Below, piece after piece: positions 1 to 64,000 of a DNA stretch of 64,000 nucleotides. Made by a program: the position numbers and the translations under genes. The stretch is taken from positions 2,720,001-2,784,000 of the forward strand of contig OZ219866.1 in NCBI GenBank assembly GCA_964291675.2. The letters are read 5' to 3'. The number at the start of each line of letters is the position of its first letter. Position 1 is the stretch's first letter. Below the pieces are notes generated by a model. That model worked only from the letters and a program-made list of their open reading frames with translations. It was not told where the DNA came from and did no database searches. This DNA is from Alphaproteobacteria bacterium. Its GTDB lineage: Bacteria > Pseudomonadota > Alphaproteobacteria > MPNO01.

Positions 1-2
1 CC

Positions 3-1262
3 GACGCCGCGCGGGAAAAGCGGGGATCGGAGATCCGCGCCCGGGTGGAGGCCGAGGTCGGGGCCAACCGCAAGATCGTCCTCGAGGCCGGCGGGCTGTG
101 CGTGATCGGCACCGAGCGGCACGAGGCGCGGCGCATCGACAACCAGCTTCGCGGCCGTTCCGGGCGCCAGGGCGATCCCGGCCGGTCGCGCTTCTTCCTG
201 TCGCTGGAGGACGATCTGATGCGGATCTTCGGGTCCGAGCGGATCGACGGCATGCTGCGCCGCCTCGGCCTCGAAGAGGGCGAGGCGATCGTCCATCCGT
301 GGATCAACAAGGCGCTGGAGAAGGCCCAGAAGAAGGTGGAGGAACGCAACTTCGAAATCCGCAAGAACCTGCTGCGCTTCGACGACGTGATGAACGACCA
401 GCGCAAGGTGATCTACGACCAGCGCAAGGACTTGATGAACGCCAAGGACGTGTCCGAGACGATCGGCGACATGCGCCACGAGGCGATCCGCGGCGCGGTC
501 GCGCGCTGCATTCCCGAGCGCGCCTATGCGGAGCAATGGGACGTCGAGACGTTGCACGGGGAAGGGTTGCGCCTGCTCGGTCTCGACATGCCGGTCGCGG
601 AATGGGCCGAGGAGGAGGGGATCGCCGACGAGGAGATCGCCGACCGCATGATCGCTGCCGGCGACCGCCTGATGGCCGAGAAGGTCGCCAACTACACGCC
701 CGCGATCATGCGGCTTGCGGAAAAGAGCATCTTGCTCCAGCTCCTCGACCAGACCTGGAAGGAGCATCTGCTCGGGCTCGACCACCTGCGCCAGGGCATC
801 GGCTTGCGCGCCTACGGCCAGAAGGACCCGCTCAACGAGTACAAGCGCGAGGCGTTCGACCTGTTCAACGCGATGCTCGAACAGCTGCGCGAGACCACGA
901 CCTCGGTGATGTGCCATCTCGACCTGGAGATCCGCGACCCGGACGCGCTCGCCCCGCGCGAGGAACGGGAAGGGGTGGTCGAGGGGCGATCGGACCCGGC
1001 CATGGCGGGGGCCGACCCGTTCGGCGGGGCGGAACCGGAAGCCCTCCATCCGGCCGCGGCCTTCGCGCGGGGTCCGGCGCCCCGCAGCGCGGCGCTGGCC
1101 GGCGCGGTCGACGAGGTGCCGCCGGGCTGGACCTTCTACGAGCCGCTCGGCCGCCACCTGGACCCGGAGATCCCGGAAACCTGGGGCAAGGTGCCGCGCA
1201 ACGCCGCCTGCCCCTGCGGGTCGGCCAGGAAATACAAGCACTGCCACGGACGGGTGGCCTGA
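3..1262 (+). CDS. secA: Preprotein translocase subunit SecA (5'-truncated by window edge)
   Basis: [31 protein letters not shown] motif, [14 protein letters not shown]-terminal SEC-C zinc motif [18 protein letters not shown]. Confidence 0.98.
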
Positions 1263-1274
1263 CCGGGCGCCGTC

Positions 1275-2246
<972 letters not shown>

Positions 2247-2249
2247 GGC

Positions 2250-3176
2250 TCAGCCGCGATTTGCCAGCGGATGGTGCGCCTCGACCAGGCGCTGCAGCCG
2301 GTCGTCCACCAGATGGGTGTAGATCTCCGTGGTGGCGAGGTCGGCATGGCCGAGCATGCGCTGCACGCTCCTGAGATCGGCCTCGTTGGCAACCAGATGG
2401 GTGGCGAACGCATGGCGAAGTACATGCGGCGAGACGCGATTCGCGTCAAGGCCGCAGCTTCCGGCCAAAGCCTTGAGTTCGCGGGCGAAATGCGAACGGG
2501 TGAGGTGCCCCGCCCGGGATCTCGAGGGGAACAGGAACTTGGACGTCCCGGCGTCCGGCACGAATTTCAGGCGATGGGGGAGATAGGCCTTGAGCGCGGT
2601 CCGGGCCGGTTCGCCGATCGGCACCAGCCGCTCCTTGGCCCCCTTGCCGCGCACCGAGATCAACGCGTCCTCGCCGAGCAGCGCGCCGACCGGCAGGGAG
2701 ACCAGCTCGCTGACCCGAAGCCCGCTCGCATAGAGCAGCTCCAGCAAGGCGTGCAGCCGGAGTCCGCGAATGCCCGGACGCTCTTTCGCGGCGGCGATCA
2801 GGCGCCCGACCTCGTCCTCGTTCAGCAGCTTCGGGAGCGGCCGGCCCCGCCGCGGCGGGTCGATCCGCGACATCGGGTCATCCGTGCGCACCCCTTCGGC
2901 GATCAGGAACCCGAAGAGCTGGCGAATCGCCGCGATGCGCCGGGACGCGGTCCGCGCCGAGAGCCCCCGCGCGGAGAGGGATGCGAGATAGATCCTGAGA
3001 TGCCCGTCCGCGACATCGGCGAGCGCCGGGCGGGAGGGCAGGGTGGAGAGGAACCGGCTCAGATCCTCGGCATCCCGCCGGTAGGCGGCGATCGTGTTAT
3101 GCGCCGCGCCCCGTTCGGCGGCCATCATCTCGAGGAAGGACTCGACGTGGCGGGCGTCTCCGGCCATGGCCGTCAC
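2250..3176 (-). CDS. xerD: Site-specific tyrosine recombinase XerD
   Basis: LYASGLRVSEL, SPHVLRHAFATHL, LGHADLATTEIYTH catalytic motifs; typical alphaproteobacterial position upstream of accA. Confidence 0.92.
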   Translation of the reverse strand: MTAMAGDARHVESFLEMMAAERGAAHNTIAAYRRDAEDLSRFLSTLPSRPALADVADGHLRIYLASLSARGLSARTASRRIAAIRQLFGFLIAEGVRTDDPMSRIDPPRRGRPLPKLLNEDEVGRLIAAAKERPGIRGLRLHALLELLYASGLRVSELVSLPVGALLGEDALISVRGKGAKERLVPIGEPARTALKAYLPHRLKFVPDAGTSKFLFPSRSRAGHLTRSHFARELKALAGSCGLDANRVSPHVLRHAFATHLVANEADLRSVQRMLGHADLATTEIYTHLVDDRLQRLVEAHHPLANRG

Positions 3177-5038
3177 AACCGGTACGCCACGGCGGTCTCA
3201 AGCGCGAGCGACCTGGCCTCCGGATCGAGGCCGACCCGCCTCAGGCTCTCGACCACCAGCCGCATCGCCGCCGCTCCCGGCGTCTCGCCGTTGGCGCCGT
3301 TGAGGCCGAGCAGGGCGATCAGAACGGTCTCTCCCACCCGCCCGGCCGCCGAGGCTTCCTGGAGGGCGCGCCCCCAGGCGATGTCGGGCGCCGCCATGCG
3401 GGCCGGCGGTCCCGCCGCCAGCAAATCCGCCCAGCGCCCCGGGCCCGGCTCCGCGCCGAGCGCCTCGAGCAGGGAGAGAGCGACCACCTCCGCCTGGCGC
3501 GCGGTCTCCGCGTCGCCGCCATGGGCGCTGCGCCGCCATGCCGCCAGGGCGGTCTCGTCGACCGCCGCCGCGGTGTCCGGTGCGGCCAGGAGGCCGATCG
3601 CCCAGAGGCGGGACGAGGCTTCCCCGGCCACCGTGCCGGGCTCCGCTTCGCTCTCGGCGAGCCCCAGCCAGGCCCGTGCCTGTTCCACTTGGCCTGCCGT
3701 CAGCAGGGCCGACACCGCGTCGGGAGCGAACCAGGCCAGCGCGGGGTCCTGCGGAAGCGCCGCGAGGACCGGCACGCTCGCCGCGGCCACGACGTCGTAG
3801 CCGCCGTTCTCCTGGGCAAGCTCGAAGGCGTGTCTCAGGAGCCGGGCCTTCGCTTCCGCGCCGTCCGCGGCCGCCGCGCTGAGCAGCAGCAGGGCGCGGC
3901 CCCGCGGTCCCCATACGCCTGCCGCGGTCTTTGCCGGATCGGCGTGGGCGTCGTCGTCCCACTGCACCGCGGCGTAGAGCTCGTTCAGCCGGTCCGCGTC
4001 GATCGCGCCATAGACCAGCGCGCGCTCGCCCGCCGCGAGCCGCAGATCGAGCCCGGCGTTCGGGCTGGCGGCGACGCTGCGCAGCACCGCCGGGCGGTCC
4101 GAGCCCAGCACGTCGGCCGGAAGGCGCACATTGGCCGCGCGCATCATCGCCAAATCGAGCCCGGCGGGGTCGGGAAGGCTCTCGACGACCGCCGTCTCGC
4201 CGCCGTTGAGCGTCTCCACCAGCTCCGGGAAGAACGGCGCACTCTCGTCGCCGCGCTCGGCAAGGACATCCACGATGATGTCGGCCCGCGCGCCTTCGTC
4301 CGAGAGCAGCAGGCAGAACGCGAACGCCCGCTGCCAATAGGAGTCCTCGGAACGGCGGGCGACGTCGCGCACGCGCTGGCAGGCGCCGGAATTGTCGTTC
4401 AGCAGGAACAGCGCCTCAACGGCGCTGCGCGACAGGGTCTCCCCGGCCCGGTCGAGCGGAACCTGGTTCGCCAGGCGGCTCGCCGCTTCGGCCGCGCCGA
4501 GCTCCACCAGCCGCGCGACGCGCGAGGTCAGCATGTCGGGCCCGTTCGATTCGCCATGCGGCGCCTGCGCGCGGGTGGACAGCAGCCGTATGGCCAGCTT
4601 GCGGGCCGAGGCGGAGCGCGATTTCGCGGGCAGGCGGGCGAGGAGCTTCTCGATCAGGGAGCGCTTAGATCCGCGCCACAACGTGACGCCGAGCCCGCCC
4701 TCGTCCTTGTCGATGAGTCCGACCGATGCCGTATCGAGAACCTCGAGCGCGGTCGCCGTCACCGACCCGCCGTCCGGCGGCTCCGCCTCCCGCGCGGCGG
4801 CCGGCGGCGTACCGGTCTCGGGCGGCTTGACCGGCTCGGCGGAGGGCTCCTCGGAGCTCGCCGGCGGGATCAGGCGGACGGGCGCGCTCGGGCGTTCCGA
4901 CGAGTCGGTCTGGGCGAGGCGGAGCGGCCTGTCCCCGTCCCGCGCCGCGGCGCCGGGTGCGGTCGCCGCAAGGGCGAGGGTTGCGACCGCCGTGGCGGCG
5001 GCGAGCAATGCGACCGGTCTAGCGTGGCAACCGCGCAT
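3173..5038 (-). CDS. Conserved exported hypothetical protein (Ala-rich, signal peptide, Pro-rich linker)
   Basis: Real start probably ATG 5038 (MRGCHARPVALLAAATAV..., hydrophobic signal); GGLGVTLWRGS motif; stop overlaps xerD start; the 907-aa ORF call is over-extended. Confidence 0.75.
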   Translation of the reverse strand: MRGCHARPVALLAAATAVATLALAATAPGAAARDGDRPLRLAQTDSSERPSAPVRLIPPASSEEPSAEPVKPPETGTPPAAAREAEPPDGGSVTATALEVLDTASVGLIDKDEGGLGVTLWRGSKRSLIEKLLARLPAKSRSASARKLAIRLLSTRAQAPHGESNGPDMLTSRVARLVELGAAEAASRLANQVPLDRAGETLSRSAVEALFLLNDNSGACQRVRDVARRSEDSYWQRAFAFCLLLSDEGARADIIVDVLAERGDESAPFFPELVETLNGGETAVVESLPDPAGLDLAMMRAANVRLPADVLGSDRPAVLRSVAASPNAGLDLRLAAGERALVYGAIDADRLNELYAAVQWDDDAHADPAKTAAGVWGPRGRALLLLSAAAADGAEAKARLLRHAFELAQENGGYDVVAAASVPVLAALPQDPALAWFAPDAVSALLTAGQVEQARAWLGLAESEAEPGTVAGEASSRLWAIGLLAAPDTAAAVDETALAAWRRSAHGGDAETARQAEVVALSLLEALGAEPGPGRWADLLAAGPPARMAAPDIAWGRALQEASAAGRVGETVLIALLGLNGANGETPGAAAMRLVVESLRRVGLDPEARSLALETAVAYRL

Positions 5039-5159
5039 CGGGGATGACCTTCTCCACCCTGGCCGTCGGCGGCGGGATATCGGAGAGCGCGAAATAGACG
5101 GCGCCCGCGACGACCGCCAGCACGGCAACGACAACCAACACGCGGGACAGCCTGTGCAT
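5019..5159 (-). CDS. Small single-TM membrane protein (46 aa)
   Basis: [46 protein letters not shown]; resembles the small protein commonly found divergent from aroK in Alphaproteobacteria. Confidence 0.7.
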   Translation of the reverse strand: MHRLSRVLVVVAVLAVVAGAVYFALSDIPPPTARVEKVIPDARLPR

Positions 5160-5341
5160 GCGGCGACTCGACCCCAGAAGCGATGCCGGCGGAAACCCCT
5201 CCCGCCGCCGATGTCGGCGACATCGGGTACCATCCATACTATAATTCGCCGGCTAATGTATGACTGTGGCAAATTTGCGGCGGGTCGCCTTCGCGGCGGG
5301 AAATCCCGCCGTGCAGCCGGGCTTGTCCAAGGGCGGTCGCC

Positions 5342-5908
5342 TTGAGCGAGCGAGAAACCCCCGGGATCTCGCGCTCCATCGTGCTCGTCGGTCTGATGGG
5401 GGCGGGCAAGACGTGCATCGGCCGCGAGCTCGCCAAGCTCTACGACCTGCCGTTCGTCGACGCCGACGACGAGATCGAGGCCGCCGCCGGCTGCGCGATC
5501 GAGGACATATTCGCCGTCTACGGCGAAGCGGAATTCCGCAGCGGCGAACGCCGGGTGATCGCGCGGCTGCTCGACCGGCCGACCCAGGTGCTGGCGACCG
5601 GCGGCGGCGCGTTCATGGATTCCGACACCAGGGCGGCGATCCGCGCCAAGGCGGTCTCGGTCTGGCTGCGCGCGGATGTCGAGCTGCTGCTGGGCCGGGT
5701 GGCGCGGCGCGACAATCGCCCGCTCCTGAAGCAGGACGACCCCCGCCGGGTTCTCGAGCGTCTGATGGCGGAGCGCTACCCGGTCTATGCACAAGCCGAC
5801 CTCGTGGTCGACACGACGGAGGAAAAGCCGCGGGCCACCGCAGCCCGCGTGGCCGCGGCGATCGACGCATTCCTGGCCGGAGAACGGACGGCGCAACCGG
5901 CGATATGA
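5342..5908 (+). CDS. aroK: Shikimate kinase
   Basis: IVLVGLMGAGKT P-loop, GEAEFR, ATGGG, NRPLL. Confidence 0.96.
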   Translation: MSERETPGISRSIVLVGLMGAGKTCIGRELAKLYDLPFVDADDEIEAAAGCAIEDIFAVYGEAEFRSGERRVIARLLDRPTQVLATGGGAFMDSDTRAAIRAKAVSVWLRADVELLLGRVARRDNRPLLKQDDPRRVLERLMAERYPVYAQADLVVDTTEEKPRATAARVAAAIDAFLAGERTAQPAI

Positions 5909-7014
5909 GCCAGACCCTGCGAGTCGAACTCGGCGAGCGCTCCTATGACATCGTCGTCGGCGACGGGCTGATCGACCGGGCCGGCGCGCATCTCGCGCCG
6001 CTCGCCGGACCGCGCCCGTTGCTCGTGGTCACCGACGAGACCGTTGCCTCGCTTCATCTCGGCCGGCTCGAAGCCTCGCTCGATGCCGCCGGTCTCGCAT
6101 GCCATCGCTTCGTCCTGCCCGACGGCGAGGCGAGCAAGAGCTTTGCGCAGCTCCAGGATCTGCTTGAAGGAATCCTGGAGACCCGGCCCGAACGGTCGTC
6201 GGTCGTGGTGGCGCTCGGCGGCGGCGTGGTCGGCGACCTCGCCGGCGTTGCCGCGAGCCTCGCGCTGCGCGGCCTCGGATTCGTGCAGATCCCCACCACG
6301 CTGCTCGCCCAGGTGGACAGCGCCGTTGGCGGCAAGACGGCGATCAACAGCGGCTACGGCAAGAACCTCGTCGGCGCGTTCCACCAGCCGAAGCTGGTGC
6401 TCTCCGACACCGGGACCCTCGACACGCTGCCCAGGCGCGAGCGTCTCGCCGGCTACGCCGAGGTGGTGAAATACGGGCTGCTCGGCGACCGTGCCTTCTT
6501 CGAATGGCTGGAGGACCAGGGCGGCGCGGTGATCGACGGCGGGGGCGAGGCCCGCGGCTACGCGGTGCGCAAGAGCTGCGCCGCCAAGGCCGCCATCGTC
6601 GCCGCCGACGAGACCGAGCAAGGGGTGCGCGCGCTGCTCAATCTCGGCCACACCTTCGGCCACGCGCTCGAGGCGCGGGCGCGCTATGACGGGGCGGTGC
6701 TGCATGGCGAGGCGGTCGCTGTCGGTCTGGTCCTCGCCTTCGCCCTGTCGGCCGAGCTCGGGCTCTGCGGGCACGACGACGCGGCGCGGGTGCGGCGCCA
6801 TCTGCGGGCGGTGGGGCTGCCCGCGGCGGTGGCCGAGCTCGGCGCCGAGCTCGGCGGCGCGGACGACCTGATCGCCGCGATGGGGCGCGACAAGAAGGTT
6901 CGTTCCGGCGAGCTCAACTTCGTCCTGGCGCGCGGGATCGGCGACGCGTTCATCGCTTCCGGGATCGACCGTTCCGCGCTGGAGACCGTCCTCGCGCGCG
7001 AGTTCGCCGCATGA
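5905..7014 (+). CDS. aroB: 3-dehydroquinate synthase
   Basis: ATG 5905 overlapping aroK stop; GGGVVGD, PTTLLAQVDSAVGGKT, LNLGHTFGHA, LHGEAV. Confidence 0.97.
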   Translation: MSQTLRVELGERSYDIVVGDGLIDRAGAHLAPLAGPRPLLVVTDETVASLHLGRLEASLDAAGLACHRFVLPDGEASKSFAQLQDLLEGILETRPERSSVVVALGGGVVGDLAGVAASLALRGLGFVQIPTTLLAQVDSAVGGKTAINSGYGKNLVGAFHQPKLVLSDTGTLDTLPRRERLAGYAEVVKYGLLGDRAFFEWLEDQGGAVIDGGGEARGYAVRKSCAAKAAIVAADETEQGVRALLNLGHTFGHALEARARYDGAVLHGEAVAVGLVLAFALSAELGLCGHDDAARVRRHLRAVGLPAAVAELGAELGGADDLIAAMGRDKKVRSGELNFVLARGIGDAFIASGIDRSALETVLAREFAA

Positions 7015-8324
7015 CCATCGCGCTGGTCGCCACGCTCGCGGGCATTGCCGTTCTGATCCTGCTGTCCGCCTTCTTTTCCGGCTCCGAGACCGCGCTCACC
7101 GCCGCCTCGCACCCGCGCATGCACCAGCTCGAGCGCAAGGGCGAGCGGCGGGCGGGCATCGTCAACCGGCTGCGCCAGCGCAAGGAGCGGATGATCGGTG
7201 CCATCCTGCTCGGCAACAATTTGGTCAACATCCTCGCCTCGGCGCTGGCCACCAGCGTGCTGATCTCGGCGGTCGGCGAGACCGGGGTGGTCTACGCCAC
7301 GATCGCGATGACGCTGCTGGTGCTGGTCTTCGGCGAGATCCTTCCCAAGACCTTCGCGTTTCAGAACCCGGACCGCGTGGCGCTGCTGATCGCCCCGGTG
7401 TTCCGGGTGCTGGTGGCGGTGCTGGGTCCGATCACCGACGGCTTCCAGATCGTCGTCCGCGGGCTGCTCGGCCTGTTCAGGGTCTACTCCCGCGGCGGCG
7501 AGGAGCGCGCCCGGGCGCTGGAGGAGCTGCGCGGCGCGATCGAGCTCCACCCGGGCAGCGGCAGCTCCGCCGACCAGGAACGGGCGATGCTGCGCAGCAT
7601 CCTCGACCTCAACGATGTCGAGGTCGAGATGGTGATGCGCCACCGCATGGACGTGGTCGCGCTCGACGCCGACCAGCCGGCGTCGGAGATCGTCGACCAG
7701 GCGCTCGGCAGCCCGCATACCCGCATCCCGCTGTGGCGCGACAACCCCGACAACGTGGTCGGCGTATTGCACGCCCGGGAGCTCGCCCGCGCCATGCGCG
7801 CCCATGCCGGCGACCTCGATTCGCTGGAGATCGACCGCATCTGCGCAAAGCCCTGGTTCGTGCCGGAGACCACCACGCTGCTCGACCAGCTCCAGGCCTT
7901 CCGGCGGCGGCACGAGCACTTCGCGCTGGTGGTCGACGAGTACGGCGCCCTGATGGGGATCATCACGCTGGAGGACATCATCGAGGAGATCGTGGGCGAG
8001 ATCTCCGACGAACACGACGTCGTCCCGATCGGCGTCCGGCGGCAGCGCGACGGCGCCTATCTGATCGACGGGGCGGTGACCGTGCGCGACCTCAACCGGC
8101 GTTTCGACTGGGAGCTGCCCGACCAGGAGGCGGCGACCATCGCGGGCCTGGTCATCCACGAGGCCAGGATCATCCCCGAGATCGGCCAGATCTTCGTGTT
8201 CCACGGCTTCCGCTTCGAGGTCATGCGGCGCGAGCGCAACCAGCTCACCCAGATCCGCGTCTCGCGCGCCGATGGCGGGGCGCAGGAAACCCCGCCCGCG
8301 CAACAGGCCGCGCCCGCGGGTTGA
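7011..8324 (+). CDS. HlyC/CorC family (CNNM-CBS-CorC) transporter
   Basis: SAFFSGSETA, FGEILPK, CBS pair VVDEYG...TLEDIIEEIVGEI, CorC_HlyC C-terminus. Confidence 0.93.
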   Translation: MTIALVATLAGIAVLILLSAFFSGSETALTAASHPRMHQLERKGERRAGIVNRLRQRKERMIGAILLGNNLVNILASALATSVLISAVGETGVVYATIAMTLLVLVFGEILPKTFAFQNPDRVALLIAPVFRVLVAVLGPITDGFQIVVRGLLGLFRVYSRGGEERARALEELRGAIELHPGSGSSADQERAMLRSILDLNDVEVEMVMRHRMDVVALDADQPASEIVDQALGSPHTRIPLWRDNPDNVVGVLHARELARAMRAHAGDLDSLEIDRICAKPWFVPETTTLLDQLQAFRRRHEHFALVVDEYGALMGIITLEDIIEEIVGEISDEHDVVPIGVRRQRDGAYLIDGAVTVRDLNRRFDWELPDQEAATIAGLVIHEARIIPEIGQIFVFHGFRFEVMRRERNQLTQIRVSRADGGAQETPPAQQAAPAG

Positions 8325-8327
8325 CGC

Positions 8328-8441
8328 GGGCGCCTCTGGAGCGTCCATCCGGAGCACCTCGATTCGCGGGGTCTGGCGGCGCTGTGGCGCGAGGCCCTGC
8401 TCGCCCGGGCGGTGCTGCGCGGCGCAACGAGGGGATACCGG
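8328..8441 (+). pseudogene. Relic of pyrimidine-dimer DNA glycosylase (T4 endonuclease V-like family) 5' end
   Basis: Translates RLWSVHPEHLDSRGLAALWREALLARAVLRGATRGYR, matching the family N-terminus MRLWSLHPxYLDxxGLVALWREALLAQAVLxGxTxGY; start codon is GGG and similarity ends before HHPQL. Confidence 0.75.
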
Positions 8442-8543
8442 ATCGGGTTGCCATGGCTACGGGAGAACGGAACGCGGCCGGGCGTCGGCCGCGCCGTGCC
8501 GTGGCGGGCGCCCCCGGACCGTCGGACGAGCGCGCGCGGACCG

Positions 8544-9068
8544 CTACCCCGGTTCGAAGCCCTCCGGCAGCCGCCACTCCGAGTAGGCGATCGCGTCGAT
8601 GTCGACGGTTATCCCGTGGCCGCGCGCGGGGCCCCGCGGCAGGTCGGCCGCGCCCGCATAGCCCTCGTGGCAGAACAGCTCGATCACGTTGCCCGAGGGA
8701 TCGCGGAAGAACATCAGCGCCTCGATGCCCTGGCGCGTCCACAGATTCGTGGTCGGAATGCCGCAGGCGGCGAGCCAGTTCTGCATCGCGATCAGCGAGT
8801 CCGCATTGCAGGCGAACCCCAGATGGGGGTATTCGGCGCCCGGCTCGATAAAGCTGCAGCCCGCCGACCCGATCCCGATACGCGCGCCGCAGATGTCGAA
8901 CAACGCAAACGCGTCTTCCCTGACCAGCATCTCGCCGCCCAGCACGTCGCGGTAGAAGCGGATCCCCTCGTCGAGGTCGCGGCACGGAACGCTGACATGG
9001 TCGATTCCGTCGAAGCGCGGCGGGCCGGCGACGCCGGCGCCTCGCTCGGCGACTGCGATCTCGGCCAT
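8544..9068 (-). CDS. VOC (glyoxalase/bleomycin resistance/extradiol dioxygenase) family protein
   Basis: IDHVSVPCRDL, FYRDVLG, HLGF, FFRDPSGNVIEL. Confidence 0.88.
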   Translation of the reverse strand: MAEIAVAERGAGVAGPPRFDGIDHVSVPCRDLDEGIRFYRDVLGGEMLVREDAFALFDICGARIGIGSAGCSFIEPGAEYPHLGFACNADSLIAMQNWLAACGIPTTNLWTRQGIEALMFFRDPSGNVIELFCHEGYAGAADLPRGPARGHGITVDIDAIAYSEWRLPEGFEPG

Positions 9069-9099
9069 TCGACCCTCCCTTCGGTTTTCGAGGCCGGGA

Positions 9100-9142
9100 T
9101 GGTAGGACAGTTCCCGCCACCAACAAAGCGGTTGTACCGACA
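9100..9142. promoter_or_regulatory. Possible GntR/FadR-type operator pair in divergent promoter
   Basis: TGGTAGGACAG (9100-9110) and TTGTACCGACA (9132-9142) resemble the TxGT-Nx-ACxA consensus. Confidence 0.3.
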
Positions 9143-10090
9143 GTGCCGATGCCCGAGCCCAAGCCTTCCGTCGTCTCCCTGCGCGGCGTGAGCAAGCGCT
9201 ACGGCCGGCGTCTGGCCGTCGACGGGCTCGACCTCGACGTTCCGGCCGGGCAGTGCTTCGGCCTGCTCGGCCCCAACGGCGCCGGCAAGACGACGACGCT
9301 GAGGATGATCTACGGCGCCGCCCGGCCGAGCGCCGGCACGGTCTCGGTGTTCGGCCGCGACGTGGCGCGGCACGGCCGCGCGGTGCGCGCGCAGCTCGGC
9401 GTGACGCTGCAGGACAACGTGCTGATCGAGACCGCGACCGCGCGCGAGAACATGGAGATCTTCGGGCGCCACTATCTGCTGGACGCCGAGACCATCGCGC
9501 GGCGCGTCGGCACGCTGGTCGAGTTCCTCCAGCTCGGCGCCCACGCCGACATGGTCGTGCGGCGCCTGTCGGGCGGGTTCAAGCGGCGCCTCGCGGTTGC
9601 GCTCTCGCTGATGAACATGCCCGAGCTGCTGATTCTCGACGAGCCCACCACCGGGCTCGACCCCAATGTCCGCCAGGGGCTGTGGTCGCGCGTCCGCGCG
9701 CTCCGCGCGGCCGGCACCACGGTGCTGCTGACCACCCATTACATGGACGAGGCGGAGCGGCTGTGCGACCGGGTGGTGATCATGGCCGCCGGGAGGGCGA
9801 TCGCCGACGACGCCCCGGCCGCGCTGATCGCCACGCATCTCGCGCGCGAGGCCATCGAGTTCGACTGCGACGAGGTGGAGGGGGGGCGGTTCCTCGCCGG
9901 CCTCGCCGATGCCGTGCCGTATCTCCGCGCCGGCAACCGGCTGATGGCCTTCGCCGACGATGCCGGGCGGCTGCAGGAGGCGCTGCGCGCGCTCGACGGC
10001 GGCGACAGGAGACCCATCGTCCTCCGCCCGGCCAATCTGGAGGACGTGTTCCTCTCGCTCAGCGGCACCAGGCTGGACGAGGAGGGCTGA
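9143..10090 (+). CDS. ABC-2 type exporter ATP-binding protein (NodI-like)
   Basis: GPNGAGKTT Walker A, LSGGFKRR signature, ILDEPTTGLDP, THYMDEAE. Confidence 0.92.
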   Translation: MPMPEPKPSVVSLRGVSKRYGRRLAVDGLDLDVPAGQCFGLLGPNGAGKTTTLRMIYGAARPSAGTVSVFGRDVARHGRAVRAQLGVTLQDNVLIETATARENMEIFGRHYLLDAETIARRVGTLVEFLQLGAHADMVVRRLSGGFKRRLAVALSLMNMPELLILDEPTTGLDPNVRQGLWSRVRALRAAGTTVLLTTHYMDEAERLCDRVVIMAAGRAIADDAPAALIATHLAREAIEFDCDEVEGGRFLAGLADAVPYLRAGNRLMAFADDAGRLQEALRALDGGDRRPIVLRPANLEDVFLSLSGTRLDEEG

Positions 10091-10091
10091 A

Positions 10092-10859
10092 TTGGACGTC
10101 TCCCCGCGCCACGCCTGGTCGGTCTGGCGCCGCAACGCGACGCTCTATCGGCGCACCTGGAAGTTCAACATCCTGCCGAATTTCTTCGAGCCGGTGTTCT
10201 ACCTGACGGCGATCGGCATCGGCGTCGGCGCCTATATCTCCGAGATCGGCGGGATGCGCTATATCGAGTTCCTGACGCCCGGGTTGCTGGCGGTCGCGGC
10301 GATGCATGGCGCGAGCTTCGAGGTGACCTACAACGTCTATGTCCGAATCCATTTCGAGAAGGCGTATGACGGCATGCTGACCACACCGGTCGGGCCGGAC
10401 GACATCCTGATCGGCGAGGTCCTGTGGTCGATGACCCGCTCGCTGATCTATGGCGGCGGGTTCTTCGTGGTGGCGACGCTGTTCGGGCTGGTGCCGTTTC
10501 CGGGCGGGCTCGCGGCGCTGGCGGTGATTCCGCTCGCGGGCCTGCTGTTCGCCGCAATCGGCCTCGCCTTCACCATGCGCATCCCCTTCATCGACCTGTT
10601 CAGCTTCTACTTCACCCTGTTCCTCACGCCGCTCTTCCTGTTCTCGGACGTCTTCTTCCCGATCCGCGAACGTCTGCCCGGGGCGTGGCTGATCGTGGCC
10701 GAGGCGCTGCCGCTGCTGCACCCGGTGCGGCTCGCCCGCTCGGCCTTCCAGGGCGAGTGGGGCTGGGTCGCGCTGTGGGATGTGGGCTACATCCTGGTGG
10801 TCTCCGCGCTGCTGCTCGACTTCGCCCGCCGCGGGGTGGCGAAGCGCCTGATGAACTGA
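10092..10859 (+). CDS. ABC-2 type permease (NodJ-like)
   Basis: TTG start directly after ATPase; VWRRN, EPVFYL, multiple TM segments, FSDVFFP. Confidence 0.88.
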   Translation: MDVSPRHAWSVWRRNATLYRRTWKFNILPNFFEPVFYLTAIGIGVGAYISEIGGMRYIEFLTPGLLAVAAMHGASFEVTYNVYVRIHFEKAYDGMLTTPVGPDDILIGEVLWSMTRSLIYGGGFFVVATLFGLVPFPGGLAALAVIPLAGLLFAAIGLAFTMRIPFIDLFSFYFTLFLTPLFLFSDVFFPIRERLPGAWLIVAEALPLLHPVRLARSAFQGEWGWVALWDVGYILVVSALLLDFARRGVAKRLMN

Positions 10860-10929
10860 CCGGGCGCGCCGATTGCCGGGCACAGCGGCGGCGTGTAGCA
10901 TCCGCGCGCCCCAACGCGGAGGGAGAGAC

Positions 10930-11673
10930 ATGGACGGCACCACCAGCGGGATCGGCGCGAAGGTCGTCGCCCTCCGGGAGACCTGGCACACCAAGAAGCA
11001 CCCGTTCTTCCAGGCGATGACCGACGGGTCGCTGCCGCTCAAGGCGCTCGGGATCTACATGGCGAACCACTACAAGTTCGTCGAACAGGCGCTGCCGTCC
11101 TTCGGCCTGCTGCTCTACCGCGCGCCCAAGGACGTCGTCCAGTCGCTGGTCGAGAACCTGGCCGAGGAAGAGGGGCTGATCGCCTCCCCCGGCGAGGACA
11201 AGCAGCCGCACGACCACACCGAGATGATCTTCGACTTCTGCAACGCGGCCGGGCTCGCCACCGAAGAGGTCAGGAAGCTGAAGATGGGTCCCGCCTGGTG
11301 GGGGCGTACCCTGCACTACGTCCACTGCCTGCGCGACGAGCCGGTGGGCGTGGCGCTCGCCATGCAGTCGACCCAGGAGGGCCAGCAGGTCGCGCTCAAC
11401 ACCGAGATCACCATCCCTTCCTTGGCGAAGCATTACGGCTACGGAGCGGATGCGAAGGAGATCGCCTTCTTCGTCGAGCACGCCGAGGCGGACCTCGAGC
11501 ATTCCAACCGCCAGATGGCGCTCTGCGAGAAATACGTCACGCCCGAGCTGGAGGCGCGCACGCTGGAGGTCTGCGAGGAGGCGGTCCGGCTGCGCTGGGC
11601 GTCGATTACCGAGATCTACCGCGAGCACGTGCTCAACGAGGCCGGGATCCTGCCCCCCGGCGTCGCCGCCTGA
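10930..11673 (+). CDS. Heme-oxygenase-like diiron redox enzyme (TenA/PqqC/CADD family)
   Basis: KHPFF, ENLAEEEG...H, QEGQ, FFVEHAEADLEH ligand pattern; GGAG RBS before ATG 10930. Confidence 0.82.
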   Translation: MDGTTSGIGAKVVALRETWHTKKHPFFQAMTDGSLPLKALGIYMANHYKFVEQALPSFGLLLYRAPKDVVQSLVENLAEEEGLIASPGEDKQPHDHTEMIFDFCNAAGLATEEVRKLKMGPAWWGRTLHYVHCLRDEPVGVALAMQSTQEGQQVALNTEITIPSLAKHYGYGADAKEIAFFVEHAEADLEHSNRQMALCEKYVTPELEARTLEVCEEAVRLRWASITEIYREHVLNEAGILPPGVAA

Positions 11674-11689
11674 ACCTGCCGGGGTCCGG

Positions 11690-13093
11690 TCAGGGCAGGA
11701 AGTCGTCCAGCTCCACGCTGTCGAAGTTCTTCGGGATCGCGCGCTCGAAGCGGGCGCGCGCCTCGACCTGGGTCGGCGCCGGCATGGTCGCGTCGATCAT
11801 CCACTTGGTGCCGATCCGGTGCAGGCTGTCCATCCCCTCGACGATGGGCGAGATGTTGTCGAGCGGGAACACCCGGGTGTTGGGGATCAGGACCACGTCC
11901 TTCTCGGCATGCACCCGGGTGGTCATCGACCACATCACCTGGCGCAGATCCGCGGCGTCGATGTCCTCGTCGACGGCGATCGCCACCTTGGGGTGGAGAT
12001 AGGGTCCCGACAGCGCCGCCATCAGCGCGGTCTTGGCCTGGCCCTCCACCCGGGGGCGGATTTTCAGCACCAGCATCATCAGCCCGGCCGCGGTGACGCA
12101 ACGGATGTCGCGCAAATCGAGCCCGCCCTCGACATTGCGCAAATGCTCCCGGGTCGCGATCTCGATGCCGAGCGCGGTGGTCTGCTGCGTGTCGGTGACC
12201 GGGAAGCCGCAATGGATGGCGTAGAAGATCGGGTCCCTGCGCCGGGTGATCGCCTTGACCCTGAAGATCTCGGAATGGCCCTGCATGGCGTAGGTGCCGG
12301 GCACCTCGCCGAACGGGCCTTCGGGCTCGAGATGGTTGGGCAGCACCTCGCCCTCGATCACCAGCTCGGCCTCGGCCGGGACCTCCACGTCGATGGTCTC
12401 GCACTTGACCATGCGCACCGCCTCGCCCATCAGCCCGCCGGAGAGTTCGAGCTCGTCCACGCCGAACCGGGTCGTGTAGGCCGAGCCGAAGAAGATCGCC
12501 GGGTGCACGCCGAACACCATCGCCACCGGGGTCGGCTCGTTGCGCGCCGAGTACATGTCGTAGATCCGCCGCGCTTGGCGGTGCAGCATCAGGAACCCGG
12601 TCTTGTCGCGCCCCATGATCTGCTGGCGGTGGATCGACATGTTGCGGATGCCGGTCTCGGGGTCCTTGATGATCGCCATGCCCGATGCGAGGAAGCGCCC
12701 GCCGTCCTTCTCCGAGACGATCATCGACGGGATGTCGTCGAGGTCGGCGTCGTCCCCCTTGAGGATCACCTCCTTGACCGGCGCGCGGTCGGCATCGACG
12801 TCCTCCGTCGGGATCGGCTCGCGCAGCCGGAGCGACATGGTCTCCAGCATCTCGTCCTCGGGGATGCCGAGCCCGATCGACCATTTCCTGCGGTCGGCGA
12901 GGATCTGGCTGCAGGCCTGCCAGCCCGCATGGCCCTTGATGTTGCTGAACAGGCTCGACTTCCCGAGATCGTTATAGGTCTTCCACTCGACCGCCGACAT
13001 GTTGGAGAGCGGGTCGACCTCCTTGGTGAAGTGGATCATCTCGCCCTGCTGCTGCAGGTTGGCGAGAAAGGTGCGGTAGGATTGATCGGGCAT
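11690..13093 (-). CDS. UbiD family prFMN-dependent (de)carboxylase
   Basis: DGGRF, RNMSIHRQ, EVPAEAELVIEG, EGPFGE, VDEDID motifs. Confidence 0.93.
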   Translation of the reverse strand: MPDQSYRTFLANLQQQGEMIHFTKEVDPLSNMSAVEWKTYNDLGKSSLFSNIKGHAGWQACSQILADRRKWSIGLGIPEDEMLETMSLRLREPIPTEDVDADRAPVKEVILKGDDADLDDIPSMIVSEKDGGRFLASGMAIIKDPETGIRNMSIHRQQIMGRDKTGFLMLHRQARRIYDMYSARNEPTPVAMVFGVHPAIFFGSAYTTRFGVDELELSGGLMGEAVRMVKCETIDVEVPAEAELVIEGEVLPNHLEPEGPFGEVPGTYAMQGHSEIFRVKAITRRRDPIFYAIHCGFPVTDTQQTTALGIEIATREHLRNVEGGLDLRDIRCVTAAGLMMLVLKIRPRVEGQAKTALMAALSGPYLHPKVAIAVDEDIDAADLRQVMWSMTTRVHAEKDVVLIPNTRVFPLDNISPIVEGMDSLHRIGTKWMIDATMPAPTQVEARARFERAIPKNFDSVELDDFLP

Positions 13094-13175
13094 CGGCCGG
13101 ACTCCGGGAAACGCGCGCCCGACCGCCTGCCGGCCCGGGCTTCGGCGTGGTTTTAGAGGGCGGGCGGGGCGGGCG

Positions 13176-14009
13176 CTACTGCCCCTTGAAGCTGGGGCGG
13201 CGGCGCTCGGCGAAGGCCTTGAGCCCCTCCGCGCGGTCCTCCGACCAGGCCAGCATGTAAGCGAGATCCGCCTCCTGCATGAAGCCGTGCATCAGCGGCA
13301 GGTCCATGCCGCGGTCGATCGCCTGCTTGGTCATCATGATGGCGAGCGGACCGTTCCGCGCCATCGCCTCGACGATCTCGCGCGCCTTGGCGAGCGCCTC
13401 GCCCTTCGGCGTGACGTGGTTGACGATGCGGTAGGACCGGGCTTCCTCGGCGCCGATCCGGCGCGCCGTCCAGATCAGCTCCTTGGCGAGCGCGGCGCCG
13501 ATCATGCGGGGCAGGTTCTGGGTGCCGCCGGCGCCCGGGATCAGGCCATGGCGGGATTCCGGCAGGCCGAACTGGGCGTCCTCGCCGGCGACGATGAGGT
13601 CGCCGAACATGGCGAGCTCGAACCCGCCGCCGAGGCAATAGCCCTCGACCGCCGAGATCACCGGCTTGGTATAGGCCTGCATGAACTTGTAGAGCACCCG
13701 GTTGCGGCGCACGTTGTAGCGGGCGCGGTAGTTGTCGTAGCGCTCGTGGATCTCGTCCTTGAACCCGCTGAGGTCGGCGCCGGAGCAGAACGCGCGCTCG
13801 TCGCCCTGGAGGATGACGGCGAGGATGTCGCGGTCGAGCTCGACCTCGGCCAGCGCGTCCATGATCTCCTCGGCCATGGGCTCGTTGATCGCGTTCATCA
13901 CCTCCGGCCGGTCGAGCGTCACCTCGAGCGCGGCGTCGCGCCGCTCGGTCTTGATGTTCTCGTAGTCGCCGTTCTCGGTCGCCACCCCCGCCTCCAGCCA
14001 GTCATGCAA
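13176..14009 (-). CDS. Enoyl-CoA hydratase/isomerase (crotonase) family
   Basis: LDRPEVMNAIN, AFCSGADL, GGGFELA, GLPE...PGAGGTQNLPR. Confidence 0.92.
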   Translation of the reverse strand: MHDWLEAGVATENGDYENIKTERRDAALEVTLDRPEVMNAINEPMAEEIMDALAEVELDRDILAVILQGDERAFCSGADLSGFKDEIHERYDNYRARYNVRRNRVLYKFMQAYTKPVISAVEGYCLGGGFELAMFGDLIVAGEDAQFGLPESRHGLIPGAGGTQNLPRMIGAALAKELIWTARRIGAEEARSYRIVNHVTPKGEALAKAREIVEAMARNGPLAIMMTKQAIDRGMDLPLMHGFMQEADLAYMLAWSEDRAEGLKAFAERRRPSFKGQ

Positions 14010-14119
14010 AGGCCGGCATTATAGCGGCGGGGCGGGGCGGTGCTATGGACCGGCCTTTGCGCGCCCGCTATATCTCCGCCCGCCCGGCGCGGGCCGCATT
14101 GCAGGGGAGAACGGGGACC

Positions 14120-15640
14120 ATGGAGACCTATCGACTCTATATCGACGGCGCCTTCGTCGATGCCGGGGGCGGCAGGACGAAGCCCAGCATCAACCCGTTC
14201 GACGGCGAGGCGATCGCCGACATCCCGGTCGCCGGCCCGGGCGATGCGGAGAAGGCGATCGCCGCCGCGCGCAGGGCTTTCGACGAGGGGCCGTGGCCAG
14301 GCATGAGCGGCGAGGAGCGCTCGGCGCTGATCGGCGCGCTCGCCGCCCGGATGAAGGAGCGCCAGAAGGAGCTCGCGGCCAACGAAGCGCGCGATTCCGG
14401 CGGCACCATCGCCAAATGCGGCGCCGATGCCTATCTCGCCCAGCGCCAGATGGCCTGGTTCGGCGAGATGGCCAGGCGCTACAACGCCGAGGCCCGCGAG
14501 ATCGAGGGCATGTCCCGTCCCGGGCGGTCCTTCAACTACACGATCCGCGAGCCGATCGGCGTCTGCGCCTCGATCATCCCGTGGAACTTTCCCCTGCTGA
14601 TGGCGGTGTGGAAGCTCGGCCCGGCGCTCGCCACCGGCAACACCATCGTCCTGAAGCCGGCCAGCGACACGCCGCTCAATGCGCTGGAGCTCGCCCGCAT
14701 CGTCGACGAAATCGGCTTCCCGCCCGGCGTGGTCAACATCATCGCCGGCCCCGGCGGGACCATCGGCGAAGTCATGACCACCAGCCCGCTGGTCGACAAG
14801 GTGGCGTTCACCGGCTCCACCGAGGTGGGCCGCGACATCATGGCCAAGGCCGCGGGCACGCTGAAGAAGGTCACCCTCGAATGCGGCGGCAAGTCGGCCA
14901 ATATCGTGCTGCACGACGCCAACTGGGACATCGCGGTCGACGGCTCGATCTTCGCCTCGTTCTACCACCAGGGCCAGGTCTGCGAGTCCGGTACCAGGCT
15001 GCTGCTGCCCAGCGATCAGCACGACGATTTCGTCGGCCAGATGGTCGCCAAGCTGGAAGCGCTGCCGATGGGCGACCCGCTCGACCCGGCGACCCGGCTC
15101 GGGCCGGTGGTGTCGGAGCGCCACATGGAGACCGTGCTCGACTATATCGAGCTCGGCAAGAAGGAGGGGGCGACGCTCGCCTGCGGCGGAGCGCGGGCGA
15201 CCGAGGGCCCGCTCGGCAAGGGGTATTTCATCGAGCCCACCGTGTTCACCGACGTCACCAACGACATGCGCATCGCCCGGGAGGAGATCTTCGGCCCGGT
15301 GCTGTGCGTGCTCAAATACGACAGCGAGGATGAGGCGGTCTCGATCGCCAACGACTCGATCTTCGGCCTCGGCGGCGGCGTCTGGAGCGAGGACCTCGAC
15401 CACGCGCGCGAGATCGCCGCCCGGATGCGCACCGGCACGGTGTGGATCAACGACTGGCATCTGCTGAGCGAGCGCATGCCGTTCGGCGGCTACAAGCAGT
15501 CGGGGATCGGCCGCGAGTTCGGCGAGGAGGGGCTGAACGAGTACACCGAGGTCAAGGCGCTGCATGTCGACGACACGCGGACGCGCGACAACAAGCCCTG
15601 GTACGACATGCTGGTGCCGCGCGCCAAGACGGACGCCTGA
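14120..15640 (+). CDS. NAD(P)-dependent aldehyde dehydrogenase
   Basis: PWNFP, FTGSTEVG, LECGGKS, GQVC catalytic Cys, EEIFGPV, PFGGYKQSGIGRE. Confidence 0.95.
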   Translation: METYRLYIDGAFVDAGGGRTKPSINPFDGEAIADIPVAGPGDAEKAIAAARRAFDEGPWPGMSGEERSALIGALAARMKERQKELAANEARDSGGTIAKCGADAYLAQRQMAWFGEMARRYNAEAREIEGMSRPGRSFNYTIREPIGVCASIIPWNFPLLMAVWKLGPALATGNTIVLKPASDTPLNALELARIVDEIGFPPGVVNIIAGPGGTIGEVMTTSPLVDKVAFTGSTEVGRDIMAKAAGTLKKVTLECGGKSANIVLHDANWDIAVDGSIFASFYHQGQVCESGTRLLLPSDQHDDFVGQMVAKLEALPMGDPLDPATRLGPVVSERHMETVLDYIELGKKEGATLACGGARATEGPLGKGYFIEPTVFTDVTNDMRIAREEIFGPVLCVLKYDSEDEAVSIANDSIFGLGGGVWSEDLDHAREIAARMRTGTVWINDWHLLSERMPFGGYKQSGIGREFGEEGLNEYTEVKALHVDDTRTRDNKPWYDMLVPRAKTDA

Positions 15641-15642
15641 GC

Positions 15643-16623
15643 GTGATCGACGCCGCCATCGTCGGCCTCGGCCGCTGGGGCCAGACGCTGGTCGATTCGC
15701 TCGGCGAGGGGTCCGACGCGATCCGCTTTGTCCGCGCCGTCACCCGGACCCCGTCGAAGGTCGAGGACTACGCGGCGGCGAAGGGGCTGGCGCTGGGGGC
15801 GGATTATCACGCCGCGCTCGCCGATACGGGGATCGACGCGGTTGTGCTGGCGACGCCGCACTCGCTGCATGGCGGCCAGATCGTCGCCGCGGCGAAGGCC
15901 GGCAAGCACGTGTTCTGCGAGAAGCCCCTCACCCTGACCGCGGCCGACGCGGCGGTGGCGATCGAGGCGGCGGACACGGCCGGGGTCGTGCTGGCGGTCG
16001 GCCACAACCGGCGCTTCGCGCCCAACTTCCGCGCACTCCGCTCGATCCTCGACGCGGGCCGGCTGGGCGACGTCCTGCACGTCGAAGGCAATTTCTCGGC
16101 CGATCTCCGGCGCGCGGCGGAGACCTGGCGCGCCGATGCGGCGGAGAGCCCGGCGGGCGGGATGACCTCGCTCGGCATCCACGTGGTCGACGCCTTCGTC
16201 GGGCTCGCCGGACCGGTGACTTCCGTCCGGACCCGGAGCAAGCGGATCGCGCTGCCCTTCGGCGTCGACGATGCGACCTCGGTGCTGATCGACTTCGATT
16301 CCGGCTGCACCGGCTATCTCGGCACCGTCGCCGCGACCGCCCATCTCTACCAGCTTCGCGTCATCGGCACCGGCGGCTGGGCCCAGATCCACGCGCTCGA
16401 CCGGCTGGAGGCGGAATTCGTCGACGGCGGAAGCGAGGACCGAAGCTGGGACGGCTACGACTACCCCGGCTACCGGACGATACGGGAGTGCCTGGAGGCC
16501 TTCGCGGCCGCCGCCTCGGGCGGCGCGCCGTTCCCCATCCCGCCCGGCGAGATCGGCCACGCGACGGGGGTGCTGGAGGCGATCGTCCGTTCCGCGGAGA
16601 GCGGCGAGGCTCAGCCGGTTTGA
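15643..16623 (+). CDS. Gfo/Idh/MocA family oxidoreductase
   Basis: GTG start after ALDH; IVGLGRWG, ATPHSLH, GKHVFCEKP, GHNRRF. Confidence 0.9.
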   Translation: MIDAAIVGLGRWGQTLVDSLGEGSDAIRFVRAVTRTPSKVEDYAAAKGLALGADYHAALADTGIDAVVLATPHSLHGGQIVAAAKAGKHVFCEKPLTLTAADAAVAIEAADTAGVVLAVGHNRRFAPNFRALRSILDAGRLGDVLHVEGNFSADLRRAAETWRADAAESPAGGMTSLGIHVVDAFVGLAGPVTSVRTRSKRIALPFGVDDATSVLIDFDSGCTGYLGTVAATAHLYQLRVIGTGGWAQIHALDRLEAEFVDGGSEDRSWDGYDYPGYRTIRECLEAFAAAASGGAPFPIPPGEIGHATGVLEAIVRSAESGEAQPV

Positions 16624-17555
16624 TCGCGCTCGGCGCGCGACGTCGCCGCATAGACCCCGGCGAAGACCAGCACGATCCCGGCCGCGTGGTACCAGCGCGG
16701 CTCTTCCCCGAAGAAGGCGACCGCCATCGCCGTCCCGAAGATCGGCACGGTGTAGATGAAATAGCCCGCCGTGTTGGCGCCCACCCGGGCGATGGCCCCG
16801 ACCCAGAGGATCTGGGCGATCAGCGACGGGAACAGCGCGATGAACCCGACCGCCGCCATCGCGCCCGGGGTCCAGTCCGCCACCCGCCCCAGCACGACGG
16901 CTTCCAGCAGGAACAGTGGCAGGCAGGTGATCGCGCCGACCGCGCAGAGCACCGCCATCAGCTCGGTCGGGCTCAACGCCTGCGGCGCGCGCCTGAGGCT
17001 GGTCGAGTAGAAGGCGTAGCAGAGCGTGCTCGCCCAGAGCAGCGGGTCGCCGATCCCCACCGACAGCGTCAGCAGGACCGCCGGCTCGCCGCGCACGATG
17101 ATCGTGAGGATGCCGAGGAAGCCGATCGCCACGCCGCAGATCTGCACCCGCGAGATTCCGACCCCGAAGAACAGCCACGAAACGAGCACGATGTTGATCG
17201 TCATCGTGGCCAGCAGGATCGAGCCGTTAATCGCCTGGGTGTGCTCCAGCCCGAGGAAGAACAGGCCGCCGAAGGCGGTCATGTTGAGGCAGCCCAGCAG
17301 CAGGAGGTCGCGCCAATGCGCCCGCACGACGCTGCGCTTGGCGATCAGCGCCCGCCCGGTGAACGGCAGGACCGCAAGCAGGGCGATCGACCAGCGCCAG
17401 AAATTGATCGTCAGCGGCGGCACTTCCGGCGTCGCCGCCCGCCCGGCGATGATAGTCCCCGCCCAGCACAGCGCGACGAAGAGCAGGATCGCAAAGGCGG
17501 CCGTCCGTCCGGGCAGCGCGCCTTCGATCCGCGCGAGGAGGGAGGGGCTGGACAC
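16611..17555 (-). CDS. DMT/EamA family transporter
   Basis: About 10 hydrophobic segments, duplicated EamA pattern, PIFG...FFGE; start uncertain. Confidence 0.85.
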   Translation of the reverse strand: MSSPSLLARIEGALPGRTAAFAILLFVALCWAGTIIAGRAATPEVPPLTINFWRWSIALLAVLPFTGRALIAKRSVVRAHWRDLLLLGCLNMTAFGGLFFLGLEHTQAINGSILLATMTINIVLVSWLFFGVGISRVQICGVAIGFLGILTIIVRGEPAVLLTLSVGIGDPLLWASTLCYAFYSTSLRRAPQALSPTELMAVLCAVGAITCLPLFLLEAVVLGRVADWTPGAMAAVGFIALFPSLIAQILWVGAIARVGANTAGYFIYTVPIFGTAMAVAFFGEEPRWYHAAGIVLVFAGVYAATSRAERDQTG

Positions 17556-17689
17556 GGCGGCGATCCTATAGCGCCCGCACCGCCGCGCCGATAGGCTATG
17601 CTCACGGAATTGTGAGGCTCGGCTTGCTTGCGGATGCCGCCCGCCGCCCAAAGTAAAGGCGAACGATTCTTTTGGGAGGATTTGAGGCC

Positions 17690-18688
17690 ATGTCGATTCC
17701 GTCGAAGACCGTCGCGCGCGCGTTCGGAGCGGGGGGCGCGCTCGCGCTCCTGCTCGTTGCCGCGACCGCCGCCGCCAGCCCGGCCTCCTGGAAGTCGTCC
17801 TGGCCGAAGACCGACTTCTCGAAGCATTCCGTTCCGTTCGAGGAGATCATGTCGGGCGGCCCGCCGAAGGACGGCATCCCCTCGATCGACGATCCGAAAT
17901 TCGTGCCCCTCGCCGAGGCGACCGACCTCGCCGATACCGAGCCGGTGATCACGGTGAAGATCGGCGAGGACGCGCGCGCCTACCCGCTGCGGGTGCTGAT
18001 CTGGCACGAGATCGTCAACGACACCGTGGGCGGCATGCCGGTCTCGGTGACCTATTGCCCGCTCTGCAACTCGGCGATCGTGTTCGACCGCCGCCTCGAC
18101 GGGCGGGTGCTCGATTTCGGCACCACCGGCAAGCTGCGCAACAGCGACCTCGTCATGTACGACCGCCAGACCGAGAGCTGGTGGCAGCAATTCACCGGCA
18201 CCGGGATCGTCGGCGAGCTGGACGGCAAGATGCTCAGGATCCTGCCGGCCCGGGTCGAGTCCTTCGCCCTGTTCAAGGAGCGCCACGCGGACGGGCGGGT
18301 CCTGGTGCCCAACAGCTCGGCGATGCGGCCCTACGGCATGAACCCCTATACCGGCTACGACAGCGCCACGCGCCCCTTCCTCTATCGCGGCGACCTGCCC
18401 GAGGGCATCGCGCCGATGGCCTATGTGGTCAAGGTGGGCGACGAGGCCTGGCCGCTAGAACTGCTCCGGGAACGCAAGGAGCTGACCGCCGGCGATCTGC
18501 GGCTGCGCTGGCTGCCGGGGCAGAACTCCGCCCTGGATTCGGGCGCGATCCCGGAAGGCCGCGATATCGGCAACGTGATCGTCGAGCGCCGCGACGGCGA
18601 CGAGTGGAAGGACGAGGTGCACGATCTCACCTTCGCCTTCGTGTTCCACGCCTTCGTGCCCGGCGGGACGCTTCACAAGGGCGGGTGA
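17690..18688 (+). CDS. DUF3179 domain exported protein (CxxC form)
   Basis: Signal peptide; GGPPKDGIPSID, ARAYPL, HEIVND, YCPLCNS, FGTTGKL, MYDRQTESWWQQ. Confidence 0.9.
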   Translation: MSIPSKTVARAFGAGGALALLLVAATAAASPASWKSSWPKTDFSKHSVPFEEIMSGGPPKDGIPSIDDPKFVPLAEATDLADTEPVITVKIGEDARAYPLRVLIWHEIVNDTVGGMPVSVTYCPLCNSAIVFDRRLDGRVLDFGTTGKLRNSDLVMYDRQTESWWQQFTGTGIVGELDGKMLRILPARVESFALFKERHADGRVLVPNSSAMRPYGMNPYTGYDSATRPFLYRGDLPEGIAPMAYVVKVGDEAWPLELLRERKELTAGDLRLRWLPGQNSALDSGAIPEGRDIGNVIVERRDGDEWKDEVHDLTFAFVFHAFVPGGTLHKGG

Positions 18689-18779
18689 GGCGCGGTCCCG
18701 GCCATTGTCGACAAACCGGGCTCGGCCTATATTCGGATCGCTCGGAACGAGGCGGATTTGCGAGGGTCTCGGCACCTAG

Positions 18780-20882
18780 ATGCCCCTGGACGCAGCATAT
18801 CCCGACATCGCCTTCTCGGTTTGCCCGCATGACTGCCCGAGCGCCTGCGCGCTCGACGTCGAGCGCCTGGCGCCTGACCGGATCGGCGCGGTGCGCGGCG
18901 CGGAGGACAACCGCTACACCGCGGGCGTGGTGTGCGCCAAGGTCGCCCGCTACGCCGAGCGGGTGCATCACCCGGACCGCCTGACCCGGCCGTTGCTTCG
19001 GACCGGGCCCAGGGGGTCGGGCGACTTCGCCGAGATCTCCTGGGACGAAGCGCTCGACCGGGTGGCCGATGTCTTCGCCGAGCGCGCCGCGCGCCTGGGC
19101 AACGAGACCGTCTGGCCCTACTACTACGCCGGCACCATGGGGCTGGTGCAGCGCGAGGGCATCAACCGTCTGCGCCACGTCATGCGTTATTCGCGGCAGT
19201 TGAGGACCATCTGTTCGGCGCTGACCGACGCCGGCTGGCTGGCCGGTGTGGGCGCCAGGTACGGCCCCGATAGCTGCGAGGTGGCGCTCAGCGACCTGAT
19301 CGTGGTCTGGGGCTCCAATCCGGTCCACACCCAGGTCAACCTGATGCACCACATCGCCGTCGCCAGAAAGACGCGCGGGGCCAAGCTGGCGGTGATCGAC
19401 CCTTACCGGACCGGGACCGCGAAGATCGCCGACCTTCATCTCGCGCTGCGCCCGGGCACCGACGGCGCGCTCGCCTGCGCGACGATGCACGTGCTGTTCC
19501 GCGACGGCTGGGCCGACCGGGGCTACATGGCGCGCTACGCCGACGACCCCGACCGGCTGGAAGCCCATCTCGCCGACCGCACGCCGGAATGGGCGGCCCG
19601 CATCACCGGGCTCGACGCCGCCGAGATCGAGGACTTCGCGGCGCTCTACGGCGCCAACAAGAAGGCGATGATCCGCGCCGGCTACGGCTTCTCGCGCTCG
19701 CGCAACGGGGCGGTCAACTACCACGCCGTGACCTGCCTGCCCACGGTGACCGGCGCCTGGGCGCATGAGGGCGGCGGCGCGCTCTACGCCAATAGCGGGC
19801 TGTTCGGCATCGACATGCGGCTGATCGATGGCACCGACGCCCTCGACCGCGACACGCGGGTTCTCGACATGTCGCGCATCGGCGCGGTGCTGACCGGCGA
19901 TCCGCGGGATATCGGCGACGGCCCGCCGGTCACCGCCATGCTGATCCAGAACACCAACCCGATGTCGGTGGCGCCCGAGCTGGGAAAGGTGAGAGAGGGC
20001 TTTTGCCGCGAGGATCTGTTCGTCTGCGTGCACGAGCAGTTCATGACCGAGACCGCGCGCATGGCCGATATCGTGCTGCCGGCGACGACGTTTCTCGAAC
20101 ATGACGACCTCTATGTCTCGCTCGGCCACACCCATCTCCAGATCGGCCCGCGCGCCATCGAGCCGCTCGGCGAAGCGCGGTCCAACCACGACGTGCTGTG
20201 CGCGCTCGCCCGGCGGCTCGGCGCGGAGCACGAAGGCTTTGGCATCGACGCCTGGGAGACGATCGACCGGACATTGTTGGCCTCGGGCTATTGCGGCGCC
20301 GACGAGCTGCGCGAGAGACGCTGGGTCGATTGCAACCCCCCCTTCGGAAAGGGCCATTTCACCGACGGGTTCCCGAATACGGACGGCCGCTTCCGCTTCG
20401 CCCCCGACTGGGCGGCGCTCGGCCCCCTGCATGAAGGGATGCCGGCGCTTCCCGACCACCACGCGATCATCGACGCGGCGGATGCGCGCCACCCGTTTCG
20501 GCTGGTCACCGCACCGTCGCGGAGCTTTCTCAATTCGAGCTTCACCGAGACCCCGACCGGGCAGGCGCAGGAAGACCGGCCGCGCGCGAAGATCCATCCC
20601 GAGGATTGCCGCCGGCTCGGCGTTGCCGCGGGGGACCGGGTGCGGATCGGCAATGACAGGGGGGCCGTCACCGTCGCCGCCGAGCCATTCGACGGGCTTC
20701 AGGAAGGCGTGACGATCGTCGAGGGGATCTGGCCCGGCAGCGCGTTCGAGGAAGAGATCGGCATCAACCTGCTGGTCAGCGCCGATCCCGGCCCGCCATC
20801 GGGTGGCGCGGTGTTCCACGATACCGCGGTGTGGATCGAGCCGGCCGGCCAAGCGCCGGATCGGCACGGGGGAGCCGCATGA
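18780..20882 (+). CDS. Molybdopterin-dependent oxidoreductase (DMSO reductase superfamily, cytoplasmic)
   Basis: CPHDCPSAC...C [4Fe-4S] motif, ISWDEALD, ETARMADIVLPA, FLNSSF, IHPED; no Tat motif. Confidence 0.92.
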   Translation: MPLDAAYPDIAFSVCPHDCPSACALDVERLAPDRIGAVRGAEDNRYTAGVVCAKVARYAERVHHPDRLTRPLLRTGPRGSGDFAEISWDEALDRVADVFAERAARLGNETVWPYYYAGTMGLVQREGINRLRHVMRYSRQLRTICSALTDAGWLAGVGARYGPDSCEVALSDLIVVWGSNPVHTQVNLMHHIAVARKTRGAKLAVIDPYRTGTAKIADLHLALRPGTDGALACATMHVLFRDGWADRGYMARYADDPDRLEAHLADRTPEWAARITGLDAAEIEDFAALYGANKKAMIRAGYGFSRSRNGAVNYHAVTCLPTVTGAWAHEGGGALYANSGLFGIDMRLIDGTDALDRDTRVLDMSRIGAVLTGDPRDIGDGPPVTAMLIQNTNPMSVAPELGKVREGFCREDLFVCVHEQFMTETARMADIVLPATTFLEHDDLYVSLGHTHLQIGPRAIEPLGEARSNHDVLCALARRLGAEHEGFGIDAWETIDRTLLASGYCGADELRERRWVDCNPPFGKGHFTDGFPNTDGRFRFAPDWAALGPLHEGMPALPDHHAIIDAADARHPFRLVTAPSRSFLNSSFTETPTGQAQEDRPRAKIHPEDCRRLGVAAGDRVRIGNDRGAVTVAAEPFDGLQEGVTIVEGIWPGSAFEEEIGINLLVSADPGPPSGGAVFHDTAVWIEPAGQAPDRHGGAA

Positions 20883-20910
20883 GCCCCCGGCGAGGAAGCG
20901 GGTAGGCGCC

Positions 20911-21630
20911 ATGGCCAGGGATGTGACCCGCAGGCCGGGCAGCGGTGCCGCCAGATCGACGGGCGGCGATGTCGGGAAGTTCCTCGACCGGCTCGCGCAA
21001 ACGCCCAAGCTGAAGACCCCGGGCGGCAAGGGGCGGCTGATCTTCGCGATGGACGCGACGGCCAGCCGCGAGCCGAGCTGGGACCGGGCCTGCCACATCC
21101 AGGCCGAGATGTTCCGCGAGACCGAGGTTCTGGGCGGGCTCGAGGTGCAGCTCGTCTTCTACCGGGGCTTCGGCGAATGCAGGGCGAGCCCGTGGGTCGA
21201 TTCCTCGGGCGAGCTGGTGCGCCGCATGACCGCCGTCCGCTGCCTCGGCGGACAGACCCAGATCGGCAAGGTCCTCCGGCACGCCCTCAAGGAGACCGAG
21301 AAGAAGAAGGTCAACGCGCTGGTCTTCGTCGGCGACTGCATGGAGGAGGACGTGGACCGGCTCTGCCACCATGCCGGACGCCTCGGCGTGCTCGGCATGC
21401 CCGCCTTCATGTTCCAGGAAGGCGGCGAGCCGATCGCCACGCGCGCCTTCCGGCAGATCGCGAGGCTCACCGGCGGCGCCTATTGCAGCTTCGATTCGTC
21501 TTCCGCCCGCCAGCTTCGCGAATTGCTCGGCGCGGTGGCGGTGTTCGCCGCCGGCGGCCGGCTCGCGCTCAGCGACTACGGCAAGCGCACCGGAGGGGCG
21601 GCCTTGCAGATCACCAAGCAGATCGGCTGA
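20911..21630 (+). CDS. VWA domain-containing protein
   Basis: LIFAMDATASR MIDAS-like motif, GGQTQI, FVGDCMEE. Confidence 0.85.
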   Translation: MARDVTRRPGSGAARSTGGDVGKFLDRLAQTPKLKTPGGKGRLIFAMDATASREPSWDRACHIQAEMFRETEVLGGLEVQLVFYRGFGECRASPWVDSSGELVRRMTAVRCLGGQTQIGKVLRHALKETEKKKVNALVFVGDCMEEDVDRLCHHAGRLGVLGMPAFMFQEGGEPIATRAFRQIARLTGGAYCSFDSSSARQLRELLGAVAVFAAGGRLALSDYGKRTGGAALQITKQIG

Positions 21631-21649
21631 GCGCCCTAGACGCCCGCCC

Positions 21650-22372
21650 ATGTCCTATCTGATCCTCGTCATCGCGGTCGCCGTCGGCCTCTACCTCCTG
21701 GCCCGCGGGATCCAGGGCATCGACCCGAAGGTGCTGCTGCGCATCCTGAAATGGACTTTTGGGATCGTCGGGATCGCGCTGGCGACCTACCTGACGGTGA
21801 CGGGGCGCATCGCCTATGCGGCGATGATCGCCGCCGGCCTGCTGCCCATGCTGTTCCGCGCGCGGCGCATCGCCCAGACGGTGCGGAGCTTCGGCGGGCC
21901 GTCCCCCGGGCAGTCCTCCGATGTCGAGACCGCCTATCTGCGCATGACGCTCGACCACGATACCGGGGAGCTCCAGGGCACGGTGCTGGAGGGTCCGTTC
22001 CGCGGGCGGCTGGTCGAGGAGCTCAGCCTCGAGGAGCTGCTTGCGCTGCTGCGCGACTGCCGGGTCAACGATGCGCAGTCCGCCGAGCTGCTCGAATCCT
22101 ATCTCGACCGCATGCACGGCGCCGAGTGGCGCGGCGGCGACGGCGGCGCGCAAGGCGGCGGCGCGCAAGGCGGCGGCGCGGGACAGCCCGACGGGCGGCC
22201 GATGACGGTCGACGAAGCGTATGAGATCCTCGGCGTGCGCCGCGGTGCCGATGCGGACGAGATCCGCGACGCCCACCGCCGGCTCATGCTCAAGATCCAT
22301 CCCGACCAGGGCGGATCGACCTATCTCGCCGCCAAGATCAACCAGGCCAAGGAGGTGCTGCTCGGAAGCTGA
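21650..22372 (+). CDS. Membrane-anchored protein with C-terminal DnaJ (J) domain
   Basis: N-terminal TM helices; AYEILGV...HRRLMLKIHPDQGGS...INQAK. Confidence 0.88.
   Translation: MSYLILVIAVAVGLYLLARGIQGIDPKVLLRILKWTFGIVGIALATYLTVTGRIAYAAMIAAGLLPMLFRARRIAQTVRSFGGPSPGQSSDVETAYLRMTLDHDTGELQGTVLEGPFRGRLVEELSLEELLALLRDCRVNDAQSAELLESYLDRMHGAEWRGGDGGAQGGGAQGGGAGQPDGRPMTVDEAYEILGVRRGADADEIRDAHRRLMLKIHPDQGGSTYLAAKINQAKEVLLGS
22142..22180 (+). repeat. 15-bp tandem repeat (GGCGGCGCGCAAGGC x2.6) encoding GGAQG linker
   Basis: Read directly from sequence within the J-domain gene linker. Confidence 0.8.
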
Positions 22373-22438
22373 CCGCGCGCCGTACATGCGCGCGGCCGGG
22401 GACGGGGCGGCAAGCGGTTCAGCAGTAGAGGTGACGCC

Positions 22439-23764
22439 GTGCGCATCGGAATGGTCGGCGCGGGCTATGTCGGGCTCGTATCCGGCGCCTGCTTCTCGGA
22501 ATTCGGAATCGAAGTCGTCGTCGTCGACCGGGACGAGTCGAAGATCGCGAAGCTGCGCGCCGGCGAGTTGCCGATCTACGAGCCGGGCCTGGCGGCTCTG
22601 GCCGAGTCGAACGTGAAGGCGGGCCGGCTTTGCTTCACCACCGATACCGCGCTCGCCGTCGCCGGTTCGGATGCGGTGTTCATCGCCGTCGGAACCCCCG
22701 GCCGCCACGGCGACGGCGCGGCCGATCTCGACAATGTCCGCGACGCCGTCACCGGTGTCGCCCGCTGTCTCGACGGCGGCTACACCGTCGTGGTGATGAA
22801 ATCGACGGTCCCCGTCGGCACCGGGCGCGAGATGGCACGCCTGATGGCGCGGCATTGCGCGCCCGCCAGCTTCGACATCGCCTCCAACCCCGAGTTCCTG
22901 CGCGAGGGCTCGGCGATCGGCGATTTCATGCGCCCCGACCGGGTGGTGATCGGGGTCGAGAGCGAGCGGGCCGCCCGGGTGCTGCAGGCGGTCTATCGCC
23001 CGCTCTATCTGCTCGAGACGCCGGTGGTGCTCACCGCGCTGGAGACGGCGGAGATGATCAAATACGCCGCCAACGCGTTTCTCGCGACCAAGGTCACCTT
23101 CATCAACGAGATCGCCGATCTGTGCGAGAGGGTGGGCGCGGACGTGCAGGACGTGGCCCGCGGGATCGGGCTCGACGGACGAATCGGTGCCAAGTTTCTG
23201 CATGCCGGGCCGGGTTACGGCGGGTCCTGTCTGCCGAAGGACACGCGCGCGCTGGTGTCCCTCGCGCGGCGGGCCGGCGCGCCGGTGCGGATCGTCGAGG
23301 CGGTCATCGCCGCCAACGAGAGCCGCGCGGGGCGCATGATCGGCAAGATCGAGGCCGCCTGCGGCGGGTCGGTCGCGGGCAAGCGCGTGGCGGTGCTCGG
23401 GGTCACCTTCAAGCCCAATACCGACGATATCCGCGAGAGCCCGGGCCTCGGCATCCTGTCCGGGCTGCTCGACCGCGGGGCGGAAATCCGCGCCTTCGAT
23501 CCGCAGGGGATGGGCGCGGCCAAAAGCCTGTTCGAGGGCATCGCATGGTGCGACGACGCCTATGCCGCGATGGAGGACGCGGATTGTCTTGCCATCGTCA
23601 CCGAATGGAACGAGTTCCGCGCCCTCGACTTCGGACGGATCGGGCGCCTGATGAAGACGCCGGCGTTGGTCGACATGCGCAACATCTACGAGCTCGACGA
23701 CATGGAGGATGCCGCGTTCGACTATCTGAGCGTCGGGCGCAGGCGGATCGAAGGCGCCGCATGA
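22439..23764 (+). CDS. ugd: UDP-glucose 6-dehydrogenase
   Basis: GAGYVG, VGTP, KSTVPVGT, NPEFLREG, GYGGSCLPKD, FKPNTDDIRES. Confidence 0.95.
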   Translation: MRIGMVGAGYVGLVSGACFSEFGIEVVVVDRDESKIAKLRAGELPIYEPGLAALAESNVKAGRLCFTTDTALAVAGSDAVFIAVGTPGRHGDGAADLDNVRDAVTGVARCLDGGYTVVVMKSTVPVGTGREMARLMARHCAPASFDIASNPEFLREGSAIGDFMRPDRVVIGVESERAARVLQAVYRPLYLLETPVVLTALETAEMIKYAANAFLATKVTFINEIADLCERVGADVQDVARGIGLDGRIGAKFLHAGPGYGGSCLPKDTRALVSLARRAGAPVRIVEAVIAANESRAGRMIGKIEAACGGSVAGKRVAVLGVTFKPNTDDIRESPGLGILSGLLDRGAEIRAFDPQGMGAAKSLFEGIAWCDDAYAAMEDADCLAIVTEWNEFRALDFGRIGRLMKTPALVDMRNIYELDDMEDAAFDYLSVGRRRIEGAA

Positions 23765-25158
23765 GCGCGCGGCGGAGCGGCGCGGCGCGGGCGCTCGACC
23801 CGACGATCCTGCGCGCCTACGACATAAGGGGCATCGTCGGGAAGACGCTGTCGGAGGAAGATGCGACGGTGATCGGCCGCGCCTTCGGTACCGCAATCCG
23901 CGAGGACGGCGGCCGGAATGTCTGTGTCGGCTATGACGGACGGCTGCATTCCCCGGCGCTCGAAGCCGCCCTGGTCGACGGGCTGGAACGCACCGGGGCG
24001 TCCGTCATCCGCGTCGGGCTCGGCCCGACGCCGATGCTCTACTTCGCGGTGCGGTCGTTCGGGGCGGACGCCGGCGTCATGGTGTCGGGCTCGCACAACC
24101 CGCCCGACTACAACGGCTTCAAGCTGCTGACCGCCGCCGGGGCGTTCCACGGCGAGGACATCCAGCGCCTCGGCCGCATCGCCGCCGAGGGCGCGTTCGC
24201 CTCGGGCGCCGGGACCAGCGAGGACCGGCCGGCGCTGGAACCCTATGTCGAGCGGATCGCCGCGGATTTCGACGGCGCACGGCCGCTCAGGGTCGCCTGG
24301 GATGCGGGCAACGGCGCGGCCGGCGAAGCGATGCGGATGCTGTGCGACCGGCTGCCGGGCGCCCATGTGCTGCTGAACGAGGAGATCGACGGCCGGTTCC
24401 CCGCGCATCACCCCGACCCCGCGGTCGAGGACAATCTGCGCCAGCTCGTCCGCTGCGTCGCCGAGCAGGGCTGCGAGCTCGGCATCGCCTTCGACGGCGA
24501 CGGCGACCGGCTCGGCGTGGTCGACGGGGAGGGCCGCATCCTGTGGGGCGACCAGATCCTGATGCTGCTGGCGCGCGACATCCTCGGCCGGCTTCCCGGC
24601 GCGACCGTGATCGCCGACGTGAAGGCGAGCCAGACCCTGTTCGACGAAATCGCCCGGCTCGGCGGGGTGCCGCTGATGTGGCGCACCGGGCATTCGCTGA
24701 TCAAGGACAAGATGGCCGAGACCGGCGCGGCGCTGGCGGGCGAGATGAGCGGCCACATCTTCATCGCCGACGGCTATTACGGCTACGACGACGCGCTCTA
24801 TGCCGCGGTCAGGCTGCTCGGAGTCCTGTCGCGGTCGAAGGAGACGCTGGCCGGGATCCGCGACCGCCTGCCGGCGACGGTCGCCACGCCCGAGCTTCGC
24901 TTCGGCTGTCCGGACGCGCGCAAGTTCGCCGTCGTCGAGGAGATTCGCCGCCGGCTCCGCCGCGAGGGGGCCGAGATGAGCGAGGTCGACGGCGTCCGGG
25001 TGCGCACCGAGGACGGGTGGTGGCTGCTGCGGGCGTCGAACACCGAGGACGCGCTGGTCGCGCGCTGCGAGGCGGCGGACGGGGACGGGCTCGCCCGGCT
25101 CAGGGCGTCGCTGACGCGGCTGCTCGACGGATCTGGCATCGATGCCGGGGAGGTGTAG
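23761..25158 (+). CDS. Phosphomannomutase/phosphoglucomutase (AlgC/ExoC-like)
   Basis: ATG 23761; RAYDIRG, SGSHNP phospho-Ser, FDGDGDR, GEMSGH, RASNTE. Confidence 0.95.
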   Translation: MSARRSGAARALDPTILRAYDIRGIVGKTLSEEDATVIGRAFGTAIREDGGRNVCVGYDGRLHSPALEAALVDGLERTGASVIRVGLGPTPMLYFAVRSFGADAGVMVSGSHNPPDYNGFKLLTAAGAFHGEDIQRLGRIAAEGAFASGAGTSEDRPALEPYVERIAADFDGARPLRVAWDAGNGAAGEAMRMLCDRLPGAHVLLNEEIDGRFPAHHPDPAVEDNLRQLVRCVAEQGCELGIAFDGDGDRLGVVDGEGRILWGDQILMLLARDILGRLPGATVIADVKASQTLFDEIARLGGVPLMWRTGHSLIKDKMAETGAALAGEMSGHIFIADGYYGYDDALYAAVRLLGVLSRSKETLAGIRDRLPATVATPELRFGCPDARKFAVVEEIRRRLRREGAEMSEVDGVRVRTEDGWWLLRASNTEDALVARCEAADGDGLARLRASLTRLLDGSGIDAGEV

Positions 25159-25194
25159 ACTCCGCCCCTCGCTAGCGGATCGCGGAGGCCGGGG

Positions 25195-25926
25195 ATGAGC
25201 GCCGAAGTCGAAGCCCTGCTGCACGGGCTCAGGACGCACATGCCGGTGGCGCTCGCGCCCTTCGATGCGGCGGCGCAGCGCACCGGGCTGGTGATCGTCG
25301 ACGAGGTGAACGGCTTCGCCACCGTCGGCGCGGGGCCGCTCGCCCCGCCCGAGCCCAACCCGCAGGTCAGCCGCATGGTGGCCGAGACCGACCGGCTCGC
25401 GCGCCGCTTCGCCGCCGAAGGCTGGCCGATCGCCGCCTTCCTCGACACCCACATCCCGGGCAAGCCCGAGCCGCCCTATCCGCCCCACTGCGAGCGCGGC
25501 ACCGGGCAGGAGGAGCTGGTGCCGGAGCTCGCCTGGCTGCATGGCTGCGCGCAGGCGACGCTGATCGAGAAGGACTGCATCAACGGTTTCGTCGGCGCCA
25601 TCGACACAAGGGGCGGCGGCAACCGGATCGTCGACTGGGCGCGCGCCGGGCGCATCGAGTGCGCGCTGGTGGTCGGCATCTGCACCGATATCTGCGTGAT
25701 GGACTTCGTGCTGACCATGCTGTCGGCGCGCAATCACGGGCTGATGCCGGACCTCGTCGAGCTGGTGGTCTACGAGCCCGGCTGCGCCACCTACGGGCTC
25801 GACCGCGACGCCGCCGAAGCGCTGGGCCTGCCCGAGACGGCGTCGCACCCGCAGCCGCTCGCCCACCATCTCGGCCTCTACTTCATGGCCTCGCGCGGAG
25901 CCCGGCTGGCGTCGGAGGTCCGCTGA
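25195..25926 (+). CDS. Isochorismatase-family cysteine hydrolase (nicotinamidase-like)
   Basis: VDEVNGF, DTH, PPHC, EKDC, GICTDICV. Confidence 0.85.
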   Translation: MSAEVEALLHGLRTHMPVALAPFDAAAQRTGLVIVDEVNGFATVGAGPLAPPEPNPQVSRMVAETDRLARRFAAEGWPIAAFLDTHIPGKPEPPYPPHCERGTGQEELVPELAWLHGCAQATLIEKDCINGFVGAIDTRGGGNRIVDWARAGRIECALVVGICTDICVMDFVLTMLSARNHGLMPDLVELVVYEPGCATYGLDRDAAEALGLPETASHPQPLAHHLGLYFMASRGARLASEVR

Positions 25927-25939
25927 GGCCGCTCCCGCC

Positions 25940-26350
25940 TTGCGGTACTTCTTCTACGGCACGCTGCTCGACCCGGATGTGCGGGCGCGCATCCTGGGAG
26001 CGTGGATAGGTCGGCGGGACCTGCCCGCGGCGCGGCTTCCGGGTTACCGGCGGGTCTATATCCGCGGCCGGCACTACCCGGTCGTGGTCCCGGCCGCCGG
26101 GGAGGCGGTGGAGGGCGTGCTGGCCGCCGGGCTCGACCGCGGTGCCGTGCTCCGCCTTGCGCGCTTCGAGAGCGACGAATATGTAGACGCCGAGCGCACC
26201 GTCCTGGTCGAAGGCGGACGGGCGCTCAGGGCGCGTGTATTCGTCGCCGGCCCGCTCGCCCACCCGAGCGATACGCCGTGGACCGTCGAGGCCTGGCGGC
26301 GTCGCCACAAGGGCGCGTTCATGCGCCGTCACTGCGTTCCGTTCCGCTGA
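25940..26350 (+). CDS. Gamma-glutamylcyclotransferase (AIG2-like) family protein
   Basis: FFYGTL N-terminus, YP, VEG, FE..EY. Confidence 0.8.
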   Translation: MRYFFYGTLLDPDVRARILGAWIGRRDLPAARLPGYRRVYIRGRHYPVVVPAAGEAVEGVLAAGLDRGAVLRLARFESDEYVDAERTVLVEGGRALRARVFVAGPLAHPSDTPWTVEAWRRRHKGAFMRRHCVPFR

Positions 26351-26373
26351 ACGCCGGGCCGAGGGAGGAGCTG

Positions 26374-26766
26374 ATGGCTGGACCGAAAGTGATGAAGCAA
26401 GACGTGATGAAGGCCTGCGAGGGCATGCTGCAGAAGCAGCTCTACGTCGTCTTCACCACGCCGACGAACGGGCTCGGCCCGGTGATGGAGAATATCGGGC
26501 CGCATCTCGAATACCAGGTCTCGCTGGAGGCGCGCGGCATCATGTTCGGCGCCGGCCCGTTCTGGAACGACGACGAGACCGAGTGGCTGGGCGAGGGGAT
26601 GGTGATCGTCCGCGCCGCCAGCCTCGACGAGGCGAGGGAGATCGCCGCCGCCGACCCGATGCACTCCTCCGGCGCAAGGTCGTTCACGATCCGCCCGTGG
26701 CTGATGAACGAGGGCACGGTAACGGTGAAGATCCGCTACTCCGACGGCTCGCGCGAGGTGATCTGA
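26374..26766 (+). CDS. YciI family protein
   Basis: GGAGGAG RBS; HLEYQ, AGP, EAREIAAADPMH. Confidence 0.85.
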   Translation: MAGPKVMKQDVMKACEGMLQKQLYVVFTTPTNGLGPVMENIGPHLEYQVSLEARGIMFGAGPFWNDDETEWLGEGMVIVRAASLDEAREIAAADPMHSSGARSFTIRPWLMNEGTVTVKIRYSDGSREVI

Positions 26767-26843
26767 GGGTGGCGCCGGGCGTTGAAGACCCCGCCCGCCT
26801 CGCCTAAGTTGGGGCGGTGGGCAGCGCAGGGAGAGGTGCGCCG

Positions 26844-27521
26844 ATGGCGGACGCAGCGATGGAAAGCCCGGTTACCCTCGACGAGTACCGCGCCATGGAC
26901 ATGGCGCAGCGCCGCGAGGTCTGGCTCGAGATCTCCGACATCACCGAGGCCCAGTTCGACGCCCACATGGCGGAGCAGAAGGCGCGCGAGGCGGCGGTGC
27001 CGCGGGTCGGCTCGATGGCGCCCGATTTCGTCGCCGACCGGCTCGACCGCAACCGCAGGCGGACCGGCCGGCAAATGCGGCTTTCCGACTACCGGGGGAA
27101 GCCGGTGGCGATCGCCTTCGGCTCGTTCACCTGACCTCCGTTCCGCGGCAAGGCCGTGCGCCTTAACGAGCTCTACGCCAGCTACGGGGACCGGGTGGAG
27201 TTCTTCCTGATCTACATCCGCGAGGCCCACCCCGCCAATGGCTGGCAGGTGCCCAACAACCTGATCGAGGACGTGATCTACGACGAGCCGGTCACCGACG
27301 AGGAGCGCAGCGAAATCGCCTCGGCCTGCCAGCTCGCCCTCGATATCGGGATGCCGATGCTGGTCGACCGCATCGACAACCACGTCGAGGAGAAATATGT
27401 CGGCCTGCCGATGCGCCAGTTCCTGATCGACGCCGAGGGCAGGATCGCCTATGCCGGCGCCAAGGGGCCGTTCGGCTGGGACGACGAGGCGTTTGAGGAA
27501 GCGCTGAAGGCGCTCTTGTAG
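26844..27521 (+). CDS. Iodothyronine deiodinase-like (thioredoxin-fold) selenoprotein, in-frame TGA at 27132-27134 (Sec97), 225 aa
   Basis: ORFs 26817..27134 and 27156..27521 are in one frame; read-through gives APDF...FGSFT-U-PPFR...YIREAHPANGW...DRIDN...GPFG, the deiodinase signature set. Confidence 0.85.
27144..27158 (+). promoter_or_regulatory. Candidate bacterial SECIS hairpin
   Basis: CGCGGC-AAG-GCCGTG stem-loop beginning 9 nt after the TGA; position fits a bacterial SECIS, but the loop does not clearly match the consensus. Confidence 0.45.
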
Positions 27522-27543
27522 CGCCGCCGCCGGGGAGGGCGGA

Positions 27544-27720
27544 GTGCCGAATATCACGGTCTCGGAAGAGGTGCTGAAGAAGCTCCGCGCGCTCAGGCGA
27601 CCGGGCGAGATCACCGACGACCAGGTGCTGGAGCGCATCGTCGGCGAGGCGTCGGGCGAGCAGGAGAAGCGGCTCAGGGCCTACGAGGCGCAGGAGCAGG
27701 ACATCCAGTCGACCAACTGA
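27544..27720 (+). CDS. 58-aa ribbon-helix-helix/antitoxin-like small protein (not in ORF track)
   Basis: GGGGAGG RBS, GTG start; MPNITVSEEVLKKLRALRRPGEITDDQVLERIVGEASGEQEKRLRAYEAQEQDIQSTN; GC3-rich codons; fills the intergenic gap. Confidence 0.7.
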   Translation: MPNITVSEEVLKKLRALRRPGEITDDQVLERIVGEASGEQEKRLRAYEAQEQDIQSTN

Positions 27721-27726
27721 GCCCGC

Positions 27727-28674
27727 TCAGATCCCCGCCGAGGCGGCGACCAGGGTGTCGGTCTCCATGTCGTCGTCGCGCACCGCGCCGATCAGGTCGG
27801 TGACGCGGGCGATGCCGCGCGCCGCGCACCACGCCTCCAGGTCGTCGATGATCGCGGTCAGCGCGGTCGGGTTGCGGAACCCGGCATAGCCGATGCCGAC
27901 GCCGTGCGCGCCGGCCAGCATGTACTCGACCACGTCCTCCGCCTTGGTGACGCCGCCGATGCCGATCACCGGCACGGTGACCTCCTTGGCCACCTGGTAG
28001 ACCATCCTGAGCACGATCGGCTTGAGCGCCGGCGAGACCAGCCCGCCGAACTTGTTGCCGAGCGCCGGGCGGAAATTGTCGGTGCGGATCTTGAGCGACA
28101 GGAAGGTGTTGGCGATCACCAGCGCATCGGCGCCCGCCTCCTCGGCGGCGACGGCGATGGAGACGATGTCGCCGGCATTGGGCGACAGCTTGGCCCACAC
28201 CGGGTGGTCGGTGGCGGCGCGGATGTCGCGCATGACCTTCGCCGTGTGCTCCTCGTGCAGCGAGAAATTGCCGCCCGTCGCGTTGCGCGTCGGGCACGAG
28301 ATGTTGACCTCCAGCACGTCGATCTCGGGGACGCTCAGGATCGAGCACATCTCGGCGAACTCGTCCGCGGTCTCCGCCGAGATGCTGGCGATAAACGGCG
28401 GCGTGAACTTCTTGTATTCGGGGACGATGTGGTCGAGAAAGTAGTAGACGCCCTTGCCCGGCAGGCCGATCGACTGGATGATCCCGGCCTCGGTCTCGGC
28501 CATGCGCGGCGTCGGGTTGCCGTTGCGCGGCTCCTTGCAGATCGTCTTGGCGACCAGCCCGCCCAGCCGGTTGAGATCGATCACGTCGGCATATTCCCAG
28601 GAGAACGCGCCCGAGGCGGGCATCACCGGGTTGGCGAGGTCGACGTCGCCGATGCGGATCGAGAGGTCTACCAT
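27727..28674 (-). CDS. pyrD: Family 1B dihydroorotate dehydrogenase-like catalytic subunit (divergent active site)
   Basis: NPVMPASG, KT...GNPTPR, NISCP, KLSPN, IGIGGV; coupled to pyrK-like gene. Confidence 0.8.
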   Translation of the reverse strand: MVDLSIRIGDVDLANPVMPASGAFSWEYADVIDLNRLGGLVAKTICKEPRNGNPTPRMAETEAGIIQSIGLPGKGVYYFLDHIVPEYKKFTPPFIASISAETADEFAEMCSILSVPEIDVLEVNISCPTRNATGGNFSLHEEHTAKVMRDIRAATDHPVWAKLSPNAGDIVSIAVAAEEAGADALVIANTFLSLKIRTDNFRPALGNKFGGLVSPALKPIVLRMVYQVAKEVTVPVIGIGGVTKAEDVVEYMLAGAHGVGIGYAGFRNPTALTAIIDDLEAWCAARGIARVTDLIGAVRDDDMETDTLVAASAGI

Positions 28675-29540
28675 CCGACTGCCTCCTGGATGTCGAATAC
28701 CGGCCCTTCGCGGCACACCCGCTTGAGGACGCGCTTGCCGTCGACCTCGAAGGTGCGCACGCAGATGTAGCAGGCGCCGAGCGCGCAGCACATGAGCTGC
28801 TCCATCGCCACCTGGCCCGGAATGCCGTGCGCCGCGCCGAGCCGCTTCATCAGCATCAGCAGGCGGTTGGAGCCGCAGGTGAAGAAGGCGTCCGCCCTGC
28901 CGCCGGCGATCAGCCTTTCGATGACGGCCTCGACATTCTCCACCGCGCTGGAGCCGTCGCTGTCGACGACCTCGATCACCTCGGCGCCGAGATCGGCGAA
29001 GAAATCGCGCGACATCAGGAGCGCCGGCGTGCGCGCGCTCAGGATGGCGGTGATCCTGACATCGTGCTCGGCGGCGAGCTGGGAGAGCGGCGCCAGCGTC
29101 GCCAGGCCGACGCCGCGGCCGAGCACCACGATATGCTTCCAGCCGGGCTCCAGGCTGAAGCCGATGCCGAGCGGGCCGGCGATGTTGAACGCGCCGCCCG
29201 GTTGCAGCATCGACATGCCGAGCGTGCCGCGGCCCTCGCATTTGTACAAGAATTCGAGCCGTCCGCCGGGCCGGTCGATGCGGTAGATGCTCATCGGCCG
29301 GCGCATCCACACCTCGGCGCCGTCGGGCGTCGGGCAGAGCAAGTGGAAGAACTGCCCCGCCCGGGCGCCGAGCGCGCGTTCCGGCGCATCGAGCACCAGC
29401 AGCCGGTTGGACTCGTTCACCATGTCGTTGGAGACCACCCGGCACACGAACTCGCCCGCAACCCGGTCGGGATAGGGGTCGGGCTCGCCGAGGCGCACCG
29501 GCCTCGCGGTGTACTTGTCCGATGCGGTGAGGTCCTGCAT
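28668..29540 (-). CDS. pyrK: Dihydroorotate dehydrogenase electron-transfer subunit (FAD, [2Fe-2S])
   Basis: GQFF, RRPMSI, GPLG, GRGVGLA, CGS, MCCALGACYICV...C, GPVF. Confidence 0.85.
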   Translation of the reverse strand: MQDLTASDKYTARPVRLGEPDPYPDRVAGEFVCRVVSNDMVNESNRLLVLDAPERALGARAGQFFHLLCPTPDGAEVWMRRPMSIYRIDRPGGRLEFLYKCEGRGTLGMSMLQPGGAFNIAGPLGIGFSLEPGWKHIVVLGRGVGLATLAPLSQLAAEHDVRITAILSARTPALLMSRDFFADLGAEVIEVVDSDGSSAVENVEAVIERLIAGGRADAFFTCGSNRLLMLMKRLGAAHGIPGQVAMEQLMCCALGACYICVRTFEVDGKRVLKRVCREGPVFDIQEAVGW

Positions 29541-29558
29541 TGGCCGCAGCTTACCTCG

Positions 29559-29602
29559 CGGTCGTACAAAAATAAAGAAGAATCCCAAATTTGGTACGCT
29601 CA
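29559..29602. promoter_or_regulatory. Two GntR/FadR-like operator sites upstream of the pyrK-like gene
   Basis: CGGTCGTACAA (29559-29569) and TTTGGTACGCTCA (29590-29602) flanking an AT-rich stretch. Confidence 0.4.
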
Positions 29603-30907
29603 GGGCCTCTCGCCGAACAGCAGGGTGATGTTGATCCGGTGGTTGGCATAGCCCGGGCGAAACCGCACCCGCCCCGATTCGTGGAACAGGTCGGAGCGGA
29701 ACAGGACGGCCCGGTTCGCGGCATGGGCGACCCTGAGGGAGCCGGCATCGCTCGCCTCCAGGAAGGCGCGGATGCGCCCCCTGTCCCGGTCGTAGTCGGC
29801 GATCCGCCAGCCTTCCGGCGGCGGCGCGCGGTGGACCGTGAGCCCGCCCGCGCCGGGCTCCAGGTTGGCGGCATCGGGGGTGAGCCAGAAATTGACGCTG
29901 ACCGCCCCCGAATCGGCGTGGATATCGATTCCCTGCGAGCCGGTCAGGCACTTGAAGGCCCAGGCCTGGGCCAGCGGGTGGAGGGCGAGGATGCCGGGCA
30001 GCGCGGCGCGGAGCTCGTCGGCGATCTGCAACAGGACGGGCGAGGCGAGACCGTCTTCCAGATAGGCCGCAAGGAAGCCCGGGATGTGTTCGCAATCGTG
30101 CCAGACGGTGCTCTCCAACAGGTGCCGGCGGAGCGCGGCGAGCGCCGGCGGGCTCAACAGGCGGTCGATGACGGCGATGCCGGGCTCCCGGCCCCGATAG
30201 CGCGCCTCGATCTCCGCGCCGTCGAGCAACGCATCCAGCGCCCCTCCCGGGATCTCGTCCGCCTCGGCGGTGTGGAGCGCGCGGTTGTAAGTCTCCGCCA
30301 GCTCTTCGGGCAGCGGCGCCGACCCCGCCCCGGCGGGCAGCTTCGCCGCCGCCCGTTCGTAGAGCGCGGCGAGCGCGGCGAAGTCGGCGCCCTCCCGCCC
30401 GGCGTCGGCGAGACGGCGGAGCTGGGCCGCGTCATGGGCGAGCTTGAGGCGCGACGAACGGGCGAAGGAGGGATGGTCCGCCCCCATCGCGCCCGGGTCG
30501 CGGCGGACCGCCCGGGTCTTGCGGAAGGCCGCAAGCGCGCCCCTTCGGTCGCCCGCGGCGAGCCGCATCAGCCCCTCGCGCAGGCGGATCTCGTAGAGCC
30601 CGGGGTCGCGTTCCAGCGCCGCCGCATAGGCCGCCGCCGCCGCCGCGTGGCGCCCGAGCGATTGCAGAACCCCGCCCCGGTTGACCCGGGCGTGGAGATA
30701 GTCGGAGCTGAGCGCGAGCGCGCGGTCGAAGGCCGCGAGCGCGGCTTCCGCGTCGCCGCTCCCGGCGAGCGCGACCCCCATATTGTGCCAGATGCCGGCG
30801 TTCTCCGGATCGCCCGCGAGCAGCGCCCGGTAGGCGGCGACCGCCTCCTCCAGCCGCCCGTCGCGGTGCAGCGCCGCCGCGCGGGCGAGACCGGCGTCCT
30901 CAGCCAC
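29600..30907 (-). CDS. TPR-repeat protein fused to 2OG-Fe(II) oxygenase-like domain
   Basis: N-terminal TPRs (WHNMGVAL, RVNRGGVL); C-terminal IHAD...NFWLTP...NRAVLF.SDLFHE...RINITLLFG. Confidence 0.8.
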   Translation of the reverse strand: MAEDAGLARAAALHRDGRLEEAVAAYRALLAGDPENAGIWHNMGVALAGSGDAEAALAAFDRALALSSDYLHARVNRGGVLQSLGRHAAAAAAYAAALERDPGLYEIRLREGLMRLAAGDRRGALAAFRKTRAVRRDPGAMGADHPSFARSSRLKLAHDAAQLRRLADAGREGADFAALAALYERAAAKLPAGAGSAPLPEELAETYNRALHTAEADEIPGGALDALLDGAEIEARYRGREPGIAVIDRLLSPPALAALRRHLLESTVWHDCEHIPGFLAAYLEDGLASPVLLQIADELRAALPGILALHPLAQAWAFKCLTGSQGIDIHADSGAVSVNFWLTPDAANLEPGAGGLTVHRAPPPEGWRIADYDRDRGRIRAFLEASDAGSLRVAHAANRAVLFRSDLFHESGRVRFRPGYANHRINITLLFGERP

Positions 30908-31661
30908 CCATCGCCTCGGCGAGCCGGGCCGAGACCTCGCGGCAATGACGGTTATAGGCGTCCGAGGTGCGAAAGCCGGTCTCGCTGCGGGGGTAGGGCG
31001 CATCGACCGCGATCTCGGCCGCGATGCGGCCCGGACGCGGTGTCATCACCAGGATGCGGTCCGAGAGATAGACCGATTCGAACACGCTGTGGGTGACGAA
31101 CACCACCGTCCAGCCCTCGCTCCGCCACAGCGCCAGCAGGTCGTCGTTGAGCCTGAAGCGGGTGATCTCGTCGAGCGCGGCGAAGGGCTCGTCCATCAGC
31201 AGCAGGCGAGGCCCGGTCACCAGCGCGCGGGCGATCGAGGCGCGCATGCCCATCCCGCCCGAGAGCTCGCGCGGATAGGCGCCGGCGAAACCCGCGAGCC
31301 CGACAAGGTCGAGCGCCCGTTCGATCCCGGCGCGCGCCTCCCGCCGCGGCCTCCCGGCGAGGCGGAGCGGCAGGAAGACGTTGTCGAACACCGTGGCCCA
31401 GGGCATCAGCGTCGGCTCCTGGAAGACGAAGCCGATGTCGCGCCGGGCGGTCTCGGCGGCGAGCCGGATGCTGCCGCCGCTGGGCTCGCCGAGACCCGCC
31501 ATCAGCCGCAGCGCGGTCGACTTGCCGCAGCCCGACGGGCCCAGGAGGCTGGTAAAGGAGCCGGCCCGGACGCGGAGCGTGAGGCCGTCGAGCGCAACGG
31601 TGCCGTTGGCGAAGGTCTTGGCGACGTCCGCCATCTCGACCACGGCGGTTGCGGCCGGCAT
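30900..31661 (-). CDS. ABC transporter ATP-binding protein (TauB/SsuB/NitT type)
   Basis: GPSGCGKST, VFQEPTLMPW, LSGGM, MDEPFAALD, VTHSVFE. Confidence 0.92.
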   Translation of the reverse strand: MPAATAVVEMADVAKTFANGTVALDGLTLRVRAGSFTSLLGPSGCGKSTALRLMAGLGEPSGGSIRLAAETARRDIGFVFQEPTLMPWATVFDNVFLPLRLAGRPRREARAGIERALDLVGLAGFAGAYPRELSGGMGMRASIARALVTGPRLLLMDEPFAALDEITRFRLNDDLLALWRSEGWTVVFVTHSVFESVYLSDRILVMTPRPGRIAAEIAVDAPYPRSETGFRTSDAYNRHCREVSARLAEAMGG

Positions 31662-31669
31662 GGCGCCCG

Positions 31670-32683
31670 TCAGCCGCCGGCGGCTTCGCCGATCAGCGCG
31701 ATGTCGCGCGCCGCATCGCCGCCGACGAAGGTGAGCGCGATCTCGGTCGCCCCGCCGGCGCCGAGCTCCTCGATCCGCCGCAGGCAGTCCCCGACCGTCC
31801 CGGCGATCCCGTAAGCGTCGACGAACGCCTCGTCGAGCGCCGTATCCGGGTCCTCGCCGGCCCGCAGCCGTTCCAGCGTCGCGGCGTGGAGCGCGGGCTC
31901 GATCGCGCCGCCGTGGCGCACCGCCGCCAGCGCGGCGGGCACGTCCGCAAACAGGTCCTCGTAGCCGCGGAGCTTTGCCGCGATCTCCGGCTTGATCGCG
32001 CGGCGCGCGGACGCCCGGTCGGCGGCGACGGCGCAGGGCATGTATTTCACCACCGTCCCGGGCGGCGCGCGGCCGGCGGAGGCCGCCCCCTCCGCGGCCA
32101 GCGCCGCCGCGTGGCCGGTGTAGCCGGGCGGACACATATTGCTGATCAGCACCCCGTCGCCGATCTCGCCCGCGAGGCGCAGCATGCGCGGCCCCATGGC
32201 GGCGACATGGACCGGGATGTCGCGCCGCGGCGCGGCGAAGCCGAGGGCGAGGGCATCGGCGGAGAACACCGTCCCGGCATGGCTCACCGTCTCGCCGGCG
32301 AGCATCCCGCGCAGGATGGCGACCGCATCGCGCATCGCCGCGAGCGGGCGTTCGAACCCGGCGAAGCGGGCGATCACCGGCGGCACGCCGACGCCGATCC
32401 CGAGCATGGCGCGCCCGCCGGCGAGCTCGTCGAGGGCGGCGATCTCCATCGCCATCAGGCTGGGGTGGCGGTTGAACGGGTTGAACGCCCCGATACCGAT
32501 GCCGACCGAGCTCGTGGCCAGGGCGCTCGCGCTCGCCGCCGGCAGGACGCCGCGCTGGAACGGGTTCTCGGCGAACCAGACCGTGCGGAAGCCCGCCGCG
32601 TCGGCGGCGGCGGCAAGCCGGGCGGAGCGCAAGGGGTCGATGGTGCCGTCGAGCCGGATCGCGAGACCGGGCGGGGCTGGCAT
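31670..32683 (-). CDS. LLM-class flavin-dependent oxidoreductase
   Basis: GFRTVWFAE, NPFNRHP, GGRAMLGIG, AAMGPRMLRLAGEIGDG. Confidence 0.88.
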   Translation of the reverse strand: MPAPPGLAIRLDGTIDPLRSARLAAAADAAGFRTVWFAENPFQRGVLPAASASALATSSVGIGIGAFNPFNRHPSLMAMEIAALDELAGGRAMLGIGVGVPPVIARFAGFERPLAAMRDAVAILRGMLAGETVSHAGTVFSADALALGFAAPRRDIPVHVAAMGPRMLRLAGEIGDGVLISNMCPPGYTGHAAALAAEGAASAGRAPPGTVVKYMPCAVAADRASARRAIKPEIAAKLRGYEDLFADVPAALAAVRHGGAIEPALHAATLERLRAGEDPDTALDEAFVDAYGIAGTVGDCLRRIEELGAGGATEIALTFVGGDAARDIALIGEAAGG

Positions 32684-32697
32684 CGGACGGTCCCGGT

Positions 32698-35349
<2,652 letters not shown>

Positions 35350-35450
35350 GTCCCGGTCGTCCGCCATTGCCGCGCGCGCCGCGCAACCCATCCAACGGCC
35401 CGGCGCCGGGATTCAGTATAGCGCGGGAGAACGTCTGTCCAGCGGGGCGC

Positions 35451-35666
35451 GTCCTTCGATACGCGCCCTCCGGGCGCTACTCAGGATGAGGGAATGGCCT
35501 TGGGCCACCCACACCCCTTGCCTCGTCCCGAATGGCGGCGGAAGGGCGCGTCCCTCGATACGGCGCTGCGCGCCTGCTCGGGATGAGCGCGGGTTGTCGG
35601 TATCGGGGCCAACCCACACCCCACCCCTCGTCCTGAGTAGCGCCCGGAGGGCGCGTATCGAAGGAC
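35451..35666. repeat. REP/MITE-like element: 42-bp inverted repeats with a degenerate internal copy
   Basis: GTCCTTCGATACGCGCCCTCCGGGCGCTACTCAGGATGAGGG (35451-35492) vs its reverse complement at 35625-35666 (1 mismatch); third degenerate copy at ~35550-35588. Confidence 0.9.
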
Positions 35667-35699
35667 CGGCGAGGGCCTGGCGCGCGCCCCGCCGCCCCG

Positions 35700-36785
<1,086 letters not shown>

Positions 36786-36840
36786 CGGTCCCTCCGCCTC
36801 TTATTCCACGTCCTTCGTCCGCGTGCAACGAAGCCCATAT

Positions 36841-36887
36841 GTACACGCTTTGTTCCGGTATGCAAGCGAAAAGAACAAACCGTGAAG
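36841..36887 (-). promoter_or_regulatory. Alphaproteobacterial LexA (SOS) boxes in the recA promoter
   Basis: GTAC-N7-GTTC at 36841-36855 (GAAC-N7-GTAC on - strand) and GAAC-N7-GAAG at 36873-36887; TTGCAT -35 at 36860-36865 on - strand. Confidence 0.8.
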
Positions 36888-36911
36888 ATAAACTTTTCGC
36901 GAGCCCGCGGT

Positions 36912-37337
36912 TCAGTCGCGCCGCAGATAGAAGGTGGCCATCCCGGCGGCGATCTCTCGCCCGCCGGGCTCGGACACGTCGACCCGCACGGTGCCGAGGC
37001 TGCGCCCGGCGCGGATTATGCGGGCGCGGGCCAGCAGGTCCGCCCCGGAAGAGGCGCGCAGATAGTCGACCCGGAGGTCGACGGTCGGCGTCGGCCCGCC
37101 GGTCCGGAGGACGATGGCGGCATGCGCCGCGATGTCGACCGCGCCGGCGACGATGGCGCCGTGAAACCCGGGCTCGCCGGGGATGCGGGCGAGCTCCGGC
37201 CGGGCCGGGATCCTGACGGTGACGGTGTCGCTCCCGGGGTCGGCCGATTCGAGGCTCGGGCGCAGCCAGCGGTGGAACGGCGGCGCGGCGAGCTCGGCCT
37301 CGATGACGGCGATCGGGTCGTCGGGCACGGCGCCCAC
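36912..37337 (-). CDS. PaaI family thioesterase (hotdog fold)
   Basis: [27 protein letters not shown]. Confidence 0.85.
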
Positions 37338-37361
37338 TCCGGCAGGTCGCGGGCGTCGATC

Positions 37362-38501
37362 CTACACGATCGGGCAGCGTCCCGCGGCCCGGGCGATGCA
37401 CTCCGCGGCGATGTCGTCGGCGATGCGGCTCGGCGCCGCGCCCTCGCGCCCGGCGCGCGCGAAGATCTCCGCCAGCGTGTCGCCGATCGCCGCGGTCGCG
37501 GCCTCGGCGCGGCGCTCGGAGAACCCGCCCGGCAGGCGGGTGAGCGCGAGCGCGATCAGCCCGCCGGCGTTGATCGCGTAGTCCGGCGCGTAGAGCACGT
37601 TGCGCGCGCTCAGCAGATCGCCGTGGCGCGGCTCGGCGAGCTGGTTGTTGGCCGAGCCCGCGACCACGGCGCAGCGGAGCCGCGCGACCGTGCCGTCGTC
37701 GATCGCCCCGCCCAGCGCGCAGGGCGCGAACACCTCGGCCTCGGCGTCGTAGATCGCCCCGGGGTCGACGACGGCGGCGCCGAAGGCCGCGGCCGCGCGC
37801 CTGGCCGCCGCGGGCGAGATGTCGGCGACGACCAGCTTCGCGCCCGCCGCGGCGAGGCGCTCGCAGAGCCGGTATCCGACATGGCCCAGCCCCTGCACCG
37901 CGACCGTCGCGCCGGCGACCGATCGGCGGCCGAGCCGGTGCGCGAGCGCCGCCTCGATGCCGGCGAACACGCCGCGCGCGGTCCACGGCGCCGGATCGCC
38001 GCCGCGGTCGCCGCTGCCGAGGATGTGGTCGGTCTCCGCCGCCGCCAGGTTCATGTCGTCGACGGTGACGCCCACGTCCTCGCCCGAGATGTAGTGCCCG
38101 GCGAGCGCATCGACCGCGCGGCCGAAGGCGCGGAACAGCGCTTCGGACTTGCCGCTGCGCGGGTCGCCCAGGATCACCGCCTTGCCGCCGCCGAGGGCCA
38201 CGCCGGCGAGCGCGCATTTGTAGGTCATGCCGCGCGACAGCCTGAGCGCGTCGGTGAGCGCGGCGGCCTCGTCCGCGTAGGGCCACATGCGGCAGCCGCC
38301 GATCGCCGGGCCCAGGCTGCGGTCGTGGATCGCCACGATCGCGTCGAGCCCGGCCGCCCGGTCGACCGCGCGGACGATGCGCTCGTGGCCGTCGAAGCCC
38401 TCGTGGTAGCGCGCCCGGGCGGTGATGTCGGCGATCTCCACCCCGGCCCGGTACGCATCCCCGGCCGTTGCCGCGTCGCCCTGAAGCGCAAGCCCGTCCA
38501 T
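37362..38501 (-). CDS. Glu/Leu/Phe/Val dehydrogenase (leucine dehydrogenase-like)
   Basis: [52 protein letters not shown]. Confidence 0.92.
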
Positions 38502-38760
38502 CGCGCTGTCCTTCCGATGTGGCGAGACCCGAGACATGGGATCGCCGGGGCCGCGCGCAAGGCGCTGCGACAAAATAGCAGCATCGTGTCGCGCGGTGCC
38601 CGGCGGGCGACATGTCGTTGCGCGCGGGCCGGGTCGGCGGCGAAGCGCCCAAAGCACCGAACGCCGGATTTCCGACCGTCTCGCCCACCGGGGCAGAGCC
38701 CGCCCCGACGGGCAAATCGGACAGCCCCGGAACGAGTCCGGGCTCGCGGCCGCGCGCCCC

Positions 38761-39963
38761 TCAGTCCAGCCTGGGCTCCAGCCGGTCGAGCGCCTTGGAC
38801 AGGGTGTCGGGCTCGGCGGCGAAGCACAGCCTGAGCCTTCCCTCGCCGGCCTCGCCGAAGGCGCGGCCCGGGGCGAGGCCGACCCCGGCGGTCTCGATCA
38901 GCTCGCGCGCGAAGCCGAGGCTGTCGGTCACGCCGTCGACCGCGAAGAAGGCGTAGAACGCGCCGTCCGGGCGCGGCAGGCGGACCCGGCGCATGGCGCC
39001 GAGGCGCTGCACCACGAGGTCGCGGTTGCGGCGGTAGCGCTCGACCAGGGATTCGATGAAGCCGTCGCCCTGCTCGACCGCGGCGATGCCGGCGTGCTGC
39101 ACGAAGGTGGTGGCCGAGGCGAGGTTGTACTCGTTGAGCTTGGCGAAGGCATCGCCCAGCTCCGCCGCATGGGTGAGCCAGCCGAGCCGCCAGCCGGTCA
39201 TCGACCACGACTTGGAGAACGAGTTGATCGCCACCACCCGGTCGTCGGGCTCGGCGATGTCGAGGAAGGAGGGCGCGCGGGGCAGATCGAAGGCGAGCCG
39301 GACATAGACCTCGTCGGCGACCACGTAGATGCCGCGTTCGCGGCACCGCTCCAGCAGCGCGCGCTGGTCGTCGGCGCTCATCACCCAGCCCGTCGGGTTG
39401 GACGGCGAGTTGACCATCACCGCCACCGTGCGGTCGTCGCAGGCATCGAACAGGCGGTCGAGGTCGAGCCGCCAGCCGCCGCCGTCGGCCGCCTCCAGCG
39501 CCACGATCCGGGTCTCGCCGCCCATCACGTGCACCGTCTCGACGCAGTTGGGCCAGATCGGCCCGACGGCCACCACGTTGTCGCCGGGCGCGACGATCGC
39601 CTGGGCGGTCAGCATGATCGCGCTCATGCCGGATGCGGTCACGGTGATCCGCTCCGTCCCCATCGGGCGGCCGTGCAGCCGCGCCGCATAGCCCGCGATC
39701 GCCTCGCGCAGCGGCGGGATGCCCCGGTTCTGGGTGTAGAACACGTGGTTCGCCTCGAGCGCGCGGACCGCCGCCTGCTTGATGAAATCGGGCGTCGGCG
39801 TGTCCGGCTCGCCGAACCACAGCGCGATCACGCCGGCGCGGCCGATATTGGCCTCGGCGACGGCGCGGATCAGCGACTCGCCGAGCCCCTCGATCTCGGG
39901 GCGCAGCAGGCGCCGCCGCGCGGCCTCCGTCCCCGCCGCCGCCGCCGCTTCTTGGGGGCTCAA
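38761..39963 (-). CDS. PLP-dependent aminotransferase class I/II
   Basis: WFGEPD, NSPSNPTG, DEVY, NSFSKSWSMTGWRLGW; TTG start overlapping upstream stop. Confidence 0.9.
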   Translation of the reverse strand: MSPQEAAAAAGTEAARRRLLRPEIEGLGESLIRAVAEANIGRAGVIALWFGEPDTPTPDFIKQAAVRALEANHVFYTQNRGIPPLREAIAGYAARLHGRPMGTERITVTASGMSAIMLTAQAIVAPGDNVVAVGPIWPNCVETVHVMGGETRIVALEAADGGGWRLDLDRLFDACDDRTVAVMVNSPSNPTGWVMSADDQRALLERCRERGIYVVADEVYVRLAFDLPRAPSFLDIAEPDDRVVAINSFSKSWSMTGWRLGWLTHAAELGDAFAKLNEYNLASATTFVQHAGIAAVEQGDGFIESLVERYRRNRDLVVQRLGAMRRVRLPRPDGAFYAFFAVDGVTDSLGFARELIETAGVGLAPGRAFGEAGEGRLRLCFAAEPDTLSKALDRLEPRLD

Positions 39964-40403
39964 AACTCGCCCGGCACGAACAGATTGTCGGTGCCCGGCC
40001 CGGTGCTGCCCTCGGGTTCGTCGGCGACGGTGAAGTTGAGCTCGATGATCACCCCGTTGGGGTCGCGCACGAAGAGCTGCCACAGCCCGAAGGTGGGGAT
40101 CGCGAACTCGCGGTGCGGCATGTCGAGCTCGACCACCCGCCGCTTCATCGCGTCGTAGTTATGCGCCTTGACCGCGACATGGTCGACCGAGGCGCTGCCA
40201 TGCGTCGGGTTGCCGTCGTTGTCGAGCCCCGCATCGCCGGCCATGATGTGGAACATCGTGCTGCCGAGGTCGAACCAGGTGCCCGGGAAGTCGAAATCGG
40301 GCCGCTCGATCTTCTCCAGGCCGAGCACCTCTTCGTAGAACCGGTCGGTGGCCTCGAGGTCCTGCGTCTTGATCGCGACGTGATGGATGTCGAGAAGGGG
40401 CAT
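39960..40403 (-). CDS. VOC family protein
   Basis: IHHVAIK, FYEEVLGL, RPDFDFPG, DHVA, RDPNGVIIELN. Confidence 0.88.
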   Translation of the reverse strand: MPLLDIHHVAIKTQDLEATDRFYEEVLGLEKIERPDFDFPGTWFDLGSTMFHIMAGDAGLDNDGNPTHGSASVDHVAVKAHNYDAMKRRVVELDMPHREFAIPTFGLWQLFVRDPNGVIIELNFTVADEPEGSTGPGTDNLFVPGEF

Positions 40404-40622
40404 CGGGATCTGCGCTCCTGAGAATGGGGACGGCACCTAATCTAGGATTTATCCGTCCCGGTTGGAAGCGGTGCCCCTTGCCCCGCGTCCGGGTCCGGGG
40501 ATAAGCGATTCCAATAGCCCCCATCGGAAAATTCGTCTGGCGACGACGGCAGGAGTCCCCAGCTGAGTCGTCAGCGCCTCTATCCGAGTTGCGCGCCGCA
40601 GCGACAGGCTTGGAGACGAGCG

Positions 40623-43600
40623 ATGACCGGGCAAAGAGCCGACGGAAGCCGAGCCGAAAGATGCAGGGGTCGACGCCATCGCCGATTGCGGCCCGCATGC
40701 CGCGACCGCCCGTTCATCCTTCCGGTGCTGCTGTCGGCGGCGCTGCTCTGTGTTCTCCCGCCGGCGGCCCGCTCCACCCAGGTCTACGACCCGCCGGTGA
40801 CCGCGTTGGTGTCCAACATGGGGCAGTCATCGGAGAGACACATGGCGTTCTTCAGCGCCCAGTCGGGGGTGCAGCAGCGCTTCAGGACCGGCCCGAATCC
40901 GGCCGGGTACCAGCTGGAGGGCATCTGGCTGCGCGTGGATGACACGCACGAGAGCCGCTACATGACCCTCGTGGGCTACCTCTACCGCGTCGTCGACGGC
41001 ACCTACCACCATGTCGCCAGGCTCTCGGGGGGACGGCTGAACGACTACGCCGAAAACGAATGGCGGGCGCCGGCCGACACGTACATGGAGCCGGACACCG
41101 AGTACGTCTTTGTACTCGATTGCGAGCGCGGATGCGCCAACGACAACTTCGCCCAGTTCGCCACGACCACAAGCCACAACGAGGATTCCGGAGCGGAGGC
41201 CGGCTGGTCGGTCGAGGGCCATCTCATCTGGCGAAAGGCCGAGAACTCCCGCTGGTACAGAGATCCCCACGACATTCTGAAGATCCGGGTCCAGGGCCGC
41301 CCCAGCCCCCACCGCGCCTACCGGACGGAGATCGTCTCCCGCCCGCGGGACGGGGACACGTACCGGCTCGGCGAGAACATCGACATCGCCCTCACCTACA
41401 ACACGCCGGTCTACGTCGCGCCGGGCGATCCGACGTCGATCGGCATCCAGGTGGGCGATGCGGAAGACGGCTCCGCCCATCGCACCGCAACCTACGAGTC
41501 CGGGCAGTTCACGACCCGCCTGGTCTTCCGCTACCGGGTGCGGCTCGGCGATCTGGACACCGACGGGATCGGCGTCGACGCCGGGGGCGCGAACGCCGGG
41601 TACAGCGGATGGGTGCCGACGCTGGTCTACAGCTTCGGGCTGCTGCCGGTGGACCGCCATTTCCCCGGCCTGTCGGACGATGGCCGGCACAAGGTCGACG
41701 GATCGTTCGAAGTCACCGGCGTCCATGTCACGTCGGTGCCCGCCTCACCCCGGCGGCTACCGGCTCGGCGAGGACATCGAGGTCACGCTGACCTTCAGCG
41801 CCGACGCCTACGTGCCCGACGGCGACTCCTCCATCGCCATCCGCGTGGGCGATGCGGCCGGCGGCGCCAACTACCGGGCGGCGCGCTACGTCTCGGGTTC
41901 CGGGACCCGCCGGCTGGTCTATCGCTACCGCGTTCGGGAAGGCGACCACGACGCCGACGGCATCGGCGTCGATGCGGGCGGGCCGGGCTCCGGCTTCGGT
42001 GGGACGCTCCCCGTCACCGGCCCCGAGCTGGGCTCCGTCCCGGTCGAGCGCGCCTATCCGGGCGTCGCCGAGGATGCCGGCCACAAGGTCGATCGCGCGC
42101 TGACCGTCGCGTTCGGCGCGACCGCGCTGACGATTTCCGAGAGCGGGACCGCGGCATCCGTCACGGTCGTGCTGGACCCGGCCCCCAGCCACGCCGTCGC
42201 CATTCCGCTCGTCGTCGCGCTGGGCGACGGCGCGACGGCCGACGACTACACCCTCTCGGCATCCAGCGCGGTCTTCGAGCCCGGCGAAACGGAGAAGAGC
42301 CTCGCGCTGACGGCGGTCGACGACGGCGAGGACGACGACGGCGAGACCCTGACGATCGGCTTCGGCGACTTGCCGCCCGGGATTCGCGCCGGGCCCCGGT
42401 CGAGCCTCAGCGTCGTGATCGCCGACGACGACGGGGCAGCGGCGGGACAGACCGTCACCATCCGGCCGGGCCGGGAGGCCTTTATCGCGGGGCTGGACGA
42501 CATCGTGTTCAACCTGACGCTGGCCGAGGCGGCGGACCGGGCGATCCGGGTCGAGCTGAGGCTGACGCAGGATCGGCCGTTTCTCGACTCCGGCGATCTC
42601 CGCCGGCAAGTCGCGTTCGCCGCGGGCGCGACCGCCGCCGAGCTTCGGATCCCCGCCTCCCGGCAGAATCCGCGCCCGGCACAAGGGGGAACCCTCACGG
42701 CCACCGTTGTGCTGGGGGCCGGCTACCACGTCGGGACGCCGGCGGCGGCCTCCGTGCGGATGGCGGCGTCCACGCCGGCGCTGATCGCGCGGCTGAGCCA
42801 GACCTCGTACGGCTTCGACGAGGGCGCGAGCGGCGCCGAGGCGAGCGTCGAGGTGGTGATGGAGACCCAGCCCGGACTGCCGCCGCCCAACCGCAGCCAC
42901 GCGGTCGCTCTCTCGACCGAGGCCGGAACCGCGACCGCCGGGGTCGACTATGTGCCCGTCGACACGACGCTGACCTTCGCGCCGGCGGACTATGCGGCGG
43001 TGGACGGGCGCTGGGTCGCGCGCAAATCCGTCGAGCTGCCGCCGGTCGACGACGACGAGGACGAGCCCGGCGAGCAGTTCACCGTCACCCTGTCGCGCGA
43101 CGCCTCGCTCGGCGACCTGGTACAGGTACGCAATCCCAATCGCACGCGATGCGACGATGCGTGCCAGGCAACGGTCACCATTGCCGACGACGACGTGGTG
43201 GGCGTCACGTTCCTGGATGAAGACGGCAATCCCCTTGCCGACTTGCGGCTGAGCGTCCGCGAAGGCGAGCAGGTCACTTACCTGATGAAGCTGGACCGGC
43301 GGCCGGCACAGTGGGGCCTCCTCGTCCGCGAGGCGGGTGAGGGCGATGCCGACCTGGTGCCGCGGGGCGACCGGTCCTGGCCCTTCTCGCCCGATCCCGA
43401 CGAGCGGGCGTCCCGGTCTCTCCCGAGCGAGTCGGGGGCCGGCCGGACTCCGCATCACTGGGGGGAGGCCTTCACGGTGACGGTGGAGGCGCTGCAGGAC
43501 AACGACGCCTACCCCGGCGAGCGGCTCTTCCACCACCATCTCGTGATGGGCGATCTCGGACACACCCGCATCGAGCTGCCCGACATCGTGGTCGTCGAGG

Positions 43601-45844
43601 TCGACGACGAGGCGGACGGCCCGCTCCGGGTATTCGGAGCCCCCGAGGTCGTTTCCGCGCCCGCGTCCGGCGACACCTACGAGCTCGGCGAACGCATCGA
43701 CATCCGGGTCGTGTTCACCCGGCCGGTCAGGGTGACCGGAAGCCCCTATCTGGAGTTCGACCTCGGCAGCGCCGATGCCCCCCGGGCCGCGAGGGCCAAC
43801 TTCGCCGGCGGCGACGGCACCCAGGATCTCGTCTTCGGCTACACGGTGGGATCCGGCGACCGGGACGAAGACGGAATCGAGATCCCGGCCGGGTCCATCC
43901 ACCTCAACGACGGCGCCATCCAGGACATCGAAACCGGGACCCAGGCGGCGATCGAATTCGCCGCATCCGGGGTGCAGGCGGGCCACAGGGTGCGCGGCCC
44001 GGCGGCGCTTGCGGTGGCCGACGCGCGGGCGGCGGAGGAAGACGGCGCGACCCTCGACTTCGCGGTAACGCTGAGCCGGGCGGTCCCGCAGGCGGTGACG
44101 GTCGGCTACGCCACCGCCGACGGCACGGCCACCGCCGGCGAGGATTACGGCGCGGCCAGCGGAACCCTCACCTTCGCCGCCGGTCAGACCCGGAGGACCG
44201 TCTCCGTCGAGGTGCTGGACGATGCCCGCGACGAAGGCGCGGAAACCCTGACGCTGACCCTCAGCGACGCGTCGGGAGCGATTATCGCGGACGACGTGGC
44301 GACCGGGACGATCGTCAACCACGACCCCGTGCCGCAGGCCTGGCTCGCGCGGTTCGGGCGCACCGTGGCCGGGCAGGTGATCGAGGCGGTCGAAGGGCGG
44401 CTGAGGGCAATCTCGGACACCCGGAATCGAGATGACGCTCGCCGGCCAGCGGGTCGGCGGCCACGGCCCGGGCGTCGCGGCAGGCGGCGCCGGGCCGCGG
44501 GGTGCGGGCGTGCCGAGCTCGGCCCGTGAAGCCGAGGCGCGGTCGCGGCTCGCGGCGAGCGCCGACCGGCCGCGCGAGGGCACGCAGGCAGGCGGCGCCG
44601 GGTCCGGATACCGGGCGCGCATGGCGGGCGGGCGCGACCTGCTGACCGGTTCGTCCTTCACGCTGACCGGCGAGACCGGAACGGGCGGCGCGATCGGGAT
44701 CTGGGGCCGGGGCGCGCTCGGCCGCTTCGACGGCCGCGCGGGCGAAATCTCGCTCGACGGCGAGGTGGCCGGCTTCATGCTGGGCGCCGATTGGACATGG
44801 GACCCCGGGCCGGAGTCCGGGGCGGGCGCCTGGACGGCCGGGCTGCTGGTCGCGCGCTCCGAGGGCGAGGGCGGCTACCGGGGCCCGTCGGCGGAGGGCG
44901 AGATCGAGAGCACGCTCACCGGGGTCTTCCCCTACGGGCGCTACATGCCGAACGAGCGGGTGACGCTCTGGGGCGTGGCGGGCTACGGGGCGGGCGAGCT
45001 CACGCTGGGGTCGGAGGACGCGGCGGCGACCCGGACCGACATGGACCTCGCGATGGGGGCGGTCGGCGTTCGCGGCGTCGCGGTCGAGCCGGGGCCCGGG
45101 GGCGGCATCGAGCTGACGGTGACATCGGACGCCATGGCGGTGCGCACCGCGTCCGCGGAAGCGCCGGGGCTGGCGGCGTCGACGGCCGAGGTGACCCGGC
45201 TCCGGCTCGGGCTGGAAGGGGCGTGGCATGGCATCGTCCTCGGCGAGGCGGGCTCGCTCGTGCCCCGCGTGGAAATCGGCCTGCGCCGTGACGACGGCGA
45301 CGCCGAGACCGGCTTCGGGCTCGATCTCGGCGGCGGGCTCGCCTGGTCGGACCTGACACGCGGGATCGCGGCCGAGCTGAGCGGGCGCGGGCTGCTGGCC
45401 CACGAGTCGCGGGGCTTCCGCGACCGCGGGATCTCCGGCTCGTTCGCCTGGGAGCCCGGTGGTGGCACCGGCCGGGGCCCGGCGGCACGGCTGGTCCAGA
45501 CCGTCGGCAGCCCGGCCACGGGCGGCATGGATGCTCTGCTCGGGCGGGAGACCCTGGCGGGACTCGGGGCCGACGATCCCGGCGACGAGCTGGAGAACCG
45601 CCGGCTGGAGCTGCGGCTGGGCTACGGGTTCGCGGTCCTCGGCGGCCGCTTCACCGCGACGCCGGAGCTCGGATTGGGGCTGGCGAACGGGCAGCGGGAG
45701 TACAGCCTCGGTTGGCGCCTCGACCCGGTCCAGGGCGGTTCCGCGACAGTCGAGCTGCGGCTGGAGGCGAGCCGGCGCGAGGCGGCCAACGATAATGCCG
45801 ACCCGCGGCACGCGCTCGGGTTCGGGGTGACGGCGCGCTGGTAG
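40623..45844 (+). pseudogene. Large secreted Calx-beta/Ig-like repeat adhesin with C-terminal autotransporter beta-barrel, interrupted by two +1 frameshifts (~41745, ~44410)
   Basis: Signal-like segment then LVSN; three GDTY.LGE.I repeats; Calx-beta motifs (TADGTATAGEDY, DE..ETLTLTL); WLARFGRTVA linker; barrel ending TARW; coding frame moves through ORFs 40623, 41458 and 44432. Confidence 0.75.
44432..45844 (+). CDS. Autotransporter-like beta-barrel fragment (could be translated from ATG 44432)
   Basis: LTGSSF, LDGEV..MLGAD, DDGDAETGFG, terminal aromatic W. Confidence 0.55.
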   Translation: MTLAGQRVGGHGPGVAAGGAGPRGAGVPSSAREAEARSRLAASADRPREGTQAGGAGSGYRARMAGGRDLLTGSSFTLTGETGTGGAIGIWGRGALGRFDGRAGEISLDGEVAGFMLGADWTWDPGPESGAGAWTAGLLVARSEGEGGYRGPSAEGEIESTLTGVFPYGRYMPNERVTLWGVAGYGAGELTLGSEDAAATRTDMDLAMGAVGVRGVAVEPGPGGGIELTVTSDAMAVRTASAEAPGLAASTAEVTRLRLGLEGAWHGIVLGEAGSLVPRVEIGLRRDDGDAETGFGLDLGGGLAWSDLTRGIAAELSGRGLLAHESRGFRDRGISGSFAWEPGGGTGRGPAARLVQTVGSPATGGMDALLGRETLAGLGADDPGDELENRRLELRLGYGFAVLGGRFTATPELGLGLANGQREYSLGWRLDPVQGGSATVELRLEASRREAANDNADPRHALGFGVTARW

Positions 45845-45986
45845 CCGGCCGGCCGGTCCGGCGCGCGAAACCGATCTCCCAACCCGACCCGGGCCTCTCC
45901 CGATCCCGAAGGCCGTTGCGGTCCGGCGCGAAACGGATAGGCTCCGGGACCCGACCGGGCCCACGAACCTGCAAGAGGAGAACCGG

Positions 45987-47189
45987 GTGCGCGACGCTCA
46001 CATACCCTACGGCGCCTATTGGTCGACGCCCTTCGCACGCTGGCAGGGCAGCCTGGCGCATCTGCACTCGATGCGGTTCCTCGCCCACGTGGCCAGGGAC
46101 GAGCTCGCCCGGCGCGGAATCGGGCTCGACGACATCGATTACGGCGTGCTCGGCCTCACCGTGGCGCAGCGCCAGTGCTTCTTCGGCCTGCCCTGGGTGA
46201 CCGGGATGATGGGCGCCGGCCATATCCCGGGCCCGACGATCAACCACGCCTGCGCCACCGGCGCGCGCTGTTTGCAGGCGGCGAGCCAGGAGGTCGCCGA
46301 CGGCGGGGCGGAGGTGGCGCTCGCGATGTCGGGCGACCGCACCTCGAACGGGCCGCATGTCTACTACCCCGCGCCCGACGCGCCCGGCGGCACCGGCGAG
46401 CACGAGAACTGGGTGCTCGGCAATTTCTCCTCCGACCCCTATGCCGAGTGCGGCATGATCGACACCGCCGAGACGGTGGCGCGCAAGTGGCAGATCGCCA
46501 CCGCGGAGCAGCACGAGGTGGTGCTCCGGCGCTACGAGCAGTACGAGGACGCGCTGGCCGAGGATCGCGCCTTCCAGAAGCGCTACATGACGCTGCCGCT
46601 GGAGGTGCCGGATGCGCGCTACCGCAAGACGCGCGGCGTGCTCGACGGCGACGAGGGGGTGCACGAGACCACGCGCGCGGGGCTGGAGCGGCTGCGCCCC
46701 GTCGACGAGGACGGCACGGTGACCTATGCCGGGCAGACCCACCCGGCGGACGGCAATGCGGGGCTGGTGGTGACGGACCGCGAGCGCGCGAAGGCGATGT
46801 CGCGCGATGCCGGCATCTCGATCCGGCTCGCCGGGTTCGGCACCGCGCGGGCGGAAATCCGCCACATGCCGGAGGCGCCGATCGGCGCCGCCCGGCGGGC
46901 GCTCGACGATGCCGGGATCGCGCTCGACGACGTGGCGGCGATCAAGACCCACAACCCGTTCGCGGTGAACGACGTGGTGTTCTGCCGCGAGACCGGCGCC
47001 GACGTGGACGCGATGAACAATTTCGGCTGCTCGCTGATCTGGGGCCACCCGCAGGGCCCGACCGGGCTGCGCGCGGTGATCGAGCTGATCGAGGAGCTCG
47101 CGCTCCGCGGCGGCGGCTGGGGCCTGTTCACCGGCTGCGCCGCCGGCGACAGCGCCATGGCCGTGGTCGTCGAGGTGGGGGACGGGTAG
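45987..47189 (+). CDS. Thiolase family protein
   Basis: AGAGGAG RBS; NHACATG catalytic Cys, HNPF, GHPQGPTG, CAAG. Confidence 0.9.
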   Translation: MRDAHIPYGAYWSTPFARWQGSLAHLHSMRFLAHVARDELARRGIGLDDIDYGVLGLTVAQRQCFFGLPWVTGMMGAGHIPGPTINHACATGARCLQAASQEVADGGAEVALAMSGDRTSNGPHVYYPAPDAPGGTGEHENWVLGNFSSDPYAECGMIDTAETVARKWQIATAEQHEVVLRRYEQYEDALAEDRAFQKRYMTLPLEVPDARYRKTRGVLDGDEGVHETTRAGLERLRPVDEDGTVTYAGQTHPADGNAGLVVTDRERAKAMSRDAGISIRLAGFGTARAEIRHMPEAPIGAARRALDDAGIALDDVAAIKTHNPFAVNDVVFCRETGADVDAMNNFGCSLIWGHPQGPTGLRAVIELIEELALRGGGWGLFTGCAAGDSAMAVVVEVGDG

Positions 47190-47194
47190 GGGGC

Positions 47195-47220
47195 TTCGAT
47201 ACGCCCCCTCCGGACGCTAC
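47195..47220. repeat. Partial copy of the 35451-type palindromic repeat
   Basis: CTTCGATACGCCCCCTCCGGACGCTAC between convergent thiolase and ppx. Confidence 0.6.
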
Positions 47221-48737
47221 GCCACGATGCGGCCGGGGCGCATGCCGGCGGCGGCGGCGAGCGCGTCGAGCTGGCGCGACACCGGCTCGTCGAGCGGCGC
47301 GGCGCCGTCCTTGGGCAAGGCGAGGGTGAGGCGGTCCCGGTCGACGGCGAGCGAGGCGCGGGCGAGCAGGGCAGGCGCGCCGCCCGAGACCCGGAAGGCG
47401 AGCCGCATCGCCTCGCCGATCACCTCGGCGCGCTGGCGCTGGCGCTGGGTCATCAGCCGGTGCGCCGCCTGCGCCTCGGGCGCCCCCGGGTCGCCGCCAT
47501 AGCGCACGAAGGCGGCATAGGAGAGGAAGCCGCGCTGGTCGTGCTCCAGCCCCATGAAGGGGAAGCGCTGGATCCGGTTCATCGTCTGCACCGCGCGGTA
47601 GTCGGGGTGTTCGCGCCAGCCGATGTCGGCGAGGTGGCAGGCGATGCGCCGCAGCCGCCGCCCACCCTTGCGGCGCCCCTGGAACAGCGGCTCGATCCAG
47701 TCGAACAGGGTGTGGCCCAGCGGGCCGAAGCGGGACTCGCGGGCGGAGAGCGTCATGGCGGCGGCGAGCACCGGGTCGTCGCGCCGCCGCTCCGGGACCA
47801 GCCGGTCGTAGAGAAACCCCTCGCGCAGCCCGTGGGCGGAGAACGCGATCCGCTTCGCCCCGGTCGCCGCGAGCAACGCGCGCATCATGTCGCAGGCGAC
47901 CGGCAGGCTGTCGCGCCGCCGCCGGGACACGCCGGCGATCTGCTCCAGCGAGCGCGGGCCGAGCGCGCCCATCACCTCGGCGAGGTCGCGCATCTCGCCC
48001 ACCGACATGCGGTAGCCGTCGATCACGTGCAGCGGGTGGTCGGCGCGCGCCATGTGCAGCCGGGCGACCGCGCGCCACGCCCCGCCGACGGGATAGAAGG
48101 CGCGCCCGGCGCCGCCTTTGAGCCAGCGGAGATCGGCGAGCTGGGCGCGGATCTCCTCCAGCATCGCGCGGCGCGCCGCCCGGCCGCGCCCGGCATAGCG
48201 CAGTATCCCGAGCGGCAGGGTTGCCTGGCGGGCGATCCGGCCGCGGCGGATGTCGACCAGCTCGAGGCTGCCGCCGCCGAGATCGCCCATGATGCCGTCG
48301 GCCCCGGGCAGGCCGGAGATCACCCCGAGCGCAGACAGCCTCGCCTCCTCGTCGCCGCTCAGCACGCGGATGCGCTCGCCGCAGCTTTCGGCGACCCCGC
48401 GCACGAACGCCGCGCCGTTGCTCGCTTCGCGCACCGCGGCGGTGGCGATGAAGGCGGGCTCTGCCGCCCCCATGCCGCGGGCGAGCGCGCCGAACCGGGC
48501 GATCGCGCGCAGCGCGCGGCCCGCCGCCGCATCGTCGATCGTCCCGGTCTTCGCCAGCTCGGCGCCGAGCCCGCAGGCCGCGCTCTCGTTGAACATCGGC
48601 ACCGGCGCCCGCCGGTAGCCGTCATAGACCACCAGCCGCACCGTGTTGGAGCCGATATCGACCACCGCGACCGGGGCATCCGGCGCGGCGCGGGCGGGCG
48701 CGGCCTCGGGCGTCTCGATCGGTCCCGTGTCGTGCAT
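47217..48737 (-). CDS. ppx: Exopolyphosphatase (Ppx/GppA family)
   Basis: DIGSNTVRL, ATAAVREASN, EEARL, DLGGGSLE, GLREG; adjacent to ppk. Confidence 0.93.
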   Translation of the reverse strand: MHDTGPIETPEAAPARAAPDAPVAVVDIGSNTVRLVVYDGYRRAPVPMFNESAACGLGAELAKTGTIDDAAAGRALRAIARFGALARGMGAAEPAFIATAAVREASNGAAFVRGVAESCGERIRVLSGDEEARLSALGVISGLPGADGIMGDLGGGSLELVDIRRGRIARQATLPLGILRYAGRGRAARRAMLEEIRAQLADLRWLKGGAGRAFYPVGGAWRAVARLHMARADHPLHVIDGYRMSVGEMRDLAEVMGALGPRSLEQIAGVSRRRRDSLPVACDMMRALLAATGAKRIAFSAHGLREGFLYDRLVPERRRDDPVLAAAMTLSARESRFGPLGHTLFDWIEPLFQGRRKGGRRLRRIACHLADIGWREHPDYRAVQTMNRIQRFPFMGLEHDQRGFLSYAAFVRYGGDPGAPEAQAAHRLMTQRQRQRAEVIGEAMRLAFRVSGGAPALLARASLAVDRDRLTLALPKDGAAPLDEPVSRQLDALAAAAGMRPGRIVA

Positions 48738-48768
48738 CTACGCTATCGCCCGGAACCCTGGAACCGGC

Positions 48769-50916
48769 TCAGGCGGGGGCGCCGGAGTCGTCGTTCCTGA
48801 GCGCGCTTCCCCGGCCCGAGAGACTCGGGTTGGTCATGAAGTAGTCATGCGCGCTAAAGGCGCTCTCGGGCGCCTCGACGCGGCGATAGGCACCGTCCGC
48901 CTCCAGCACCCAGCTCTGCGCCTCGTCCATCAGGTTGGCGCCCATGATGCGGTCCAGCACCTGGCGGTGGACGGTCCGGTTGAGGATCGGGATCAGGGTC
49001 TCCACCCGCCGGTCGAGATTGCGCGGCATCCAGTCGGCCGACGAGATGTAGACCTTCGCCTTGGCCGAGCCGCGCGGGTGGGCGGCGCCGAAGCAGACGA
49101 TCCGGCTGTGTTCGAGGAAGCGGCCGACGATGCTTTTCACCCGGATGTTGTCGGACAGGCCGGGCACGCCGGGCCTGAGGCAGCAGATGCCGCGCACGAT
49201 CAGCTCGATGCCGACCCCGGCCCGCGAGGCGGCGTACAGGCGGTCGATGATCTCGGGGTCGACCAGGGAGTTCATCTTGGCGAGGATCCAGGCCGGCCTG
49301 CCGGCGCGCGCATTGTCGATCTCGCCGTCGATCAGCCGGACCAGGGTGTCGCGCATGTCGATCGGCGAGACCGAGATACGCTCCATGCCCTCCGGCACGC
49401 CGGTCCCGGTCATGTAGTTGAACAGCTTCGCCGCGTCGCGGCAGAACGTCGCGTCGCAGGTGAAGTGCGACAGGTCGGTGTAGATCCGCGCGTTGATCGG
49501 GTGGTAGTTGCCGGTGCCGAAATGGGCGTAGGTCTGCAGCCCGTTCTGCTCGCGCCGGACCACCAGCGAGACCTTGGCGTGGGTCTTGAGCTGGACGAAG
49601 CCGAACACCACCTGGGCGCCGGCGCGCTCCAGGTCGCGCGCCCAGCGTATGTTGCGCTCCTCGTCGAACCGCGCCTTGAGCTCGATCAGCGCGGTCACCG
49701 ACTTGCCGCGCTCGGCGGCGTCGCGCAGCGCGGCCACGATCGGCGAGTCCTCGCTGGTGCGGTACAGCGTCTGCTTGATCGCCACCACGTTGGGGTCCGC
49801 CGCGGCCTGGCGCAGGAAGCTCACCACCACGTCGAAGCTCTCATAGGGGTGGTGGACGATGATGTCCTTCTGGCGGATCGCGGCGAAGCAGTCGCCGTCG
49901 TAGTCGAGGATGCGCTCGGGGAAGCGCGGCGAGTAGGGCTCGAAGACGAGATCCGGGCGGTCGCGCAGGATCAGGCTGGAGGTCTCGGCGAGGCCCAGCA
50001 GCCCGTCCACGTCGAACACGTCCTCCTCGCCGACGCCGAGGCTGTCGACCACGAAGCTCCTGAGCGCCGCCGGCACGTCGGCGTTGATCTTGAGCCGGAT
50101 CACCGAGCCCCGGCGGCGCCGGCGCAGCAGCTCCTCCGACTCGCGCACCAGGTCTTCCGCCTCCTCCTCGATCTCCAGATCGCTGTCGCGCAGCACGCGG
50201 AACACGCCGACATCCTGAAGATCGAAGCCGGGGAACAGCAGGTCGAGATGGACGCGGACCACCTGTTCCAGCGCGACGAAGGCCGATTTGCGGCTCTCCA
50301 GGCGGACGAAGCGGTCGATCGTGGCGGGCAGCGCAACCAGCCCGGCCAGGGTCTCCTCGTCCTCCGGCCGCTTCATCGACAGCACCAGCGAGAAGCCGAA
50401 ATTGGGGATGAACGGGAAGGGGTGCGCCGGGTCGATCGCCACCGGGGTCAGCGCGGGAAAGATCTCCTTGACGAAATAGGCCGCGAGCCAGTCGCGCTCG
50501 GCCGCATCCAGCGCCTCGGGTTCGAGCACCTCGATCCCCGCTTCGCGCATCGCCTCGCGCAGCGCGCGCCAGCAGCGCTGCTGTTCGCGCATCAGCTTGC
50601 GGGCGCGCTCGTTGACCGCGCGGAGCTGCTCCTGCGGCGTCAGCCCGTCGGCGCTGCGCGCGGCCACGCCGGCCTGGATCAGGCTTTTGAGCCCGGCCAC
50701 CCGGACCATGTAGAACTCGTCCAGATTGGCCGCCGAGATGGAGACGAAGCGCAGCCGCTCGAGCAGCGGATGGGCCGCGTTCGAGGCCTCCTCCAGCACG
50801 CGCTCGTTGAACGCGAGCCAGGAGAGCTCCCGGTTGATGAACCGGTTCGGGTTGCCGGCGAGCGGCGAGGAAGGGGCCTCGCCCGCTTCGGCCTGTTGCG
50901 GTCGCGCGTCGTCCAT
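48769..50916 (-). CDS. ppk1: Polyphosphate kinase 1
   Basis: [70 protein letters not shown]. Confidence 0.97.
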
Positions 50917-51095
50917 CGGTTCCACCGGCCGCGCGGCCGGGCCCGTCGAGAAGCAAGAATTCGTCCCGCGAGCGTTTACGCTTTCGCCGCTTCCGTCAAG
51001 CGAAAGGCGCGGGCGGCGTGACCGATGCGGATCGGTCGAACCCGCCTTGCGCGGGGACTGACAAGCGCTCCGCCGCCGGCCTATGCTCGTGCGCG

Positions 51096-51611
51096 ATGCG
51101 CACGCTCTACCTCCTGAGGCACGCCAAGTCCGACTGGGGCGACCCCGGGCTCGCCGACTTCGACCGCCCGCTGGCCGCGCGCGGCAGGCGGGCGGCGCCG
51201 GCGGTGGCGGGCTGGATGCGGGACAACGACTGCGCGCCGGCGTTCGTGCTGTGCTCCGCCGCGCGGCGGGCGGCCGAGACCTGGGCGCTGGTCGCCGGGG
51301 TGCTGGAGAGCGCGCCCGAGGTCGAGACCACCGAGGAGCTCTACCACGCCGCGCCCGCCGGGCTGTTCGCGCTCGCCCGGGCGCTGCCGGACCGGCACGA
51401 GTCGGCGATGATGGTCGGGCACAACCCCGGCTTCCACCTGCTGGCCTGCGCGCTGGCCGGCGAGGGGCCCGACGACCTCCTGGACCTGCTCGCCGCGGGC
51501 TACCCGACGGCGGCGCTGGCGGGCATCGCGTTCGACACGGCGAGCTGGTCGGACATCGCCCCCGGCGCCGGCCGCCTCACTTGCTTCGTCCGGCCGCGGA
51601 CGCTCGAATAG
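51096..51611 (+). CDS. sixA: Phosphohistidine phosphatase SixA
   Basis: [21 protein letters not shown]. Confidence 0.88.
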
Positions 51612-51732
51612 CCGGTACTTCGACAGGGGCTTGCTGGAGAAGGCCGGCGCTGCGTCATGCGGCGGCGTTCGACGCTTCGCGGTCCTCGGGCCGGTCGCCG
51701 GCGGAGGTTGGACGGCGGCCCACGCCGGTCGG

Positions 51733-51912
51733 TCACGTCTGCGGAAAGAGCCGGGGAAACAGGCCCTCCGGCGCGTCCACCGGGAATCGCAGCGAGACCG
51801 GGCCTTTCGGCGTCTCCGAGGCGAGCAGCCCCGCCTCTACGACGTCGCGCAGCAGGCGCCGGGCGGGCTCGATCCGCGTCGGCGCTTCGGCGATCTCTCC
51901 GGCCGATGTCAT
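51733..51912 (-). pseudogene. Relic of Fic-family protein C-terminus
   Basis: ARRLLRDVVEAGLLASETPKGPVSLRFPVDA...LFPRLFP resembles the wHTH C-terminus of a proteobacterial Fic family; no Fic HPFxxGNGR motif upstream. Confidence 0.55.
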
Positions 51913-52095
51913 GCGCCCGCAGGCCTCCGGATTTCTTGCCGTGGCGACAGCTCGATCGCTGGGTTGGCCGATGTGTTGGCCGATATTCCTCCAGCGATCG
52001 GCCGGCGCTGTGGCCGATCCTTGATTCCGGTGCCGCCGTTCGGCCTCCCGCACGGCAGGACAACCGCCTGATTCGACAACCGGGGCGGCTCCCGG

Positions 52096-52539
52096 TCAGT
52101 ACCCGAAGGCGTACTGACCCCCGGGAAGCAGCGTGAAAGTGCCCTTCCGAAGGATGTCGCGGCCGATGATGGCCTGATATCTGCTGAGGCCAGCCCCTTC
52201 GGGATTGAGGCCGGGCACCAGCACCGGACCGGCCAGATCCCAGTTCTCCGCTCCTATGAGATCCTCTGTCCTGTCCTGATCGAGCAGGAAAAAGAATTGT
52301 ACCTGGTTGAGGGACACTTCCACGGCCGGGCCTGCGGTGTGCAGCGTTCTTCGGCCGCGTGGCTCCATCCGGAGATAGTCGACGACCGGCTTCAAGATGC
52401 AGGAATTCAGCGCCCCGGTGTCGAACAGAGCCGGGCACAGGTGAGGAGCGGCGCTTTTCGATGAGATGCCCTCCGGGAGGATGCCGACCTCGCGGATCGG
52501 CCCCGCGTTCCACTCAAAGCGGCCTGAGAGCACCGGCAT
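52096..52539 (-). CDS. Clan AA (retropepsin-like) aspartic protease
   Basis: ALFDTGA catalytic motif and IIGRDIL second motif; 147 aa. Confidence 0.8.
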   Translation of the reverse strand: MPVLSGRFEWNAGPIREVGILPEGISSKSAAPHLCPALFDTGALNSCILKPVVDYLRMEPRGRRTLHTAGPAVEVSLNQVQFFFLLDQDRTEDLIGAENWDLAGPVLVPGLNPEGAGLSRYQAIIGRDILRKGTFTLLPGGQYAFGY

Positions 52540-52792
52540 GAGACAGATAACCGAGATCGACGGCCTGATCGGTCACTTCCTGGATGGAGAACCGACCGTC
52601 CTCAAACAGATTGGAGCCCGCGACGAAAGCATCCCGGCTCGTGTCGAAGAAATCGACTATCCGCGCATCCCGCATGAGCGCAAACTTGTTTCGATGCTCT
52701 CTGAGCAGGTCGGGCAGGCGCTCACGGAACGCACGGTAGTTCCGCTCGACCTCTTCCTGCTGAGCCGACCTCTCGGTTCGATCGTTGTCCAT
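52514..52792 (-). CDS. Small protein (92 aa, DUF5678-like) coupled to the aspartic protease
   Basis: GGGAG RBS; MDND...EVERNYRAFRERLPDLLREHRNKFALMRDARIVDFFDT...FSIQEV; 26-bp overlap with protease gene. Confidence 0.72.
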   Translation of the reverse strand: MDNDRTERSAQQEEVERNYRAFRERLPDLLREHRNKFALMRDARIVDFFDTSRDAFVAGSNLFEDGRFSIQEVTDQAVDLGYLSHAGALRPL

Positions 52793-53020
52793 CGCGGGTC
52801 TCCCTCGCCCGTGGAGTAACGTAATTTCGAAGCGGCCGGCTGTCATTCCGGTACGGTTCGATGGGACGGTTTTCCCGCGCTTGCCCACAGACGGTCGGGA
52901 CGATTCTCCAGCCCCCATCGACGACTTCCGGCACTCGCAGCCGCATCGCGAAGATTTTACTCGGACGCAGGGATGCTGCGGAGGGCGGCGAATAGCCGCG
53001 GTCAGGATTCGGCTCCCCCG

Positions 53021-53190
53021 GTCATGCCCGGAACAAGTCCACTCCGGACCGGCCAACCATGCGGCCCCTCCGCACGCACGGCGATCCGTCCGGAGGGACG
53101 CCGATGGGGGCGGGCCGCGTCCGGCTCCGCATGCACCGCCCATGGATGCCCGGATCGCCCCCGGACTCGATCCGGGGGCCGGCCATGACG
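53021..53190. repeat. Alphaproteobacterial REP-like palindromic repeats (ATGGATGSCCGG...CCGGCCATGAC family)
   Basis: GTCATGCCCGGAACAAGTCC at 53021 and CATGGATGCCCGGATC...CCCCGGACTCGATCCGGGG...CCGGCCATGACG at 53141-53190. Confidence 0.65.
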
Positions 53191-53358
53191 ACATGGGGGC
53201 GGGCAGGGCGTCGGCCATGACGGGCGGCGGTCCCCTCGTCGATCCGCGCCGACCGTGCGTCGGGTTATCCGGATAGGCGCCTGTCGAGGACCGCCCGGCT
53301 TGCCGCGGGCGCGGCGACGGGCGACACTGGCGCCGCCCGACCCGACAGGAGTCCGCCG

Positions 53359-54603
53359 ATGCACCCGGTGCAGCTCTTCCACTGGCACTTCATGGCCTAC
53401 CCCTATCTGCCGGAGGATTTCGACGAGCGGTTCGACACCGGCTGGGTGACGGTGCCCAACAGCCTGTGGGACCGCGAGCGGACCGACGGGCTGTATCAGG
53501 AATATATCGACCAGCTCGCCGAGGCGGCCGGGCTCGGCTTCGACGGGCTGGTGCTGAACGAGCACCACCAGAACATCTACGGGCTGATGCCCTCGCCCAA
53601 CATCGTCGCCGCGGCGCTCACCCAGCGCACCGAGCGGGCGAAGCTGGTCGTGCTCGGCAATCTGCTGCCGCTCCACCTCAACCCGCTCCGCGTCGCCGAG
53701 GAATACGCGATGATCGATTCGATCTCGGGCGGGCGGCTGATCGCGGGCTTCGCCGTCGGCGGCGGGCCCGAGGCGTACAACTACAACATCCCCTCGCCGC
53801 AGTCGCGCCAGCGCTTCTGGGAGGCGGTCGACCTGATCCTCAGGACCTGGACCGAGGACGGGCCGTTCGAGCACGAGGGGCCGTCCTACCCGCTGCGCTA
53901 CGTCAATATCTGGCCCAAGCCGCGCCAGACGCCGCACCCCAGGGTGTGGATCCCGGGGGCCCTCAGCGCCGAGACCATGGACCATGTGGCGCGCCGCGGC
54001 TTCGACTACTTCCTGTCGTCGCGCACCCACGGGGCGGCGACCCGCCAGGCGCGCGAGCGCTTCGCCGGCATCCTCCAGCGCCACGGCGATGCCTACCACC
54101 CGTTCCGCATGGGGGTGCTGCTCTCGGTCTATGTCGGCGAGACCGACGAGCAGGCCAGGCAGGAGGCGGAGGAGGGGGTCTGGTACTTCCTCAAATACTG
54201 CCTCAAGGGCCATCTCAGGCGCACCGGGCGGACGCTCACCTTCGGCCCCGGCGTGCCGTCGCAATCGGTGCGCTCGTGGCGCGCCTATCTGGAGAACTCG
54301 ACCGCCGGCGCGCCGATGCTGGGCGATGCCGACGACTGGGAGGAGCTGGAAGCCAAGGCCTCCATCGTGGTCGGCAGCCCGGCCACGGTGCGCGAGAAGC
54401 TGTGGGACCTGATCGAGCAGGCCGAAATCGGCAATCTGCTGATCCAGTTCCATTTCGGCAACATGGCGGATGGGCTCGCGCGAAAGAGCGCCCGCCTGTT
54501 CGCCGAACAGGTGGCGCCCGAACTCCGCGCCCGCTCGGCCGAGCTGTTCGCCCGCAACTACCCGGCGCTCGCCGACCGCCCGACCGCGAGCGCCGCCGAA
54601 TGA
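53359..54603 (+). CDS. LLM-class (luciferase-like) flavin-dependent monooxygenase
   Basis: GFDGLVLNEHHQ, MPSPN, PLRVAEEYAMID, WPKPRQTPHP, VGSPATV. Confidence 0.9.
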   Translation: MHPVQLFHWHFMAYPYLPEDFDERFDTGWVTVPNSLWDRERTDGLYQEYIDQLAEAAGLGFDGLVLNEHHQNIYGLMPSPNIVAAALTQRTERAKLVVLGNLLPLHLNPLRVAEEYAMIDSISGGRLIAGFAVGGGPEAYNYNIPSPQSRQRFWEAVDLILRTWTEDGPFEHEGPSYPLRYVNIWPKPRQTPHPRVWIPGALSAETMDHVARRGFDYFLSSRTHGAATRQARERFAGILQRHGDAYHPFRMGVLLSVYVGETDEQARQEAEEGVWYFLKYCLKGHLRRTGRTLTFGPGVPSQSVRSWRAYLENSTAGAPMLGDADDWEELEAKASIVVGSPATVREKLWDLIEQAEIGNLLIQFHFGNMADGLARKSARLFAEQVAPELRARSAELFARNYPALADRPTASAAE

Positions 54604-55418
54604 GCGGCCGCGAGGTCGCCCTTCCCCGGAGCCGGACGGTCCAGATCGCCGAGGCGGGGGACGGCCCGGCCGCGGTCTATCTGCACGGCATCGCCGACAT
54701 CCACGGCGCGTCCTTCTCCTTCCTGCCGTTCCACGAGGCGCTGGCCCAACGCCTCGCGCTGATCGCGCCCGCCCATCCCGGCTGCGCCGGTAGCTCGGAG
54801 GACGAGGCGCTGGAGACCGTCGACGACCTGGTGTTCCACTATCTCGAGCTGTTCGACGCGCTCGGGCTCGGGACGCTCCGCCTCGCCGGCTCCTGCATCG
54901 GCGGCTGGATCGCGGCCGAGATCGCGGTGCGCCATCCGGAGCGAGTCGAGCGCCTCGCGCTGGTCGGCCCGACCGGGCTGTTCGTCCCCGGCGCGCCGAT
55001 CGCCGACGTGTTCTGGGAGACCCATCCGGCCGACGGGGTCTCGCTGGCCGCGCTCCGCGCGCTGCTGTTCGGCGACGCCGAGTCCGGCATCGCGCGCGCC
55101 ATGTTCCCCGATCTCCGCGGCGACATCGACCAGGAGGTGCTGCGCTACAAGCTGTTCCGCTTCGCCTCGCGCATCGGCTTCAGCCCGCCATACCTGCACA
55201 GCCGGCGCCTCGCCGAACGCCTGCCTCGCTACCGCGCCCCGGCGCTGGTGGTGCAGGGCGAGCATGACCGGCTGGTCCCCGCCCGCCACGGCGAGGCCTA
55301 TGCGGACGGGTTCGGCGACGCCCGGCTGGAGATCGTCGAGGGCGCCGGGCACAGCGCCTTCGCCGAGCGCCCGGACGCGGTCGCCGCGCTGGTCGCCGAC
55401 TTCCTCGCCGCGCCGTGA
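54600..55418 (+). CDS. Alpha/beta-fold hydrolase with Cys at the nucleophile elbow (GSCIGG)
   Basis: ATGA overlap with LLM gene; YLHG, AHPG, GSCIGGWIAAE, GEHDRLV, GAGH. Confidence 0.85.
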   Translation: MSGREVALPRSRTVQIAEAGDGPAAVYLHGIADIHGASFSFLPFHEALAQRLALIAPAHPGCAGSSEDEALETVDDLVFHYLELFDALGLGTLRLAGSCIGGWIAAEIAVRHPERVERLALVGPTGLFVPGAPIADVFWETHPADGVSLAALRALLFGDAESGIARAMFPDLRGDIDQEVLRYKLFRFASRIGFSPPYLHSRRLAERLPRYRAPALVVQGEHDRLVPARHGEAYADGFGDARLEIVEGAGHSAFAERPDAVAALVADFLAAP

Positions 55419-55936
55419 TCCGCGCGCTCGCCGACGGCGACGATCTGGAGGTAACGGCAGACCGGCCGGACATCCTCGCCGTCGTCAACGCGGCGGCCGA
55501 GGCCTATCGCGGCATCATCCCGCCCGACCGCTGGAAGGAGCCCTACATGCCGGCGGGGGAGCTCGCCGCCGAGATCGCCGCCGGCATCGCCTTCAGCGGC
55601 TGGGCGGACGAAGGCGGGCTGCAGGGCGTGATGGGCGTCCAGCCGGTGGACGACGTGATCCTGATCCGCCACGCCTATGTCCGCCCCGAGCGCCAGGGCG
55701 AGGGAATCGGCACGGCGCTGCTCGCCGCACTCTGCCGCGGCGCCGACCGCCCCATCCTGATCGGTACCTGGGCGGCGGCGGGCTGGGCGATCCGCTTCTA
55801 CGAAGCGCGCGGCTTCGCCCTGGTCGGCGAGGACGAGAAGGCGGGTCTGCTCAGGCGCTACTGGACCGTGCCGGAGCGCCAGATCGAGACCTCGGTGGTG
55901 CTGGGGGACGCGCGGTGGTTCGGGGGGCGGGGGTAG
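55415..55936 (+). CDS. GNAT family N-acetyltransferase
   Basis: HAYVRPERQGEGIGTALL, FYEARGF. Confidence 0.88.
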   Translation: MIRALADGDDLEVTADRPDILAVVNAAAEAYRGIIPPDRWKEPYMPAGELAAEIAAGIAFSGWADEGGLQGVMGVQPVDDVILIRHAYVRPERQGEGIGTALLAALCRGADRPILIGTWAAAGWAIRFYEARGFALVGEDEKAGLLRRYWTVPERQIETSVVLGDARWFGGRG

Positions 55937-56001
55937 GAAAATGCTGCGGGAGGGCGCATCCGTCTTGGATGGAACCGCCGGCACGGCCGGGGCCGTCCTC
56001 C

Positions 56002-56125
56002 CATATGCCCGGATCAAGCCCCGGACTGCGATCCGGGGCTACTCAGGATGAGGGTTGGGAGGCGGGGCGCGGGACGCCCCAAGACCCTCATCCCGAGTAG
56101 GCGCGGAGGGCCGTATCGAGTGACG
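56002..56125. repeat. Composite palindromic repeat (both REP-like families)
   Basis: GCTACTCAGGATGAGGG (56038-56054) inverted with CCCTCATCCCGAGTAGG (56085-), same family as 35451; CCCCGGA...TCCGGGG hairpin like 53158. Confidence 0.7.
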
Positions 56126-56162
56126 CCGCGGCGCATCGGTTCCATCCAAGAGCGGACACGCC

Positions 56163-56591
56163 CTACCGGCCCGTTTCCCCCGCAACGCCGTCCCACCGCG
56201 GCCGCCCGTCCTTGCGGCCGTTCTCGCGCGCCGCCCTGGCCTTGGCGGACGAGCGGGACCTGCCGCCCGCCGCGCCGAGATGCGCGGCCATCCAGCGCCG
56301 CGAGCCGAGGACGCCCCGCAGCAGGGCCGGAAGGTAGAGATCGGCGTCGAGTCTCGGCCAGTGCAGGCCGAGCCCGCTCGGGCTGAGCTCGATCTCGGCC
56401 AGGTCTTCGGACGAGGCGCCGTCCAGCCCCTCCGCGAGTTCTGGGGGAAAGGCGATTTCGATGCCGGTGTTCAACTTCACGACGACCCGCCGCCTCCGCC
56501 GGTCGTAGCGGGCGGACAGCGCATGGCCGGCATCGCGCTTTTTCTGCATTCGTGCCGCTGCCCGTTCCAGCTCGCGATCGGTCACCGACAT
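56163..56591 (-). CDS. DUF2442 domain protein (putative antitoxin-like)
   Basis: IELSPSGLGLHWPRLDADLYLPALL...GSRRWM, KARAARENGRKDGRPR. Confidence 0.85.
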   Translation of the reverse strand: MSVTDRELERAAARMQKKRDAGHALSARYDRRRRRVVVKLNTGIEIAFPPELAEGLDGASSEDLAEIELSPSGLGLHWPRLDADLYLPALLRGVLGSRRWMAAHLGAAGGRSRSSAKARAARENGRKDGRPRWDGVAGETGR

Positions 56592-56689
56592 GGATGCTTC
56601 TCCGGTGCTCGCTCGGTATCCGCGGCGCTCCGGCCGGCGCCGCGCCGGATATTCTAACCGATCCGCCGCCTCGCTGGCGGAAAGGCCGC

Positions 56690-56812
56690 ATGGATGGCCG
56701 GATCAAGTCCGGCCATGACGGGGTGGGGGTGGCGGTGGAGGAGTACGGGAGCCGGGTGCGACCCGCCCCGAAGGCCAAACCCGACGGCAGCGGAACATGT
56801 CCGGCCACGACG
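56690..56812. repeat. REP-like hairpin repeats
   Basis: ATGGATGGCCGGATCAAGTCCGGCCATGACG (56690-56720) plus degenerate copy at 56791-56812. Confidence 0.7.
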
Positions 56813-56859
56813 ACATGCGGGAGAGGCGCGGCCGGAGAGACCGCACGCCGGCCGCCCCC

Positions 56860-57744
56860 CTACATCTCCGTCCGCACCGCCCAGAGCTCGGGGAACAGGC
56901 GGATGGCGGTGGCCCGGGTCAGATAGCCGACGCCGCTGGTGCCGCCGGTGCCGATCTTGTGGCCGATCACCCGCTCGACGGCGTTGCGGTGGCGGAACCG
57001 CCAGGTCTGGAACAGGTCGTCGATATCGATCAGGTGTTCGGCGAGCTCGTAGAGCTCCCAGTTGCGCGGGCTGGAGCGGTAGATGTCGCGCCACGCCGCC
57101 ATGACGGACCCGTCGGGCTCGCGCCTCTGCGACCAGTCGCGCTCCAGCACCGCGCCGTCGATCGCATGGCCGCGCCGGGCCAGCAGCATCACCACCTCGT
57201 CGTAGAGGCTCGGCCGTTCGAGCAGCGCCACGAGCCGGGCGGCGATCTCGGGCATGTCGGCGAACGGGGCGATGGTCTCGCGCTGCTTGTTGCCGAACAC
57301 GAACTCGATCGAACGGTACTGGAAGGACTGGAAGCCGGAAGAGCGGCCGAGCCCGTCGCGGAACTTCAGATAGTCGGCCGGGGTCATGGTGGTCAGGATG
57401 TGCCAGGCCTGGATCAGGTTCTCCTGGATGCGCTTGACCCGGGCGAAGATCTTGAAGGCCGGGCGCAATTCGTCGTCGCGGACAAGCGGGAAGGCGGCCT
57501 CGAGCTCGTGCAGCATCAGCTTCATCCACAGCTCCTTGACCTGGTGCAGGATGAAGAACAGCGCCTCGTCATGCGCGCCGGTGATCGAGGGCTGGGCGTT
57601 GAGGATCTTGTCGAGCTCGAGGAAGTCGTGATAGCTGCGCCCGCCCTGGAGGTCGGTGTGGAAGGTCTCGCCGGCGAACTCCTGGCCGAGCCGGGCGTCG
57701 CCGCGGGTCTGCGCGCCGGGCGCGCTGTCGTCTCGCTCGGTCAT
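56860..57744 (-). CDS. kynA: Tryptophan 2,3-dioxygenase
   Basis: SYHDFLELDKIL, HDEALFFILHQVKELW, SSGFQSFQYR, WRFRH, GTGGTSG.GYL, FPELW. Confidence 0.95.
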   Translation of the reverse strand: MTERDDSAPGAQTRGDARLGQEFAGETFHTDLQGGRSYHDFLELDKILNAQPSITGAHDEALFFILHQVKELWMKLMLHELEAAFPLVRDDELRPAFKIFARVKRIQENLIQAWHILTTMTPADYLKFRDGLGRSSGFQSFQYRSIEFVFGNKQRETIAPFADMPEIAARLVALLERPSLYDEVVMLLARRGHAIDGAVLERDWSQRREPDGSVMAAWRDIYRSSPRNWELYELAEHLIDIDDLFQTWRFRHRNAVERVIGHKIGTGGTSGVGYLTRATAIRLFPELWAVRTEM

Positions 57745-57778
57745 GCCGTTCCCGCCGCCGCCCCGGGCGGCCAGGGGC

Positions 57779-58798
57779 TCACTCGTACTTCGCGGCCGCT
57801 TCCTTGAGCATGTCGTAGACCTTCTTCACCTCCGGCAGGTCCTCGACCACCGCCTCGCCCACCTGCGACAGGCGCCGGCGCATCTCGGCCCGGTCCTCCG
57901 GCGAGAGGTCGTAGATGTTGGCGCCGTTGTCCTTCCAGATCTTCTCGTTCTTCGCGAGGAACGCCTCGCTGAAGGCGAGCGTCTCCCAATCGGTGTTCTG
58001 GCCCTCTTCCATGACGATCTGGCGGATATCCGCGGGAAGCTTCCTGAGGAAAGCCGGGTTGGTGACGGTCTCCACGCAGATCACCGATTCCAGCGTCCGG
58101 GTGAGGTGCTTGGTGACCGACCAGTACTTGAAGGTGACGAAGATCGCGAGGCCGCTCTTCATCCCGTCGACCGTGCCGCGCTGCAGCGCCTGCAACGCTT
58201 CCAGCAGAGGGATGGGGGCCGCCGCGCCGCCCAGCCGGCGCACCGTCTCGCGCTCGATGGCGCTCGCGAAGACGCGGATCTTCTTGCCCTTGAAGTCGTC
58301 GAGCTTGAGGATCGGCCGGCGCGAGACATAGTGCGCGAGGTCGCCGCAATAGATCCCGACCCCGGTGATGCCCTTCTTGTCGGCCATCGAGAAGAACATC
58401 TTCTTGAACGCGGGGTCGTGCAGCGAGTTCTGCGCGTGGCGCAGGTCGCGGAAGATGCCGGGCGAGGATGTCACCATGAAGCGCTTGTCGATGCCGACGA
58501 AGAAGTCGGGCGGCAGCAGCGTCATCTCTTGGGTGCCGAGCTGGACGCCCTCGATCTGGCGGTGAATGCCGCCGAGCTGGCCGGCCGGGAACACCCGCAC
58601 GTCCACCCGGTTGCCGATGCGCCGCTCCACGTTCTTCTCGAAGTTGATCATCCACTGGTGGACGGTGTCCTTGATCGTGACCGAGCCGATCTTGATCTCG
58701 ATCTTGTCCTTGGCCCATGCGCCCGGGGCGAGAACCAGCGACGCGGCGAGCGATGCGGCGAACATGCGGGTGGGGGTGAGCATCGAAACCTTCTCCAT
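57779..58798 (-). CDS. dctP: TRAP transporter substrate-binding protein DctP (orphan)
   Basis: Signal peptide; VFPAGQLG, DDFKGKKIRV, ALQRGTVDG; start uncertain (58798 or 58783). Confidence 0.85.
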   Translation of the reverse strand: MEKVSMLTPTRMFAASLAASLVLAPGAWAKDKIEIKIGSVTIKDTVHQWMINFEKNVERRIGNRVDVRVFPAGQLGGIHRQIEGVQLGTQEMTLLPPDFFVGIDKRFMVTSSPGIFRDLRHAQNSLHDPAFKKMFFSMADKKGITGVGIYCGDLAHYVSRRPILKLDDFKGKKIRVFASAIERETVRRLGGAAAPIPLLEALQALQRGTVDGMKSGLAIFVTFKYWSVTKHLTRTLESVICVETVTNPAFLRKLPADIRQIVMEEGQNTDWETLAFSEAFLAKNEKIWKDNGANIYDLSPEDRAEMRRRLSQVGEAVVEDLPEVKKVYDMLKEAAAKYE

Positions 58799-59087
58799 CT
58801 GCGGACCGGCCCGCCGGGCGGATCGTGCGCGGCTGCGCCGAAGCGCAAACGATGACATCGCCCGTGCCCGCTTGCAAACGCCGCCCCGACGCCGCCGAGC
58901 TGGACCGGTCGGATGAGCGGGGGTTTCGCGAGCGCTACGCGCTCACGCCGCTGGTCCCCCGCGCGCGGGACCCCGGCGACCCCGGGCGCTGGCAGACGGT
59001 CTGCGGAAAGCCCCTCGCGGCCCTCGCGCAAGGCTGGAGGTCGACGCTCGGCGGGTAGGGGCGGGATGTCCGGCCGCCGAGCTGTCG

Positions 59088-59516
59088 CTACTCCAGGCGG
59101 ATCGCCCGTAATGGTTCGAACCGGTCGAAATCCCGGTCGTTCGTCAGCACGGTGTCGATTCCGTGTTCAAGGCACAGGGCCGCGATCTGGGCGTCGAACA
59201 TCAGATTGCCGCGCGTCTGCGCCCGCCGGGCGGTGTCGATCAGGATTTCGATGAACTCCGCGCCGGGGCGTACGATCTCGCAGCTCGGAGCGGAAGCGAT
59301 CCCCTCGACGAACGCGGTCGCCTGCGCGACCGTGGAGGCCGGGTTGAACACGCGCGGGTGCGTGACGACCCGCAGGAATTCGGTCACGCAGAACACCGGC
59401 AGAGCCCATCTCTCCGCCCCTTCGGCCAGGATGACGAGCCTCGACGCGGCTGCCTCATGCAGCGCCGTCTCGCCCCGATGCGCACATATCAGAATGTTCG
59501 TATCGAGCGCGATCAC
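59088..59516 (-). CDS. vapC: VapC family PIN-domain toxin
   Basis: IALDTNIL, EFLRVVTHPR, GNLMFDAQIAA, TNDRDFDRF. Confidence 0.92.
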   Translation of the reverse strand: MIALDTNILICAHRGETALHEAAASRLVILAEGAERWALPVFCVTEFLRVVTHPRVFNPASTVAQATAFVEGIASAPSCEIVRPGAEFIEILIDTARRAQTRGNLMFDAQIAALCLEHGIDTVLTNDRDFDRFEPLRAIRLE

Positions 59517-59749
59517 GCGCCGTCGATCACGTCATAGAGGGCGTTCCGGTCGGCAACGTCCACGTTGGGCGGCGCGTAACCGGTCACCGTCGCCAGCTTG
59601 AGCCGGTAACCCCGCGCCCCGCCGCGCGGCTCGGACAGACGGGCGCGCAGCGCGTCCTCCACGAACCGGGTGAGTGTGATACCGTCCCGCGCCGCGCGCC
59701 GCTTCGCCAGGCGCAGCACCCGATCGTTCAGATTGAGCGTCGTCTTCAT
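59513..59749 (-). CDS. vapB: VapB-type RHH antitoxin
   Basis: MKTTLNLNDRVLRLAKRRAA...TLTRFVEDALR; 4-bp overlap with vapC. Confidence 0.88.
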   Translation of the reverse strand: MKTTLNLNDRVLRLAKRRAARDGITLTRFVEDALRARLSEPRGGARGYRLKLATVTGYAPPNVDVADRNALYDVIDGA

Positions 59750-59892
59750 CGCGGATCGGCCGGGACGGTTGCGTATGGCTGAACCATATCGCCGGCGGAA
59801 ACACATGGAAAGCGGTTCCGCAGGCTTTGCCGCCCGGCGCGGCGGCGGTCACAATATCCGCGGGCCGGGCGCGCCGGCCGGGAGGGGGTGCG

Positions 59893-61107
59893 ATGGCGGA
59901 GGACAGGCTCGCGCTGAGGCGGCGCTACCCGACGGCGCAGGATCTGCGCCGGCGGGCGCGCCGCGTGCTGCCGCGCTTCGCCTTCGAGTACATGGACGGC
60001 GGCGCGGGCGCCGATACCGGCATCGCCCGCAACTGGGCCGCGTTCGACGACGTGCAGCTTGTGCCCCGCTACGCCCGTGTGATCGAGCCGCCGGCGGGCG
60101 ACACCGAGCTGTTCGGCCGCGCCTATGCCGCGCCCATCGGGATCGCGCCGATCGGCGGGCCGGGCACGGTGCTGCCGGGCGCCGAGACCTATTTGGCGAA
60201 GGCCGCCCAGGCGGCGCGCGTGCCCTATACGCTGGGCGCGCTGTCGGGCATCGATGTCGAGCGGGCGGCCGGGCTCGCGCCCGACGTGCTGTGGTTCCAG
60301 CTCTACCGGTTCTGGCGCGACGACCACCGGATCGGCTTCGATCTCGCGCGCCGCGCCGCCGACGCCGGCGCCCAGGCGCTGGTGCTGACCGTCGACACGC
60401 CGATCCGCACCACCAGGCCGCGCGAGGTGAAGAGCGGGATATCCAACCCCTTCCGGCTGACCGCCCGGCTGCGCCTCCAGGCCCTGTCGTCGCCGCGCTG
60501 GTTCGCCGCGCTGCTGCGCAACGGCATCCCGCGCTTCGTGTCGCTCGCCCCCTATATCGGCGGCAACCCCGGCTTCGCCGAGACCGCTTCGTTCGTCGAG
60601 CGCGAGTTCGGCGGCGCCTTCACCTGGGAGGAGATCGCGCGCTATCGCGACAGGTGGAAGAAGCCGCTGGTGCTCAAGGGCGTGCTCCACCCCGACGACG
60701 CCGAGCGCGCGGTCTCGCTCGGGCTCGACGGGATCTTCGTCTCCAACCACGGCGGGCGGCAGATCGACGCGCTGCCGCCGCCGATCGACCTGCTTCCGGC
60801 GATCGCCGCGCGGGTCGGCGGGCGGGCGACGATCGTCGTCGACAGCGGCGTCCGGTCCGGCGTCGACGTGGCGCGCGGCATCGCGCTCGGCGCCGATGCG
60901 GCCTTCGCCGGCAAGGCGTTCCTGTGGAGCCTCGGCGCGCTCGGCGCGCGCGGGCCGGGACACCTGATCGATCTGTTCGCGGACGACCTGCGCGCCACCC
61001 TCGGCCAGCTCGGCTGCGCCAATCTGGAAGAGCTCCGCTCGGTCGTCGTGCGCCACGACCGCGCGGTCGAGATCGGCGATTGCCGGGCGGAGGGCGGTCC
61101 GGGGTGA
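59893..61107 (+). CDS. FMN-dependent alpha-hydroxy acid dehydrogenase/oxidase (LldD-like)
   Basis: FEYMDGGAG, WFQLY, LTVDTP, LKGV, SNHGGRQ, DSGVRSGVD. Confidence 0.92.
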   Translation: MAEDRLALRRRYPTAQDLRRRARRVLPRFAFEYMDGGAGADTGIARNWAAFDDVQLVPRYARVIEPPAGDTELFGRAYAAPIGIAPIGGPGTVLPGAETYLAKAAQAARVPYTLGALSGIDVERAAGLAPDVLWFQLYRFWRDDHRIGFDLARRAADAGAQALVLTVDTPIRTTRPREVKSGISNPFRLTARLRLQALSSPRWFAALLRNGIPRFVSLAPYIGGNPGFAETASFVEREFGGAFTWEEIARYRDRWKKPLVLKGVLHPDDAERAVSLGLDGIFVSNHGGRQIDALPPPIDLLPAIAARVGGRATIVVDSGVRSGVDVARGIALGADAAFAGKAFLWSLGALGARGPGHLIDLFADDLRATLGQLGCANLEELRSVVVRHDRAVEIGDCRAEGGPG

Positions 61108-61138
61108 GTCTTCTCCGCCGCCTGTCCCGCCCGCGGCG

Positions 61139-61558
61139 TCAGCCGCCGAAATAGGCGATGACCTCGGCCGGGATCTCCGCCGCCTTCAGCCGGCCCGAAC
61201 CGTCCGGGTGGCGGATGCCCCAGAACCGGATATCGGTGGCCTCGACGGCGATCCTGCCGGAATTGGTGAGCGTGTGGGTCATCTCCAGCGTCTTGCGCCG
61301 GAAGCCCGCGATCCGGGTCTCGATCTGGAGCGCATCGTGCAGCCGGCACGGGCCCTTGAAGGCGGCGCGGGTGTCGACCAGCGGCAGCCCGACGATGCCG
61401 TGCGCCGCCTCGAGCTCGCGCAACGGCCATCCGGCGGTGTCGAAGAACTTCCACATCGCGGTGTCGAACCAGCGGAAATAGTTGGGGTAGTAGACCGCGC
61501 CGGACGGCGCGCAGTCGCCCCAGCCCACGGTGATGGAGAGCGTGCCGGTATATTTCAC
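61139..61558 (-). CDS. 4-hydroxybenzoyl-CoA thioesterase (4HBT) family protein
   Basis: VGWGDCAPSGAVYYPNYFRWFD hotdog motif. Confidence 0.85.
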   Translation of the reverse strand: MKYTGTLSITVGWGDCAPSGAVYYPNYFRWFDTAMWKFFDTAGWPLRELEAAHGIVGLPLVDTRAAFKGPCRLHDALQIETRIAGFRRKTLEMTHTLTNSGRIAVEATDIRFWGIRHPDGSGRLKAAEIPAEVIAYFGG

Positions 61559-61603
61559 GCGGGATCCTTCGCTCCGGGATGGCGATGCGCGAGATGCCGC
61601 GCC

Positions 61604-61685
61604 GTCTGTTGACAGGACTTCGGGCGAGCCAAATACTTGCCGCGCAAATCCAGTATTCGGCCCGCCTCCGGCACTGTCAACGGAC
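61604..61685. promoter_or_regulatory. Face-to-face sigma70-type promoters with a central MarR-like palindrome
   Basis: + strand TTGACA(61609-14)-N17-AATACT(61632-37); - strand TTGACA(61680-75)-N17-AATACT(61657-52); TTGC-CGC-GCAA at 61637-61647. Confidence 0.7.
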
Positions 61686-61719
61686 CGGGCTTTTCGGGGC
61701 GGCAGTTCGGGGACGAGGC

Positions 61720-62148
61720 ATGATCAAGATCACCGGTTTCGAGCACATTTCCATCGGCGCGGCCGATACCGAGCCCTCGGCGAGCGTGCTCGCGCTGTTC
61801 GGCATCAAGCCGCTCTACGGCGAGGACATCCATCCGCACGGGGTGACCACGACCTATTACGAGCACGAGGACTACGAGCAGACCCGCGTGCGCTTCGAGA
61901 TCATCCGCCCGGCCGACGAGAAGGCCCCGCTCAACCATTTTCTCGAGAAGAGAGGGCCCGGGATCCATCACATCTGCCTGCAGGTGGAGGATCTGGAAGA
62001 CGCCATGCGGCAGATCAGGGATGCGGGCGGGCAGCTCGTCGAGCCGGTGTTCGACGATTCGCGCGGCCGCCACGTGTTCGTCCATCCCAAATCCACCGGC
62101 GGGTATCTGCTTGGCCTGATCGAGCTGCACCCGGACCAGAAACCCTAG
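61720..62148 (+). CDS. VOC family protein, methylmalonyl-CoA epimerase-like
   Basis: EHISIG, FEIIRP, FLEKRGPGIHHICLQV, FVHPKSTGGYLLGLIE. Confidence 0.85.
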   Translation: MIKITGFEHISIGAADTEPSASVLALFGIKPLYGEDIHPHGVTTTYYEHEDYEQTRVRFEIIRPADEKAPLNHFLEKRGPGIHHICLQVEDLEDAMRQIRDAGGQLVEPVFDDSRGRHVFVHPKSTGGYLLGLIELHPDQKP

Positions 62149-62155
62149 GCGTTCG

Positions 62156-63043
62156 ATGTCCGGAAAAATCTCCCTGACCGTGCTGGAGTGCGGGGTCACC
62201 GCGCTCGACTTCGAGCTGGTCGCCACCGGCCATCCCGACAAGCAGGCTTCGCAGCATCTCGCCTGCGGCCACCCGCGCCTCGGCGAAGGCCAGATCGCCC
62301 ATCCCTGCTACGCCTACATCATCGAGCACCCGGGCGGGCGGATCCTGGTCGATACCGGGTTCAGCGACTCGGCCAAGCGGGACTGGAAGAACGAACACTA
62401 CAAGGGCGCGATGGATTACGAGCCCGGCGAGGACGGGCTGTTCTCCCAGCGCCTGGAGCAGCACGGTCTGACGCCCGAGGATTTCGACGACGTCATCGTC
62501 ACCCACCTGCACACCGACCACGCCGGCAATCTGCCGAAATTCGCCGCCACCGACGCGCGCATCCTGCTGCACGAGGAGGAGCTGCGCGGCATCGTCGAGG
62601 TCAAGGGCGGCATGCTGCGGGACGATCTGGTGACCATGTGGGGCGTCACCAGCCCGCAGGGCTTTACCCGCAAGGACTGGGCCTGCCTGATGCCCAACCG
62701 CGCCACCACCGTGTTCGGCGACATGGAGATCTATCGCGGCATCTGGACGGTCAGCCTGCCCGGCCACACCTGGGGCTCGATCGGCGTCGCCGTGAACCTG
62801 CCCCATACCGGCTGGGTGCTGCTGGCGTCCGATCACATCTACCTGGCCGCGACCTGGGGCGACCCGTTCGTCGGCAATATCCTCAACCAGAACCCGACGG
62901 CGTGGGCGCAATCGGCCGTCAAATGCCGCCGGCTGCAGGAAAAATACGGCATGCGGATCTTCCCCGGCCATGACAACAGGATCATCGCCCCCGACCCCGA
63001 CGAGTCGTTCGTTCTGGAGGACGTGAGGCCGTTCTACGACTGA
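62156..63043 (+). CDS. Metallo-beta-lactamase-fold lactonase (N-acyl homoserine lactonase family)
   Basis: LVDTG, THLHTDHAG (HxHxDH), PGHT, SD, PGHD. Confidence 0.88.
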   Translation: MSGKISLTVLECGVTALDFELVATGHPDKQASQHLACGHPRLGEGQIAHPCYAYIIEHPGGRILVDTGFSDSAKRDWKNEHYKGAMDYEPGEDGLFSQRLEQHGLTPEDFDDVIVTHLHTDHAGNLPKFAATDARILLHEEELRGIVEVKGGMLRDDLVTMWGVTSPQGFTRKDWACLMPNRATTVFGDMEIYRGIWTVSLPGHTWGSIGVAVNLPHTGWVLLASDHIYLAATWGDPFVGNILNQNPTAWAQSAVKCRRLQEKYGMRIFPGHDNRIIAPDPDESFVLEDVRPFYD

Positions 63044-63064
63044 GCGCGGGCGGCGGGGGCCGGC

Positions 63065-64000
63065 ATGGCGCGGACGATCCGCTCGCTGCCCAGCCTCGCG
63101 CGGCGCCCCCGCGCGGCGTGGGAGGCGCAGGGCTGGTGGGCGCGCGAGCCGCTGTGGCGGCGCGTGCGCGACCGCGCCGCCGCCGAGCCCGACAAGCCGG
63201 CGGTCATCGACGAGACCGGATCGCTGAGCTACCGCGCGCTGTGGCGGGCCGCGCTCGCCGGCGCGGCGGGCATGCGGGCGGAAGGGCTCCGCCCGGGCGA
63301 GATCGTGCTGACCCAGCTTCCCAACTGGCGCGAATTCGCCGCCGTCATGCTGGCCTGCGAGGTCGGCGGGGCGGTGTTCTCGTTCTGCCCCGTCACCTGG
63401 GGGGTGCGCGAATGCGCGCGCGCCCTCGACCTGCTGCGCCCGAGGCTCTGGGTGACCTCCTGCGAGTATCTCGGTGACGACCGCATGGACACCGTGAGCG
63501 GCGCGCTGGCGGAGGCGGAGGAGCCGCCCCAGCCGGTGCTGGTGCGGGGCGGCGCGGCGGGCTTTCGCGCCTGGTCGGAGATCCTCGACGCGGCCTCCGC
63601 GGCGAGCGAAGAGGAGGCCGCCGAGAACGCCGGAAGCGGGCTCTATCCGCTGGAGATCGCCGTCACCTCGGGGACCACGGGCTTCCCCAAGGGCGTCGTC
63701 CACGCCCATGACACGGCGCTCTATACGGTGCAGTCGACCATCGACAGGCAGGGGATCGGCGAGCGCGACGTGGTCCATCTGGCGCTCCCCGTCGGCCACA
63801 CCTTCGGCTATTTCTACGGCGTGCGCTGCGCCTTGCAGGCGGGCGGCACGGTGCTGCTGCAGGAGCGCTGGGACGCGCGGCGCATGGCCGAGCTCGCGCG
63901 CGCCCACGGCGCCACGGTGTCGCTCGGCACCGCCGCCTTCGTCATCGACCTCTTGGGCGCCGGCGAGGACGTGCGCCGGGCGCTCGCGGGTGTGTGGATG
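63065..64000 (+). CDS. AMP-binding acyl-CoA ligase (cyclohexanecarboxylate-CoA ligase-like), 3'-truncated by window edge
   Basis: Not in ORF track (no stop in window); ATG 63065, QGWW, QLPNW, TSGTTGFPKGVVH AMP-binding motif. Confidence 0.88.
   Translation, partial: MARTIRSLPSLARRPRAAWEAQGWWAREPLWRRVRDRAAAEPDKPAVIDETGSLSYRALWRAALAGAAGMRAEGLRPGEIVLTQLPNWREFAAVMLACEVGGAVFSFCPVTWGVRECARALDLLRPRLWVTSCEYLGDDRMDTVSGALAEAEEPPQPVLVRGGAAGFRAWSEILDAASAASEEEAAENAGSGLYPLEIAVTSGTTGFPKGVVHAHDTALYTVQSTIDRQGIGERDVVHLALPVGHTFGYFYGVRCALQAGGTVLLQERWDARRMAELARAHGATVSLGTAAFVIDLLGAGEDVRRALAGVWM

Follow-up and report, generated by a model that had tools for sequence, protein, structure and literature searches.

The window analysed here is a 64,000-nt stretch of an alphaproteobacterial contig, and its positions 26844–27521 on the forward strand hold a single 225-codon reading frame that contains one in-frame TGA at 27132–27134. 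Two listed open reading frames, 26817–27134 and 27156–27521, lie in the same frame with only this TGA between them. When translation is begun at the ATG at 26844 and the TGA is read as selenocysteine (U), a 225-residue protein is obtained that contains FGSFT-U97-PPFR, YIREAHPANGW, DRIDN, and GPFG. The split frame, the TGA, and these motifs had been described in an earlier sequence-only reading of the locus, and all of them are present in the sequence. The features of the locus are as follows.

26830..26836, forward strand: Shine-Dalgarno-like GGAGAGG, 7 nt 5' of the ATG, read directly in the sequence.
26844..27521, forward strand: gene of the deiodinase-like selenoprotein, coding for 225 residues and closed by a TAG stop, based on translation, PF00837, orthologs, codon-position variation, and a structure model.
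26844..26996, forward strand: N-terminal extension of about 50 residues with three predicted helices, preceding the Pfam match and absent from animal deiodinases.
27132..27134, forward strand: UGA codon 97, Sec, in FGSFT-U-PPFR, based on TGA in homolog loci and on Cys forms.
27144..27158, forward strand: competing local fold CGCGGC-AAG-GCCGUG, which overlaps the SECIS and is not conserved, based on folding energy, with no covariation.
27150..27164, forward strand: SECIS core hairpin with stem AAGGC (27150–27154)/GCCUU (27160–27164) and loop CGUGC (27155–27159), based on covariation.
27327..27329, forward strand: codon of Cys162, a candidate resolving cysteine that is invariant in Sec forms.

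The start at 26844 is common to 12 orthologs of the genus, the N-termini of which all open with MA/MT..ESPV. The read-through protein matches the Pfam family T4_deiodinase (PF00837) with 84.2 bits against a cut-off of 27, residues 46–216 being aligned on profile positions 66–228 of 237, and the proposed membership in the deiodinase family is thereby borne out. Over the same stretch, AhpC-TSA (PF00578) gives 36.3 bits (cut-off 26), which is 48 bits under the deiodinase profile. NCBIfam NF038285 (deiodinase_rel) reaches 174.5 bits, under its cut-off of 250, with only profile positions 175–341 of 347 matched; the C-terminal 170 residues are alike, but the N-terminal part of that family, about 170 residues, is missing here and may correspond to the EF-hand-fused Cys forms among the database matches. 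Sequence matches in the PDB are Dio2 (9h48, E 4e-18) and Dio3 (4tr3, E 7.5e-15), with 26–27% identity. A structure model of the read-through protein was obtained with a pLDDT of 92.4, and Foldseek ranked Dio2 (9h48, E 1.2e-13, TM by target 0.81) and Dio3 (4tr3, E 1.9e-12, TM by target 0.74) as the first and second matches to this model, with ResA/TlpA and Prx folds right behind them. The segment His129–Arg155, about 26 residues, corresponds in position to the stretch between the EAH motif and helix alpha2 in which deiodinases have their specific insertion (loop-D region); it aligns to Dio2 161–188, and in the model it contains a helix at 137–142 with no strand betaD called. The extra helical N-terminus suggested earlier was also found in the model as helices 12–17, 20–30, and 35–51 (pLDDT about 90). 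The 19-residue Kyte-Doolittle hydropathy of the 225-residue protein reaches a maximum of 1.17 and revealed no N-terminal transmembrane anchor, as the same reading had held; because the maximum over the first 60 residues is only 0.03, the N-terminal extension contains no membrane segment.

TGA occupies the same codon in 59 of 59 strong homolog matches (E <= 1.1e-33), which were found in 44 of 61 related genomes at identities from 94% down to 39%. For all 56 homolog loci that were fetched, the TGA was confirmed codon by codon; the three matches outside this check are the split G043:C6 and two from genome G049, one of them with an additional TAA. Within the genus, variable sites at the first, second, and third codon positions number 27/21/64 over the 96 codons 5' of the TGA and 33/22/71 over the 128 codons 3' of it, and this third-position-dominated variation on each side indicates that both halves evolve as coding sequence. 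The alternation of TGA and Cys codons that had been anticipated at this column was observed as well, as genome G255 has TGC where G151 has TGA, and 17 of 18 full-length database homologs have Cys, the remaining one having W (TGA read as Trp). Both the TGC form of G255 and the Cys forms in public databases are without the AVRL peptide and without the hairpin that follows the TGA.

The genome also encodes the machinery for selenocysteine insertion, the presence of which had been named earlier as a check, with selA (565 bits), selB (456 bits), and selD (314 bits) all above their family cut-offs and a tRNA-Sec of 76.7 bits that ARAGORN calls tRNA-SeC(tca). The selA, selB, and tRNA-Sec genes are clustered about 90 kb from the deiodinase-like gene. 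In five further selenoprotein genes of this genome, one of the SelW/T/H family and four of AhpD_rel_CFYUT, the in-frame TGA is followed at 16–19 nt by a C-CGUG(C/A)-G loop. No Sec-type formate dehydrogenase that could serve as a SECIS comparator was found in the genome, the matches being below cut-off and without an internal stop. Because TGA is conserved, both halves are coding, Cys forms exist, and the Sec machinery is present in the genome, the UGA at 27132–27134 is, on comparative grounds, a genuine selenocysteine codon.

The opposite reading, in which the TGA is a true stop produced by a nonsense mutation, by a sequencing error, or by two separate genes, and the full-length protein is not made, would account for the splitting of the gene by gene callers into the two listed open reading frames and for the fact that 49 of the best 50 public database hits are fragments of 123–132 aa covering only the C-terminal 52–56%. 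It is contradicted by the comparative data, since TGA is kept in every strong match down to 39% identity, coding constraint acts on both halves, and a dedicated hairpin 3' of the TGA covaries. An exact copy of the locus also occurs in the contigs of an independent sequencing run (X2, 0 differences over 1556 nt), a run that may itself be the source sample, and a stop at this codon would, according to the model, truncate the thioredoxin fold at its active site. A true stop is thus considered extremely improbable.

The hairpin at 27150–27164, which codes for K-A-V-R-L, begins 15 nt past the UGA. All five of its pairs can form in 55 of 55 distinct sequences, in which pair 25-39 occurs as AU (18), CG (15), GC (14), UG (5), and GU (3) and pair 28-36 as GC (34), UA (8), AU (6), GU (4), and UG (3); the stem of G151, for example, reads CAAGC/GCUUG. 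The covariation score is 0.409 compared with a shuffled mean of 0.150, and none of 500 shuffles, which ignore relatedness, reaches it; controls slid along the alignment score at most 0.108. RNAalifold returned 27150–27164 as its sole prediction. Among the 56 fetched loci, there are no indels between the TGA and the hairpin, so that the spacing is fixed at 15 nt, and codons +6 to +8 are synonymously frozen (AAG 19/19, GCC 39/39, GTG 54/54). Judged from these alignments, the 27150–27164 hairpin, which is kept by compensatory changes, is the SECIS core. Its loop is shared with the five further selenoprotein genes named above. An extended stem of 8 bp was also considered, but each of the three additional pairs fails to form in many of the 55 rows (21, 51, and 23, respectively), which leaves the 5-bp core only. 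The GC-rich hairpin CGCGGC-AAG-GCCGTG that had been noticed from the sequence does exist at 27144–27158, 9 nt past the TGA, and in this sequence it folds more stably than the SECIS core (-8.0 versus -4.9 kcal/mol). As the SECIS, however, it had to be given up for the overlapping conserved element, since at three of its six pairs between 20 and 34 of the 55 sequences cannot pair and its overall pairing (72.4%) does not improve on that of shuffled columns (72.1%), with 207 of 500 shuffles reaching it. Folding of the 69 nt that follow the UGA is likewise not better than that of shuffled sequences (z +0.88), and Rfam gave no family in the vicinity of the UGA, its top hits being irrelevant sRNAs with E >= 2.

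Around the active site, Ser94, Thr96, Sec97, Tyr124, Glu127, His129, Cys162, and Arg191 are invariant in 55 of 55 Sec forms, and Glu127, His129, and Arg191 stay invariant (19/19) once Cys forms are included. PMC11592359 proposes Ser, Thr, Tyr, Glu, and His as proton-relay residues of deiodinases, and five of the six relay residues given there are invariant here. At the position of the third relay histidine (Dio2 His182), the aligned residue is Thr151; all 19 homologs have T, S, D, or N in this column, and residues 135–160 contain no His. The Dio3 counterpart of this histidine is His219. Trp134 and Lys207, which correspond to Dio3 Trp207 and Arg275, vary among paralogs. The position of the distal Cys (Dio3 Cys239, Dio2 Cys205) aligns to Met170, which the invariant Cys162 precedes by 8 residues, where the predicted helix 152–165 ends. 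Cys162 is absent from all six Cys-form homologs in which a further Cys stands two residues ahead of the active site, and 9 of the other 12 homologs in that set keep it. The protein shows neither the UxxC redox motif, having U-P-P-F instead, nor the TxxC spacing of peroxiredoxins, as Thr96 immediately precedes Sec97. The peroxidatic Cys of peroxiredoxins sits in a PxxxTxxC motif.

Gene neighbourhoods were compared among the loci. The order isochorismatase, YCII, deiodinase-like gene, 58-aa open reading frame, and divergent DHODH-like gene is found only in the 12 loci of the genus, and no neighbour is universal over 20 loci of other genera. In the window itself, the neighbours are housekeeping-type genes. 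Genes of aromatic catabolism (Rieske oxygenase, UbiD, FAA hydrolase, dienelactone hydrolase) are found around some paralogs, and in one genus a glutaredoxin-domain gene belongs to the same apparent operon. UbiD adjacency (4 of 20 loci, 3 genera) was set aside as a functional clue; it is near chance because those genomes hold 30–38 UbiD copies, with about 7% of loci expected, by a rough estimate, to have one within 3.6 kb by chance. A PhyH neighbour in one genus was rejected as an Fe/2OG halogenase, since it has H112-x-D114, marking an HxD dioxygenase, and is closest to MysH (E 1.6e-30). The neighbourhoods gave no robust clue to the substrate. Relatives of the gene, mostly 90–95% identical, are present in a single RNA library, from one study, that bears the label sponge metagenome, and a contig of such a relative spans the TGA with none of the listed differences falling in the TGA or the hairpin. 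All three sequencing runs consisted of contigs and therefore give evidence of neither transcription nor read-through. Brominated aromatics are abundant in sponges, and the occurrence in a sponge metagenome says nothing about the substrate.

Deiodinase-like Sec proteins in bacteria have already been published, as the earlier reading had stated. The literature gives a computational description of a prokaryotic "deiodinase-like protein" family by Zhang, Fomenko and Gladyshev in 2005 (PMC1088965), its recurrence in the GOS analysis of 2008 (PMC2398784), and its listing in reviews to 2026 (PMC9312934, PMC13188914). In PMC1088965, the Sec form came from metagenome reads only, with 0 of 260 complete genomes, and just a generic redox function was proposed. 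The present gene resembles this family in the PF00837 match, the in-frame UGA at the active site, a SECIS of bacterial type that closely follows the UGA and has a small apical loop containing G, and the existence of Cys homologs. The 2022 and 2026 reviews (PMC9312934, PMC13188914) give UxxC as the family motif, whereas U-P-P-F stands in the protein described here; related genomes also contain a distinct group with weaker PF00837 scores (L077–L080, 31–36 bits), and its U-P-F-C fits UxxC. In contrast to the 2005 record, the Sec form is found here in assembled genomes throughout an order (43 of 60). The gene adds a new member to an already known family of deiodinase-like selenoproteins.

The protein shares with vertebrate Dio1–3 the FGSxT-U-PPF and YIxEAHPxxGW motifs and counterparts of the relay Ser, Thr, Tyr, Glu, and His, and Lys207 occupies the place of Dio2 Lys241 and Dio3 Arg275. 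Dio1–3 possess a transmembrane anchor, in place of which the bacterial protein is predicted to have its three soluble N-terminal helices, and their SECIS is a 3'-UTR element, whereas that of the present gene lies inside the coding region, as is typical of bacteria. Unlike Dio, the protein also has no proximal Cys (Phe95 at this position), in addition to the Thr151 and Met170 replacements with Cys162 as the invariant cysteine, and thyronine cannot be assumed as the substrate. Peroxiredoxins (AhpC-TSA) and TlpA/ResA belong to the same fold class and have an Arg before a beta-strand (Arg191) in common with the protein; by analogy with them, a two-step cycle with a resolving Cys is likely here. 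Compared with the deiodinases, they are the weaker match, and the protein has no TxxC or CxxC and appears to contain the deiodinase insertion, with its EAHP..GW block. Bacterial thiol-dependent reductive dehalogenases that use no selenium include PcpC, a glutathione-dependent tetrachlorohydroquinone dehalogenase, and the marine debrominase Bmp8. Their folds (GST and CMD families) are unrelated to that of the deiodinase-like protein, and a chemical analogy may exist, in which a thiol or selenol strips a halogen from an activated ring and is re-reduced via a disulfide.

From these features, a possible catalytic mechanism can be outlined. SelB carrying Sec-tRNA would dock on the CGUGC loop, leading to insertion of Sec97, which may lie at the N-terminus of helix alpha1 within FGSxT-U-PPF. 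Next to Sec97 would stand the relay residues Ser94, Thr96, Tyr124, Glu127, and His129, all of them conserved, together with Arg191. The selenolate could then attack an electrophilic substrate atom, either a phenolic-ring halogen of the kind that deiodinases remove or an atom of a peroxide or disulfide. Next, the invariant Cys162 may resolve the oxidised selenium to form a selenenyl-sulfide, which thioredoxin or glutaredoxin could reduce. Sequence comparison makes it highly probable that the product is a soluble, cytoplasmic selenoprotein of the iodothyronine-deiodinase family (thioredoxin/peroxiredoxin-like) that uses the UGA, the CGUGC hairpin, and the selA/selB/selD/tRNA-Sec machinery and acts by a mechanism of this kind.

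As for the reaction, reductive dehalogenation of a small halogenated aromatic and a general redox role on peroxides or thiols have similar probabilities. Dehalogenation, which the earlier reading had also suggested, can be advanced only tentatively; Sec97 would abstract I, Br, or perhaps Cl from the position ortho to the phenolic oxygen in a small halo-aromatic of natural origin, conceivably a halotyrosine, bromophenol, or halo-hydroxybenzoate, and Cys162 with thioredoxin could reduce the Se-X intermediate and release the halide. The large excess of T4_deiodinase over AhpC-TSA (84 versus 36 bits), the predicted fold with Dio2 and Dio3 as top matches, U-P-P-F with a preceding Thr as in animal deiodinases rather than the UxxC/TxxC of thiol oxidoreductases and peroxiredoxins, and the five invariant relay residues out of the six given in PMC11592359 point in this direction, as do the paralogs among aromatic-catabolism genes and the relatives in the sponge-metagenome library. 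However, the third relay His is missing (Thr151), the counterparts Trp134 and Lys207 vary, and a deiodinase-type reaction is further disfavoured by Met170 at the distal Cys position of Dio3 and by the lack of a membrane anchor. In addition, no neighbour recurs above chance, the PhyH neighbour is not a halogenase, the window neighbours are housekeeping-type, and the describers of the family (PMC1088965) proposed generic redox function only.

That expectation of a redox function (PMC1088965) fits the other reading, possible though short of probable, in which the protein is a peroxiredoxin-like enzyme or thiol-disulfide reductase. Sec97 would reduce hydroperoxides, or protein or low-molecular-weight disulfides or sulfenates, Cys162 would resolve the Se-OH or Se-S form with recycling by thioredoxin or glutaredoxin, and the deiodinase-like residues would only transfer protons. 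AhpC-TSA also scores above its cut-off, ResA/TlpA and Prx folds rank next below Dio2 and Dio3 among the matches to the model, the other selenoproteins of the genome are all small redox proteins (AhpD-related, SelW-like), and the glutaredoxin-domain gene stands in an apparent operon in one genus. The mutual exclusivity of the proximal Cys and Cys162 (6/6 versus 9/12) fits a two-thiol/selenol cycle; the six FGSCTC forms are probably one clade, however, and the pattern therefore does not represent six independent events. Against a peroxiredoxin-like role, Thr directly precedes Sec without TxxC spacing, and the YIxEAHP..GW block, which ordinary Prx and TlpA proteins do not have, is strongly conserved.

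For about twenty years, deiodinase-like selenoproteins have been catalogued from bacteria with no substrate assigned to any of them in the sources cited above. Assembled genomes from across an order, several of which are single-contig, carry the gene described here, and its boundaries, SECIS, and candidate resolving cysteine are defined, which opens the family to genetics and biochemistry rather than just metagenome counting. For annotation, gene callers split or truncate the gene (49 of the best 50 hits being C-terminal fragments and one entry carrying Trp), and the genome-wide C-CGUGC-G loop offers a simple handle for correct annotation of the selenoproteome of this organism. A wider proposal, to be held with considerable doubt, is that soluble bacterial homologs of deiodinases are Se-dependent dehalogenases of natural iodo- and bromo-phenolics in marine, possibly sponge-associated, alphaproteobacteria. 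If this were true, no selenoenzyme dehalogenase would have been known from bacteria before them, and they would provide a living model of the kind of enzyme that gave rise to the thyroid-hormone deiodinases of animals.

The ORFs called at 26817-27134 and 27156-27521 lie in the same frame with the TGA at 27132-27134 between them, and translation from the ATG at 26844, which has the Shine-Dalgarno-like sequence GGAGAGG 7 nt on its 5' side, gives 225 residues when TGA is read as U. The translation contains FGSFT-U97-PPFR, YIREAHPANGW, DRIDN, and GPFG, all of the motifs listed in the sequence-only reading, which had taken the two calls as one frame split by TGA. The stretch 26844-27521 (+) is a real selenoprotein gene, and it was spotted correctly by that reading. 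The features discussed are as follows.

26002-26766, forward strand: YCII-domain ORF, directly upstream of the selenoprotein gene
26844-27521, forward strand: deiodinase-like selenoprotein CDS, a single frame through TGA
27132-27134, forward strand: in-frame TGA, Sec codon 97, inside FGSFT-U-PPFR
27144-27158, forward strand: hairpin CGCGGC-AAG-GCCGTG of the sequence-only reading, overlapping the predicted SECIS core
27150-27164, forward strand: predicted SECIS core hairpin, stem AAGGC/GCCUU and loop CGUGC, from covariation and RNAalifold
27544-27720, forward strand: 58-codon ORF without a family match, starting 22 nt after the selenoprotein stop

When 61 related genomes, the window's own among them, were searched in six frames, homologs were found in 44. 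The matches with E <= 1.1e-33 number 59 (identity 94% to 39%), and each has a single TGA; one of them, a locus of genome G049, has a TAA as well. In the 56 loci that were fetched, leaving aside the two G049 loci (that with TAA and another at a contig edge) and a split match (G043:C6), TGA occupies the identical codon within FGS[FY]T-U-PP[FY]R. Among 12 genus orthologs, the variable sites at codon positions 1/2/3 number 27/21/64 over the 96 codons 5' of TGA and 33/22/71 over the 128 codons 3' of it, a bias that indicates coding constraint in frame on both halves. The gene occurs in 43 of the 60 other genomes of the window's order; of 200 other genomes sampled across the class only two have it, namely G151 with TGA and G255 with TGC (Cys) at the Sec column. 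In the 18 full-length public homologs this column is Cys in 17 and Trp in one; the latter, P0002 (233 aa, 69% identical, FGSFTWPPFR), was evidently called under a code reading TGA as W. The expected alternation of TGA and Cys is borne out, and the close orthologs do not all have Cys, which was to count against the gene as a sign of a private nonsense mutation or read error. G255 also has a second deiodinase-like copy with an in-frame TAG (C8:1206868-1207413 (-), locus L113, 37% identical), possibly a pseudogene or the result of an overrun in the alignment. Three or four paralogous Sec-type copies occur in several genomes of the order (G034, 4; G047, 4; G012, 3; G043, 3 matches), and on G034:C15 an IclR-type regulator lies between two divergent copies that are about 1.2 kb from each other.

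The Sec machinery, proposed as a check, is present in the genome (4.8 Mb, 2 contigs, 93.7% complete): selA (565 bits), selB (456 bits), selD (314 bits), and tRNA-Sec (76.7 bits) all score above their cut-offs, and ARAGORN calls the last as tRNA-SeC with anticodon tca. A cluster of selA, selB, and tRNA-Sec lies about 90 kb from the deiodinase-like gene, and selD is elsewhere. Among sequencing runs, one contains an exact copy of the stretch and may be the source sample, another contains several strains, and contigs of relatives occur in one RNA library labelled sponge metagenome; the 17 pieces fall into identity bands of 99+ (1), 95-99 (5), 90-95 (10), and under 90 (1). A 475-nt contig of the RNA library bridges TGA, and among the differences listed for it all flank TGA and the hairpin and none falls within either; contigs as such can show neither transcription nor read-through.

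An alignment of 60 nt around TGA from the 56 loci (no indels, 55 distinct rows) has one standout stretch, AAGGCCGTGCGCCTT at 27150-27164. Synonymous sites are frozen at codons +6, +7, and +8 (AAG 19/19, GCC 39/39, GTG 54/54), whereas neighbouring four-fold codons use three or four synonyms. All five pairs of the AAGGC/GCCUU stem around CGUGC form in 55/55 rows, and the outermost pair appears as AU18, CG15, GC14, UG5, and GU3 and the fourth as GC34, UA8, AU6, GU4, and UG3. On the 3' side, the covarying partners fall at synonymous third positions in codons for Arg and Leu. The stem has a covariation score of 0.409, compared with a mean of 0.150 after shuffling, with 0 of 500 shuffles reaching it in a control that keeps relatedness and does not give a probability, and slid controls score at most 0.108. 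Independently, RNAalifold predicted the 27150-27164 hairpin exactly and only, and distant G151 has a further stem variant, CAAGC/GCUUG. Extension of the stem by three further outer pairs was not supported in the alignment. In Cys-form homologs, the hairpin and the encoded peptide AVRL are both unconserved. Rfam gave no family match at the element.

The hairpin CGCGGC-AAG-GCCGTG, which the sequence-only reading had offered as the SECIS element, is real in the sequence, but its pairing is no better than that of shuffled columns (72.4% of cells paired vs 72.1%; 207 of 500 shuffles reach it), and three of its six pairs are broken in 20 to 34 of the 55 rows. In the window sequence, the two folds are mutually exclusive and this hairpin is the more stable (-8.0 vs -4.9 kcal/mol), a result that counts against the 27150-27164 reading, and the 69 nt after UGA fold no better than shuffles. 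The putative SECIS is reassigned to 27150-27164, which is singled out because of its conservation, not its stability.

Other selenoprotein genes of the same genome provide independent support for the SECIS reading. A scan for in-frame TGAs with open frame on either side and a short GC-rich hairpin after them gave 2512 raw candidates, of which 13 have the loop CGTGC or CGTGA; six of these are recognisable selenoprotein genes, the deiodinase-like gene included, and seven are Arg/Pro-rich off-frame translations. The other five are as follows.

C1:550854-551582, forward strand: SelT/SelW/SelH-family gene (Rdx, CxxU; locus L107), TIGR02174, 50.9 bits, cut-off 34.2
C2:580852-581985, forward strand: AhpD_rel_CFYUT gene 1, NF041238
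C2:1279402-1280577, forward strand: AhpD_rel_CFYUT gene 2, NF041238
C2:2502342-2503832, reverse strand: AhpD_rel_CFYUT gene 3, NF041238
C1:737671-739926, forward strand: AhpD_rel_CFYUT gene 4, NF041238

The first has an in-frame TGA and CCCUC-CGUGC-GAGGG 16 nt after UGA; the four AhpD_rel_CFYUT paralogs (L108-L111; 425-498 bits, cut-off 175) have TGA in C-x-Y-U and UGCUC-CGUG[C/A]-GAGC[G/A] 19 nt after UGA. The loop C-CGUGC-G is therefore common to three unrelated protein families at nearly equal distance from UGA, the pattern expected of a shared SelB-binding site.

The assignment as a deiodinase homolog held in the proposed HMM check, as Pfam T4_deiodinase gave 84.2 bits (cut-off 27) vs 36.3 bits for AhpC-TSA; NCBIfam deiodinase_rel gave 174.5 bits, short of the 250-bit cut-off, with only the C-terminal half of the profile matched. 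The best PDB sequence matches are Dio2 (9h48, E 4e-18) and Dio3 (4tr3, E 7.5e-15), which also head the Foldseek list (TM 0.81 by target and 0.74), followed by ResA/TlpA-type oxidoreductases and peroxiredoxins. The AlphaFold model (pLDDT 92.4, pTM 0.88), built on 55 Sec-form homologs (L070, whose frame ran off the locus, was excluded), places three helices (12-17, 20-30, 35-51) ahead of a thioredoxin-like core, and hydropathy over the protein gave no membrane segment, in agreement with the claimed extra helical N-terminus lacking an anchor. The 55 Sec forms all share P53, P60, G85, F92, G93, S94, T96, U97, P98, P99, R101, R106, L107, Y124, E127, A128, H129, N139, P149, R155, C162, P171, P189, R191, G199, G208, and P209; since the codons of R106 and L107 lie in the hairpin, part of their conservation is RNA constraint.

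The protein was compared with the proton-relay residues and other deiodinase features in the available text of PMC11592359. The relay Ser, Thr, Tyr, Glu, and His and Trp167 of animal deiodinases have counterparts here, and U-P-P-F is common to both. In contrast, the alignment puts Thr151 at the third relay His (0/19 homologs have His there), the distal-Cys position aligns to Met170, and the position of Dio2 Lys241 and Dio3 Arg275 is Lys207, which varies among paralogs. In the model, helix 152-165 has the invariant Cys162 at its end. Among the 18 database homologs, the Cys162 equivalent is absent from all six in which Cys stands at position -2 from the active-site residue (FGSCTC), and in the other 12 it is kept in nine, shifted by one residue in one, and absent in two. 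This exclusivity hints that oxidised Sec or Cys could be resolved by a single thiol located at one of the two places, but does not prove it, because the FGSCTC forms are probably one clade.

In the window, an isochorismatase-family gene, the YCII-domain gene, the selenoprotein gene, the 58-codon ORF, and a divergent DHODH-like pair follow in an order kept in 12 genus loci only. The YCII-domain ORF probably starts well downstream of 26002, because good conservation within the genus is confined to about 134 residues at its C-terminus; in run X1, the YCII end and the selenoprotein start are joined on a relative's contig with 83 letters between them vs 77 here. The 58-codon ORF has 76-93% amino-acid identity in 12/12 genus loci and no Pfam match, and was not found beside the deiodinase-like gene in other genera. 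The window also contains a molybdopterin oxidoreductase gene (18780-20882 (+), 700 aa; Fe4S4, Molybdopterin, and Molydop_binding domains), which is formate-dehydrogenase-like, has no internal stop, and is not a Sec form.

Across 20 loci of other genera (149 ORFs within 3.6 kb), no universal neighbour was found. Rieske oxygenase subunits (L081, L093, L095, L096, L097), UbiD decarboxylases (L090, L097, L098, L099), and GSTs (L082, L091) lie near the gene, and one genus has an apparent operon of the gene, PhyH, and glutaredoxin (L093, L095, L096). Two of the other genera have Sec-machinery genes beside the deiodinase-like gene: in G043 (L088, C24), selA and selB lie directly 3' of it; in G048 (L089, C2), selB is at most 3.5 kb away and an AhpC-TSA fragment ORF adjoins. 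UbiD adjacency was rejected as a clue to function and is near chance, because the four adjacent genomes (G019, G037, G028, G045; 2.7-4.9 Mb) have 30-38 matches over cut-off each, in itself an extraordinary expansion. The PhyH neighbour is not a halogenase, since its HxD triad is intact and it resembles the dioxygenase MysH.

By conservation and by deiodinase and peroxiredoxin precedents, Sec97 may work with Cys162 and a thiol reductase in catalysis. Bacterial "deiodinase-like protein" selenoproteins were described in 2005 from Sargasso Sea reads; the available text of that report gives four Sec and six Cys sequences, none from 260 complete genomes, with bacterial SECIS elements, and, as bacteria would not be expected to have thyroid hormones, suggests a redox function of a generic kind (PMC1088965). 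For the present protein, dehalogenation and a role in peroxide or thiol redox chemistry are about equally likely, the latter with a slight edge, and neither is likelier than not. Full-text searches, in a collection that lacks most subscription journals, turned up no paper giving any bacterial member a substrate or an activity.

The GOS analysis reported 22 Sec and 21 Cys deiodinase-like sequences (PMC2398784). In the available text of reviews from 2022 and 2026, the family motif is UxxC (PMC9312934, PMC13188914), whereas the motif of the present protein is U-P-P-F. Related genomes also have a more distant second group of PF00837 proteins (L077-L080 in G032, G026, G046, and G037; 31-36 bits), in which FGSFT-U-PFC (UxxC) is combined with a long extension at the C-terminus and another hairpin or SECIS after UGA; this group is probably the form given in the reviews. 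Among the 50 best public matches to the window's protein, 49 are fragments of 123-132 residues with only the post-TGA part; gene callers routinely truncate this gene, which adds a new member to a known family of uncharacterised function.
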